Shown here: one piece after another, positions 1 to 64,000 of the stretch | Layout: each line of letters begins with the position of its first letter | Numbering within the stretch: the stretch's first letter is position 1 | The notes under the pieces: model-generated | What the model saw: the letters and a program-made list of their open reading frames with translations, nothing else | Told to the model about the DNA's origin: nothing | Databases searched by the model: none | Made by a program: the position numbers and the translations under genes | Assembly: GCF_041956535.1 (NCBI RefSeq) | Contig: NW_027192191.1 | Span: forward strand, 879,443 to 943,442 | Length of the DNA: 64,000 bases | From: Calcarisporiella thermophila CBS 279.70 | Lineage: Eukaryota; Fungi; Calcarisporiellomycota | Direction of reading: 5' to 3'

Positions 1-484
1 AATTTCAAACTTCGTCGAATCTCTGGGTGAAATAAATCTTAAAGTTCCAAACGAACGGTTAAAATACAGAGAAGATATTAGCACTCCCTTCACAGGCTGG
101 CCTCACCCCTCAAATATACTGAAGTGGAGTGCTGTGCCTCAGTAGATGAAATATTAAAATTGGCCATAGAAAGGAAAATTTCTCTTTGGATCCACCATGA
201 AAACTCATATCTTTCGCCAAAGGAGACTCTCGGTGTTTCACTTAATAGCTGTATTATTATTATAATTAAGTATTCCTCAAATTTATTTTGAGAATTTGTA
301 GATCATATCATAGAGGTATATGCGAGGTGTGAAGGGAAATATAATGCACAAAATAAAGTAAGATAATATATAACTCTATGAAAGAAAAAAATTGACATCT
401 CTAAGGAAGGCGAGGACAAAACGTGGTGGAAATAATAATGTATAATTAAATAAATAGTAGCGGCAAAAACAAAGTTCTATTTTT

Positions 485-3400
485 TTAACCCGCCTTCACA
501 GTGTAGGTCGTGGGGTGCATCTGGAGGTTGTCGATCTCCGGGTTGAAGCGGATGGGTCGGGTCTTGCGAATGATCCAGATACGGAAGGTGGTGTAGGCAA
601 TAAGAAGGAAGCCGAAGGCGATAGGGATGAGCCAGAACATGGGCGAGAGACGCCAGGAGGTGCCAAAAGGAATGTTAAAAGGGGGAATGTAAACGATTGC
701 CATCGCAAGCACAGCACCCCCCGCCAAACCAGCAAAGTTGTAAGGGTTGCTGAACATGAATTTGCCAAAAGGCAGGCGCAGACGTGCTTTGCATGCAAAC
801 ATGTTGAAGGCCTGCATGATCATGATGCTCAGATAGAGAATGGATTGTCCTTGTGCGAGAGCATCCTTCTGTTCCAAGTACGTGAGAACTCGACCCGAGG
901 CGGTTGTATAGTTAGGCGAATCATCCCGGAAATAACTACCCTCCAGAGCCATCTGACGACAGTCATAGGGAGAAATGCCGTGATAATTCAACACAACAAA
1001 GAAGGATAGCATGCTTGCAATGGTCTCCATGATACCCGCTTCAAGATAGGCCCATAAGAGTAGGTCACCGTCCACAAGCAATTCCGCGCCCGTGGAATCA
1101 ATGAGGTTCTCGCGCCAGAAATCAAGAGTGAACACACGTTTGACACGATGGGCCATCGTTGCGACGCGCCCTGGATGCACTGCTTCGCCGGTTTCTTCGT
1201 CAATGCGGGTAGGCAAGCGGCGAAGGGCAATCCGCCGAAGTCGCTCAATGGATCGGGAAGTAACAGGCTTACGGGGCTGTAATTTCATCAGACCGGACTT
1301 AGTTTCGGGTTTATCCCAGGCGAAGGAAAGAGCAAGGAATAGCTCAAAGCCAAGATCGATCACGAGAATAAGAATGGCCGAGATACCCAAAGGAATGGGA
1401 GCAACGACGTAGAGGAGCTGGGGTACTACCTCAGGGGTCGAGTGCGAGATAGTGTAGCGGATGGATTTCTTTAGGTTAGTGAAGATCAAACGGCCCTCTT
1501 CGATACCGTGGACGGTGGATGCAAAGTTGTCGTCCAGAAGGATCATGGCAGCAGCCTCCTTCGACACGTCACTGCCGGATTGATTCATAGCAATGCCGAG
1601 GTCGGCTTTCTTCAGAGCGGGGGAATCGTTCACACCATCACCTGTTACGCCGACGATATGTCCCATCGATTGGGCACGTTTAACGATCTCTAGCTTGTGG
1701 CGGGGCGAGGTACGCGCAAAAATGATCTCCGTCTTTGAGAAAATACGATCCCATTCTTGGTCGGTGAGCGCGTCGATCATTTCTCCGTGGATGACAATGG
1801 CATCATATTCATCCTCTCCCACATCGTCGACCTGACGCCCAGTACGTTTTGCAACCATTTCGCGTGTATCCGACAAGACCAAGTTAATTTTCCGACCGAT
1901 GGCCTCTGCAGTGAGAGGATGGTCTCCCGTCACCATCATGACTTTAATGCCAGCAGAGCGGCAGCGGCCAATAGCCTCACGAACGCCATGTTTGGGTGGA
2001 TCTTCAAGGGAGGTTAGCCCGACAAAGGTGAGGCCAGAGGTCGGGTAGTTCTTTTTCTCCTTGCTGAACTCAAAGTCGGAAGGATATTGCTCGCGTGGCA
2101 TCAATAATTGCGCAAACGCAAGGACACGATGTCCCTTGGATGCCATATACTCGTACGCGTTTTGGAATTGCTCGCGATGCCTATCGGTCAGTGGAACGAT
2201 CCCGTTGTCGAGGATGGTGTCGCAGAGGCGTAGCACGCGTTCAGGTGCACCCTTGATGAAGAGGGTGAGGTCGCCGGTGCTGTGGGGCATTTTGTGGATG
2301 GACATATGCCACTTGTTGTCAGAGTTGAAGGGAATTTCGAATACTTTGGGATACAGTTCTTGGGCCTTTTCAAACTCCGACAAGTTCTGGGCCGCGTACC
2401 GCAAAAGACCTGCCTCCGTAGCATCACCTAGGACCTCCCGTTGGTCGATGGGCACATCCGTTCGATCGAATTTAGCGCGAGTGCAAAGGCTAGAAATGTG
2501 CATGATCTCGCTGACGCCAGGCGTACCCGAAGTGGCCAATTCTTCTTCTTGGTTCAGAGATCGGTGAACAGTCATCATCCGAAGGCCGGTCCAAATGTTG
2601 GTCACGGTCATCTGGTTGCGAGTGAGCGTGCCAGTCTTGTCCGTGGCAAGAAGGGTGATGGCACCAAGGGTTTCTACCCCTTGCAGATCCTTGACGAGTA
2701 CGTTCCGCTGGGCCATGCGCTTGGCAGCAATGGTCAGCAGCATAGTGACGGTGGCTGGCAATCCTTGCGGCACCCAGGCCACGAGCACACCAATAGCAAA
2801 GTTGAGGGTAAGACCAATGTTGCCGTTATTGACTCTGAAACCGATTCCAAAGAAGATAGCAGCGGTAACGATGGCAATAGAGGCGATGATCTTGACGAAG
2901 TTGTCGATCTCTTGCGAAAGTGGGGACTTGCGCTTGTCTTCACCCGCCGTCAAACCAGCAATCTGCCCGAGAACAGTGCGGTCGCCTGTGCGCACCACAA
3001 TTCCGTATCCCTCCCCAGCAACGATCAAGGTCCCATTGAATAGCATATTAGTCGCTTCAAGCGGATTCTTGTGGGTATTCGTCACGGAGCGTTCTTGTGG
3101 CTCGGATTCACCGGTTAAGGAGGAATTATCCACCTTCATCTCGCTGCAGGAGAACAGGAAAACGTCGGCTGGAACTTTGTCGCCCATTCGCAAGAACACA
3201 ACGTCACCGAGCACAAGATTCGACGCGGGCATTTGTAGCAACTTTCCCTCACGAATGCATCGGCAAGTAGCGGGGATCATGTTAAGGAATGACTCAAGAA
3301 TTGCCGCCGATTTCTGCATCTGATAGAATTCGATGAAAGCATTCAGGAAAGCGACGACGATGAGGATGGCTCCGAGGTAAGTCTAAAACATAATCCAATA

Positions 3401-4030
3401 CAGCATTCAATATGGATGCAAGGAATCTAGAGCCAAACAATGTAAAATAAGGCTTACATTAGGGAAATTTCCTACCGGATCGATTCCATAAAGGATGTAT
3501 TCGATTACGCCGGCAACAATGAGAAGGAGATTGAAAAGAGTGGAGAGGCATTCAAGATACTTGACAATGGCATGTTTCTTCTTGGGAGGGGTCAACTGAT
3601 TAGGGCCATTTTCTTTCAGCAAACGGGTCGCATGATAAGGGTCCAAGCCACGAGATTCGGCAGGCTTTGTGGGATTGATTGAAGTAGAGTAGCGCTTGGC
3701 GCAATCCTCAGGCGAGAGCAGATGCTCATCGATGTTAACCTGCTCGATCTCCTTCTTGCCCTTCTTCTTGGATTTGTTGAACTTGGCTCTGATGGCAGCA
3801 TGCTCCTCAGGGGTGGATTGAGGCAAGCCTCGCGGGTCAGAGCGCGTCAAAGTGCGAGAGCGATCTGGGAGAGTCGGCTGGGAGAAGGTGATTTTGCCTT
3901 GTCCATCAGCCGCCATGATGGACGCCGATGGAACCGCCGTGGAGGTATTAGACCCCTCGGTGTCCAGCGTGGAGGACTGCTCCATCAGGATATTCATTTC
4001 CACCTTGTCCTCCGCCCCAGCTGTTTGCAT
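485..4030 (-). CDS. P-type ATPase, P2C (Na+/K+- or H+/K+-ATPase alpha-like); 2 exons (4030-3458, 3382-485)
   Basis: Motifs TGES, DKTGTLT (phosphorylation site), KGAPE, MVTGDH and TGDGVNDSPALKKAD, plus the Na/K-like N-terminal GPNQLTPP. A GT-AG intron at 3457-3383 joins GNFPN|TYLGAIL in frame. Confidence 0.93.
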
Positions 4031-4900
4031 ACTAGAATGATGAGAAGAATAGGAAATCAAAGAGAGGGATGGGAAAAGGTATTAATAGAGCGCGCAAGGC
4101 CCAAAATTCATTTATTTACTAACCCCTTCAGTTTCGATAGCATAATAGGGCTTATTCCAACCCAGAGACAGGCTTCACCACCCAAGGATTTTGCGGGCTG
4201 AGTATTAATAACCGGTGCAAGGTGACCGGGATAAAGGGCATCGGAAATTGCTTCGCAATGTGGTTGCACAGTGGGCGGACATCCCTTATGGATACTAAGG
4301 ACCGCTATTGTTCGCCGGGGTGCTACTCCAATCTGGCGCCGGCAAAACTTGCGCTTTGTCGAACCTTGGGCCCTCGTGGTGGCAGTAGGAATGCCAGCAT
4401 TCCTTATGCGGGGGCCTCTGTGCCCGCTGGCTTGACTTGATTACTGAACGATGGCAACCTTCTTAGTTGCAAGGCCAATGACGCCCTGAGGCTAGTCTTC
4501 ACTGAGTTCACGCCTCGACTTTGGCTCTGAAGGGTTGCGCGAGCTGATGCAAACGCTCACGGAAAATTCTGCCAGCGTGTGACTGAGCAACCCCGCGAAT
4601 GGCTTGCCTTCTCCAGAGCCAAAGTGCTTGGAGAAATGTTCTGGAAGTTCCGCCTGACTTCCTGGAATAGACGCATCCTTATTATCGGGAACCCTCCCAT
4701 GATTAGCTGTTCTCGCGCAGACCCGGTCACACTGATTGCGATGGAATGGGGAAACTTTAACTTAGAGTGGGAGCTGCTAGGGATATGTCAACGGTTTGTG
4801 CACTCATCCTTTAATATCACTTAATATCTCCGAGGGTATTTTGTGAAATACATGTACAGTTTATTGGGATATCCTCGGCCCATAAGGGCTTATATATAAA

Positions 4901-6583
4901 TTATTTGGCGCCCACTGCAAAACGCTCCAGGCTCTGATCTTCCAATACATTGAGTCCGGTCACCACGAATGAGGGCTGAGAAGCAAGCGCCCCAAATTTA
5001 CACAAGTCTTCCACGAGGGTCCATGAAGCAAGCACACAATCCTTTATGCCAATGCCGTTATAACTGCTGCCCGTAACGGAGAGGCGGTGTCCGGTGGTAC
5101 TTTGCATGGCACGATGAAGCTCTTGCATCCGTCCAATATGGCCTACCTGATATTGCGGGATGCATCCCTGCTGCATTCCAACCGCAGATAGCACAGGAGG
5201 AGCCTGGATTCCAAGAGTCTGCTTAACAGTATCTGTTGCAAGCTCCAGCAGCTGCTGTTTAGTTATTGTGGAGGGATCCTGTCCTGGGAATGCATGTGGT
5301 AAACGAGCGCCGCCAATCATAACTGTGAGTTTGGTAATGGGTCGCTCGTCTTGTTCGGGGAGGGCGCGAGAGTCGAATATAATTCCAAGCACTCCTTTGC
5401 TTTCTTGGATGAACAACTCTGGAACTAGGAATCCAAATCCGTCTGGGACCTCACCGGATGAATAAGCAAGATTGACTACCCCAACATTGACTGACGGGTT
5501 ATGAGTTAAATGCGGAAGGGGAGTGGTTCCAGTTAACAGTTGGTGAAGCGCCGGGGAAGGGAGGGCGCTGATAACATGGTCGGCCTCTAGTTCGTTTGAC
5601 GAAAGCATCAGCTAATCGAATAGGCGAAGCTTATTAGAGACTAGGGAATCAAAAGCTAAAAATCTTGAATACATACTCGGACCCGGTCGTTCTCGAACAT
5701 TAGCTGCAATACATGCTGATTTGTTTCCATCTTCACGTTTGGCATCTGTGAGAGTGCCTTCACCAGTGCTTGCGGGAGCGATTCAACTCCATTCTTAAAG
5801 CTAAACATGCTCACTTTATCCATGTGCTCATAGAGGTCAAAGTTCTCTCTCCTGGCTCTCCACTTAATCCCCTTCTCTCGATAGGTCTCCAACCCTCCGC
5901 GGATCATTCCTAGAAGAACGGACCCGTACACTTTTTCCGCATCCCATAGATAGGGCATAGTTGCTCTCACACTTAGTTCACGCGCATCGCCGGCATAAAT
6001 TCCATGCATGACCGCCGATATTAGGTTAGATGCAATGTTGTCGTTAAACCGGCGAGAAACAAAGTCGTAGACACTTTCATCCTCCACATCATCAGATATC
6101 CGGCTCACGAATGGCTCTCGGAGGGCGCCAGTTATAAGACCCTTTAGGGCGGGAGAGCGATCGAAGAGAAGCGAGAGAGGAGAGGTGGGTAATTGATTGA
6201 GTCTACCTGAGTGGTATATAAAGCGATTTTTTGCTGCCGGTTGAGTTTTTGGAACTGTAATCAGCTCAGGTAACAGATTGAGTCGGCTAATCTATCAACT
6301 CAAGAGCAATTGAGTAAAAAAAGATTTAAGATCATTATTAAGTAATATTTACAGTATCAATAAGAACATAACCACCCGCTCCGTTACATCTGAGGGTGTG
6401 AGGCCCCCGTTCAAACAAGACCCCCTGGTCACCCTCTCGACTTGACCGAATCCAACCACCCCATCTCTCTGAACTCTCCAATAATGTAATTTTGATTTTT
6501 GGTAGAGCATTGGCCAGAAAATAAGCCGCGCTAAGACCTGAGATGCCACCCCCCAATATTACGACGCGGCTTGGAGCACTCAT
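4901..6583 (-). CDS. HEM14: Protoporphyrinogen oxidase (multi-exon)
   Basis: N-terminal VVILGGGISGL FAD fold, FERGPHTLR, GIYAGDARELS, GFGFLVP and IPQYQVGH motifs spread over three ORF pieces separated by short introns. Confidence 0.9.
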
Positions 6584-6917
6584 ATTTTGATACCAAGCAA
6601 AACACAGGAAATGAAAATTAAAATAGAACGTCGAATCAAGAAAACAAAATTGTGTCCTGTCTAAGTGCTATATTCAACTCGCAATATACTTTCCCGCATC
6701 GGAACGACAATGACTCATTCGAGGCAAGTGAGTAACATACCGGAAGAGAGTGCGCGGCGCAGTTGAATGCCCTGTCCGAGAAGCAGTCCTGAAGTGACTT
6801 TATTTTATTTCGCACTTTTATTTCGCACAATTTTTCATATTCCCCAGATTTATTGTTATAAACATTTTTTTTTTTGTCCACTCTCCCTGCTTTTGCATTC
6901 GCGACGATCTTCCTTGT

Positions 6918-9900
6918 ATGGAGTACGTTATTTCTAGAGTTCAGGAGGAAATCGCGCTTGATGGTGCAGAAGGTATGTTATCCTCAAGATTCGATTGCAT
7001 CGACTTGATCACTTGAGGGAGTATTTAATCGTATCAACTATTATATCCTTCATTTTAGGTTGTGATCTGCCGCGCATGTGGTCGTTTGCGGAGCAAGCAG
7101 TGAGAAAGCGTGTTGAGGAACTGGGAGAGAACATTGCCCCAGTAATAGATAATGCCTACAAATCTTACTTATGGAGAGTTATTGTCAACTCGAATTGGGC
7201 CACGTTCTTTGAGAATTTAGAACAGAATGTGACAACAGAAGCGGATGTAACACCTAGTGGGAAAAAAACCTCTAAAGTGGTCGCAGTATGTAGTGCCATG
7301 CATAGTTTCCTTTAACTGCTGGACTTATTTTTCATTGCTTTATTAGAAAAAATTGAATTATCGTCCACTTAAGATAAGCTCAGACACCCCGTACGTCCAG
7401 ATTGCCGAAAAATATGGAGACCAGCTACGAATTGTTGTTAGCCAGAAATATCGGGATGCTGTTGTGCTGACGGTTCGTATAGCATAGACGCGTTTTTCTT
7501 TTACTTGCAAATTGAGCTTGAATTGAATTTTTGTGTATTTTACTCCAAACGCAGGCCGATCAAACCTTGTCTGAGGCATGCAGAATCATTTTAGATCGCA
7601 TCGCCAAAGCGAGGTCGACCGGTGCTAGTCAGATTGATATTTCCAGAGACCTTGACTTGGATTCGCGCTCCGTTTTTCACTATATCAAGGAGCTTTTAAA
7701 TCAAAAACTCATGTAAGTTCCATGATACATATACAAAAAGCTCCTTTTTTTATTTTTTAATATTTTTATGAATAGTATTAAGTTTCCGATAATATCGATG
7801 GGAAAGTATACTCAGTTGTGTGTGCATGTTCGCTTCTGTGAGCAAAATAAAGGTTATCAAACCTCGAAAATGGGTGGGGTACCTGCAATACTAGGGAGCA
7901 GCAGTGCACAAGGCGAGACTCCAATATTTGTGGAAGAAGACAGCAATCAATTCTACTCGGACGGAATTCGTCAAAAAATATCGGATCTCTTAGACGCTGC
8001 GGCAAACAAGGTGATGGTAGTGGAAGATTTGATCAAGGGCATGGTAAGCAGATAGTATGAAAAGCGAAATAGCATTGTTCTAACTACTTGGGATGGGCTC
8101 ATCCTCTACCAGAATTACGATGTGTCTACCCAAAATGCACGAAGGATATTTAACCGCCAGATCCAGTTCCTTGCCCGTAAAGGTTACATTGAAAGGCTTA
8201 ACGTTCTAAGAAAGGACAATAAAAAGGGTTCAGACCGGTGTATCCGTTTACTAAAACCATATGGCACTTCGTCCACAAGAGCAGATGTCCCCTCGGAAAC
8301 GGCGATGCTGACCAGTATACCCAACGACCCTGCGGAGCGAAGTGAGGAATTTCTAATTGATTTGCCGTTAACAAGTCAAATCTACAGACTTATACAAATC
8401 TCCGGCGAGCACGGAGTCTCGAGCGTGGAATTGCGCCAAAAGCTTAGCAAGGTTAGCATAAAAGCTTTACAAGCGCGAATAGACCGGCTTATGAAGGCAG
8501 TCCCAGAGGAGCTGAAGGAATTAGAGGTGGAGCGCCGCTCTGAGTTTCACGGCAAGCAACGACAGTTTCGTTATTTTGTGCAGAGCGCATTACAAGCACA
8601 GCCTGCCATGGAGAGTTCAGGAGGAGGCATAGAAGCATCGGTAGGAAGTTCGAAGCAGGCATTCGATGTCATCATTAAGAATACGAAGATGAATAGATCT
8701 TTGAAACGCAAATCTCCTCCGTCATCAACGGCTTCCCGTCGAAAAAATGCAACTACCACTCCCAAAAGGTTGCCAGTCTCAAGAATGTCGTCAAAATCGG
8801 CGGCAGCAGAAGACGCTGAGAGACCAGGCACAACTCCCTCGAAACATGGCGTCGCCCAAAGCGACACCTCCATCGGGTCGGGATCCACTACTGCTTCAAT
8901 CAGTAGAATTGAAATTACCACTCCTAAATCTACACGGGCTCCTCTTCTAGTCAGCGAGACTCCAGTTTCCAGCCACTCTACTCCCAGCGCGACTCCTGTC
9001 CACACTCCGATGACCGGTGTTACTTCTGAGCAGCGCAGGCAAGCGCTTCTAAGCCTCCTTGAAACACACAGAATTTTGGAGCTAAACACTCGTTCCATCT
9101 CCACTTACGACGAAGAGTTTGCAAGGCTCTATGGCGGTACGCCGTTTAAGACCGACAGAAAGACACTGACTCGTCTTGCCGACGCTATGGAAGAGAAAGG
9201 AATGCTGCAAAAGTTTATTGTCAGCTTCCCGATTCTAAATGGTACACATAAGGCAGCGACGTTTCTTATGCATTCCGAGGCCAGTCAGTCCGACGAAGAT
9301 ATAAAGCAATACGTCGCTCAAGTACGGACACGATACCTCTACAACATGCTTGGGGGATCCACCACGAAGCAAATTAAAATTCGCGAGGTGGATATGGAGG
9401 TCGAGCGGATTGGTGATATAAGGAAGCGGTTGGCTCCAGATACGGAAGATCCCGAGGCGACACCTATGCCACAGAGGACCGAATCTGAAATCGCTGAACA
9501 TGTTGAAGAACACTGGATCACAATAGCACAGGGCTATGGGTTCATAGAGCCTCGAATGTTGCGAGCCAAATGGATCCATCTTTGGCTGCTGCAATTGGTA
9601 GACCCTGAGTCGAAGCTGGACTCTCGGGTGGACACGGAAACTCGAACCATCCCTGCTAGTGCTCTGATGGAGAGCATGCCGCTCGAACTCTACCTGAAAG
9701 CAATTGGACAGCGATCGCGCAACACACTTCTCGATAATTATATTAAAGCAAGCCAGCCGATTCATATCAAGCTCTCAGAGCTTCCGGAGCCATTGCGCGG
9801 TAGTCTTCTGCGCGGAGAACAACGCAAAATGCGTGTCCGCTTGAGACGCAGCTTAAACATTCTAATGGCACTTGATCTAGTTAGGCCGCATAAGCTCAAA

Positions 9901-12900
9901 CACGAAGACCCCTTTACTGAACAGTTTCAACAAGATCTAGAGGAACGTGCCGCCCATTCCGAGAGCAGCCTCTTTCCCGCTTATTTGGTGACATGCTCAG
10001 CTCGTATGCACAACTTTGCCGAAAACGATAAAGAGCCGCTTGGTATTTATGAAGTTGAGACGGTAGCTCAGGGTGAACGCTACTGGAAAGACTTGCAATA
10101 TCTATGCACAAAACAAGCGAGTGCTGAGGAAAACTTGGAAGACCAATACGAAGCCGAGAATGAGGATGAGGAGCCACGCGCTATCGGCTTTCAGGGAACA
10201 GAAAACATGCAACGCGAGCTTTTCAACTACCTCACCAAGTTCATCTGCCGTAACCGAGAATGGAGGGTTGACTATCACTACAGTCTAGAGCAGCGGATGG
10301 TCTTAGAGCAACACGCAAGTCGCCGTGCTGGCTTGCTGCTCACCCCTGACGAGAATCAGATCCGTCGACTTGCCAATGAGCTTTCACTCCCGTCGGAGGC
10401 CGTGCAAGACTTTTTCAACAAAAAAATCATGAAGGTAAAAATTGCCACCTATTATCAGCGCATGAAGGAGCAGAGAACGAGGCAATCGAGGACACCGAGA
10501 ACTCGGAGATCGAACAGCACGAGTATTGACGGGCAGCAACCCCAACCACCTCAAGTCAGCGATGGCATCTCTGATAAGTTGACACGGAAGTTTGCGGAGC
10601 TGCGCAAGTTCCGGGGTCAAAAGGAACCCAAATCGAGTGTTCGTTTGCATAAACGACTGGGCCGGAAAAGACGCAATAAGAAGGCTGATAGGGAACAAGA
10701 AGGAAGTACACAGACGGGTATGCTTCTATTCGTATGAATTGACAAGGAAATTTCTTTGTCTTTAATTCTATTCCTATTTTTGTATTACTCCCATAGACGA
10801 GAATTTGGAAGAATATACACGCACACGTCACCGTTGGACGCCTGAAGCCGATGAAATAATGCTTCTTGCGGTTGCCATTAATCGACATCGCAGTAGAAGC
10901 ACTGGAAAATATTTCTGGCGCCCTGTCACGCAGCTCTTCCCCAATCTCAGTCCAGAACAGTGCAAGCGACGCAGTGATGTTCTTTTCAAGGATCATATGA
11001 AACAGGCACGCCTTAATGTTTTGATTCAACGCTGGGATGATATTTATCGAAAGGGTATTCAATGCGGTGACATTGTGGATCCCCACCCTTCGGACCCAAA
11101 TGACTATGACATGAAATCTTTTTATGATTACTTTGCACAACGACTCAGAGAGGAGAGGTATTTATCCGTTTTGGGATTCTCCACTTTGATAAATTTTCTT
11201 CCTGATACATATCTGATTCACTTATTGCTGACAATAAACCCACAGTGAGACTGGTCCCCCCAACACCCCACTTCCCCGAGATCCAGCGCTGGTTGAACAG
11301 TTATTTGATATATCAACATCCGCCGATTCTCACTCTGCTTCGCGCATCGATGATTTATATAGCAGTAGAACATCTTTAAAGATGGGATTGCTTGTATCAC
11401 ATGGGCTCCCGTTGGTCTTGTTTTCTAACGACTCCACCATTTCCGATATGACATACCAATCATGCGAGCAAGTTGATGACGAGAAGCTTTACCTATTGAA
11501 AGTGTTGATTAAGGTACCCTGTCATTATTTCATATAGACTAATTGTTTACTAATGGAGTTTCTTTTTTTTTCTCTCCTTGTGATAGATGATATTAATGAC
11601 ACCTAAAACTAGCTACAATTCCAAGGTGGCGTTTACCGTCCTTAATTATTTCCACCAAGAATTGATTAGTCGCGTGCTCGATCTTGAGAAAAAGCATGGC
11701 ACTATGACCAAGATCAAACCGGGTAGAGACCGGCGTCTTCCTGGGCGTGGGGTATCCTTTACTGAAAAGTAAAACCCACCTACAGCTGTATGGATACATT
11801 AGAAGTGTACTGACTCACCTGCATCTATATATAAGGTTCTTCCATACACTTGTTGGTGATCTGCCTATGGGAATTTTTGCTCAAGCCACGACTTTTCACC
11901 AACAACAGCTTAACAATCAGATGGAGATTCCAAGTAATCTATCGAATAGTGGTGCCATGGCATGCTTTCTCAACAAACTCGCCCACGGCTCGGTAAATTA
12001 AACCTCTTTTTTATCCAGGGTGGATGCGATTACACAGATTTCTTATATTTTTAATGTATGTTTAGCTCACTCTGGACGCGAAAAATTTGCACTTTGCGCC
12101 ACTTGATCAACTACATTCCCGCAAAGGTAAAATTATTAATGGCTTTAGACGATACACATCATCAATTTATATCATATTTACATTTGATCAGTTGCGAATG
12201 AATTCACGTTTGACGTGGTAGTAACGCCAATCAAGCATATTGAGAATGAGCAAACACCAAAAGAAGAAAAGCAACCAGCTACAACAGAAAAATCGTCCTT
12301 TTCATTGTCAAAACTCTTTTCCTTTTCTCTGTTTCCCGCCCGTAAGCGCAAGAATCTCCCAGAATCAAGTGATTCTTCAAGCCAAGGTAACCCTAGCAAG
12401 CGCCCACGGCGTTCCCCGTCCATACCCGAAGATACAGATGGCAAGCCAGACGACGTCGAGATGATTGGCGTACAATACGATTCTGAGGAGGAAAAGCACG
12501 AACTCCTTTCACTGTATCGGGTGATTAGAGATGCGGGTGAGAAGGGCTTGAGCCTAATTGATATTAAGGTAAAAATATTTCTCTCTTTTCCCATTGAAGT
12601 CACCCCATCCGCCTCTAAACCAATCTAATTTCTAATTCCATAGAATAAACTACAAGAAACTTCTAGTAGCATCTCGGATCAAACCATTCTTAAACACATC
12701 AAGTCGCTCACCTCAGTCGAGAATCCACCCATTGCTCGTGTTGGCATTAATACTATAAGATTTGTTGATCAACAATATACTACCGCATGGATGGTCAAGT
12801 TACGCGAAGCGGAAGAAATAAGTGGTGGCAACCAACCCTTCTTGGAAGAAAGTCCCACCCAGCCTAATATCACCCCACTTTTAACACAAGGACGAGAGAA

Positions 12901-13388
12901 AAACATGTCGATACCACGGATGTGGATTGATATCCGCGGAAAAGTGATAGAAACCGTGTTAATAGCTTGTATTGAGGTGGTTTTGGACTTGATAGTAAGA
13001 AAACCGGGAATCTATGAGGTGACTATCAATTCTCCCACGGATTAACATGTCATTGCTGATTTTATCTTAATTTTATGTAATAGTCTAACATCCAGCGACT
13101 CCTGGACGTTGTTCTGACCCGAGGCGAACTAAAGGACATTCTCGACCACTTGATCCAAAAAGGTGCTGTGCGCACCCAAACCATTAAAAAGCCCTCTGTC
13201 GTTTCGTTGTTTTCCCAGGATCACTTCTTTGAGGAGCATGGTATATGCAACCCCTTCTTTTGAAGATGGGCTTTATTGATTCGATACTAACCCATTTCTT
13301 TGTTTTTACAGATTCTCCTTTAATTGATAAGGATCTGATTACCTGCTACTGGGCCAACCCCGATTATTATACAAAATATCTGCCGTAA
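6918..13388 (+). CDS. TFC3: RNA Pol III transcription factor TFIIIC B-block-binding subunit (Tfc3/Sfc3/GTF3C1-like), many exons
   Basis: Starts MEYVISRVQEEIALDGAEG|C (EIALDG motif). Winged-helix segment ILDRIAKARSTGASQIDISRDLDLDSRSVFHYIK, DRKTL motif and C-terminal PRMWIDIRG...PGI. Exon boundaries only partly resolved. Confidence 0.8.
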
Positions 13389-13657
13389 TTATTTATTAAA
13401 CTCTGCAAGTTAGATTTAGCGGTTATCGTTACTAAACTAGTCTGTGTATATTTTTTCTTTGCTCTAACCCGCCTTTTTGCCTCTAGTTAATTAATCTTAT
13501 AGCTTCTCACCTCTCTATACTTTTTTTTGCATTACACAGAATTTTCCAATAATAAATGCAAATTGCCCTGGAAGAAATTGTACTTCGAGGCTTAGATCCT
13601 AATTGGGAATAATGGAGAGAAGAATGAGCTTTCATCTTCCAGTAGATATCTAAAAAT

Positions 13658-15712
13658 ATGGCTGGTTTATTCACTGGGATCTTGAAGGGTATTGCGGAAG
13701 CTGTGGATGACTACTCACGAAAACAACAAGCATCTTGTCAATCAACGCTATCGAAAGGAAGCACTTCTTGCAGACCGTGTACTTCTTCTAAACACACTAA
13801 TAAAGAATCCGGCCCCTCAAAATCTTCTTTTTCAACTCCATGCCAAGGAAGCAATTACAGTCGCCTTGTATGTATAGATGCTCAGGGCAGCCTTACGTAT
13901 CGGCCCTTTAATGATCAGGGCGACTGCATTCCCGATTTTTCGTGTGTTGGGTATAAGGGTGGATCAGAACCAATTCCCGATGATATACCAGCTCTAGCTC
14001 GATTATCTCCCTCCTCTGAAGATGCAGATGACACGTCCCGGATTCAAGAAGTCATTGACGACATTTCAAGACGTCATCCTCTCGAAAATGGATTTCGCGG
14101 AGCAATAGTACTCGAAGAGGGCACTTTTCGCATTTCTCGAACCTTGAATATCCGTGCAAGTGGCATTGTTATACGTGGTACAGCGCAAGGAAAGGGAACC
14201 CAGATTATTGCCAATGTAAACCCATGGGAGAATCAGTTTTTAGTAGTCTTTCGGGGAAAACCACATGAGAGAGTAAGCAACACTCAAGCTGAGATTCTCG
14301 GGCGGGTCCCTGTGGGTGCACGAGTACTATCGGTGAAGAAGATGAGATACCGAGTGGGGGACCAAGTTGTTGTTACCATAACAACTAATAAACACTGGGT
14401 GAGCACGATAGGAATGGATCGTATTCCTACCAAAAAATCTAATGTTAAACAATGGTCGCCTATGCGTTTCGAGGCATTTCGCACCTTGATTGGTATCGAT
14501 CCTACCCACGGCACAATCACCCTGGATGCCCCTCTTACTATGGCCATTGATCCAGAGTTCGGCGGTGGCCATGTTCAGCTCGTGAAATCGTCCCGCCTTT
14601 CTCACGTTGGCATTGAGGACATTCATTTTCTGTGCCCAATAAATGAGGGTAGGCGCAAAGAGGATTTGAAGGAGATTCCCAAAGAACGAAATGGAGACTA
14701 TCGGTTTGCGTCTGAAATGTTTTTGAATTATGTATTACGATTTGAGCATGTAGAGAATGCTTGGGCGAAAGGAGTAAATAGGTAAGTACTCTACTCACGA
14801 TTGCATCTGGTCACACTCTTCTAAATCTTGGTACAGCACATGGTTCCATAACCATATTAGCATTGGTATTGGGTCCAAAAATCTTACCCTCCAGGTACGC
14901 TCAATCTATTAACACATACATCCACATACTCGGATACTTATTTCCTATTTTATGCAGGGATGTCATCACTACTACCCCAATGGCCTCGCATTTTATAGCG
15001 GCCAGTCTTGCTATCAACTTGATGGACAGCTTTGCCTGCTAACTGACTGTCACTCTGATAACTCCTTCCATAACTTCGTATATATGGGTCGCGTGCCTGG
15101 ACCCAACGTGGTTCATCGATGCTCGGCTACCGGTCCCGGTGATTCCGGGCCACATATGCGCTGGTGTGAGTATCTTTCGACTTTTTATTATAAATTGCAA
15201 TGAAAGTTAACATTTTATTTAAATATTTACCCGATGATAGCTACGGGACAGCTCTATGATTGTAAATATTAAATGCTAATAGGAAGACTTTGAAAAAAAA
15301 AATCGCTCAATGTTTTTTGGTGTAGGCTGTAAATTTGATGGAACGCTTTTGATCCAAGATAGAAAAGATATGGGGACAGGTACGATAGATATATTATTAA
15401 TATGCTAGATGCTAACTATTTTCATATGCTCAGGACATGGTTGGTCAGGTGCCAATTGTGTAGTGTGGAACTGCACTGTAAAAAATGGGATTATTGTGCA
15501 GAAACCCCCGACGGCACAGAATTTTGCTAGTAATTTTTTTTTCTTGGTTCTCCATCATAATGAGATTCATTTTTTACCTGATTATAGTCGGAAGCACCGA
15601 CCGTTTCGCAAAGCCAGTAGTACCCTCACATGAACGTGGGTGGTGGGAACTTGCGGGAGTGAATGTATCGCCACAGAGCTTATATGAAGCTCAATTGAGA
15701 AACAGGAAGTAA
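13658..15712 (+). CDS. Pectin-lyase-fold (right-handed beta-helix) protein resembling bacterial polysaccharide-lyase-like proteins; about 7 exons
   Basis: IPDFSCVGYKGG, DDTSRIQEVID...GAIVLEEGTFRI...SGIVIRG (Pectate_lyase_3-like start). The spliced C-terminus reads GPHMRWSTGQLYD...DRKDMGTGHGWSGANCVVWNC...PPTAQNFA...PQSLYEAQL. Confidence 0.7.
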
Positions 15713-16060
15713 CGCTATTGAAAATTCCATTTTGAATATATTCAATTGTATATGGAGGACTCTACCTGACATATATTCAAATTTTTTATTTCTATTCTGT
15801 GTTCTTTATTACTTGAAGCTTAATCTGTTATCACATCAATTTTCACCACAACAGTGTTTTCAGAGGTTGGCTTTGAATGTGATTCCATTAGAAAAAACTA
15901 GAATAAATTCTGCTAGAAATGCAATCAAGAAATTTGGAATTCCGCGACGCGTTATATTTTCATTTTCTGAATCTTCTCCGCACGTCCCATTTTCAATTCT
16001 ATATTCACACGAAACATTTTCTGTGGCAATCGACTGAATAGAACGATAACAACTGTTCCT

Positions 16061-17293
16061 ATGAACCCTTCAAAGAACGAGGTGTTAATGGAGGATGCTT
16101 GCGATGAGGAGATAAGAAGAGCGGTGAAGAAGGCAGGATCAGAATTCATGGTCAAGTAAGTATCAATTAAGATTTTACGCGTTTTATGCTAGCCATGCCT
16201 TTCCATCTCTCTTTTTTTGCACTAATTACTTTTATTTGTATTCTTTTCTCTAGTATTCCCAATGTCTCTACACCATTATCCATGAAAAGGTTCGAAATCG
16301 GCAAATCGCTTGGAAGAGGAAAATTCGGAAGAGTTTATATAGCACGCGAGAAAACCACTGGTTTTGTTGTTGCACTCAAGGTGCTTTTCTTGAATGAACT
16401 AAGATCATCTCGCGTGGAAAATCAGTTGCAACGCGAGATTGACATCCAATCTAGACTAAGGTAAACCATATAGTTAGCCACTGTTCTCTTAGTGTAGACA
16501 AAGTGTTATATATCATTTTCACCATAGACATCCCAATATCCTACGACTCTATGGTTATTTCTTGGACGAAACCCGTGTCTATTTAGTGCTAGAATATGCA
16601 CTTAGTGGTGAACTTTATCGGCACTTGAGGCAGTACAATAAGTTTCCGGAATCGCGAGCCTCCAGGGTAAATATCTTAACAATCCGGATCATTTTCCAAT
16701 CCTTTAATACATTTCCAAATTATCAAATGTAGTACATTGATCAAATGGCCAGCGCGCTCGCGTATCTCCACAAGAAACACGTAATCCATCGTGATATTAA
16801 GCCGGAGAACTTGCTTATAGGCGCTCGTGGTGAGCTCAAGGTCGCTGATTTCGGCTGGTCCGTGCATGCACCTAATACCCGACGAACGACGCTGTGCGGC
16901 ACTCTCGATTACCTACCTCCTGAGATGGTAGAAGGAAAAGACCATAACGAAAAGGTGGACTTGTGGAGCTTGGGAGTGCTTTGCTATGAATTTCTAGTTG
17001 GTGTGCCACCATTTGAGGACCTGAGCGGACAGACCGCCACCTATAAGCGGATTGCCCGTGTTGACCTAAAGATCCCTGACTATGTAAGCCCCGAGGCAAA
17101 AGATCTAATAACAAAAGTAAGTGCTTTTCCAGCTCGGCAGTTTTTGCGTACCCGGTTTAATACTCTATCCATACAGCTTCTACAGCACAATCCTGAGAAT
17201 CGCCTCCCTCTAGAGCAGCTTGTGCGGCACCCATGGATCGTGAGATATAGAGAAACAAACATCCCAACCCCTCCTCCAGATTCCGACTACTGA
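16061..17293 (+). CDS. IPL1: Aurora kinase
   Basis: [33 protein letters not shown] and [16 protein letters not shown] are Aurora signatures. Multi-exon; the start at 16061 is inferred from splice phase. Confidence 0.92.
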
Positions 17294-17637
17294 CTGGAGT
17301 GTGACTATGGAATAGATAATACTTTATAATTAATATTTCCCTTTACTCTCCATTTCCACATCATTTTCTGCCTTGAATAGTTACCTCTAACTTTTCTGTG
17401 TAATACATATATTTACTGCATTTTCTGATGAAAACGAAATTGCATGGAAACGTGATAAGCCACGAAATCTTGTCTTCTATTTCCCCGCGAACTACATCCC
17501 TAGTCGGCACCTATAAAATTCCACAATAGATCAACATCTTTTGCAAATAAGACGACAATATTTTTAGCATAATTTCATAAAGTGACTCGGTTTATATCAA
17601 CTCCTCTTCTTGATAATCCATAAAAGCGAAGCGATCT

Positions 17638-20600
17638 ATGGGGGGACAGCAATCCAAGCTGGCATTTCGGAGGGGGTTTTTTCGCCTATTTGAAGAAAGG
17701 GTATGTCGTGATATGAGAGTGCGCGATTAGCACTTTCTCAGCAGATAGTCTGACATTTTTATTTCTCTGCCATCGCTTTAGAATATCCCCCCGACTGCAG
17801 ACGAGTATTGGACGCAGGTTGGACATTCTTGCAATTCTTTATTTTTTCCCTTAGATTTATTGAAATTTTGCCCGTGTTGTGAACACGAATATTATACTTG
17901 ACAGTTTTGGACACTTCCAGAATCGGCTGATGATGTTTTTTCACTCATCACGCCCTCTGACATTCGGCGTACTCGTGACACAGCTCCTGAGAATCTCGAA
18001 ACTCTAATTCAAAAAGTAAGCCTGCAACATCGAGTTTACATTAATCGTGTATTTGAATTTAGTATGACATATGGATACTCTCTAGGTTACTGGTCGCATG
18101 TTTGAGCTGCTCCAATCCAATGACTTTCCATCTCCATTGAAGCCTGTATCTCATATGCTAAACTGCATTCGCATTACTACGCGACTTATGCCCTTTATTT
18201 TCGAAGCCGAGCAGTTGGAAGAATGGGAGGAGCGAGTTTTTTGGCGGGAAGAAAGAATTCCAATAAAGACTTCCGGAAGGGGCAAGAATAAAGTCTCGGA
18301 GAAGGTTGAAATAGAATCTCTTCACAGAGATGCATGGACTAATCGCATTTTCTTCCTTTTTTCCAGGATGGAGAACAGCAAATGATAACGCTACCTCCGC
18401 TTGCCAAACGGCTACTTCAAGGTAGAGAGCTATTGCCATATAAATTCGCGTAATACAAAAAAGAAACTTATCTATTGTCATGATTATAGCTGCCGTTGAT
18501 TTACTCTTTTTCTGCGGGTTCACTATTCCAGTTGGCATCTCCTCAGAATCACGTATCAACTACGCAATATGGGAGACCGGAGTTGGCTCTTCTACTCCAA
18601 TTGGTACATCAAAAGATCTGGATGCACATAAAACGGAGACCCTGCGGTTCTTGCTAGTGCTATTGTCCAAATCCATGTATTTCCCACCAGGGGTCAGCAC
18701 TCATAAAGAAAATCGCTGGACACACTTCTTAGTGTCCGAGTTGGAACGTAAAGCGGTGCTTGCTGTGCTCTGCAGTTTAGTCAACACATCGATAAAATAC
18801 AATCCCCTCGCCTGGAGAATTCCGTATAACCACGTAGTACTTTCTGACCCTAGGGAAATACAGGTTACATTATGTCTACAGGTTCTGCTCGTGTTGCTTG
18901 ACTACCAGTCGCCGGCGATTTATCTTCTGCAACAAGCTGAGGAACAAGAAAAACGGCAACCCCCTCAATCACCTATTAGTTGCCGCGAGCCTTCTACAGT
19001 TCTCCAGCAGTATAGTATTAGCGAAGCCGGTTCCTCCTCTGCCAGTCTTCCTTTGGATCAAGCATCCTCTTCACCGCGATCGGCCCAGTCACCTGAATCC
19101 CATACAATAGATGAGCGTACTCTGGCTAACTCCAACCAGTTCCGCTTTTATTTGAGCAAGTTGCATCGTGCGCAAGACTTCCAGTTCCTTATTGATGGAA
19201 TCTATCGAATACTTAGCAACCCAATGCAGGCGAGTAGCGCTTACCTTCCAGGTTCAACAAAACCGATACGATGCTATCAAGAGATGATGATGCTGTGTTG
19301 GAAAATTCTTGAGATTAACAAGGTATTTTCGTTCTAACCCCCTAGTTTGCTTCCCCACGAGGCATACTCACAAAGTTCAAACATCTAGAGATTCCGCAAC
19401 TATCTGCTGGAAACCGATCGTGTCCTAGATATTGTAGTAGTGCTTTTGTACTATGCGTTAGATAACAAACTCGATCCAGCACAAATTGGCCTTGTTCGAA
19501 TGTGCACGTTTATGCTACAGACGATATCGGCGGATCGCAGCTTTGGTTCGAAACTCAACAAATCCTTTGAAGGCCACTCCTCGCTCCCCTCTAGCCTGCG
19601 TATCTCTGCTTTCCAGGGGACATATGCAGATTTCTTGATCATTGTAAATAATATCTATGTTTTCTCTCCCTCATAATGAGTAACTAACACAGCGTCCTGT
19701 TTTCTGTAGTCAATCTACAATCTGATAGCCACCACTAAAGGCACTCTTCATTCGCTCTACCCCGCGCTAATCCATACTATCACCAACATCTCACCCTACG
19801 TTAAAAATGTACCGGCTATCTGCGCAAATCGACTTGTTGCACTCTTCTCCCACTTCTCCTCTCCTGTATTTCTGTTTGCCGATGAGAACAATCATCGGAT
19901 AACACGCTATCTTTTAGATACACTCTCCTATATTGTCGAATACCAGTTTTCTGACAACCCGCATATTGTGTACGCGATTGTGCGATCCCATGCCAAATTC
20001 CAAAATCTGGCCAACATGACCTTTGAGAGCGCTGTGGCAGAAATCGAGAGAATCAAAGCCGCCAAAGAAGAAAAGGAAGCGGAGCGGAACCGGGCGCGAC
20101 AGACCGACTTGGGATCGCCGAGAATAAGAAGTACCCCCGAGGCAGGGAGCACTCAGCCACTACTGAATAGTGATACTCAGGCAGACGACTCAGAAAATGA
20201 AGAGAAAAGCTTCCCAAGCAACAGGCCCTCTGAGGACCTACAACAGGACGGAGAAACAGAAAGAAAAGAAAACGAGAATGAACCTGAGCCTGCTCAAGAG
20301 GAATCTATGTCCGCCAAAGCGCGCGGCAAACTTCCCGAAGGAGTCAATGCTCGTCAATTACGTGAGAACTCTCGAGCCAACTCTTCCACGTCCCTAGCCT
20401 CCTTGACCATCGGCTCATTTCCACCCGCAAAACCCGGCTTCATCCCGACCGAATCCTGGTTCATATCTTGGCACAGTGAACTTCCCCTTGGCACACTTTT
20501 GACCATGATTGAGCATCTCCTCCCCAGATTCGCCGATCTTGCCTCCGGTCAACGGGATCAACAGCGAGTGCTGGATTTCCTGAAAAAGACCACCATTCTC

Positions 20601-20894
20601 GTTGGTCTCTTGCCCACGCACCCCATAGAATTGCACGCTTTTCGATGGAGTGAAGGGCTCGTGACGTGGTCACGAAGTACGCTGTGGGGACAAGTGTATG
20701 TAGCCGGGCGGAATCCGCTGGGTGTTTGGAACGGAACCAATGTGCGGCTCTTCCATGTGAAGGCGCCGGCCACTCCGCCTGCTCAACCAAGAAGGGTCAG
20801 TGCTAATACAGCCAATTCGGGTGAAACATCACCGGCGCGAGGCATTTCAAGCCCTCAGAGTAGACGATCCTCCAGCAGTACTGCACGCACTTGA
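17638..20894 (+). CDS. HID1: HID1/Ecm30 family Golgi protein
   Basis: MGGQQSKLAFRRG N-terminus (myristoylation-type), LNCIRITTRLMPFIFE, IWETGVG, YLSKLHRAQDFQFL and WNGTNVRLF. Confidence 0.88.
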
Positions 20895-21553
20895 GTTGGG
20901 ACACTTGTATGGATAGTCTAGGTTCTTTTTTTTGCTTTTTTTTTTTTGTGCGTTGGTACACAATTTCTTCTGCTATTTCATCCTAAATGGTTTGTCTGAA
21001 CTGATCCACAAAATAAACTAGATACAAACTGCAATTTTCTGGCAAATAGGGCTCACACTGTTTCCTCAGTAAAATAGAAATACTGGATAAAACTAATAAA
21101 GTCTTTGTAGTACCATAGATTTTATAGACTATTATGTCTCCCCAAGAGAATAAATACTCAGTTCTTAAGTGCCACATGCTGTACTTCAGATTAGATGAAC
21201 GTCCATTCATACTACCCCTCAATTATTCTTAACCTTTATTTTGACTCAAATTGATCTGTGATTTCGTTAGTTAACCCTCGTCAAAGTATCCAAATCGATA
21301 TTTTGAAGTAAACATCCTGAGCTCCTTCAGAATTAATGAATTGGTTTGGGCAAATCTTTATCAACATATCCAGAGATATAGAGGTAGAAGAGTTGTCGAT
21401 TTTACTCGAGCTTATCTATAAACTATTTCTATAACACACTTGTGCTTTACTTATGTTTACAAATGAAAATATATTTAGATACTTGGAACATAATAACAAC
21501 CTGAAAACTTCAACAGATAATTCATAACCCATATTGCATGCTCCAATTGGCCA

Positions 21554-22609
21554 CTAGTTGGGAGGATGCTGCCCTATGTGATGCTGTCCACCAAAGTAAT
21601 GGATGCCACCTTGGGAGTTAAAATTGCCGGTGTTGACGTATCCGCCATTTGAGGCAGTGATACTGCCATAGTTATTAGAAACCTGAGACACTGTTACTGG
21701 CGGAGGGGCAGGCGCTTGGCTTATCTGCTTTTCGTCGACTTTAAATTCGTCGGCATCTTTAATATATTCGAGAGATTTTTCGGTGTGGCCGCCATTATAA
21801 TAACCGACAGGGAATTTGCTCAAGAAACGATAGTCGAAATAGGGGTGCTGTTTTCTACCCGTTTTCTCCTCTACATATTTCCTACATGCTTCCGCCCAAT
21901 CGTGAATATATACATAGCCTTCCTGGTTTTTCTCCTGGCCCCAACCCGACAATGCCGCAACTAAGCCCATGGTAAATGCGCTATACCGCTTTACGGCCGA
22001 GCCAACCTCCCTTCCGCGATATCCAGTCCAGGAGCGCTCATTTGCTCGCGACGACGACAAAACCGCAATTCCTTCCCCGGAGCCCAGCTTTTTGATTTGT
22101 TCATCGGAGAGAACTGCTTGGCTCAAGCCTAGCGGCTCCTCTTTTTTGCCACCGAGAGCCAGAAGCTCAGGAACAACTCCGCCAGCGAAACAGCAATTCA
22201 GTAGCAATATCCTCTTTCGAGCGGGGATATCGTTGATTCGATAGAAAAGATCGTCTCCGGATATAGCATTCTCTTCCAACTCCTCATCAGCGCGTAAACC
22301 AGCTGGAACAAGATACACATGAGAGTTATCGTGTGTCACACCGTGGCCGGAGAAAAAGAAAAGCACGGTCGATTGTTCATTTGTGCATCTAGACAGTTCC
22401 TTCAATGCGCCAAGTATATTTTTTCGGGTTGCCTTATCTCCCGTGAGTAATTTGACCTGGTTCTCTGGGTACGCGCAGCGCGACTTATTAGTTAGTGTAT
22501 TGTATAGCAATTCCGCGTCGTTAATGGTGCTCTCGTAGCTTTGTTGCACCTTACCGCGTTCGTCGGTGCCGGTGCCAATGAGGAGTGCGTAAGCGTCTTT
22601 AAATTCCAT
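21554..22609 (-). CDS. Caspase-like cysteine peptidase (Peptidase C14, bacterial/orthocaspase type), intronless, with a C-terminal N/G/Q-rich tail
   Basis: AYALLIG beta strand, ATRKNIL, catalytic His in FFFSGHG, catalytic Cys in LLLNCCFAGG, and p10-like SAFTMGLVAAL and KQHP. Single open 351-aa ORF. Confidence 0.88.
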   Translation of the reverse strand: MEFKDAYALLIGTGTDERGKVQQSYESTINDAELLYNTLTNKSRCAYPENQVKLLTGDKATRKNILGALKELSRCTNEQSTVLFFFSGHGVTHDNSHVYLVPAGLRADEELEENAISGDDLFYRINDIPARKRILLLNCCFAGGVVPELLALGGKKEEPLGLSQAVLSDEQIKKLGSGEGIAVLSSSRANERSWTGYRGREVGSAVKRYSAFTMGLVAALSGWGQEKNQEGYVYIHDWAEACRKYVEEKTGRKQHPYFDYRFLSKFPVGYYNGGHTEKSLEYIKDADEFKVDEKQISQAPAPPPVTVSQVSNNYGSITASNGGYVNTGNFNSQGGIHYFGGQHHIGQHPPN

Positions 22610-23252
22610 ACGAAAAGAACAAAATTAGTACTGTACTTGTTCCTTGAAGCAACATATTTAAGGACTGAGGAAGGTTGGGGCTTGGAAAGTTTAACTTTAA
22701 TATCTTGGAGCAAGATGCTGCACTGAGGGTGGATTGAGTGGCTACTTCGCACAATCCAGCCAATCCTTGTTTATAGCCTCCATCAATTAAAATAAGCTGT
22801 TTTCCATGGACCCTCGAATTTTGGGTGGCGACCATCTCAACGCGACAACAATCCTGTATATTTTGTGTGCGTATTAGCATTAAGCGGTTTTGCGTCAATG
22901 GGCATATCAAGCGCTTTTCTGAAAATTCTGCATGAGAATAAATATGGGCCGCCAACCTCCTTTGCTACAGAATATCAGTGTCAGTGAAAAACTTGATCAA
23001 ATTTTCTAATATGAAAAGTTATTCTGAAGCTCTCAAAGTTGTAAAGGATCAGAAGACTTCGATATCTAATATCTATATAATATCTAATATCTAATGACAT
23101 GAACTTATCTGTCTAGTAATCGTCAATATGTATTTCAATATGAGTACTGAGTACAGCAAAAGCCCGTAATTTATCACCTAGCAGAACTATAAGAAAATGA
23201 ATAAGCAGTAAAATAAAAAAAAAAACAGGTAACAGGGGGACATCATCATCAA

Positions 23253-23290
23253 CGACTCTGCCGTATTACGACCGTAATACGGCAGAGTCG
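23253..23290. repeat. Perfect 18-bp inverted repeat (hairpin) with 2-nt spacer, followed by CTAG
   Basis: cgactctgccgtattacg-ac-cgtaatacggcagagtcg, then ctag at 23291-23294. Confidence 0.95.
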
Positions 23291-23763
23291 CTAGAAGTCG
23301 CATTGGTCACGCCACTCGAATAACGGTTAGAAATCTCGGAGACCGCGCAATTGCAGCCAGCGTGCTTGCCAATAAAGGTGCTCCACGATAGCATGGTGCT
23401 GTGACCAAAACGGGTTTCCATTTCTTAGCCGTACAAAGAAAGATGATGGATGTGCGTCAAGCCAGCACTTGCGATCATGAAGGATAACCGTGGTGTGGCA
23501 CTTTCATGGTAGTTGGTCTTTTAAAATGATACGCCTCCTCTAAGCACTACAGCATTGGCGATGGAGTGATCTCAAAGATGATGCACTTCAACCAAAGGAA
23601 AGACAGTTGCGGCCCGTAGCGGATAACGCTATTCCAAAAACCCAAGGTTATTTGTCCAGCGTGGCGTCCTGCCAAACGATTTGTTGGGGACGCCACTGCG
23701 TCATTAGTTCCGGTGCAACGTCGCCGCTCCTGGCTGCACTCGAGCACGTCCATCCACGTTGTC

Positions 23764-26369
23764 ATGAAGTCCGTAGCCCCACGCATCTCCCCTCAGTCAC
23801 GCTCGTGCGTCGCAGTTCACTCCGGCCGTGCGCCACTCTCGCACCCTGCACACTGTGCATAATCGCCATACACAGTGTGCAAATCGAGCGACCTAACCTG
23901 CCAGCCTGCCTTATCATCTTTCTCCAACTTTGTGCACAGGTTCATGATCGGGGACCTACCGGTCCTCTTCCCTACGACGCCATTTACCCCGAGCAGTACG
24001 CGTACATGTGCGACCTGAAACGCACGCTCGACATCAATGTAAGCCGGAGACCCTTACTTCTTCGCCGGGTTTCGGCAGCCAATTTAGCGTGTTTTCTGTG
24101 CTCACTACCGCGTCGCGTTGTTTCACGTATTGGCGCCTCGCGAACCCCTGCCACCTGCACCCGACTATCCTAACCCGTGCCATGAACTGGAGCGCTCATC
24201 GCGTTGGTATGCCACGCTTGCGCCACATAGGGCCACTGCCTGCTGGAAATGCCCTCGGGAACGGGCAAGACCGTGTCGCTGCTGTCACTCATCATAACCT
24301 ACCAACAGCACTACCCGGAGAAGCGCAAGCTCGTATACTGCTCGCGAACGGTGCCAGAAATTGAAAAGGCGCTTGCCGAGCTGCGCCGGTTGATGGAGTT
24401 CTGCGCCAAGGAACTGGGCTACGTCGAACCCTTCCTTGGTATCAGTCTGACTAGTCGTCGCAACCTGTGCGTGCATCCCAGCATCAGCCTGGAGAAGAAG
24501 GTTAACGTGGTGGATGCGCGCTGCCGCGCCCTGGTAGCGCAGCAAGGCGTCCATGTCGGCCGATCGAGAAAGTCACCTAAGTCCAACTGTGCTTCCTTGC
24601 AGTGCCTGCCTAGAAGGTGTATTCTATATCCATTGCTAATCCGCAAATAACTGCGTTACTTTGCACTGCTCAATGTATCAGCCACTTGAAGCGTCCGAAA
24701 TTCCCAACGTTCTTCCCAATGGCGTTTACACCTTGATGAACTAAAGCAATTGTAATAGTACTGGAATGTGACCTCGGTTTAATTTCGATACTTTCTTAAT
24801 TTTACTGGTTGTTTTCTAAATTCTTAATTAATTGCTATTGTTATTGTATAAAACGAATTTGTAGGAATTTGGAGTTCGAATTAACTTTTTATTTTCTTTA
24901 TTGGATTTTATAATCTTATTTTCTGAACTTACTATTTCTTACCTTGCTATAATAAATATTAAGTTCGATACTTGGTGTTTATTATAGCAATGCGGCAAGG
25001 AAAATAACATCTGCCCGTACTACTTCTCTCGACGATTGGTAGGTATCGCACGTCTTTGCTAGAGCAGAGTCCCGTTTGTGGCTAGATGATCCAGGAAAAC
25101 AAGACTATGTAGGACGTGTGCGCACTGCACCCTGCAAACACTTGCCACGATAATGCGTGCTTCGCTGCTCCTGCGCAATCTCTTGCTCCTCTGCGCCTTC
25201 CCGTACTCACTTTGCTTTTTTATTTTGCCATCGCCGTGGCCAAAACGACAGCTTCCCTTTGCAAACGTCATCCTCTACAGCTACCATTATCTCCTAAAGT
25301 GGCCAACTCAGTCTCCCGAGAGCTGTCCAAGGATTCTATTGTTGTCTTCAATGAAGCTCACAATATTGGTATGCATTCTGCTAAGCATGCGCTTGGTGCC
25401 AGTATCCAGGCTATTTGCTAGGGCTTGGCGCAGTTCTCGAAATTTGCTGATTTTTGCTGTTGCTAAATACTGCTTGCGACAATCCCCATACCTGCACGTG
25501 GTGAAGACAATGTGTGCATCGAATCGCTTAGCATGGATATCGGCCGATATACGCTTGATGCAAGCTCAAGAAGTATTCAGCAGCTGGCGGAGCGAATACA
25601 AGATTCCGTATTTGCAATTGTGTAGCTTTTTTATACCTTTGCTTTTGCCCTTCGCACCTGCCTAGATGACTGCCGTATGCTTATCACGCTGTGTACGAGA
25701 CTGTTTACTACTTCTGCGTCTCCTGATTCCGACGTATGCAGAGTGAAAGAAAAGGGTGCCGAGAAGCTTAAGGACGAGTACCAGCGCTTGGTTGATGGGC
25801 TGCGAGCCGCTGGCCAAGACTGCGATGAAGGCACCTTTTTGGCTAATCCAGGTTGGTTGGCAATAAGTCACTCCGGCTGCTTCATGCTCCTTGTTTGCAC
25901 ATAGGAGACCAAGCGCGACTGCACGGCCGTAGCTTTTTGTAGCAAGAAATGATACACGTGAACCTGTGCTAATTACCGCATGCAATATTGGATGGCTGCC
26001 CCTTCCCATAGTGCTTCCGGATGGTGTCCTTGAAGAGGCCTTCCCTGGCAACATTCGGCGAGCAGAGCATTTTGTAGCGTTTTTGCAACGATTAGTAGAG
26101 TATTTGAAGGTACGGCAACCTCTCACAACGCCAGTCCGGCCTAAAGTTTGGGCCAGTTGTACGACTGGCCGCTCGTATGTTTGTTAGAAATAGCATTCCA
26201 TTATACCAACTTCCACTGATGCTCTAGAACCTTGGCAATGCACGATGCTCCTTGTTGCGCTACATTACATCCAGACTCGATTGCGGGTACTCAACGTCGT
26301 AGCCGAAACGCCGGCATCATTTCTGCAAAATGTCAAAGATGTCACATACATTGACCGCAAACCGCTGCG
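23764..26369 (+). pseudogene. RAD3: RAD3/XPD (ERCC2) helicase pseudogene, N-terminal half only
   Basis: Spliced reading MK|FMIGDLPVLFPYDAIYPEQYAYMCDLKRTLD, GHCLLEMPSGTGKT (Walker A), [42 protein letters not shown], ending at IDRKPLR. Frameshifts near 23970 and 24733, an element inserted in an exon at 24751, and no downstream exons seen. Confidence 0.9.
24751..24986 (+). mobile_element. 236-bp solo-LTR-like element, copy 1, with 5-bp TSD GCAAT
   Basis: Ends TGTAATA...TATTATA, flanked by gcaat at 24746-50 and 24987-91. Removing it restores XPD DELKQCGKENNICPYYFSRR. Contains AATAAA. Confidence 0.88.
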
Positions 26370-27205
26370 GTAAGTTTTGCGCTATTATTATCATCCTGGC
26401 TAGAGTGCATCGGAGGAGTATCGCCGTACCTGGTAATTTAGCAAGCCAGTTATGGTAAGCGTGCTAGATGCGCGCAACTCTTCTAATACTCTCATACCTG
26501 CCGCCTGTAAGTAACTATCCGAGATTCTCGTGGCATGAACCCACCTTTTAAAGGCATGAGAGAAACGTGGTACTAGAGATGAATTCGAAAAAGCCATCAT
26601 ACTTTTCAAGTGGATGCACGCAGAATGAGGATGCTGTAAGCCGATCTGAATCGCGCGAAAGTAGTCATGTAATAGGGAATCCCCAGATTCTTTGAAAAGC
26701 GGTGACGGCCAATGTCACCCCGACTGAGAACTGTTTTCAGCACTGTTATGGCTTGAAAGCTGCCTAAGAAAGAGACGAGCCTAAAAGACGATACCCATAG
26801 CGAGCTATCAGTCATTTTGCTACATAAGGCACCACCTCAAAGACCCCTATTTGTAAAGGAAGGCAGAACCAAGAACAAATGGACTTAATTTCGCATTATG
26901 AAACGGAATAGGGAGTCACTCAATAGAAAGAAATATAAGGACGCGATTTGGGAAGAAATCGACCTTTGGTACGTTTATGTGAGACGTAGCGCCCGCTCGC
27001 CCATCGTCTACCAACGACCGTGTGGACAAAAACCTCCGGCTACAGTCGGAATTCTGGATCCCCCAAAGCAAAAGGAAGCGCTCAACGTGGGGTCGAACCT
27101 TGAGATTAAGAGTCTCACGATCTATCGATTGAGCTAGTCGGGCTTTGCATTGTGTCGTGGCTCTCGTTAATGAATAACGACCCACTCTGTAACAGTTCTG
27201 CAGAC

Positions 27206-27526
27206 TGTTAATGATTCGGATCCTTAATTAATAATGAATCCAATTCAAGAGAATGAATAATGAATTCAAGAGAACGGATTATTACTAACTAAACAATAAC
27301 ACTATAGCAATTATCTTATATCCTCACCTTAATTAATAATGAAAACATATCGAGTATTAAATAAAGATGAATCTCTGGGAAAAAACCTTAAAAAACTCGT
27401 TTTCATGAGCATGTGATCAGTACGTAATAAAAGGAAAGCGGTATTAATTGTAAAAGGAGATAGAGGCTTGGTCGTGCTACACACTCGGCTAGCGAGGAAA
27501 ATAAGTTAACAAGTGCTTCCTTTACA
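27206..27526. mobile_element. Candidate 321-bp solo LTR (TG...CA) with 4-bp TSD AGAC
   Basis: agac|TGTTAA...TTTACA|agac; AT-rich interior with internal repeats (ccttaattaataatgaa x2, aattcaagagaa x2) and AATAAA. Confidence 0.55.
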
Positions 27527-28100
27527 AGACTAGTCAAATGACAGCCTTTAGATAGCCTTTAAATACTGTGACCCACATCGAAAATAGACCAGGGCTAAAC
27601 AACCAGCTAACAAATATAAAAGGAAATAACACATAAAATATACTAAATCGGTTGTGACCATCCATATCAAACTAAAGAAGTACAAAAGTGGTTTAGGCAT
27701 ATGAAACAATACCAAAATAGGTATACACATAAAGTGGCATATTTAGGGTTAGGTTGCATCGAATCATAAAAGGTTGAGCTGTTAGTTCAGTTTTGGTCTA
27801 GTTTCCTGGGCCAAGCTCTGTCTGTGTAGGTAATTACATCGCTGCCACAGCCGAGTCCGGCGTCGAGCCCAGGATGATGCTGGCCTGCACAACGCGTGAA
27901 CCCGTTTCTACTCCACCCACGACAAGCTGGAAACGGGTAACTGGTTACCGAGGAGTGCCCACTACAGTATGGACAATGGCTCTCCTATATTTGCTACAAC
28001 CAATGCAAGGAAAAATAATAAGCAAAATGAACAAAATATGCAGTAGTGGCAGTAGTAGTAATAGGAAGAAAAAGTAATAGTGGCAGGGAAGGAAGCCGCC

Positions 28101-28336
28101 TATAATAAACACCAAGTATCGAACTTAATATTTATTATAGCAAGGTAAGAAATAGTAAGTTCAGAAAATAAGATTATAAAATCCAATAAAGAAAATAAAA
28201 AGTTAATTCGAACTCCAAATTCCTACAAATTCGTTTTATACAATAACAATAGCAATTAATTAAGAATTTAGAAAACAACCAGTAAAATTAAGAAAGTATC
28301 GAAATTAAACCGAGGTCACATTCCAGTACTATTACA
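28101..28336 (-). mobile_element. 236-bp solo-LTR-like element, copy 2 (inverted), with 5-bp TSD CCGCC
   Basis: Exact reverse complement of 24751-24986 by manual comparison; flanked by ccgcc at 28096-100 and 28337-41. Confidence 0.88.
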
Positions 28337-28371
28337 CCGCCAAATCCAGGCGAGTGGCACCAAGAAAAAGA

Positions 28372-30021
28372 TCAGGACCGGATGATGTCAAATGGCGACT
28401 TTTTGCGGCAGGTTAGGTAGCCGTCGACCTTTTCGCATTTGAGGCTGCTGCCACAGTCGCTGTCCTTGGAGCAAATGCAAAAGGCGGTGATGGCACAGTG
28501 CTTAATGCCGGGTGATGGCGTGAGCTGGCTGGAGATTCCCTTAAGGCGACGAGCGAACCGGTTCTCGAAGGTACCGCGCGGGTCGAAGCGAGCCATGGCC
28601 TTGAGGAAATTCTTGCGGCCGGGCAAGCGGTCGTCGGTGAGGAATGCAGGCGTAAACCACACTGCACTGTTCTTGCCCCAGTGGGCGCGGGCTTGGTACT
28701 TATCGTACAGCATCTGCTGGATGGCGAGATAGACGCCGACGCTCATCTGAGGGTCTCTCCCATAATTCTCACGCCAAAACGAGGCAATCTGGAGGTGAAC
28801 CGACTCGCGGTCATGCGGCGCACTAAGGAACGACGAGGTGGCCGGCGAGAAGCGAAGCCAGAGACCAAAAGCGGGAAAGGCAGCGTATTCCTGCCTGAGG
28901 ATGGACTTAATGTCATCCACAGCGGCACTTAGACTTGATGCCGATATTGCCTGTTCGACGTCGAAAGGGACGCCCAATTGCGGAGAGGACCAGCCACACA
29001 TGCCTTCCTTGCACGCGTTGGTCATCATGCGATGACTAAAACCCGTCGAAGGGCTATGGTGGAACAAGTTGAGGTCATCGGAGAAGAAAGGCTGCCTGCC
29101 AGGAACCGTTTTGAACAGTGTAAGCTTGGTAAACTGTTCTAAGGCGGTAAGAGCGAGCTTGTTCTTCGTTGCTTGAATTAACTCCACTCCCATCCCGCCC
29201 GCTACGCGCACGGGCGGGGGCAACTCGGGCAAGAAGTTGGTGTGGTCGTTGCCCCTAGCCTCCACGCCCTTACGTTCGCCGCGCACTACGACGACGTCTT
29301 TGGACGACGGGTACCAGAACATCTCAAAGAACTCGTAGCGTTTGGCTTCGGCGTACGCCCTCCCGTCCGTCAGGATGGTATCGGGTTCGAGAGTCGTGGT
29401 GACCCTGAGCTTGAACGACGGAGTCACCTTGAAAGTGATGTCGGTCAAGATCCCCAGCAGCCCTAGGTTGCACCGAATTGCATCAAAGTCCGGATCGGCG
29501 TCGGTCACCTTGAGGATGTCGCCGTTGCCATCGACCAGCGTGACGGCCACGGCATAGTCGGACGGCATGGACGAGTGGACGAGCGACGAGCCGTGCGAAC
29601 CCGTACCCAGCAACCCACCCATGCTGACGTTGCCCAAGACGGGAAAGTGGTTGAGGGTGACGCCCTCAGCATGTAGCTTCTCCAGCGCGTCGACCAACTG
29701 CTCACCGGCGACGATGGTCGCCGTCATTTTGTCGGCGGACACCGTGACGCCCTTGAGGCCTTTCACGTCGATTGGAATGCCATCGGTGCAGATCACGTCG
29801 GTTATCGAGTGTTGGTTTGCAATGGCCTTGACCGTAAGATTCTTGCCAATGGCCTCGCGCACGATGTCCTGCACCTCGTCGGTCGAGGTAGGACGGCGGA
29901 TCTGGTGCTGCGTAGTGCAGACCATAGTGCCTTGGTAAGATTTGTAGGTGGTACCGGCCACCACTACCGCTAGTAAATGCAAGAGAATAAGGCGGTTGAA
30001 AAGCATGGCGGAGGGAAGCAT
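28372..30021 (-). CDS. Secreted FAD-linked aldonolactone oxidase (L-gulonolactone oxidase / ALO family, plant GulLO-like), intronless
   Basis: Signal peptide MLFNRLILLHLLAVVVAG, FAD_binding_4 motifs (QHS, GGLLGTGSHGSS, LGLLGI), C-terminal HWGKN and a Cys-rich CAITAFCICSKDSDC tail. Start ATG at 30021 or 30006. Confidence 0.85.
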   Translation of the reverse strand: MLPSAMLFNRLILLHLLAVVVAGTTYKSYQGTMVCTTQHQIRRPTSTDEVQDIVREAIGKNLTVKAIANQHSITDVICTDGIPIDVKGLKGVTVSADKMTATIVAGEQLVDALEKLHAEGVTLNHFPVLGNVSMGGLLGTGSHGSSLVHSSMPSDYAVAVTLVDGNGDILKVTDADPDFDAIRCNLGLLGILTDITFKVTPSFKLRVTTTLEPDTILTDGRAYAEAKRYEFFEMFWYPSSKDVVVVRGERKGVEARGNDHTNFLPELPPPVRVAGGMGVELIQATKNKLALTALEQFTKLTLFKTVPGRQPFFSDDLNLFHHSPSTGFSHRMMTNACKEGMCGWSSPQLGVPFDVEQAISASSLSAAVDDIKSILRQEYAAFPAFGLWLRFSPATSSFLSAPHDRESVHLQIASFWRENYGRDPQMSVGVYLAIQQMLYDKYQARAHWGKNSAVWFTPAFLTDDRLPGRKNFLKAMARFDPRGTFENRFARRLKGISSQLTPSPGIKHCAITAFCICSKDSDCGSSLKCEKVDGYLTCRKKSPFDIIRS

Positions 30022-30389
30022 GTCACGTTTGACCGAGAGAAGAGGAGGCGTGACGGAGAAAAGCGAGAAGATATAGACAGTTCGGTTAGGAGAGCAGCAT
30101 CTGTCAGAACCGTAAAAGTAAAACAACCCATTGGTGATACTGAAAGTGACGGCGAAATCGCCGTTGGACGGGTGTCTAGGTGTCAAAATAATAGCCGATC
30201 ATGTTTCTATTAGCACTGGTGGGTCTCAAGTTCAGCAAAGCGACATGGGATTCACATTTGAATGAAAGCTCCGGCGCCATCCAAGTGCGAACATGGTAGG
30301 CGGTCGAACTCGAGTTTCGCCATTGGTGGTCTCCACCAGTGTGCACGTAGAATCTACCTCGGATTAATATCGCAAGATTGGTCTCGAAA

Positions 30390-31520
30390 CGCGAATCGGA
30401 AACCATATAGGTCCGCCGAGACGAAGTCGGTGGAGCTATCCTTCAAAGACGGAGTAGATATTGCAGAAATCCTTTAGAAAGGATTCTTTGTTGACGAGAG
30501 GCGTGTCCCAGCCACAAAAGTCTATAGCCATAAAAAAATAATCGTTCGAATCAACGCACAAGGCCTTCCAATCCAAAAGGAGGAGGATTTTGCAGACAAG
30601 ATCGAATAAAGCTTCAAGATTTTCGGAAAGATATTTGACATCAGATTCGACGGAATCACCTACAAAGAGAGGAGATTCATAACAGATAGAGCAGCTGTAT
30701 ACCTCGACATAACGGAGAACCCAGAAACCATGGAATATATGCCCAGACAAATCTAAATCGATGATGCTCAAGTAATTCTCGATTGGCGAGGGGCCCCCAT
30801 TTTCTGCAGATACTGCAGGAAAGAAGGACACAGAGTGCAAGTATGCCCCTACAGTAACAGACAAGAAAGAATTCCGGAACAGCAAGGAAAATCAACCAAC
30901 CAAGGACCTACGCCAAAAAACCCGCCAACTCAGCGACAAGAAAGCATCGACACGAACACAACCTCGGACTCCGATGGCTTCGAGGTAGTGAGATCCAGGA
31001 AGAAAAGAGGATAAAAGAGAACGGCCACAACCCCTGAACCAGACAGAAGAATCCGTCCTCTAAGGACACCAAATACCCTTAGATCAACTTCAATCGAACC
31101 AACGCAACCAACCGAACAGACTCATTCGGACACCCAGGAAAATCACCAAAATTGTCGAGGAAGAATTCAAGAAGCGCATATCTAATAAAACGATAAAGAG
31201 AATACTCAAGAAGCTCAATGTAAAGCCACTGTCAAATCGTGAGAAATCATAACAGCTATCACGATAGTTCTTGATATACATAATATATCAAGAGCCTCTC
31301 GGGTAGACTCTTTATATTATTGGACTAATGACAGTCTGAATGTGCATTGTCGGCTGAAGCTGCAGAGCCCTCGAAGATCCCAGAGGTTGGTTGAGCACTT
31401 GTGCCCAGCTGAGGTCTCATTAGTGAAGTGAATCTCACGCTTATTCCATAAAACTCCCTATCTGGCGAAGCCACGGCTTCAGTGAAGCGATATTAGTTTG
31501 GATATACAAACATCTTTGTA
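30390..31520 (+). mobile_element. Degenerate non-LTR retrotransposon (L1/Tx1-like) remnant: ORF1 with zinc knuckle plus a structured 3' region
   Basis: Plus-frame translation ...VRINAQGLP...LDWRGAPIFCRYCRKEGHRVQVC (CX2CX4HX4C at 30805-30846) with in-frame stops. A-rich sense strand; boundaries approximate. Confidence 0.7.
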
Positions 31521-31938
31521 AGGAGTTAACAGTTCACCTAGTAAATACTCTTTGATAATCACTTTGTAATAGCTCAAAGCTCTGGTAACTGCGATCATTT
31601 TCTTTATAGACGACTGCCAAATATTAGTGATTTAATATTTCATTTAAGTGCCTATACGTCATTCTTCAAAGCAATAATTATTGCAAGCAAATGTTAAAAA
31701 AACTTTTACCTTAACCGGCAAATATAACAGTGCTGATGTGTATAAAATTCCACGAAATATTGAATATTATTTGCCAAGCCTTGTGGAAACCCAACTTTGG
31801 TAATACTTCTTTTCTTCTCATGCTTCAAATCCTTCGAGTATATAAAGTAGTAAATAATCCATTAAAAATTAGTAGAATTCTGGTCCCAATTCTCGCAATC
31901 ATCTATTTCTCATAGTACTTCGAGAGTTCCTCTGATAA

Positions 31939-34900
31939 ATGGCATCACTCTCTTCAAAAGGTCAGGAAATACCAAGCGGGGACATGAACTTCAAATCGAG
32001 TGTTAGGATGCCTGAGTTCACTGGTATAGTTGACATACACAACTACTCTTTACTTCTTTCAACTTTAAAATTTCTAAACTTATAGCATCCAATCTCATTG
32101 GTGATAATTTGAAAAAATATGTCCCTAATCGCTATTACAATGAGCATTTCTTTGGTGTACCAAAAGTGAATGGAGCTTTCATTGACCGCCCAAGTATCTG
32201 GAATAAAATGACAAACACTCCAGCTAAAGAAACCAGCTCCGTAAAGAGAGTGATTTTAGCGCTAAATGGGCGTGGTGGTGCAGGCAAAACTCAACTTATG
32301 CTTCGATACTGCTACTATCATCGTGATCAATATGACTTCATATTCTGGCTTAGAGCCGACAACTGGATGCTGACAGCAAATTCAATTCGGAGTTTAGCTA
32401 TCAACCTCGGTTTTGATGAGAGGGCTTTTGAGGAAGAATATGCGGATGAAAAGATGATCAAATGGGTTCGTGGCTGGCTTGAGAGAACACCGAGATGGCT
32501 ACTACTCCTTGATAATGCTGATAGCCAGGTACTTGGAAGACTTCCAGACGTTCTACCGCGTCAGGGAGGGACTATTATTTTGTCTACACGTGAGACGGTT
32601 TCAATGGAAGAGGCTGTAGTGATTCACGTCGATAAAATGGAAGAAGAAGAAGCACTCTCACTCCTCCACCAGGGTTCTACAATGGAGTCTATCAACGTAG
32701 AAACTACAAAATTTCATATAGCTAAAGAGCTCGTCGCAGAACTCGAGTATATGCCACTCGCAATTGAGCTCGCACGGGCGTTTATTAAAAACACAAGTCA
32801 GCACTTCCAAGAATACCTAGCACTTTTCAAGAGGTGTCGAGATAGAATGTTTCCAACCATCCACCAAGACTCCCCTGATCCGCATGACCGAAACATAGCA
32901 ACTATTTGTAATATTTTATTCGAGCACTTGCGAAGAGTAGATCCTATCGCAATGAATATTCTCGAAATATGTGCTTTCCTACAACCCAATAACATTCCCG
33001 TGCAATTTTTTGGACGACAATTTTCTAGACTCAAGTTGGATTCTACCCTCCTCGCTTCTTTTAAGAGAGGTTTGAACGTCGATTTTCCTTGTACTGTTAG
33101 CACCTCCTTAGATACAATCAGCACATTTTCATTGGCTAGTTTCGATAATAATGATAAGAGGTGCAAAGCAACTGTATTTACCATACATCCTCTGGTTCAA
33201 AAAACAATATACGAGGATATGAGCGAGGAAAGAAGAATGCATTTGGTTCTTAATCTCGCCGATGCTCTCGACATTGAAACTGAGTTTAACTGCGTATACA
33301 ATCCACATTCACGAGAAATTATGGACGTCTATGCACAGCATATTCTTCATTTTGCTTCAGTGTTCAATAATTCCTACCAAAATGAACCCGTGTCTGAGAG
33401 ATTCTGTAGTCTATTAAACCGAACGATTTATTTTCTATTGCATTCCGGTTTTCTTGTTGGCTTGGAGCGATTGTCAGAGTTTTCAGTCTTGGCTTCACAG
33501 TCAATATACGAAAGTGAGCACACGGAAATAGCGACCTCATTGAATAATCTTGCTACGCTCTTTCGTTATCAGAGTGATTATGCCAGGGCCGAGCAGCTTT
33601 ATGAAAAAGCATTGGCTATTCGAGAGAATATATTGGGACTAGAGCACTCGAAATCAGCAACCTCTTTAAACAACCTAGCCTGTCTTTATCATTACCAATT
33701 TGACTTCGATAGAGCTCTGCTATTGTTTCAAAGAGCTTTGACTATCTACGAGAGATCACTAGGATACGAACATCCATTTACAATAACCATACTGAACAAT
33801 CTCGCCGAATGCCACAACGACCAAGGAAACTACGATAGAGCGGAGCCATTGTACCAAAAGTTACTGGCCATTGACGAAAAGCTGTCGGGATCGGAACACT
33901 TGGCCACTGCTGTATCTCTGAGTAATTTGGCTGACATATACCAGAGCCAGTATAAATGCTCGAGTGCTGAGCCGCTTTACACTAAAGCTCTGAGTATTAA
34001 AGAGAAATTGCTAGGACGTGATCATCTCAATGTGATTGACTCTCTGAACGATCTCTCTTCACTCTACCATGTCCAAGGAAATTTTAACAAAGCCTCGAGT
34101 ATATCCACTCAGAGCCTTAGGATTTCGAGCAATCTATCAGATATTGAGAACACATGTATGGATTTTCTCTACACTTTATATGAACAGGCTGGGTTCTATC
34201 ATGATTTGAAGGAGTACAACAAAAACGAGCACATTTATCAGCGTTCACTTGCAACTGAAGAGATTGTATTGGAATTTGAGCATCCACTCCCCACAAAATC
34301 CTTAAAACACCTTGCCCATCTATTCTATCAGGCGAGAAATATGGACGATAAAGCCGAACCGATATATATGAGGGTTTTGGAAGCCCAAGAAAAGATTTTA
34401 GGGACAGAGCATCCATACGTAGCAATATCACTTGACAGTCTGGCGGAGTTCCATCGATATAAGGAGAACTACGATAAAGCAGAACCTTTTTACGAGCGAG
34501 CACTGGAAATTCGCGAAAAGGCGTGGGGCTCTGATCACATATTCTTAGCAAATTCCCTTGACAATCTTGCCTGGGTTTGTCTTGGACAAGATAATAATAG
34601 CAAGGCCGATCCACTTTATCAGCGAGCACTAGAAATTATTGATAGAAACTTTGGACCTGAACACCCTGACACGATAAGATATCTAGAAGATATGATCACG
34701 TGTTATTTATCCTATGGCAAAAGGGAGCAGGCCGAATTATTGCATTGTCGTCTACTTTCGACCCAAGAGAAGCAATTGGAATCCAGTTGTCCAAATGAAT
34801 TGAATTTTGACATTATATACACAATCCCGGGGACTTTTGAGAGAGCCAAATTACTATATCAGCGACTACTTATTGCGCAAGAAACTCTCTTGGGTTCTGA

Positions 34901-35840
34901 ACACAAAGACGTAGCAAAGCGTGTAGAAGAGCTAGCTTATTACTACAAATACAATAGAAAATACGAGGAATATGAATCACAACTCCAGCGAGCGATGGCA
35001 ATTCGGGAAAAATCGCATGGATTGGTACATCCCGATACAAGGAGATCTCTAGGAATGTTGGTTAGGCACTATTGTGACCAAAGTGATTATGAAAAGGCTG
35101 AATCAATTCTACACAGAGCTTACGGGATTCTGGAAAGTGAATTGGGACCTGATCATCCGGATACGAGAGATATGTTGCAAGATTTTGCTAAACTTTATTA
35201 CAACAAAGGTGACCTCTATAGAGCTGAAATTTTCTACAAACGTATGTTGGAGATTTCCGAGAAAGAGTTTGGGCACGATCATCCAGATAACGTGGATTAT
35301 ATCAACAAACTTGCCAGTTTCTATTGCGACAAAAAAGATTACGGTAATGCGGAACTACTCTACCAACGCTCTTTAGATATCAACGCGAAAACACTTGGTC
35401 CAGATCCGGAAACAGTAGTTTCTATGAATCGGCTGGCAGAATTTTACCTCGAACAGAAAGAGCTTGAAAAATCGGAAACGCACTATAAGAACTCCTTGGA
35501 GATCACTGCAATAATCGAAGGACCAGATACTTTATATTCAGCGAGAATCCAACTGAAGCTTGCCTCGATATATCGTCAATGGGGTCAGTATGAGAAAGCC
35601 GCGTCACTCTATCAACAATCGCTGTCCGTCTTCGAACATATATTTGGATCGAATGATGAGGATACAATAACCATTTTATGTGACCTGGGAACACTATATC
35701 AGAAATGGGGGTACCATACGATGGCCCAGTCATTTTTTAAGCGAGTGTTGGAGTTCCGTGAAAAAACGCTTGGGACCGACCATTCTGACACGAACCATAT
35801 ACGAGCACTTTTAGAAAATATTGAAATACATAATGACTAG
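31939..35840 (+). CDS. Fungal NLR-like STAND protein: NB-ARC + TPR (42-aa kinesin-light-chain-type repeats); exons 31939-32023 and 32086-35840
   Basis: Walker A GRGGAGKTQL, Walker B WLLLLDNAD, IILSTR, YMPLAI and IHPLVQ, followed by many xHPxxAxSLNNLA...Y.RAL repeats. A phase-1 GT-AG intron at 32024-32085 links an upstream ATG exon in frame. Confidence 0.9.
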
Positions 35841-37040
35841 TTTCCATAGATCCTGTCGATAATGTATCTTAACCTTTCTCTTTTTATTTGTAATATCACC
35901 TTTATTTATAATTTATACAAACTATAATTGATGTACTTCTATCGAGTTGTGGAAACCAACTTTTTCGCATTTGCACGGATTTTTCTGGATGTTGGTGATG
36001 CAGGAGTATTCAATATTTACAATTGAATCCAGCCGATTTAAATTTAATTGAGCCAAGTGGCTCAATGTAAATTGGTAGATAGATAGGTATAGTTACAGTA
36101 TACTAGGCTCAATATGAAATTTCTGTGACTTTTTTTCAGTGTCGCTCAATGTTAAACGTGCATCTAAACATATTTAGCTTTGTTTTGAGGCAATTCAGCA
36201 TGTTTATTTTTCTTGCATCAGTTGTGGTATCTATTCGATATCTGAGGCATGCGGATGAATTTCTTCGAGCTATAGATCACTTTGAGCTATGAGCTTCTCA
36301 GTCATTTCCTACCCCTCTTCGATCTATTAACTTGAACATTAAACACAAGTTTTAATAAAAGTTAGTATATACTATATTTTAATGTCGTTATTACAATAGA
36401 TGCGATTCTAACGCATTTAATTAAGACTGTTGCTGCAATGCAGATGCTAATGAAGTCCCATGCTCAATTATTTTCGGCCGTTGGATATAAGGTCACATTT
36501 GGGGAATCTTCGTTGTATTGATGATTAAAAAGTATATTAGAATTGGTTGATGAAAGCTTTTACAGAACCTTCATGTTGAGGATTTTGGCGAAATAGGAGT
36601 TATGGATAGGTCGGATAAGGGGTAAAGGCAAGCAAAGCAAGTAGCTAGAACGGATAGAGTGCCATGTTTAAGTGGTGAACATTTATATTAAAGAATGATG
36701 CATGTTACTATGAGATTTGCATCCTCTCCTCATTATGTAGAAGTTACTCCCGTCGATATCTGATATATCCTCATGCTTGTAATTGCCCTCATGCAAAATT
36801 ATTAAATATTTGTAACAGCACAAATGATCAAACAAAATTTTCTTGAATATGAAAGAATATGACCATACATATAACAAATAAAGCCAAATGACCATACAAT
36901 GAATCGCAAGCAAATACTGGGCATTATAATTAACCTAATATGAAAACCAAAGCAATCTTTGATTATGATAATTATACTATTAGTTTATTGAAATAGCATT
37001 TCCCAAAATTTGTAATGAATGGTTCAAAAAACAGCAAAAA

Positions 37041-37270
37041 TTATTCATTTACACACAGATTGCCATGGGGCGTATTAAACAATCCCACAACGCTAACAGT
37101 ATTACCACAAATATTGGCATCTACTCTGACTGGGACCTGGACAACATCTCCACTCACGACTCCGAGGGTTTCCCATCCGCTGGATGACCTCTTATCTCTA
37201 ACGGTGCTCCTTTCGATTGCGTAGCAAAAAATAAAAGAAAGAAACCAGCATATACTGGAGTATATTTCAT
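37041..37270 (-). pseudogene. Chaplin (DUF320/ChpA-H)-like small secreted amyloid protein; one frameshift between the signal/propeptide and the chaplin domain
   Basis: ATG frame: MKYTPVYAGFFLLFFATQSKG-APLEIRGHPADGKPS. The -1 frame continues GVVSGDVVQVPVRVDANICGNTVSVVGLFNTPHGNLCVNE*, matching the chaplin consensus PGVLSGNVVQVPVHVPVNVCGNTVSVVGLLNPAFGNxCxN. Confidence 0.85.
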
Positions 37271-38119
37271 ATAGTAAAAGGGCATATAAACGTTGGGGGG
37301 GGGAGGATTGAATAACTTGTACCTTACGAAAATCTGGGATGGTAAAACAATAAGTGCAACTTGTGTATAAATCACAATAGTTCGGGTATTACTGGTGAAA
37401 TATTGAAATTTGAAAAGAGCTGATTAAAAAAAAGGAGGTTGAGAAAAGCGTGGGCACATTTATATAATGTATGCATACTAGCCGTTAAGTGGATCAGCGT
37501 GTTTTCGCCGTAAAAGAATCTATTGCCTCGGCGAAGGAGGCTTACAGAACGCACAAAATGAAGAATTAAAAATATTCCATTTAAAGAATTATAGAAAAAT
37601 TGAATATTGTGGTGGAACAGATGGCTAGTAGAGCAAGTAGCTTGAGTGGTGAAAGTGTCATTATTACGAAACTTTCATCCCATATCATCATGCAGGAATC
37701 GTCCCCATTGATATCTGATTTACCTTCCTACCTGCAAAAGACTCTGTACGAAGCTATATTAATAAATTGGTAGATATATTTTATTCTATCATACACTATA
37801 AAGTACTCGACCAGTTGATTAAATAATTCAAAAAAGAAATTTAGAGTATGAATTAATATATCTTAAAAAAAGTTTGCTTTTCAAGCATAAACATGGTGAG
37901 AATATATTAAATAAAATATAACAAACTAAACTTCTTTTGAGATCAAGCAATGATTATTATTATACAAAAAATTTAGACGGAGTCAACTAACATGAAGTAG
38001 GGAAGGATCCTCTAGAAATTTCGACTCTAGTATAAAAGAACCGGAGAGCCATTCTGTGGTTTCAATTATACATCATTCCTCTAAAATGGCACCACACTAT
38101 TTTACCGTATTTACCTTCA

Positions 38120-39385
38120 TTATTCGCCGGCCAATTCTTCCTCAAATCCATAAACCCCATAATCAAATACTTCAAACCACGTTAAACGTTCGCTTAGCTT
38201 ACCACGATGTACGGCGGCAATGCACCGGCGCTCATCGAATGCCAGTTGCCACACACCTTGTACGTTGGTCAACAAATCGCACACGTGTTGCCCCGTAGAA
38301 ATATCCCACATCTTGATCCCACCCTCTGCTCCAGATATTATCTTGGTGTCATCGTGCTGGAAACACGTGACAGCACTTCGATGCTCTTCGAGCACATGGC
38401 GACATTCATGGCTTTCCATGTCCCAAACCCGTAAGGTGCCATCTGCCGAAGCCGACACAATATAGTTACGGGACACCTCAAGTAAACCCACAAGGGATGT
38501 ATGGCCTTCAAGCGTTGCGAGGCAGGATCCGTCAAGTAGGCTCCAAATCCGTAATACACCTTCAAAAGAACCGCTTATACAAGCTCTGCGATCTGGTGTC
38601 ATTGCTACCGTGTATACTTTCTGGGTATGCCCTTCCAACACGAATTGACACGTGCCTGTTGCTAGGTCCCAAACCCGCAGCGTATGGTCATAGCTACCAC
38701 TGACAATCGTGTTTCCCATTACAGCAATGGTTCGCACAGAGTCTGAATGCCCAGTTAGTACGTGAAGCAAATGCGGGTCAGAGTCGTTAGGAAATTGAGA
38801 AGAATCATGCTCTTCAGTACACAGCCCATTGTCAATATCGGGAAGTTTCCATACACGAAGAGTTGTATCGCGCGAACCTGTCACAATTAATGGCATCGAG
38901 GGCTCCATGACACGAGTGCCATCGGGCTGCACAATTGCCGTGGGTAGACTTAATACCAAACAGCGAACCGTGCTGGTGTGGCCCCTGAAAACGTGTGTAC
39001 ATTTAGCCTGTTCAATATTCCAGACTCGAAGAGTGCGATCCGTTGAACCTGAGACCAGTATATTTCCATCGAATTGCAATGCCCATACTCCACCCTCATG
39101 GCCTTTAAGACGATTACGCAGACTACCGGTTGCGGTGTCATACACGTTGATGCAATTATCATCTGATCCAGAAATGATTTTGTCATTATCAAACTGCAGG
39201 CAAGTAACTAGGTTATTACTGTGTCCTTGAAACGAGTAGCGCTTAGCTCGACCCAAGGCCCAGTTGCGACGCAAAATGAATTCGCTATCAATGCAATTGA
39301 GCCCGTCATCAGATTTTTCACCCAATGCTTTGTGAGAACTTTGATCTTCCTTGTGCACTTTATTGATGGAAGATTTTTCACCCAT
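38120..39385 (-). CDS. Cdc4/Fbw7-like WD40 beta-propeller protein lacking an F-box; intronless
   Basis: RRNW...GH..VTCLQFDNDKIISGSDD, GHEGGVWALQ, GHTSTVRCL and LIVTGSRDTTLRVWKLP are Cdc4-type repeats. Only about 35 aa precede the RRNW helix. Confidence 0.8.
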   Translation of the reverse strand: MGEKSSINKVHKEDQSSHKALGEKSDDGLNCIDSEFILRRNWALGRAKRYSFQGHSNNLVTCLQFDNDKIISGSDDNCINVYDTATGSLRNRLKGHEGGVWALQFDGNILVSGSTDRTLRVWNIEQAKCTHVFRGHTSTVRCLVLSLPTAIVQPDGTRVMEPSMPLIVTGSRDTTLRVWKLPDIDNGLCTEEHDSSQFPNDSDPHLLHVLTGHSDSVRTIAVMGNTIVSGSYDHTLRVWDLATGTCQFVLEGHTQKVYTVAMTPDRRACISGSFEGVLRIWSLLDGSCLATLEGHTSLVGLLEVSRNYIVSASADGTLRVWDMESHECRHVLEEHRSAVTCFQHDDTKIISGAEGGIKMWDISTGQHVCDLLTNVQGVWQLAFDERRCIAAVHRGKLSERLTWFEVFDYGVYGFEEELAGE

Positions 39386-41359
39386 AGGTGCTAATTGATT
39401 CTAGGTAATGCTAGGTAATTCTAGCACTGAAACAACGGGATAAACGCGAGACGCAAAATCGGGATGCTTGGCACAGTCACAAAGTGGCGGAAATAGTACT
39501 CGCAATGTGAGGCTTATTAAAAATCTCTCGAGTTAGATGGCAGGTTTAAGGAGGAAAAAAGACAGGTAACAGCCGGAAAGTAAGGGTTATTTTAAAACTA
39601 ATTGAATAGAATGGAAGATCTATTGAGACGTTTAATTTTGGTCAAATAACATGAACAAGTCTCTTTTAAAACCTCTAAATGACTATCCACCTGGTAAAGG
39701 ATATTATCAATTAAATTGCCTGACACGAAACGAAATAGCCTATTAACTCTTTCGCTTCGTGTCTATAGCTATCTCTTGCTAAGTGAAGGATCAGCTTTGC
39801 AGCTATGCACGCTCGCTTGCACAGATAGACATCGCAGAATGATAGATGATTAGTAAACACGTGACAATGGTATTTGAATCATACATTACTTTAAACTCAG
39901 ACAATACGACGCCCCTATATCTATGTTTCTAAACACTCTGACTTCCACAATCAAAAGAGGGCGCTGAGTAAGGTTGATAATTGGCAGGTCTTGCTTAACC
40001 CCGCATCTGGCTTATTGCTTTTAATACCTATCTACTGAAACTGACAGAATGATTCTTCCAGTCAAGAACAAATATGAATTATTATGTCACCAGAGGCGAA
40101 CAGAATGTATTTGCGTCAGAAAAATAAGGAAAAAAAAATAAAAGAACAGCAACTATTGTTCATCGGTCACCTAAGGAACAAACATTTCTCTCGTTAGTAA
40201 TTAATCCTTACTAAGTTCTCCCCATTTTTGGGGCAGATTGAGAGAAGCTCTACTTATCAATTCAAAGTTATCACGCGCACCCTATTATAAGAAGGCGGAG
40301 TAATCAGGCGCAATCTATGCTAATGTTCGGATTTTTGATTGGAATGAAGTATTTCTGCTATACCTGTGTGTATAAAAGATAGGTAATAAGGAGGTGGGCG
40401 AGTCGAACCATAGCATTCTAGACGATCTCTTTGCTTAATCTTGCAGGTGCCCGCTATCGATCACTAGCCTACCCCTCTTGATAGGGTCATTACTGCTTCT
40501 AAACAATGTGTTTGTGAGCTGTGTATTTTTGGCAGAGACACGAGATCCCGACTGTTTTTTATGCTGTTGCTAGAAAAACTTTCGATACCTTGCGTAGGAA
40601 AGAGGGATTTTTCTTAACCCAATATCTTATGAAAACATAGCATAGAGACTAAAAGCATTCGTTTTAAACCTATATTTTAATTAAAAAACTAAGCAAGCGG
40701 TGATTATCCGACAGATGAGTCTTTTCTTCTTTTTTCTCACGTCTTTCTTTCCATTCTGCTGCATATCAACTTTGTAAAATAACTCAGGGAAAATGTGGCT
40801 CATCGCTGGATGGATCGTACTAGGATAAGTCACCATTTCAATGCCTACTGTTTTCAATGCTCTCAGTTTATTCCATAGTCAATATCTCTCTTTAAAAAAA
40901 ATCATACGAGCTTCACCCAGCATAAGCATTAGAGCCATTGTTTCTTTCAGGTGCTTTTTTACCATAAACTGTTGGATTCCTCGGATATATATGCTTGGGC
41001 TATCCAATCGAATGGCCTGGAAGTCATGTATGGACTGGGGAATTGTTGCCAGCTAGCCACTAGCCAAGGTTGCCCCACCCCATTCAACGCCATCTATAGA
41101 GAAGAAGGTTTGCGAAGTCATGACGTTGCCATCACCTCCCCTCATCCTCAGCATTAATAAAGGGATATAGGAAATTCCTAGAATCCTTGGTAGGTAAGCT
41201 AGCTAACCCTAGGTTAGAAACATCAGTTAAACTTAGAGAATTTACATCAAAAGTTTTATTAGCGGCATCTTCGATAGAATTCTCGTTTAAACAAGCACCC
41301 GGTTAAACTCTTTCAGTGCATTACAAAAACGGGGAACGTGATCTTTTAGCGAAAAAAGC

Positions 41360-41366
41360 TATAAAA
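41360..41366 (+). promoter_or_regulatory. TATA box of the metallothionein gene
   Basis: TATAAAA about 110 bp upstream of the ATG, followed by a pyrimidine-rich tract. Confidence 0.5.
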
Positions 41367-41473
41367 GCCAGCCTCTCTCTCCATCCAAGGGCCTCTTCTC
41401 CACCCTCTCTCAATCCTCCAGCAACAACCCACCCTTGAGACTTTCAACAGTAACAACAAGAGAAATTACAACC

Positions 41474-41623
41474 ATGCAAAACACCTGCCCTTGCAACCGA
41501 TGCGGCTCCAACTGCCAGTGAGTATAGAACGCTGTAAGATCCGGATTCACTTTACTTACCTTTACCCCTTCTCTTCCAAATAGATGCACCAGCGGAAGCT
41601 GCGCCTGCGGATGCTGCAAGTAA
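41474..41623 (+). CDS. Metallothionein (27 aa, 9 Cys); exons 41474-41517 and 41584-41623
   Basis: Spliced product MQNTCPCNRCGSNCQCTSGSCACGCCK*. The intron runs GTGAGT...TAG (41518-41583); CxC and CC motifs. Confidence 0.88.
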
Positions 41624-43727
41624 TTGGCCCAAAGACGAATGGAAACATGCGTTGCCGTTAGTCCTAACCCATAAATTGAGAAATCTCTTCCCAGTACGAA
41701 CACAATAGGGAACCCATCATTAACTTTATATACTATATAAATATGTGTTGAGTGTACACCATTCTTCCATAATACTTTATCTATCCGTGAATAAATTGTA
41801 TTGCAGGGAATAACATCGCATCTCAAACCATATTCAACCCATCAGACATCCTCCACTCTACGCTCTCCCTACAACTTCGTCCAGGCATCCTATGCTTTCG
41901 ATGAAATATACTGTTGAACTAAATAGATCGCCGAAGGTTGAATTTTACTCCCTAGTTTGTACAATGTAACCATTTTCCATCCACGTGCTCAAGCATAGCT
42001 GTCGAGAATGTTGTTATTTATTCGATCAATATAGTGCGAGGTTTGCTTAGTCCAAACCTTTTCTCAAAGTAAATTCTAAACGTGATCCTCAAAGCTGATA
42101 TTAACGAGATTTAAGATTTCCTTTCCCACAAGGATCTCAAACTAAACTATCCCTTTAAACATACGTTGCGAGATACTTACCCCAGCAACAATTGTGTTGC
42201 TTATTCAACGTGATATTTATCCTCATTCTTAACCTTGAACCCATCCCATTTTAAGTAGAGATGCCTATAACAGTTACTCATGTGGTTACTACGCAAATAT
42301 GATTTAATCAAATGGCAGGGGTAGAGATATAATTTTAGAAAGCAGCTCTTTGTAAACCAACATTGATTTTCTGCTATAAAGTATATTCCTTTATTCCTTG
42401 CCTAGAGCGCTGATACAAAATCGTTAACCTTGTTTCAAATTTTCCAAATGAAAAGCAGGAAGCCAGCTTGCAAACAATATACGAAACGACTCGTTCTAAG
42501 TACAAACCATTCCACGAGCAGTGTTTGTACGGTATAGCGTGATATATCACAAAATTCGTGTGGAAAACTTTTGCATAATCTGGTTGGGCGTTGCTACAAG
42601 AAAGTATAGCCAAAATGTCGCTCCACCTAGGGAAGGTCTAGAAAAAAATGAGACTTGAAATGTTGAGTTTCCTTTATTTGGCCCATACCGATGAAAGCTA
42701 AACATGGTTCGCATTGAGTTACCATGTCAGTTCTTGCAGCTGTTTATTGTACATGTAATACAGGATCCAGTAGAGCCTAGAACTTGCTGTAAATTCTGAC
42801 CGATGCTCATCTGCAACCATCTTCTAGGCCAAATAACCCAGATCTCAACTTATCGCCAATATCACTTGATATTGAGACTGAACAATTCTTCATATAAGAT
42901 TCAAAAACCCAGCCTCTCGAATAGATTATTAGTATAATGGCACTCACTCCCGGACCCTTAGCCATAACGGCACCGATCCACATCTATACCTAAACTGCGG
43001 TATGTTACTAAAAGGGGCTTTACTGCATTTCTTGTGCTTGCATTTCTTGTTGTGTCATATAAGCTTGGCTTTCTTCGCATCTCGCTATAATTCAGTGATT
43101 CTCACGAACTCCATGATGACACAACAAATAAAATCCACGCAGAGATATGCAAACCGTGATAGTGCAGATGCCAAGAAAGTGGATGCCCTACCTTATCGAT
43201 TTGATAACTTGGCACACCGAAGAGACTCAGGAGGAGTCATCTTTTCATCCATTTGTATCCAGGCCGAACAATGATAACACAAAAGTTGGAGAGTTTTCAA
43301 ACAAGTCGCTTTCTAACTTCTCTCAAGCAGTTGGTCGTCGATAACGATCCATAGCCTTTCCAAGACTTTCGTTATCGATGAAGGAAAATGAGGTGACACC
43401 AAAAAGAGCTCCAGTGTCCTGTAATGACCTCTATACCGAGATCTTGCGACAGAGTCGATCTATGAGCGTCCTTTGGATTTCAGTTATAGCATGCAAACAA
43501 AAAATTATAAAATAATGCTAAATTATTGATAATCATTTTTACTCATATAAAAGGGAGGAAAAAAAAAAGACATACAGAAAGTGGTTTGTGTTATGTATTC
43601 ACACACCGTACACTAAAACAAGAGCAAAGACATAAAAAAACTAATACCTAATACTAAAAATCATTTCGACCATATATATACTTTCCATATATAATGGCGC
43701 AAAAAAAAAGAAAGATATCAACACAGC

Positions 43728-44507
<780 letters not shown>

Positions 44508-45677
44508 TGCAACTCAGTTTTCCGAGATATATGCTTTTGTTTGTTTTGATTTGAATGAGATGGAGTGATGTGATGGCGGCGTGGGTATTGGGGGGGGAGG
44601 TGATGGGGGGTGACGCTTTTTTGAAAAATTTTGAAACGCAGCTGCCGCAGCGCGCGCAACCGTGTGACGTCAGCTGGAACTCGGATACTAATCGCATGGA
44701 CGATAGTGATGCATCTTGGCTCACCCCCCCCGTTGATTTCGTTATCTAATTTACATTTCGCCATAATTTCCATGGCTGTCGCAGTGATCTAGTGTCTTTT
44801 CCACAATTTCATTGGCAATTCTCCCTCTACAAAAATGGGAAAAATTCAATTAGGATCTGTCTTATTTAGAAATTGGATTCCGGAGCGGCCATACCTTCAA
44901 AAAGCAAAAGGAAAAGCGGGGGGAGGGTGGTGTTGGTTAAGGAACGGAGAGGTTGTCTTAAACCACGGCATGTTTGCCGATACTTGCCCACGAAAAAGGA
45001 GATAGATGTTTAGCCTCCACTGATGAGCTAATCTTACGTGCACGTTGTCCCCCCTTGTTGACATCACACCATCGCAACGCGACCACAGAGTTACTTTGAT
45101 TTTGAACTTTGGAAAAAGGTTTAATACCGGAAAACTTAGCGCCGGGAATCACAGAAGTTAAGGGAAGCAAACAGCAGAGAGGGGACTCCGTCCGCGGCCA
45201 TTGGCGGATGCATTGGAGGTCTTGGCGAGGATTGAACAAAATTGAGCAATCAAGTATACAGAATTCTAACTCTGCTGTCTTGGCCAAACTAGGCAAAATC
45301 GCGGAAGAATTTGCGCGTCCCACCTACCGCGTATAGATCGCTCAACGATGATTATTAATCGAATTCTACAGTAATTGCAATTACTGCTCCATTTCAGGGC
45401 CCAACGCAAAACCCAATCATGCCTTTCCAAAGCCGTTGGAACATCATCGAAAGTGAAATGGATTCTCCCAGCTTGGAATAGCATCTCCCCCTTCCACGCT
45501 GGAATGAAACCCGCTTATCTTAGCCCTATCCAATTTTAGATGCACAATTGTAAAACATTTCTCTATTTATGACCTCGAATCGTTGTAGCTATTTAAGCAC
45601 TGAATTTTTCCTCGAGGGGGGAACTAACGTTTTTTACTCGACATCTCTTTTTCATCTCTCTCTCTGAACAACCCATC

Positions 45678-46842
45678 ATGTCTTTAGGCCGCGCATTCAA
45701 ACTCAACACTGGATCCTTAATGCCTGCCGTTGGGCTCGGTACTTGGCTGTCAAAGGTATAATAAAGCCGGATAGAGGACGTCACGTGTAATGGAATGGCT
45801 ACTAATGAATGTTGATGTTCAATAGCCCAATGAAGTCCAACATGCCGTAGAGGTCGCCCTCGAAGCAGGCTACCGTCATATCGACTGTGCTCATGTCTGT
45901 AAGTTTCGAAAGTTTTTGCAGAATGCATTCGAATGTGAAGCATATTAACAAACTAATATTCTGCAGATGGCAATGAGAATGAGGTGGGTCTTGCCCTCAA
46001 AAACCAGGCAAGCAAGGTTCCCCGAGACAAAATTTTCATCACTAGCAAACTCTGGAACTCTTAGTAAATATTGAATTTTTTTTCTTATTTTTTTTTTCCG
46101 ACATACTAACCAATGGAACCACTTTAGTCACCGTCCAGAACACGTAGTAGAAGGATTGAACAAAACCCTGAAGGATCTCGGCACAGACTACCTGGATCTC
46201 TATCTCATGCATTGGCCGGTGGCCTTCAAGCCCGGAGACAGTCTCTTCCCCACCGACGAGAGCAAGCAAAGCGTCCTCCTCGATGACATCGATTTCACCG
46301 AGACGTGGGCGGCAATGGAGAAATTGGTGGAAACGGGCAAGGTTCGCTCGATCGGCGTGTCCAACTTCAACATTCCCCGGCTCGAGAAGCTCCTAAAAAC
46401 GGCCAAGATCGTGCCTGCCGTGAACCAGGTCGAACTGCATCCCTACCTTCCTCAGGAGGAGCTAGTGGCCTACTGCAACCAGAAGGGAATTCATGTCTCG
46501 GCTTACTCTCCTCTCGGAAACAATCTCCGTGGGATGAAGAAGGTGATTGATGAGGAGGTGGTGGTTGAAGTTGCAAAGAAGAACAACAAGACTCCTGCTC
46601 AAGTGTTGATCTCATGGGCGGTGCAGCGCGGGACCTCGGTACTTCCAAAGTCGGTGACTCCCGATCGTATCCGCAGCAACTTCGAGGACTTCGTGCTTTC
46701 GGACGAGGATTTCGCGGCCCTCAATGCCTTGAGCAAGGGCAAGAACATTCGCTATTGCATTCCGTGCACTTTCAATCCCCGTTGGCCGGTGAATGACGTT
46801 TTTGGGGACGATTTAGAGCAGGCTAAGAAGATGGATAACTAA
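45678..46842 (+). CDS. Aldo/keto reductase (Gcy1/Ypr1-like)
   Basis: MPAVGLGTW, GYRHIDCAHVY, FITSKLWN, DLYLMHWP, IGVSNF, NQVELHP and LPKSV; several short introns. Confidence 0.92.
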
Positions 46843-47419
46843 GGCTGTAAAATGAATCGATCGACATGAGTGGCGGAACGACTTGCCCAAACTCAGGGTA
46901 TGCCGCAAGGTGTCCCCCTGTTGTTGTTTAGATATTTTGCTGTTTTACTGATGTCATATTGCTTAGAAGATGCACTCGGAGCTTGACCAGAGATTTGAGT
47001 CATTTTCTGATTTTCTATTCCTATTGAAACCCATCTTTATTTATTTGACCCTCGCTAATCATTTAAGATTATATGGTCCACCCGCTGAATCGTTACTATA
47101 CAGTTGTATACTAATAAAATAAAAAATAGTTCTCAAACTTCCCATATAGCCACTCGATACAATTCAATTCAACCCAAAAGGGTTACGGAGGCCAGCAATC
47201 ATCTTAACTCCTAGCCATGAGGCCCACCGAGAAGAAGGCCGACCTTTTCACCCGCCAAAGATTAGGTTAAACGATTTCTCTCGAAATCAATCGAGAGAAG
47301 ATATTATCCTTACTCATTAGATTGAGGCAATTAATGATTCGTCAATTCGGCTATTTAAGAACCCCCACGAAATTGTCCGAAAACCCAAAATATGGGATGT
47401 CAATTTATTTCATTATAAC

Positions 47420-47770
47420 AGTGTAAAGGAACGACTTCGAGTTGAAAATCGTTATGCTCGACTTACTCCGAACTAAAATACCGCCTTATCATTTAGCTGT
47501 TTTTTTCATTTTATTACTTTCAATAATGCAACTATTGTAGTTTAGAGTCTTCTTAAACAATAAAGACTCATTATTGAATGATATAAAATAGTGTAAAGGA
47601 ACGACGAGTTTTCTATTTATTCATCCAAATAATACAATAGATTTCCAGATGTCCCTAGTTACTTTTACTACGTGTAAAGCTGTATTCATCAAGAAGTCAT
47701 TTTTCAATAATGCTTTCCACTGTAATTCAACTCCAAACTCTCCTAAAAGATGACTCGTCTAAATGATAAA
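47420..47770. repeat. Degenerate tandem duplication (unit about 170-185 bp)
   Basis: agtgtaaaggaacgac at 47420 and 47590; tttcaataatgc at 47518 and 47702; gactc...aatgata at about 47566 and 47752. Confidence 0.55.
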
Positions 47771-48022
47771 TCTTGAATATCCATTCTTGGATAATTTTCA
47801 AGTCAAGGGCCTTGGGATTCGCGCCTTATTTGGTGTTTCTTGTTCTTCGGGTGTATTTCGGATATGACGATAGAAAATAGACGGTTTCCTTTTATAATTT
47901 ATTGCTTCATTAATCACCTTTGTGCCATCTATGAATTACGTGTTATCTAGCCTATGTGTATTTATAAAAGGCGGTAAGAGAAGCTGAGTAAATTATCTAT
48001 ATAAAATTTATTGCATCACAAC

Positions 48023-49168
48023 ATGTCGCAACAACTCCTGCTCCCCGATGGTACTCATCTCTCATACCGTGTGCTGGGTGAAAATACTAAAGCACTCCCG
48101 CTGATAATGGTTAGAATTCAATAATGTCATATTTTCATGGCCACACCTAATTTATCTCTACTGCATTCCTCGAATAGATCTGTGGATTGTAAGCATCTGC
48201 TTCTCCCAATTTATTGGATACTATTTTTTTTTTCATTCATTCTGCTATTTAGAGCAATGTCAAAGGATGAATGGTATCCATCTTGTGATGGTAAAAGCGA
48301 TACAGTTAAATTACTTCCAATGATTCTAACCTTAGGAAACCGTGATATAAAATGCTTTAGAACTGGCAAAGCATCGTCAAGTCCTTATCTTCGACAACCG
48401 TGGAATCAATGAATCCACTCCTATACCCGATTCTTCTTTTACCATGGAGATCTTGGCACAGGATACTATTTCACTCGCGAATCATTTGGGTTGGAGGGAC
48501 GTAGGGGTGCTTGGCTTTTCCATGGGTGGAATGATTGCCCAAACTCTGGTTACTAGATTAACGGGAGCTCTTCGGGTACAGAAATTAATATTAGTGTCGA
48601 CGTATGTTGGAATACAGTCCTTTAGATCATGAGCTATTCCCTTCTCCGTTAATTCCTCGTACTGTGTTGATTTTTTTTTAAAAAAAATAGCGGCCCTTCG
48701 AAAAGCATATGCATGGAGTTTTTTAGACTCTTATTTGTGGGCACGGATATTCTCGTGTCAAGTAATCCTGACCCCTCCAAACTGGACAGCTATTCGCGTG
48801 AACTCTTCATCATAGACTTTACCCCGCAGTGGGTAGCGGAGAATTCTGAAACCATCGATTTGAAATATACCGAGTATTTCAAGCTGCCGCGCCCGGAACA
48901 TGTTGTCCTAAGGCAAATAGAGGCGGCAAAGCAGTTCGATGTCAGGGAAGAATTGCCCAAACTCAACATTCCTACTTTGATTTTACAAGGAGATTGCGAT
49001 CAAGTCATGGGTGTTGAGGACAGCCGATTGATGCATCGCCTTATCCCCAATTCTCGCTATCTGCTCTTACCCGGGATAGGGCATGACATTTTCACCATGC
49101 ATCCCGAAATCTTACGCGAGGTGGACCAGTTTTTGTGCGGAAAAGAGGCTTCTGGAGAGACGCTATGA
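48023..49168 (+). CDS. Alpha/beta hydrolase (enol-lactonase/esterase-like), multi-exon with an 11-nt micro-exon
   Basis: Splices to ICGLAMSKDEWYPSCDELAKHRQVLIFDNRG; nucleophile elbow GFSMGG, PTLILQGDCD and GIGH. Confidence 0.85.
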
Positions 49169-49429
49169 AGATATCAGAAGACTGTGCTATGCTGTGCCAA
49201 TCATAAATATAAATAAACTCGCACTTTGAATAAACTGGAATAATCAAAAGATTGGCCAAGGCCAAATTAATTCCACGCCTAGTACATAGCCGAAATTTTG
49301 AAGCCGAATTTCTCGGCGGTGTAACTTCGCTGCTTAAGATTTTATTTTTATTGATTAAACTTGAGCAAATTTTAATAACTACAGTCGGAAACAAGTGTAG
49401 CAAGTAATAAATATAGATGCGGGGTAACT

Positions 49430-49827
49430 TTATTTGGGGATAAAGGCGCAGAGCTGAGTAAGCTGTGACGACTCGCCTTGAGGAATGGACTTGGCAATGG
49501 CGGGGCAGCCCTTCAAACAGGAATCAACGGATGTCGAAAGAGTCGCGTCTTGGCAGAAGCATTTAGCGAGATCCATAAGCATGCCAATGTCGTCCTGGTT
49601 CTGAACGGCAACAGGGGCGCATTTACGGAAAATTTGGAAGACTAGAGCAATAAAACACAGCGTTAATTATCCAAGAGGCAAGCGTTCTTAATGTGGAATG
49701 GCGAGAACTCACCTCCATGGCATTGAGTGATGTCGCAGCTGATCTGGCGCGACTCAACGGGAGAGGCAAGGACAGCCGGGGCCACGGCAGCGGCAACGGC
49801 GGCAGCGAGGAGGGAACGGAAGTTCAT
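49430..49827 (-). CDS. Small secreted 8-Cys CFEM-like protein (108 aa); exons 49827-49713 and 49641-49430
   Basis: Signal MNFRSLLAAAVAAAVAPAVLA-SPVESRQ; Cys pattern C-x4-C-x9-C-x19-CFC-x12-C-x3-C-x18-C; GTGAGT...TAG intron; TATAAAA about 80 bp upstream. Confidence 0.8.
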
Positions 49828-51194
49828 GATGAGTGATGAGAATGAGTCTTGATGCTACGACCTGAGAATGTCGATGAGAACAGGCAGAATGGAGCGACCT
49901 TGGCCTTTTTATATTGCCGCGGAATTCCAAGCGCATTCGTAGCTTTAGGAATCATGCGCGCGAACCACAAACACCTGTGTAGCATCTTGGGAGATGAGGC
50001 GCGGAAGTTAACACGGAATAAGGTGCGTGTGTTCATTAGTCCCATTACTCAGCCGAGGCTATTTTAAACACTTTCCACGGCTGCCTTGACTCACCCGACG
50101 TATGAGCCGCTCTCCGCCGCCGCCATCTCCATCCCTTGGCAATCACGTTTCTTGGCCGGCCGCATGCATGGGGCTTTTCCCTCTCGCCCGCCGCCCTTGC
50201 ATTGAGGGCCTCTCGCCTAAACATAGCGCTCTGCGCTTGATCTGATTGCTCCGGGTTCAAACTCCGCATAATCAACGCGGTGTAAAAATAACCGTTTCCC
50301 GGCTCTCTGCAGAATTTTTCTAGAAACCTCCTCGGATCTATTTTTACGCTTCTGTGCAAGCACATGGAATGCACGGCTGTATTCATCCCACTGTATAGGC
50401 AGGCTCTGGGGACTCGGGGAGTGGCACTGGCATCGACGGCAGCGACTTCTCTAGAGTTACACTGTAGCTGATGTAATGAGAAATCGGTTGGGAACCAACT
50501 GCTCTAGTCCCTTTATCATATTCAATCTTGGCTGGATGTGGCTAACCGAAACCGGCGCCTCCCATCAACTATGCTCATGATGCATGTCAAAGAAAATCTA
50601 ATACTTCCGTTGGCGGGATACATGAGGCTAGACTCCACGCTGGTGGATAATGGATACGCAAGTCCCGCTAAAACAGTGAAGAGCGATTTTTTTTGTTTTA
50701 GTGAACCTTGTTCTTATTTTTTGTGGCAGAAAACAGATCATGATGACCAAGCGTAGGAACATTGTTTGAAGATTGAAGCACAAAGATTTGTGCTTGCACC
50801 CCTCTTTACTTTAGCTAAGATCAGCACTGGCCCGAAATGGAGAGCTGATTCAAGATTTTGAGACTTTATTTCTCCCATCCATCGTTGAATTTAAACTCGT
50901 CCACCTGGAATGGTGCGCAATTCTATAGCGCTTTTTATGCTCTTAAATACAATATACATGAAACAAGGTTCCGACATTTGCATGAGCTATATTTGAAATT
51001 TCCGGAACATTCGCCCCCCCCCCCCCTACACCATCAATAGTAGAATAGTTTTTTCTTTCAACCATTCTATTATTGATTGCTAGCTGAACATTACCTAGTT
51101 GAAGGTCGAATTGGTATATATGAAAATTGACGTCACAAACGCGAAAAAATAAATATCATAAAAAATAGCAGTCACTCTCACATTAGTATCTTTA

Positions 51195-53762
51195 ATGTTA
51201 TATGGGGAATGGAAAATGGTAAGCCCTACAGTCTAGTTTTCTAGTTCTTTGAAGCTAAGAATTGCTCCCTTGTTCTGATAGACTAATCTTAAGGAATGTC
51301 AGGAAAAGCTAACGTCAGAAGGTAATTCATTTCATGTCCCAAGAATTTGGACAAGAGCATCTTGCTTACCCTAATGGCATGTATATCTAATTCTCATTTT
51401 TGTTCGCTCGATGTAGATGCTATTATGGAGCCCGGGATCGACTCCGTACTCGGAGAATTTGTCAAGTTAGGTGGGCAACCTGTTGATGCGGTCTCATTTC
51501 TCGCGGATTCCTATGTTGGCTTGCCCTCTATGTTTAATCTGCTATCGTCATGGAGCAAGGATCTAGGACTGGACGCAACTGCAGTAATGGAGCGGGAGAT
51601 GAAAAACATGCTGATCGAGCGCTTTAGTCCCAAAGCCGTTGATGGCGCCTTCATGAATTCAAAGGTAAGTGGTAGTAATCGTTCTGAATTGTATTCATAA
51701 TTGATTAATTAATCAATTTTCTCTTTTATACTTACTCCAAATATTAAATGAAGGACGTTCCGGAATGGTTGGAGGAGATGATAAAATACCCAGTATGGAG
51801 ATCAATGTTTTATGAGCTTTCGGAGAAGCACCCAAATAGCGCCCTCTTGAATTTTGCTATTCAGGTAGGATACTTAACTCCCGTTTTTCCGAAGGCCTAG
51901 GCTCATATTCTTTTTCAATTTTTGTTCACTTACAGAGAATTGCCGATGCGGGGCATCAATCTGAGATAGCTAGAGTGGCAACTGCGTCCACCTTTTTAAA
52001 TGTGTTTACTGGGGTGTTGATCGATACATTCGATCGACTTCGAGAGGAAGACGATATCACCCTGCAGCAAAAGCTACCTGATCTAACGGTACCCCACCTC
52101 CCTTTTTTGATGCCCAAAAATTGTTAGCGCTCAACGTACGCTGTCGATTTCTTATAGAAAATCTGCTGCCAATCCGATCGGAATTATGTCTATGCCCAGA
52201 CGCTTTTACAACAGTTAATATCAGAGCAAGGTGGCAAAGCGTTCAAGCGGATATCCCGAGAGCTTGAGCTTGCCGCTGCTGACCAAACACACAGGTAATA
52301 AAGAAGATCGCAGGCACTCTTCCAAATGTCCAAAAATCTTAATGGTCTGTTTTTTGTTTCAATAGGGCTCCGTTAATTCCTCTTATCCGTCACCTTCTTA
52401 ATAATGCGCCTGCGAGAGTAGCTAAAGTTTTGACAGCAATCACAGAGCAAAAGCAGCCTGCTGCCGGAGATATTGTGGAGGCAAGTGTATATCTCATATT
52501 GGGGTGGATTTCTTCATTCATTCTAAGATATGCTTCAATATAGCTGTATAAATTATATAATGATACCCCACCCCCCTCAGTTGAACACCTCCGTGATCCA
52601 GGGATTTTAGGTAGGCTTTCCCCTTCTCCCCCCCCCTCACATACTGTCTGTACGCACTCACAAAGCACCATTGTTATTTTTTTTTTCACAATTCGTCTTC
52701 AGAAAAATTCGTGGAAGCAGTTTTCACTCCTCCGAAACCTGATCAAGTCGCACGGCCTGATTTAATTGATAAAATGGTTTGGCTGCTTGCCTATGCGGCC
52801 AGCGTGCATGAGTCCAACGACGCGGAGCTGGACAAGACAGAATTTGAGGATACCTACAAAAGGTTGAAAACCCTCAGCCAACTCATCGCAAGAAAATCCA
52901 TCGGCGGCGACCTCTCCAGCTGCATGAAGGAGATTTTGGAGGTGATTGAGTGAGTCATCCGATGAGTTTATTTTTCTGCATGTTCCCGCTCTTTAACCTT
53001 TCATTTTCACCCCCATCAGCCTTCCGATGGCATCTATGGGCATCATCGTATGGATTAATTATATCCTAGAGCAAACCGATTACTACGAGACCTACTTCCG
53101 ACGGGACGTAGTGCCAGTACAGCATTTGCTATTAGAAGAGATCGCCTATCGTCACCCGCACCAGCGCGCACACGTTTTTACTGTATTGTACTCGAATTTC
53201 GAACTCCAACGGCCAAAACTTCATCCCGAAATAGGGGTAAGCACTCCTCGGCTATTGCTTCGTCGACACAAGCTTTGCTAACCAAACACCTACGCTTCTA
53301 CGACCAGATGCTGGTTCGCAAGAGTTTGCTGGACCAAATGATCCATCTCATGCAGCTCGGATTTGTCACCCCAGTGGTCCGATACATGGCTCGCCGTGCC
53401 ACTGCGCTCGATCAAAGTCTTGCTGCCCACTTTGCCAAACGCATGCTCGAGCTGGCCCTTCCACCCTACCCGGAGGAGTTCGTCAAGATGGCGGTCAAAT
53501 TTGTCGAGCCGGTGGCCGATGTCCTGGTGAAATCCGCCGATTGCGAGCGGGCCGTCATTGAGTTTTTGGGTAATCTATATTTATTTCGGAATAACTCTGC
53601 CGTTCTATTTTCTATTTAACGCTTATTTTTAATTCCATTTTTATTTCCTTCTCTTTGTGTCTGTACCCGTGTATAGATGCTATTGAGCCTAACCAGGAGC
53701 CGCCCATCTCCGCTGACTTGATGGAGCGGGTACAGCATCTGCGCAAAAGATTCGGCCATTAG
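51195..53762 (+). CDS. NELFCD: Negative elongation factor C/D (TH1-like), many exons
   Basis: ECQEKLTSEDAIMEPGI, LADSYVG, PEWLEEMIKYPVWRSMFYELSEKHP..LLNFAIQRIADAGHQSEI, PPPSVEHLRDP, LLEEIAYRHP, LDQMIHLMQLGFVTPV and PPYPEEF. Start exon uncertain. Confidence 0.85.
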
Positions 53763-54188
53763 TGAAGCGTAGTGAATAGGAAAAAAAAAACTTTCAAGCA
53801 AAGGACAATTTCTGCGTTTGTTTATTTGTTTATTTCTCTGTGAATCCTCATCTTTGCATAGCCTTTGTACGAATAAAACGATATCGATCCGAATCGGATT
53901 GTTGGCAATGAAGAGATAAGACATTATATTCCATCTAAATATAGCATAAATATACACTCGGTGGCTAATACAATGAAGGCGCAAAGGAAGAGATAAGAAG
54001 GGGAGAAGGAGGTGGGATGGCGTCGTGGTTTTGATGAGTATAAAGGAAATGGGATTATTGGTGTGAAGGGAAGGCATGGGAAAAAAAAATAGATAGATTA
54101 TAGAACATGGGGTTGCAATGAGAGAGTGGCTAAAGAATACGGACTAGTTATAGGAAAGGAGGACATCTCGGCATAAACTATTTAGAGT

Positions 54189-55088
54189 TTAAAAGAAAAA
54201 GAAGCGCCTTCGGGGCGGAACCGCGTCCACCGGCTCTTTGTAGACAGCAGGACCGTAGCGGCTTCTCTGGAAATACTGGACAATAATGCCCAGAAGAGCC
54301 AAGGCCGCAACACCGCCAAGCATTCCCAATGCCTTCGGATTGGCGTCGTACGCGGTGGTGTGGCGACTATCCAAGAATTGAAGAGTGGCATACATGAATC
54401 CAGTGTTAAGGAAGATGTCTAAGCCGAAGAAGACGGCGAAGGCACCCCCAATCGAGGTGGTGATGATGATCACAAAGCGTTCGAAAAAGATCGTCAGGAC
54501 CAAGCCTGCAACCGCCATGAGCGCAAGGAAGAGGATGCGACCCCAGTAGGGCGTAATCACGCCCCCGGCTTTCCACGAGAGGATCCACAACCCAAGTGCC
54601 CAGAATCCGAGTGCACCCACGAGCCAGACCCCGACGCGCCAACAGCACGCCGCAACCGCCCCCAGCACGAGGCCGACTCCAACGCTCACGACAAGATATA
54701 TTGTTGTTGCATGGGGCCCATATCCAGCCGACGGCTCTGCATTCGTCAGTCCAATCCAGGTAATAAGTCCAAACACAATTGCGCCCGCTATAAATGCAGT
54801 GAGCCGTATGTGCCGATAACCAGAGAAGACGAGGAACAGCCCGAAGAGGATGAGTAGCACGGCCAGTATGATGGCATGAACGGTAAGTGTTCTGCCGTTA
54901 ATGTTCACCAGCGGGCCATCACTACTGCTCCCTATTGTGCCCGGATCTCTCTGCTGTCGAGCTTCAAGCACAGGGTAGGCTAATGCACTGGTTGCATAGG
55001 AGAGGACAAAAACAAAAAGTAAAAAATACGCAAGCAATGGACGGCGGCTGTTGCCACTCCGTAGTGGCGATAGGGTGTGTTTTAGCAT
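54189..55088 (-). CDS. TMEM198/TM7S3 (DUF4203) family membrane protein
   Basis: Signal-like N-terminus and about 7 TM helices, with GLFLVFSGYR, TSIGGAF..GLDIF and GIIVQY motifs. Confidence 0.78.
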   Translation of the reverse strand: MLKHTLSPLRSGNSRRPLLAYFLLFVFVLSYATSALAYPVLEARQQRDPGTIGSSSDGPLVNINGRTLTVHAIILAVLLILFGLFLVFSGYRHIRLTAFIAGAIVFGLITWIGLTNAEPSAGYGPHATTIYLVVSVGVGLVLGAVAACCWRVGVWLVGALGFWALGLWILSWKAGGVITPYWGRILFLALMAVAGLVLTIFFERFVIIITTSIGGAFAVFFGLDIFLNTGFMYATLQFLDSRHTTAYDANPKALGMLGGVAALALLGIIVQYFQRSRYGPAVYKEPVDAVPPRRRFFFF

Positions 55089-55767
55089 GCTTAACTTAAT
55101 TGTTTTGACTCGTATGGGGGGTGGGGGAAAAATAATGGAAGCGGTTCGGAGAGAGTGGAAAACTGTTGGTTCTAGTGCAGCACGATGTGAGGTTTATATA
55201 TATATCAGGAGTCTGAAGAAGAAAAAGGAAAAAAAGGACTTAAACAAGCAGCTACGTCATGTTTTAGCATAGAAATTTAGCCAAGTGATTTGAAAAATTT
55301 TCGAGAATCTTGCTATAATTAGGGATGCGCCAAAACTTAAGGTTAGAGAGATGTTGGTGACTATATTCGTAAAGAAAGTTTTAAGCCACAATGTAGGAAC
55401 GCTTCTATTGAAAATATGAATCAGTGCGTTTTGTTTGTTTTTTTTTCCGTAACTCAAGGGCAATATATTTTTATCATGCTCTTAATATAAATAAAAATAT
55501 GTTCCATGTCATCCGTCCAGGCATGTGCTCATAAATAGTGTATACATTGAGAAACGGGAGTTATCATTTTTATTGTTCGGTTAAATGTCTCACCTAACAG
55601 CAGAACAGAGCACAATATAAGTAAAAAAGTGGCACATTGCTTAAATAAAAGGAGAGAATAAATAGTCGAAATAGAGTAGTGATAAATAATTAAGAAAACC
55701 AAAGTCATTATTCCACAGAAGATTACGTATACATGCAATAACTTATTACTTGGGTTCCGTTCCAAAA

Positions 55768-56788
55768 CTACTGAGTGGGGAGGTCCAGCTTATTGAGGTC
55801 CTCCATGTTCACTTGAGCTTCGGCCTCAGCGGGCAAGGGCTCTTTCCACTTGCGCTCCCACAGAGGATCTCCATAACGATTCTTGACGAGGTGGACGAGG
55901 AACCACAGAATGTATACGACGAGCGCAAATACAATCAAGCCCACATACGACCCAATGGTTACTCCTGCACCGTTCCGCTCCCAGTTCAAGAATTCGTACA
56001 CCCAGAAGTTATTTCTAACAGCAGTGAAGAGAAGCGGCTTAGTCATCCAGCAAAATCATGAGGAATGAAATTCCATCTCACATATATCGATTCAGAATGG
56101 CCAAGCAAAGGTATAGGAGAAGCAACAGGATGCACGCCACAAAGTGGGAGAGGGCCATATTGTTTCTGCTGAGGAAACCCTCTATTACCATGACGACTAA
56201 ATCCATCCCATGCACGCTTAAATTGCGCCAGTACTCAATTCGATTCAGTTTATAAACATCTTTTGCGAGCAAAATCCAAAAAGTAGTGGGAACTATCACA
56301 TGAAATGTGATAAGGGTCTCGTAGAGGAACCAGAACGCGTAGCTGAATGGGCGCGGCTGTCGGAGAAAGGATGAGGGGACTCGCGGTTTAGGTCGGAGAA
56401 CGTAAATGAGGGAATGGATGGATGCAGCCTATGGAGGGGGGAAATAGGTTAACATCATATAATGTACAAATCCAGATTGGCGATCCATTATCACTACCAG
56501 AAAATACAAGACCAAGCCCGTGTAGGTGAGATTAGTGAAAAATACCCAGAATCTATACGGACGCTGCCTCTCCAAAATCCAAGATGTAATAATGGCAGTT
56601 AAGGAATAGGCCATGATCACCAGGCGGACGATCAGGAGGAGCCACGGTGGGCCTGCCCATGTGGTGACGCATCGTTCAGGGTCAAAGCTAGAGAGAGCAA
56701 AGAAGCGAGATAATCCGTTTTGAGGAGCAGGGTAATTAACCCTGGGGGGGAGGGATGAGGACACGACCGGACATTTGAAAGCTCCCAT
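55768..56788 (-). CDS. Multi-pass membrane protein (FAR-17a/AIG1 / rolling-stone-like), 3 exons
   Basis: FFTNLTY, LSVHG and WVYEFLNW motifs; introns 56497-56429 and about 56081-56016 restore the frame. Confidence 0.7.
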
Positions 56789-57656
56789 AGCGGAAACAAC
56801 GACGACCCAAGTGTGTGTGGAGATGAATGGAATACAGGAACTAGCGGGAGATCCGCTTACTCGAATGAAAGGAATGAAGAAACCACAACAATGTAGAAAA
56901 TAAAATTTGGGTTGAACAAAATTAAAAGCATAGGGCAGCTCCAAACGCGGAATTGGAGAGCACCAGTCACCAATTATTAATATAGAATATGAAGCTAGTG
57001 CCACGCTAGTGGAATAAAAACATGGCTGCCAAGCTCGTTTTCGCAAGCAGATTCTGTTGAGTGCCGCTCGTCGATAGGGTATTTATTCGATCAGCAGAAA
57101 TTTCGACTGGCCCCCCGCCACGGCTAAAACTCTCATGGGGTAAAGGTTTCGAGACTACGGGGTTCCATTAGCACTCGATTCCCCCTTTTGAGAAATCGAA
57201 CCCCCGACGTTTCCACGATGGCTTAGCGCGCGTTTCTGCCCAAACACCTTTCCCGCTAACTTCTCACTCTCAGGCTCGATGCCAGCCGGAGATTAATTCG
57301 GTCCAGCTGAACATTGTTGCACGTGGACCCCGTGCTTTGGCGCAGATGCAACAGGGCACTGCAGACGCGATGGCAGATGCATACATTGGTGGGGGGAGGG
57401 TGCTGACTGGGAATTGGAAAAATGACCTTTATATGAAATCGCTATTTACAAGATTAAACACCTAAAAATCGAGATATCGTGTACATTGGATTGCAAATTC
57501 AAAAGTAAAATAGATGTATAAATATATAAATATATAAATATATAAATATATACTGGCTACATTATTAGAGGATATATTAACTGGAAAATGAACAAGAACG
57601 CGCGTAGATCTTTATGTACTTTATACAGAGATGCCAAAAGCCTCAAACGCTGTTTC

Positions 57657-59489
57657 CTACCAGCCAATGATCCTCTTCCCATTGGTATGGGAGATGGAGT
57701 GGTGGCTACTTCCAGATAATGACGAGTCTGTGGAAGCAAATTCTGCCTGCGAGATCCAGATGCCTAACCCACCCAACGACGCATACTGCCTGGTTTCTTC
57801 TGCTGCAGAGTCTACATCTCCATCCTCAATGGTGTTATCCAATGTTTCCAATCCTTTGCCCTCATTCATCCCTTTCGCCGCCCGGTTAATCTGACTGTTG
57901 TCTTGATATTCTGGTCTATATTCGGCCTGATCCGCAATCAGATCGAGAAACACTTTTGCTTCCTCTTCGATTTTTCTCCCGTATTTTCCCCGGCCGCTTT
58001 CTGGTTTTACAGTTACGGTAACGGTAGATGAGGTGGAAGCAGGAGAGATGTATTGTTGAGTTGTGACACGCGAATCCATCAAAGGGGATGGGGCAGGTGT
58101 TAGCGACGAGGTAGAGAAAGTAGAGGATGAGTCGGAATGAAAAGGTGAGATGGTGGCCTCTGCCATAATGGGAGAAAGAGAATGGGGGGTTCGATTCCCG
58201 AACTTGTTGGGCGGGCATGAGTTTTGCGGACTGTACTGGCCACTTGGTTGATTCTCTTCCAGGAAATTAACAAGTGTTTGGTAGTCGACAATCGGTGTCA
58301 TGGTGATTCCGGAATGCTTGTCGTTCGATAAAGTAACCCCTTCAGCGTTTAGATTGTGTCGTCTGGGGGAAGCGGTATTATTGATCGGCTTTGGCTCTAC
58401 CACTGGGATATTGTGTCTCCTTGATTTAGGGTGATTGCCCTTGTCGCTTTCTAGCAGAAAATGCGACTTGAGTTTAGGAGAAGAAGATTTTGCCTTCGGC
58501 TGCCCTGGCTTGTATGAAGACATAACTGTTTGTTCAAGTATCTGCTCCCGCCACTTTGCGTTTGCACCGTGGTCCTCTTCACTCCGAGCCTTCTCATCCA
58601 AGCTGGGTTTCATATATCTTAGCATGCCATCCGGGTTACCACCATGGGGTGGATTCGGCTGCTTATACTGGACTTCTGGTGTTCTTGGCGATGAATTTCC
58701 ATGCTTGCTCTGGTGGATTGGGGGGGAAGTAGCCCCATCTTTTGTGCGCCTCCCATTAGGTATCCGTACATTATGACCCATTCGCCTCTTAGGTAAATCT
58801 AAAGAGTTAGATCGAAACAGCTGTGCCCCGTTTGAATTCTGCTGTTCAGCGATGAGCTTGACATACATTGCATATGAAGCTCTTGCTGAAGGAGTAGAGG
58901 TAGGGGTTCTAGGAGTTTGGTGTCCATATCTATCGGTTGATGGAGAAGGGGCAGAGGGTGGTGTAGAGTGTGAGGCGTTGGTAGTGAAGGAAAGCGAATT
59001 ATCGGTGGAAGCTGTGGACCCGGAGGGAGAGCTAGAGGCCGGGTCTCGATGCCGGTGGAATATAAGGCTCCGTAAGTTGGCCCGTAGCCGAGCTGAAAAG
59101 CAAGGGCTCCGAGTTTGGTGCGAGGCGCTGGAGCTCGCGGGGGGTGCGGGGAGTTGCTTTTCGAGTCTCCTACTGGGCTCGTGCAAAAATAGTTTTGCAG
59201 GTAGCCTTGGTGGGGACCTCCGAGCAAGCAGCGGGACCGGAGCTTTGTTATCGTCCCGGGGCTGGTGATTGCTTCCCAGGAGTTCGAGATAAGGTGTTTT
59301 AGACGCTGTTAACTCTCCGGCCTCTTTCTTATATCCAGCTCTCATCCTGCGATCGCCTGGAGTAAGGGAGAGCGAAAGTCTGGAAATTTCACTGAGGCCA
59401 TTGTCCCACCAAGTTTCTTGTGGCAAGCCCTCCCGCACCACGGACGAAGCCTTTTCTTTCTTCTGGGAAGAATAGGAGGTCATTCCCAT
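57657..59489 (-). CDS. Hypothetical low-complexity (S/P/T-rich) protein
   Basis: Open ORF of about 610 codons, disordered composition, no recognisable domain; 5' end uncertain. Confidence 0.6.
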   Translation of the reverse strand: MGMTSYSSQKKEKASSVVREGLPQETWWDNGLSEISRLSLSLTPGDRRMRAGYKKEAGELTASKTPYLELLGSNHQPRDDNKAPVPLLARRSPPRLPAKLFLHEPSRRLEKQLPAPPASSSASHQTRSPCFSARLRANLRSLIFHRHRDPASSSPSGSTASTDNSLSFTTNASHSTPPSAPSPSTDRYGHQTPRTPTSTPSARASYAMYVKLIAEQQNSNGAQLFRSNSLDLPKRRMGHNVRIPNGRRTKDGATSPPIHQSKHGNSSPRTPEVQYKQPNPPHGGNPDGMLRYMKPSLDEKARSEEDHGANAKWREQILEQTVMSSYKPGQPKAKSSSPKLKSHFLLESDKGNHPKSRRHNIPVVEPKPINNTASPRRHNLNAEGVTLSNDKHSGITMTPIVDYQTLVNFLEENQPSGQYSPQNSCPPNKFGNRTPHSLSPIMAEATISPFHSDSSSTFSTSSLTPAPSPLMDSRVTTQQYISPASTSSTVTVTVKPESGRGKYGRKIEEEAKVFLDLIADQAEYRPEYQDNSQINRAAKGMNEGKGLETLDNTIEDGDVDSAAEETRQYASLGGLGIWISQAEFASTDSSLSGSSHHSISHTNGKRIIGW

Positions 59490-61680
59490 TGGCACATAAA
59501 GTACGTATAGCCCAACTATAGTTTGGAAACAAGAGGTTGGGAGGGTATCTTTATGCTAAGTAGAAGAAGTCGGGGCTAATAATTAAGTTAAAAGCGAGAA
59601 AGAGGGGGGAAAAAATGAACAGAAAATTTTCTCGTGATTGAGAACGGAAGATATATGGAACAGCATTATTAATCAAACGTTCATCGATCATGGTGTAACC
59701 ATAAAATCGATCGGTGAATCAAGAGGTGAGAAGAAATAAAAATAGAGTCCGTGTGTTTATTCTGACCCATATTAGGATTTTTGAATCAAACATCAAATGC
59801 GTACAACGATCATTGTATGTTTGTTTTGGGTTATTTTAATGGGTTGTCTGTTAAATTAAAGGATAGGAAGTGTTTTGAAGATTGCTTTGTACGAAACTTA
59901 CCCAACTGGCGGATGAACTAATTCTTTATTTGGAAATATCTGTTTATGGTTTAGATCCAATTTTGCATGCTGGCCGAGGGCAACCGGCTCCCTCTCCTAG
60001 TGGGCCACGGTAACATATATGCATAAAAGCCCCAATGCCCATTCTGTACAAATTTTCATCTCAAGTGAAGGCAATATTTTCCGGATGGGTTTTCTGAACA
60101 TAACAAGGTTTGTATATTTGGCCAAATATTAAAGGAGCAAAGCTCTCCAACTAGACGCAGTGATTCATTATTATATCACATTCCACACCGACAGATGTCT
60201 TCATTGCATAAAGCATCAATTCATATAAAAAACGAAAAAATCACACAAAGGTCGCAAGCACAGGTTTGAGGGTGCTCAATTACCTAAACCAGATAAGTAT
60301 TAAAAGAACTAAAGTGCTTGTGATCAAGTAGCAACCTTTCCTAAAGAAATTCCAATATCAAAGTACGATTCCACAGCTACTTAAGTGAGATGGAAGACAT
60401 ATGAACCGGAAGGGCATGTTAGCTAAACTTTTCTCTCTTCCCTTCAAGACTTTTTCTTCTCTCCTCTTCTTCTCTCCCTTTTTTTTTTCTAATAATTTTT
60501 TGTTACTTTATAGATTCAGAAACAGATGGCCACCTATTCAATACCGTCCGTATCTATATTATGTCCGAATTTTACTCACGGCTGAAACGCTATATTAAAG
60601 AGAGGATAGGTCTTTGTTGTATTTCACAGTCTCAGCTCTCTTAGGGCGAATGTTTTCTTCGTTTTTGTGTAAATCTCTTAAACCCATACCATACTGGGAG
60701 AAACTTAACACCACTATTAACTGTTTGAAACCAAGTTATGTTTCTCCGGTCGCTGTTTGCTATCTCTTTGCCTTATCGTGGCCAAAGCACTTAATCAGGG
60801 ATGCTAAGGATGCACGAAAATCCCTTCTTAACAGTTGGGGAACATCGATACCTTCATCTCGAAATTTGCTTCGTGTTCATTGTTGTACATCATTTAATTT
60901 ATCACAACTCGCATCGGCATCAATGAAAGAGATAATACGATGCTCCGTAAAATGCCATCATCTCTATTGATTGAACGGGATAGTTGTCTATTCCACATTG
61001 AACTAACCTAGATCAATATCAGGGTGGTTAATTGTGTCTAACAGTTGCTATGTAAACGGGGGTTCCAGCCACTCATGAGTGGGTGCTATATTCTATGTAT
61101 ACAGTTCGCACAATATCGGCTAATACGCTTCCCGGATTTAGAATAAGCGTATATACTCTTAATGTTTGTTTCGCAGTGGCTCTTGCATCGGTTAATAAAC
61201 ACAATTCTTCCGTAGCCTCGGGGGGAGGAAGTGCGGAGGGAAACTATATGTCTCAATATTCTTCTCAACTTATTAAGATGCTGGGTTATGTTTCAGCCCA
61301 CCTTGCTGGAACCTGGTCCAACATCTTAACCGAGAGAGCGCGCAAGGTTAAGAAGTTTCACACACTCAATCCAGCTGGCTTGACTAAAATAGAGGCTTAG
61401 GGGCAAAGTCCTCCCGAATCATCGTAAGCGAGGGTCTTATCGAGGTTTGGAAGAGGGGAAGAGCTTCGAAAATCCCTACCCCATTGGATGGGTGTTTAAG
61501 AGTTGGGCGCAGGAGGTGATCAGGACACTTTTACTTCCTTTTTATAAATGTGTTTTATGATCTTCCAAAATTTCGTCTCCCTTTGCCCCCTATTCTTCCT
61601 CTCGAGTCTTTAATTTCCTCTTCGGATCGGCTAGCCCTCATCCCCAAAGGATCAAAGCACACTCTCATATCCACGACAAG

Positions 61681-62341
61681 ATGGGGATTCGAAGTTTTAT
61701 ACGTTCAAGGTGGCATCGTGTCAGCGGTCGAAGCCCAAAGGTAATCATTCACACGAATATGGCTTTATAGATCTTATGCAGAGTATTCTCATCCATGGTT
61801 GTTCCATTAGCACTCTACCACTAAGGCCTTTTTCGCATCTTGGCCGAACCTGTTACCCCTTTCCAATTCTCTCGTTTCATTGCACGAAGGCTCGGAGGCG
61901 TATCATCTCCGCATGCGTTCACCAAGTGTGGGCTGCCCGCGCCTAGAGAACGAGGACTCCTGGGATTCTTATCTTGAGCTTCTTGCCAGTCGCAATCCCC
62001 CCACTTTTTCAATCAACTCACCACAAGCAATACCTCCACTGAGAAAAGTCCACACAGAAGCCATCGATGCACCTTCTCCGTTTAACTCGCAGGCGTCGGA
62101 ATCAACTGCTCTTGATGAGACTGCTCCCCCGACGCCTCTAGAGTCATCTTCAGAGAGTCGTCATGTGACCTTTGTCTGCGGTAGCCCTCTAGAACCAGCA
62201 GACTCCCGCGCAAGTAAATACATTCGACAAAACTGCTCATGTTGTGGTGACGTATTCAATGATCTTGATTCGGGAATCGCCAGTATTTATTACGCTCCTG
62301 CTTCATCTTCTCCCTCGTCAGCTCCGTTACTACCGCTTTAA
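61681..62341 (+). CDS. Hypothetical S/P-rich protein; exons 61681-61740 and 61811-62341
   Basis: An ATG exon (MGIRSFIRSRW...) splices in frame via GT-AG into the 61880-62341 ORF; CSCCG motif near the C-terminus. Confidence 0.5.
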
Positions 62342-64000
62342 TTTTACATTTCTTGCAATCCAAAAAAGTCATTCCTCTTAGCATTTTACCTCATATACAC
62401 TTTTATATTACAGCTTGTGTTTATTCCCCCATTTTTATCTGCCGATTTTTCCCTTAAAATAATATAATGTTCTAGAATAGAATGAGCACTAGTTAACTGC
62501 CTGTTGACACATATTTTATACATTACTTTATTATTCCAAATATGTGGAAACATTTTGTAGAGCAAAAATAAAGATTCCTCGTCAGAAAGTGTTAATTCAG
62601 CTTACCTTTCCATGAAGGGAGAGTTTTCTATGGCATAAAAGCAGAACAATAGAGTAGTTAGTCTAAAGTTCGATATAAATGCAGGAAAGAGAAAATAAAT
62701 AAATGTTTTCTCAGGTGAATTAAAAGATTTCTTTCAAAACATTTCAGAAGTCTAACATATATGAAAGTGAAAGCATCATAGACAGGATAATAAAAGAAAA
62801 GAATAAGACTTGACTACTTACCATAAGCTATACGTTTACAAGATGATCCAGAGTAATGATTAATTACTATAAAATGTGATCGCAATAGATAAAGTTTATT
62901 TAAACAAGAACGCAAACAAAAATTTCAAATAAATACCCTAAATAATGAGGCTTAGACTTTTACGCGTCACTCTAATTGAATCAATTCATTGTAATCCGAC
63001 GAGGAATAGGTACTTTTAATTTCTTCTCCGGTCTTTATTCCAGGTAATTTTATTCCTTCTCTCCCCTCACCTACCCCTTCTGTTAACACTTTCACGTGTA
63101 ATCACCCAATAGCTATTGACTTTTATATCCTAGTGGAGCTTTAAAATTTTAACTCATGAACGGTGCTATAGCAGAGATAAGCTCAAATATGATTAGACTG
63201 ATTTTAAAATATTTACATTCATTATTGATTTTAGCAACGCTGCTCTAGTTTGCATTTTTTAACTCTTTTTGTTATTTCGATCTTGATAACATTTTATGTA
63301 TTTCCTACTATGATTCATTGAACCATTTATCAGGCCTTTTTATATATTTCGTTATTGCTATCTCTGCAACCATTTCTGCTGAAAAGGTTTGTCCACTTGG
63401 CAAGGATCCAGAATCGTATAAAGATGAGATTAAGAAATGCTTCTTTGAGCAGATCTATCAACTATGATAAACCTTGACGCTGTTGCGATTCCTGGTTACG
63501 GTAAAAAAATTCAAATTTGATCTATCCACTGCCTAGTCACCAACAAAAGGAAGAATGCACCGAAGTCTCTTCGCAACACTCTCTGAAGCGAACAAGCGCA
63601 GTATCAGACATAACGTGGCAGGGGTATATAGCCATTACATTAACTCAAGTAATTGAAAATGAAATTAAGTCCAAGCATGCATATTTAAGCCCTTTTCAAC
63701 TTCAATATCCCCAGCGTTTTAGCTTTTCCTCTTTGAATGTAGCTTGCATATATTCCTATAAATAGCGTAGGTACCTTTTTTGCAATACCATCCCACTCTA
63801 TTTCTACGAGTTGTAATAAAAATATTTTGATTCCGAAAAATAAGTTGTCGGTTTGTGACTTTTAATTGGCTTTAGGTTAGCACTAAGTACAGCGGTTTAG
63901 AATAAATGGAATAAGCAGTCAACAACCCAAGTTTCACGTTCCCATCTTCCATAACTTTTATTACAATCTACCTTATTTTTTTTTTCTTGTTTTACTATTT

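Follow-up and report, generated by a model that had tools for sequence, protein, structure and literature searches.

The window analysed here, a 64,000-nucleotide stretch of the genome of Calcarisporiella thermophila (Mucoromycota), carries a caspase gene and an NLR gene, both real open reading frames, which are divergent and lie 9329 bp apart from start codon to start codon (Table 1). The initial annotation had described the two genes as pointing away from each other, which is confirmed, with 9.3 kb between them, and had placed the start of the NLR at 31939, which is correct: the public model VTP21DRAFT_386 has the same length and N-terminus, and joining the two exons reproduces this 1279-aa model. 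In its main observations (both genes, their orientation, the absence of an effector domain from the NLR and the tail of the caspase) that annotation holds, its description of the gap being the exception.

Table 1. Coordinates of the features of the locus, numbered from the first nucleotide of the window
Feature	Position	Strand	Basis or remarks
Caspase gene, intronless, 351 aa	21554-22609	-	Pfam Peptidase_C14, E 4e-16
Caspase C-terminal Gly/Asn-rich putative signalling motif, ~residues 305-343	21581-21697	-	Aligns with NLR N-terminal motifs; match to the NLR-only profile
Acidic Pro-rich linker, caspase domain to tail motif, ~residues 274-304	21698-21790	-	pLDDT <50; variable in family alignment
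XPD/Rad3-type helicase fragment (pseudogene piece)	24249-24650	+	Pfam DEAD_2; outside the system
237-nt inverted repeat, left arm, dispersed repeat family	24751-24987	.	100% complementary to 28100-28336
237-nt inverted repeat, right arm	28100-28336	.	Perfect pair with 24751-24987
FAD/ALO-type lactone oxidase ORF, intact, 604 aa, GC-rich	28372-30186	-	FAD_binding_4 and ALO; outside the system
NLR gene, 1279 aa, one 62-nt intron	31939-35840	+	NB-ARC and TPR by Pfam
NLR exon 1, 28 codons and 1 base, degenerate N-terminus	31939-32023	+	Public model and GT..AG sites
NLR intron, 62 nt	32024-32085	+	GT at 32024, AG at 32084-32085
NLR exon 2	32086-35840	+	NB-ARC ~32241-32819, then helical region, TPR array ~33489-35765, stop 35838-35840

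The interval between the genes had been thought to be largely inserted or mobile, and the genes to have been head-to-head once and split by insertions later. The XPD fragment and the GC-rich oxidase named in support were both found: DEAD_2 is matched by a 133-aa open reading frame (E 1.2e-14), the DNA of this fragment being 68-80% identical to C17:419.8-420.2k, and the oxidase (FAD_binding_4, 1.4e-20; ALO, 2.6e-17; ~57% GC) is intact and single copy in the genome. As to the palindrome also named there, a perfect 237-nt inverted pair was found, of which further copies at 75-91% identity occur in C32, C6, C20, C4 and C16, and no other palindrome of 40 nt or more was found in the gap. Gap repeats with other copies in the genome comprise this pair, a stretch of ~300 nt (27188-27482) and one of ~80 nt (27064-27145); dispersed repeats thus amount to only ~9% of the gap and the remaining ~91% is single copy. 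A LINE remnant, likewise proposed, was not recovered: scanning gap open reading frames of at least 45 aa revealed neither a reverse-transcriptase nor a LINE domain. With an intact single-copy gene in it and few repeats, the gap provides no support for a pair split by insertions.

The caspase and its C-terminal tail

The window caspase is a predicted Peptidase C14 protease with an intact catalytic dyad, His89 and Cys140 being invariant in 15 of 15 aligned family members. It matches PF00656 over residues 7-260 (59.8 bits against a cut-off of 21.4), and a Pfam scan of the whole protein returned nothing besides Peptidase_C14. The AlphaFold2 model (pTM 0.74, with a confident core of residues 1-273) predicts a caspase-hemoglobinase fold, for which Foldseek gave metacaspase 9, MALT1, legumain and Yca1 as the nearest structures (probability 1.00), placing the modelled protein on the metacaspase/orthocaspase side of this fold.

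In the model of the monomer the tail is disordered. Members of this caspase family from Calcarisporiella, Jimgerdemannia, Endogone and bacteria all keep an acidic linker and, after it, a Gly/Asn-rich end, the linker stretch being acidic and variable in the family alignment. The tail, earlier called amyloid-like, is therefore real as a conserved feature of the family, its amyloid character being a reading of pattern and position. Outside the fungi, the window caspase is closest to bacterial proteins, whose Gly/Asn-rich tails resemble its own; several of them carry PF19955, which we take to be the effector-associated domain EAD1. One bacterial locus was read, that of a Blastocatellia relative, which adjoins a KGGVGR-type ATPase-TIR-WD40 gene and has no neighbour with a matching motif.

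A terminal motif common to receptors and enzymes

The genome contains ~22 paralogous NB-ARC-TPR NLR loci in some 18 clusters, and at least 14 of these loci encode a conserved 30-34-aa motif at the extreme N-terminus, on a small exon of its own. In 13 paralogues an ATG-started mini-exon with the motif lies upstream of the NB-ARC exon, and one pseudogene keeps the motif without the ATG. The public gene models of four paralogues splice the mini-exon to the NB-ARC exon, which puts the motif at residue 1, and the public model of the window NLR is spliced as in the motif-bearing paralogues. The motif opens with Ser-Gln, has Gly-x-Val/Ile-His-Ala as its core and contains one Gly-Gly and one Gly-Asn pair. 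Gly, Asn, Val and Ile are over-represented in it and Lys, Pro and Leu under-represented (relative to the coding sequence of the window, Gly 2.5x, Asn 2.9x and Val 2.0x; Lys 0.27x, Pro 0.17x and Leu 0.22x), a bias that agrees with the one given for fungal and bacterial amyloid signalling motifs in a preprint (bioRxiv 10.1101/2020.01.06.895854).

The same motif is found at the C-terminus of the window caspase and of its paralogue, behind the disordered acidic linker, and at the N-terminus of a free-standing patatin-like phospholipase. Both caspase tails align over their full length with the NLR motifs, collinearly across ~30 positions that include the Ser-Gln start and the Gly-Asn pair. A profile built from the NLR exons alone was run on 6642 six-frame ORF pieces and then on the 28-Mb genome, where only candidates past a loose first look were scored. 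Among the 6642 pieces it retrieved the patatin N-terminus (3e-7), the tail of the paralogous caspase (8e-5), an NLR relic (9e-5) and the tail of the window caspase (0.003), with nothing unrelated below 0.01. Across the genome it gave 18 matches, namely 14 NLR N-termini, the patatin, the NLR relic and the two caspase tails, and no match besides these. The genome-wide E-values of the two tails are modest (0.02-0.03; 0.034 for the window caspase), and the tails are not independent matches because the caspases are paralogues. In pairwise comparison with five NLR exons, the tail of the window caspase reached z of 4.5-7.1 over composition-preserving shuffles.

These modest E-values, the short and compositionally biased nature of the motif, the large number of NLR loci and the lack of the motif in the adjacent NLR would all be expected if no functional link existed, the motif being a low-complexity by-product or a trace of old exon shuffling and the two genes having come to lie side by side by chance in an accessory stretch poor in genes. 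We regard this as distinctly unlikely, given that shuffles keeping composition still leave z values of up to 7.1, that the alignment is collinear, and that the sole non-NLR matches genome-wide are the termini of three enzymes belonging to classes known as NLR effectors.

The occurrence of the caspase tail motif at the N-termini of at least 14 NLRs points to receptor-to-caspase signalling, and on sequence grounds this is the pattern by which NLR-associated amyloid signalling of the NWD2/HET-S type is recognised. Cross-beta formation we infer from pattern and position only. The initial annotation had remarked that the N-terminus of the NLR did not obviously match the caspase tail; that comparison covered the neighbouring NLR only, for which it holds, and the genome-wide analysis shows it not to hold for at least 14 paralogues. 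Compared with Pfam-A at E up to 10, 16 motif instances matched no curated family, with one chance match at 0.25, and none of the HRAM/HET-s, PP or sigma models that Pfam holds. The Calcarisporiella profile did not match the caspase tails of Endogonales, and at the single NLR locus inspected in Jimgerdemannia no motif exon could be recognised; neither result reveals co-variation of receptor motif and caspase tail from lineage to lineage, which counts against the proposed signalling.

A real functional link could also be of a non-amyloid kind, with the motif serving as a homotypic adaptor, as a peptide that docks to a partner shared by these proteins, or as a localisation or turnover signal. Non-amyloid adaptor domains are known to link bacterial caspases to STAND or other NTPases, and such a role would suit the PF19955 domains of the bacterial relatives, the Blastocatellia gene pair with its ATPase and no shared motif, the restriction of the motif to NLRs, caspases and the patatin, and the failure to match any curated amyloid-motif model. 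The patatin is a point against the amyloid reading as well, since its motif is N-terminal, as is unusual for an amyloid-controlled effector, where the C-terminus is the rule. We nevertheless consider a non-amyloid role unlikely: the length, terminal position, composition bias and monomer disorder of the motif all fit the amyloid signalling motifs that have been described, and a signal for localisation or degradation would hardly be placed N-terminally in one class of proteins and C-terminally in another.

The neighbouring NLR and its linkage to the caspase

The window NLR matches PF00931 (NB-ARC; 41.8 bits against a cut-off of 23.5, E 1e-10), TPR_12 (451 bits, E 2e-138, 14 stretches), TPR_10 and, weakly, DUF7779, and belongs with its paralogues to a Calcarisporiella-specific clade (support 99/98). 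Walker A lies at about residue 89 of the spliced protein; because the 89 residues before it match no Pfam domain, the NLR is without an N-terminal effector domain, as had been claimed. Its exon 1 scored -1.2 bits against a motif profile built without it, 685 of 2000 shuffles scoring as well, and gave z of only 2.4 in pairwise comparison with the caspase tails. By these measures it is the copy of the family without a detectable motif, most simply through loss, and it is therefore unlikely to be the dedicated partner of the adjoining caspase.

The NLRs with the motif are on other contigs or at a large distance from the window caspase, the only adjacent NLR being the one without the motif, and an NLR relic that retains it is located ~30 kb from the caspase on the side opposite the window NLR. 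When flanks of ~9-10 kb (where the contig allowed) were inspected for caspase-NLR synteny, no NLR was found beside two paralogous caspases or three orthologous caspases from Endogonales, and no related genome was found in which the two genes abut. The probability that an NLR lies by chance within 10 kb of a given effector locus is ~1.7%; for the four loci taken together, those of the three caspases and of the patatin, it is 5-7%, so that by this estimate the adjacency is suggestive only.

The initial annotation had proposed a dedicated inflammasome-like module in which this NLR directly activates this caspase, the genes having been head-to-head before insertions separated them. The divergent arrangement 9.3 kb apart, the 5-7% chance estimate, the relic on the other side of the caspase, the weak residual similarity of exon 1 to the caspase tails and the presence of some dispersed repeats in the gap can be cited for it; we nonetheless judge it highly improbable in view of an NLR N-terminus that fits the motif no better than shuffles do, the absence of NLRs from the inspected flanks of the five other caspases, the lack of a related genome with abutting genes, and a gap that is mostly single copy and includes the oxidase gene. 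There is thus support for a receptor-to-caspase network but none for a dedicated pair of genes split by insertions: the window NLR has no detectable motif, linkage is absent at the five other caspase loci inspected and most of the gap is single copy. What survives of the proposed module is that effector-less NB-ARC-TPR NLRs would signal to a free-standing caspase; what does not is the window NLR as the partner. On balance, we lean towards the view that an NLR-to-effector network extends over the genome and that the two genes of the window are one of its effectors and one of its sensors, the latter degenerate; their closeness would be at most a faint trace of local clustering.

Proposed signalling and known systems

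If the system works as NWD2/HET-S and the bacterial BASS systems do, a ligand would cause an NLR to oligomerise and so gather its N-terminal motifs, which could then take up a cross-beta fold and impose it on the tail of the caspase by templating. Polymerisation of the caspase would follow, with activation through proximity and perhaps a cut within the disordered 150-165 loop, and the active enzyme would cleave targets, leading to cell death or defence. No gasdermin-type substrate was detected in the genome by Pfam.

In animal inflammasomes and apoptosomes an NLR or Apaf-1 acts through adaptor filaments on caspase-1 or caspase-9. The mechanism proposed here would share with these the recruitment of a separate caspase by a STAND ATPase via a polymerising homotypic module, with proximity activation, whereas the animal adaptor is a folded death-fold domain (CARD or PYD) and the fungal module a 30-residue amyloid-type motif. 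Common descent with the animal pathway is not implied, because the caspase appears to sit on the metacaspase/orthocaspase side.

The NWD2/HET-S system of Podospora anserina (HRAM; PMC4344463) resembles the present one in that a short N-terminal motif of the NLR replaces an effector domain, that a separate death effector bears the same motif C-terminally, after a flexible linker, and that templating upon NLR oligomerisation has been proposed. It differs in its effector, a HeLo pore-former instead of a C14 caspase (and patatin), in its two pseudo-repeats against one motif copy, in its NACHT-WD40 receptor against NB-ARC-TPR and in its phylum, and the motif in Mucoromycota belongs to another sequence family than HRAM, without a Pfam match. 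Here, unlike in NWD2/HET-S, the motif-bearing NLRs and the effectors are unlinked and many NLRs face few effectors. Adjacency is typical of such systems but not obligatory, because non-adjacent cases are documented: in Basidiomycota, among Agaricomycetes such as Moniliophthora roreri, dozens of short NLR N-termini share a motif with the C-termini of ~2 unlinked effectors (PMC9815663). This many-to-few, non-adjacent layout is the one seen here, with pore-forming MLKL/HeLo-like domains in place of the caspase; that study mentions neither caspases nor Peptidase_C14 nor Mucoromycota.

Two further systems involve caspase-related proteases. In BASS, the motif at the N-terminus of an NLR recurs at the C-terminus of a caspase-fold protease, as here, but the proteases are CHAT (PF12770) and the genes are adjacent pairs of filamentous bacteria, as against a Peptidase_C14 protein and unlinked motif-bearing NLRs in a fungus (bioRxiv 10.1101/2020.01.06.895854). 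Fungal NLRs with a built-in CHAT protease adjoin gasdermin genes (PMC10197012) and likewise place a caspase-related protease under an NLR-type receptor in fungal cell death; in those systems the protease is fused to the receptor, an arrangement that the authors contrast with the separate caspase of mammals, whereas the Calcarisporiella caspase is separate and without a Pfam-detectable gasdermin. Amyloid-type NLR signalling would thus operate here with a caspase as effector and in a phylum new to it.

A terminal motif common to NLRs, caspases and a patatin

About 22 loci in the C. thermophila genome are related to the window NLR; several have decayed. Intact copies all have an NB-ARC exon that stays open for just 20–50 codons upstream of a conserved start region. 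Inspection of the 1.5 kb upstream of this exon at 20 of the loci revealed, in 13 copies, a short ATG-started exon about 150–250 nt further upstream encoding a conserved peptide of 30–34 residues; in one pseudogene the peptide persists but its ATG does not. Because the public models of four paralogues (P0044, P0045, P0057 and P0060) splice this mini-exon to the NB-ARC exon, the peptide constitutes the extreme N-terminus of the NLR. The motif is also present in a more distant NLR cluster on contig C2, whose members are 28–30% identical to the window NLR. Gly, Asn, Val and Ile are over-represented in it, and Lys, Pro, Leu, Asp and Glu under-represented, which is the bias reported for fungal and bacterial amyloid signalling motifs (bioRxiv 10.1101/2020.01.06.895854). 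A Pfam search returned no family for it, and none of the curated motif families in Pfam includes it. One public model, P0043 (G000:C1:522.7-524.3k), connects the NB-ARC to some 600 residues bearing a fungal transcription-factor domain (PF04082); at this locus the NB-ARC exon has directly upstream of it a motif exon with a nearby TGA, and P0043 is probably a gene-model fusion.

The NLR mini-exon peptides are collinear with the C-terminal stretches of two caspases in a common alignment (A2), the shared features being a Ser-Gln start, a Gly-x-Val/Ile-His-Ala core, a Gly-Gly pair, and a Gly-Asn pair followed by Asn and a terminal Gly. A profile built from 13 NLR exons only was searched against 6642 six-frame pieces from the window and 12 other loci, and recovered the N-terminus of a gene on contig C16 (E = 3e-7), the tail of a paralogous caspase (8e-5), an NLR relic lying shortly before the window (9e-5) and the tail of the window caspase (0.003), the next match being an unassigned piece of contig C18 (0.014). 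A search of the entire genome with the same NLR-only profile (A3) gave 18 matches in all: 14 NLR N-termini (E = 3e-14 to 7e-7), the C16 gene (1.3e-5), the NLR relic (0.014), the paralogous caspase tail (0.019) and the window caspase tail (0.034). In local alignments evaluated with composition-preserving shuffles, the window caspase tail reached z scores of 4.5 to 7.1 with five individual NLR exons; the exons preferred by the paralogous caspase partly differ. The terminal motif is exclusive to NLRs, two caspases and one patatin, and very probably is a genuinely shared feature. The patatin is the C16 gene, a multi-exon patatin-like phospholipase in which the Pfam Patatin family matches three exons in order, with the motif at its N-terminus and no NB-ARC. 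Together with the two caspases, it probably acts as a third effector in one network.

The caspases

An open reading frame with a Peptidase_C14 domain lies where the initial annotation had placed the caspase (P0001; see the table). Across 15 aligned relatives its His89 and Cys140 do not vary. The AlphaFold2 model is confident over residues 1–273, with a disordered loop at 150–165, while the last 78 residues are disordered; the nearest folds to the core found by Foldseek are metacaspase 9, MALT1, legumain and Yca1. The closest relative is a paralogue on the same contig, 136 kb away and 45% identical, followed by proteins of Jimgerdemannia and Endogone (37–45% identity) and then by bacterial caspases, such as one in a Blastocatellia genome with 38% identity to the window caspase. 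A layout of caspase domain, acidic linker and Gly/Asn-rich terminal stretch is common to the window caspase, its paralogue, and the Jimgerdemannia/Endogone and bacterial relatives.

Three loci of this bacterial type (the window copy, C1:765222 and a copy on contig C39) are present in the genome, besides two loci encoding ordinary metacaspases. The C39 copy (L026:9629-10000 and L032:19-675; G000:C39, about 19.1–20.2k) has one in-frame TGA and a partly conserved tail, and is probably a pseudogene. Head-to-head with the paralogous caspase at G000:C1:765222 is a 599-aa open frame (L025:6172-7968, minus strand) that has several hydrophobic segments and matches no Pfam family; no homologue of this putative membrane protein occurs in the window.

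Coordinates of the features, as window positions unless a locus is named (the window is G000:C1:879443-943442, within the 28.2-Mb assembly)
Feature	Coordinates	Strand	Remarks
Caspase ORF	21554-22609	minus	351 aa; Pfam Peptidase_C14, E 4e-16, residues 7-260, sole Pfam match
DEAD_2 (XPD-type) fragment, in gap	24249-24650		
Inverted pair, in gap	24751-24987 and 28100-28336		237 nt, perfect
FAD_binding_4 and ALO oxidase ORF, in gap	28372-30186	minus	intact, 604 aa
NLR exon 1	31939-32023	plus	
NLR intron	32024-32085	plus	62 nt, GT..AG
NLR exon 2	32086-35840	plus	
Patatin-like phospholipase gene	L030:4918-6364 (G000:C16:694917-696363)	plus	free-standing; first exon encodes motif

The adjacent NLR and the question of linkage

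The window NLR encodes an NB-ARC domain and a long TPR_12/TPR_10 array according to Pfam. Its splicing, as judged from public gene models and from the splice sites themselves, yields a protein of 1279 aa identical to the database entry P0042 (VTP21DRAFT_386), and the start codon first proposed is correct. The two genes are divergent, as initially described, with 9329 bp between their start codons. The NLR has no detectable motif: its exon 1 scores −1.2 bits against a motif profile built without it, a score equalled by 685 of 2000 shuffles, its pairwise z with the caspase tails is 2.4, and its alignment in A2 requires a gap of nine residues and is confined to the second half of the motif. The seven annotated Calcarisporiella NLRs all fall into one clade (support 99/98) in a tree of the NB-ARC region, apart from Jimgerdemannia and metagenomic relatives; the window copy has the longest terminal branch. 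The motif, which the distant C2 cluster also carries, is most simply read as ancestral and presumably lost in the window copy. It is very unlikely that this NLR is the partner of the window caspase.

The initial annotation had proposed a module of these two genes, once head-to-head and later split by insertions. The XPD fragment (68–80% identical to a locus on contig C17 in a genome search) and the GC-rich oxidase that it listed in the gap are present, and the gap also contains the inverted pair; scanned ORFs of at least 45 aa contained no reverse-transcriptase/LINE or transposase domain. The FAD/ALO-type lactone oxidase gene is single copy and has about 57% GC, against 40–47% in its surroundings. 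The inverted pair encloses 3.1 kb, and its element has about five diverged copies elsewhere; because the arms are perfectly identical, they suggest a very recent event, or a foldback/TIR-type element rather than two solo LTRs. In a whole-genome search with the gap DNA, only this 237-nt element, a ~300-nt repeat (27188-27482) and a ~80-nt repeat (27064-27145) had other copies, and about 91% of the gap was single copy. Because the gap is mostly single copy and contains no detected mobile-element domain, the description of it as largely mobile does not hold, and its content offers nothing in support of a past abutment of the two genes.

Linkage did not appear at caspase loci of relatives or paralogues either. 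Around the paralogous caspase and the C39 copy, the flanking DNA examined (roughly 10 kb on each side) contained no NLR-like sequence, tblastn detected no NLR on three Endogonales caspase contigs from Jimgerdemannia and Endogone (L001, L002 and L035; 11–13 kb), and ORFs near the Endogonales caspases contained no Pfam domain of interest. With 18–24 NLR loci in 28 Mb, the chance of an NLR within 10 kb is 1.3–1.7% per effector locus, or 5–7% when the three caspase loci and the patatin gene are counted together as four effector loci. The NLR relic that the NLR-only profile matched at E = 9e-5 is a decayed NB-ARC fragment whose motif exon is still recognisable (L029:5824-6424; G000:C1:870823-871423, minus strand). 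It begins about 8 kb ahead of the window, and the caspase, some 30 kb away, lies between it and the intact NLR. With this second NLR, a relic, the neighbourhood looks mildly NLR-enriched, but NLR loci cluster anyway.

Outside Calcarisporiella, no match to the Endogonales caspase tails was found upstream of the Jimgerdemannia NLR L034, the one usable locus, and the NLR N-termini of 125 retrieved proteins included no convincing match to an Endogonales tail profile; Endogonales NLR models are truncated N-terminally, the public models P0047 and P0050 starting at the P-loop. The Blastocatellia caspase, the closest bacterial relative, lies in an apparent operon (L003:7296-15156, GCA_035249305.1) that resembles those of conflict systems, with a kinase-ankyrin gene before it and genes for a 347-aa protein and a KGGVGR-type ATPase-TIR-WD40 protein after it; none of its neighbouring proteins carries its tail motif.

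A proposed receptor-to-caspase pathway

The analogy with NWD2/HET-S (PMC4344463), Basidiomycete many-to-few cases (PMC9815663) and bacterial BASS-CHAT pairs has led us to propose a mechanism whereby, as NLRs oligomerise, their N-terminal motifs would be nucleated into a cross-beta fold, this fold would template the caspase tail, and the ensuing polymerisation of the caspase would result in its proximity-induced activation. That motif-bearing NLRs signal to the caspase in this way is, on this analogy, slightly favoured. A complex prediction with three copies of P0044 residues 1–45 and the caspase tail (P0001 residues 296–351) scored 0.01, which has no bearing either way. More tentatively, a dozen or more NB-ARC-TPR sensors could act on two free-standing caspases and a patatin through a hitherto undescribed prion-like motif, forming a distributed inflammasome-like network in an early-diverging fungus, a network that may have been inherited with the caspase from bacteria. 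Such a network, if real, would have no precedent outside animals as an instance of NLRs switching on a separate caspase via a polymerising adaptor. Pfam detected no Gasdermin in the C. thermophila genome.

NLR-associated amyloid signalling has been described in Ascomycota, Basidiomycota and filamentous bacteria, and its known fungal effectors are pore-formers, lipases and nucleoside phosphorylases. The main fungal survey makes no mention of caspases or Mucoromycota (PMC9815663); caspase-related proteases tied to NLRs are known so far in fungi as fused CHAT domains, which a review sets against the separate caspase of mammals (PMC10197012), and the literature searched contained no description of the present motif system. 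Although the system would work like NWD2/HET-S, strict adjacency does not hold here. Its layout is closest to the Agaricomycetes cases, with many NLRs and few, unlinked effectors (PMC9815663), and its effector type to the bacterial BASS-CHAT pairs (bioRxiv 10.1101/2020.01.06.895854). Because the adjacent NLR is a copy without the motif, a linkage-based search for such systems would overlook this one. A separate C14 caspase and an NLR family with a common terminal motif would take amyloid signalling to a third fungal phylum and enlarge it by a motif family and an effector class, both new. They would also offer a simple and testable model in which templated polymerisation lets a receptor activate a caspase.

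Follow-up and report, generated by a model that had tools for sequence, protein, structure and literature searches.

What is a surface protein of the Streptomyces type doing in the genome of an early-diverging fungus, and is the gene for it still intact? The question is raised by positions 37270-37041 (minus strand) of the window, by which we mean the whole 64,000-nt stretch of Calcarisporiella thermophila CBS 279.70 that was analysed (contig NW_027192191.1, positions 879,443 to 943,442). A sequence-only reading of this DNA had noticed a chaplin domain of actinobacterial type and, in another frame, a eukaryotic signal peptide. Chaplins are surface-active amyloids that coat the aerial hyphae and spores of Streptomyces (PMC3079736, PMC5618241); in vitro any single short chaplin suffices to form amyloid fibrils, and in vivo the conserved pair of Cys is important (PMC3079736; PMC5618241). 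Judged from its sequence, the window locus is very probably a pseudogene belonging to a family of three chaplin genes in C. thermophila, and the other two members are intact.

Reading frames and lesion at the window locus

The 40-residue chaplin core and its stop codon are read from minus 37163-37041, and the translation given by the sequence-only reading is exact. The profile check that it called for was run with hmmscan: PF03777 (ChpA-C / DUF320) matches the window copy with E=5.5e-15 and 55.4 bits, against a cut-off of 21, over profile positions 18-57 of 57. The same match appears in a six-frame scan of the genome at C1:916489-916608, which is 37047-37166 of the window. An actinobacterial-type chaplin domain, frameshifted, is therefore present in this fungal genome as claimed. 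So is the eukaryotic-type signal peptide in the other frame, whose leader has one Lys, a Phe/Leu-rich core and a T-Q-S cleavage-like site, with probable cleavage after T-Q-S by rule-based reading. The features of the locus are listed here.

37157-37270, minus strand: leader ORF fragment of 38 codons, with ATG at 37270, a signal-peptide-like hydrophobic core and a short linker at its end
37154-37156, minus strand: premature TGA that closes the leader frame (from the sequence)
37160-37172, minus strand: lesion zone, with a net 10-nt deficit against the C30 paralogue (from DNA alignment)
37041-37166, minus strand: chaplin domain frame, 41 codons and TAA, without a start codon of its own (PF03777 match)
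36984-36989, minus strand: AATAAA, a hexamer like a polyadenylation signal, 52-57 nt past the stop codon (from the sequence)

Leader and domain lie in different frames. In the second, which lacks a start codon, no stop occurs between 37277 and the TAA at 37043-37041; the continuous frame of a functional chaplin gene is broken by the stop at 37156-37154. Both Cys and all 12 columns that are invariant in an 18-sequence chaplin alignment are present in the window copy, as they are in the two other fungal copies.

It had been suggested that one added base would repair the gene. A single added base does fuse the two frames into an ORF of 76 codons, but the lesion is larger than that. The DNA of the window copy aligns with that of C30 through the leader and then again from G-V-V at the start of the domain core, and the distance between fixed anchors is 56 nt in the window copy and 66 nt in C30. 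This deficit of 10 nt corresponds to about three lost codons of the N-terminal part of the domain plus a frameshift; the Pfam match begins at profile position 18 in the window copy and at 11 and 6 in the intact copies. The best parses of the lesion require either a 10-nt gap with several mismatches or an 11-nt gap with a 1-nt insertion, so more than one mutational event is likely. The lesion sequence contains no homopolymer run, which makes a typical sequencing error unlikely.

A propeptide (APLEIR) had also been proposed. The segment has no dibasic site and an intact paralogue has APLEIS in its place, so no processed propeptide is suggested. A Kex2 propeptide was rejected as well: the K-R upstream of the domain in the chaplin frame is out of frame relative to the intact paralogues and is coincidental.

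Of all 2-kb blocks of the window, the one that holds the relic has the lowest GC (33.7%); the relic is flanked by an NLR-type gene with NB-ARC and TPR (32109-35840) and a seven-bladed WD40 gene (38120-39385).

Two intact paralogues

The six-frame PF03777 scan covered the whole assembly (28.2 Mb in 116 contigs) and found three places, namely the window copy and two others, which answers the call for a search for intact paralogues.

C30:220558-220698, minus strand: C30 copy, PF03777 at 73.9 bits; ORF L002:1495-1734, 79 aa, single exon
C10:350299-350454, minus strand: C10 copy, PF03777 at 79.1 bits; ORF L001:1495-1737, 80 aa, single exon

Their leaders are of the same kind as that of the window copy, with a hydrophobic core and A-Q-S at -3 to -1, which fits the -3/-1 rule for signal-peptide cleavage. 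The predicted mature peptides of C30 and C10 have 60 and 62 residues, two Cys each, and are mildly hydrophobic. By this rule-based reading both proteins have the architecture of short chaplins, in which a secretion signal precedes a mature peptide of about 50-60 residues, and the genes most likely encode secreted two-Cys peptides of about 60 residues. An AF2 model of the mature C30 peptide had a pLDDT of 49 and was without secondary structure. NCBIfam gave no match for any of the three copies.

Exact look-up in a public collection of 15 billion sequences did not find the C30 and C10 proteins. By contrast, two hydrophobin-like genes of the same genome (113-117 aa; VTP21DRAFT_3664 and 3665) are present there. 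The two intact chaplin genes thus appear to be unannotated. Zinc-binding dehydrogenase genes (ADH_zinc_N_2) lie within 4-6 kb of both intact loci (L012:5997-6809; L011:3306-4055 and 4927-5763).

Probable decay of the window copy

The duplication that links the window locus to the C30 locus extends well beyond the coding region.

36207-37771: duplicated segment of about 1.6 kb, with 76% identity between the window locus and C30 (blastn, L003 661-2225 against L002 629-2241)

Within it, leader and domain have diverged differently, as measured by dN/dS (Nei-Gojobori).

Leader, window copy against C30: dN/dS 0.26, dS 0.20
Domain, window copy against C30: dN/dS 1.05, dS 0.21
Domain, C30 against C10: dN/dS 0.31, dS 0.84

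The window-C30 domain value is drawn from 40 codons, with 5.5 synonymous and 17.5 non-synonymous differences; the leaders of the two copies are identical at 23/26 residues. Between C10 and the chaplin of Linnemannia elongata, dN is 0.07 and dS about 2. Going by these substitution patterns, the intact chaplin genes are under constraint.

Residue states were also compared with 262 bacterial chaplin cores. States at a frequency of 1.1% or less number seven in the window copy, one in C30 and three in C10, and the three of C10 are signatures of its subfamily. Those of the window copy include a change of N to D in the near-invariant S-G-N motif, and its L-L-N-P-A motif carries three changes (F/T/P substitutions). 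Some of its other departures, V-D-A-N, N-T-V-S and G-N-L-C-V-N-E, are rare natural Streptomyces variants, found in S. luteireticuli ChpH and in chaplins of S. caatingaensis and Streptoverticillium reticulum, so part of the divergence may be ancestral or once functional rather than decay. In the V-D-A-N stretch (D-A-N-I codons at 37113-37124), a variant found in only 3 of several hundred bacterial domains, the window differs from C30 at 7/12 nt, against roughly 15-20% elsewhere; V-D-A-N may go back to an ancestor, stem from a short conversion patch or be a convergence.

Could the frameshift belong to the assembly or sequencing rather than to the genome, in which case the window would hold a third intact chaplin gene? 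The ease with which one added base joins the frames would fit such an error, as would the retention of all invariant chaplin residues and both Cys. Yet, in sequence that is not a homopolymer, the window copy is a net 10 nt shorter than C30, probably through two events; the joined ORF would still be about three codons short on the N-terminal side of the domain; and the domain shows a dN/dS near 1 together with seven rare states, the SGN and LLNPA changes among them. We regard an error as unlikely. Rescue at the level of RNA, by splicing of a 29-nt GT..AG segment (about 37189-37161) or by a programmed ribosomal frameshift, is much less probable still. Excision of this segment (GTCATC...GGAG) does join the leader and chaplin frames, but its donor is non-canonical, both intact paralogues are intronless across the homologous stretch, and a slippery site is not evident. 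Twenty-nine nucleotides are, moreover, well under the usual lengths of fungal introns. Both candidate introns, the 21-nt GTGAGT..CAG and the 29-nt GTCATC..GGAG, were rejected as too short and as having no counterpart in the paralogues.

The frameshift, the domain dN/dS of about 1 and the seven rare states together favour a pseudogene of moderate age. The sequence-only reading had left the choice between a young pseudogene and an assembly indel; of this, the pseudogene is favoured, but with a dS of about 0.2 to its sister copy C30 it is not especially young. We consider the window copy to be non-functional, and at most it would yield a leader peptide of 38 residues.

A shared 5' region

Upstream of the coding regions the three loci have a non-coding element and a core promoter sequence in common.

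37378-37760, minus strand: non-coding upstream element, about 400 bp, 76-83% identity between loci
37459-37466, minus strand: TATA-box-like TATATAAA, about 190 nt 5' of the ATG, conserved in all three loci (from the sequence)

The conserved TATA box falls in the shared upstream region. The other copies of the element lie at L002:1845-2230 and L001:2117-2523; genome-wide there are only these three, each beside a chaplin gene. The element (76-83%) is more conserved than the C30-C10 CDS (68.5%), and the C30 and C10 leaders are about 78% identical in nucleotides. No Rfam family and no frame-consistent conserved ORF was found in it, and the covariation term was positive, which gives no support for an RNA structure. 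Metagenome scans with the fungal leader and with a 27-nt core of the element found nothing. C10 has about 375 bp extra between element and gene, with a second TATA-like core promoter.

Origin of the domains

In a word search the C30 protein matched bacterial chaplins only, with up to 80-84% domain identity. The best 80 loci among genomes of bacterial and archaeal species were all from Streptomycetaceae (by title, 78 Streptomyces, 1 Streptoverticillium and 1 [Kitasatospora] papulosa). Identity over the core to Streptomyces ChpH-like proteins is 35/40 for C30 and 30/40 for the window copy. An exhaustive phmmer search gave 1072 representatives, the best 150 being mostly multi-domain proteins; ten of these 150 were looked up, and the four that were named are all bacterial chaplins or LPXTG cell-wall proteins. 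The ESM Atlas returned actinobacterial chaplin clusters only (score 0.78).

Among the bacterial chaplins closest to the C30 type are P0001 and P0032, from a soil metagenome contig (L014) and a Logan contig (L015). Both carry the C30-type ending G-N-V-C-V-N-E, and their contigs have 59% and 54% GC, against 69-70% for Streptomyces loci; the donor lineage may for this reason not be Streptomyces sensu stricto.

C10 has other relatives. Its word-search matches are a 'putative chaplin' of L. elongata, an incomplete L. schmuckeri protein, a Logan-contig protein of 79 aa and a chaplin of Lentzea sp. NBRC 105346, all four 85-87% identical to it, and Linnemannia was the only fungal genus matched in the protein searches. 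The C10 type is recognised by G-D-A-W ahead of S-P-G, by N-I-K, by C-G-L/I-T and by a C-M-N-D ending. C10 and C30 are identical at only 25/40 positions.

A maximum-likelihood tree of 90 sequences (alignment of 47 columns) joins C10 with the Linnemannia, Logan and Lentzea sequences in one clade (support 100/94) and places C30 and the window copy inside a 16-member ChpH-like clade (support 97/94). A single clade for the three Calcarisporiella domains is rejected by the AU test on these 47 columns (p=0.009, delta lnL 48.7); the window copy and C30 as sisters are not rejected (p=0.46). In a first tree, built without the C10-type relatives, the fungal copies were unresolved and their monophyly was not rejected (p=0.08). 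The evidence from these alignments for two separate domain origins, one for C10 and one for C30 and the window copy, is good but not final. The sequence-only reading had overlooked both the two domain types and the relatives in Mortierellaceae.

The genomic setting is fungal. The intact genes are embedded in contigs of 306 kb and 891 kb, the neighbours of the chaplin loci are eukaryotic (NLR, WD40, TALE homeobox, GTF3C1), and AT-rich flanks are common to the three paralogous loci. A P-type ATPase ORF of the window is 100% identical to VTP21DRAFT_377 of C. thermophila, and its next-best matches are in other early-diverging fungi. The L. elongata chaplin gene (GCA_033807475.1, JAWHKT010000013.1) likewise sits in a fungal context, on a 948-kb contig among F-box genes. 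Its deposited model (83 aa; L096:4001-4350) has a spurious 3' intron; the uninterrupted ORF, L096:4001-4240, encodes 79 aa and ends in a canonical chaplin C-terminus.

Domains 75-88% identical to Streptomyces proteins might be taken for bacterial contamination of the assembly. Codon usage says otherwise: the fungal chaplin CDSs have 42-44% GC and a GC3 of 0.26-0.36, against a GC3 of 0.90-1.0 in the Streptomyces genes, and at 75-80% amino-acid identity the third codon positions are only 16-24% identical, the level of chance. With the eukaryotic leaders, the placement inside long fungal contigs beside NLR, WD40 and homeobox genes, and the AT-rich flanks that recur at three paralogous loci, contamination is next to impossible, and we rejected it on codon usage, fungal flanks and eukaryotic neighbours. 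That the protein is conserved while synonymous sites have fully turned over indicates long residence under purifying selection. Another reading accepts a transfer but only one, with all three copies diverged from a single acquired gene and the two origins an artefact of a short alignment. It would account for the leader (about 78% nucleotide identity) and the 400-bp element that the copies have in common, and the p of 0.08 obtained when C10-type relatives were left out suits it. It is rejected once the Linnemannia and Lentzea sequences are added, and C10 is far closer to these sharers of its signature (85-87%) than to C30, which in turn matches particular Streptomyces ChpH proteins at 35/40. 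We find a single origin distinctly improbable.

We infer that the Calcarisporiella chaplin domains came from actinomycetes by horizontal transfer. As expected of horizontally acquired genes, they nest in clades of the donor group, here actinobacterial, with ameliorated codons and host-type, here fungal, flanks, and their occurrence among fungi, as far as the protein searches covered it, is patchy. The horizontal acquisition proposed earlier was right in outline, given the nesting of the copies in actinobacterial clades at 97/94 and 100/94.

Hydrophobins in the same genome

The genome also encodes class I hydrophobins: three genes score above the PF01185 cut-off, each with the 8-Cys pattern. 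A genome search with PF06766 gave no match.

C25:89122-89352 (L007:1444-1746): hydrophobin, 80 bits, best of the three
L008:8-361 and L008:1486-1827, on C18: tandem hydrophobins, named only 'uncharacterized' (VTP21DRAFT_3664 and 3665)

An exact look-up did not find the C25 protein, as read here, in the public collection. Reports of hydrophobins from outside Dikarya already exist (bioRxiv 10.1101/2022.08.19.504535). They are functional analogues of chaplins, small secreted Cys proteins that form amphipathic amyloid-like layers at interfaces, but belong to an unrelated family and have an 8-Cys pattern against the two Cys of chaplins. The presence of three such genes weakens the idea that chaplins serve this lineage as its hydrophobin equivalent; they would add to the hydrophobins, not replace them.

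Comparison with other chaplins

The short chaplins of Streptomyces (ChpD-H) resemble the fungal copies in having a single PF03777 domain, two Cys and, once mature, about 55-60 residues. The closest ChpH-like proteins are those of S. luteireticuli, S. caatingaensis, S. hesseae and S. purpurogeneiscleroticus. The fungal genes differ from those of Streptomyces in their eukaryotic signal peptide (the bacterial one is Ala-rich), their AT-rich codons and their TATA and AATAAA signals. Two-domain, sortase-anchored long chaplins were not found in the six-frame PF03777 scan of the 28-Mb genome, which gave three single-domain matches only, so attachment to a chitin-glucan wall would have to differ from the bacterial system.

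The chaplins of Mortierellaceae (L. elongata; L. schmuckeri BG015_008672; Logan contig SRR5822949) are, like those of Calcarisporiella, products of single-exon genes with a eukaryotic leader in Mucoromycota. They have 79 aa, 87% domain identity to C10 and the subfamily signature in common with it; the window copy and C30, of the ChpH-like clade, are unlike them. The L. elongata leader is unrelated to the Calcarisporiella leader.

A chaplin-like small secreted protein has been described in Venturia inaequalis and V. pirina, with a proposed hydrophobin-like role (Deng et al. 2017, PMC5412055). Compared by description only, it differs in coming from Ascomycota, in a mature length of 120 aa, in four Cys, which suggest two domains, and in being up-regulated in planta (PMC5412055). 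What was known before is this passing mention in Venturia (PMC5412055) and the NCBI name 'putative chaplin' for L. elongata; our literature search returned nothing on chaplins in Mucoromycota, Mortierella, L. elongata or Calcarisporiella.

Proposed history and function

Only the 5' cassette (upstream element, core promoter, leader) is common to the two domain types, and this implies that recombination or gene conversion took place at the 5' end. After their arrival from actinomycetes, the chaplin domains would have come under a fungal promoter region and behind a eukaryotic signal peptide, their codon usage would have become fungal, and duplication would have followed. The second domain type may have entered, by recombination, a copy of a gene that was already domesticated, the fungal leader replacing the bacterial signal peptide near the cleavage site; alternatively, the 5' part may have been homogenised later through gene conversion. 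The window copy is the sister of C30, with a Streptomyces ChpH-like domain, and lost a net 10 nt at the start of that domain.

The function of C30 and C10 we infer by homology with the short chaplins of Streptomyces. Their peptides would be secreted and assemble at air-water interfaces as amphipathic amyloid layers, and such layers, together with the class I hydrophobins that the fungus has of its own, would give hyphae or spores a hydrophobic surface. The full proposal is that two distinct chaplins, of the Lentzea/Mortierellaceae and the Streptomyces ChpH types, were captured behind one cassette and work as secreted amyloids, coating aerial hyphae or spores jointly with hydrophobins. We advance it tentatively, as a real possibility that still falls somewhat short of being probable.

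Chaplins are a textbook case of convergence between bacteria and fungi, both of which leave water for air by means of an amphipathic amyloid coat on their hyphae. In an early-diverging fungus, chaplin genes have been domesticated and duplicated and are kept under purifying selection, and they occur in Mortierellaceae too, which means that the kingdoms exchanged the genes themselves. The window locus, a decaying copy, is mainly of use as a marker of turnover in the family. There is also a gap in annotation: small transferred secreted proteins can be missed, and both intact genes, of 79-80 aa, are absent from the public proteome. C. thermophila is a thermophilic member of Mucoromycota, and its chaplins could interest those who work on self-assembling peptide materials. 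If the proposal is true, bacterial genes for secreted proteins would have, in a reusable 5' cassette, a way of becoming functional in a eukaryote, and bacterial-type morphogenetic amyloids would belong to the surface biology of early-diverging fungi.
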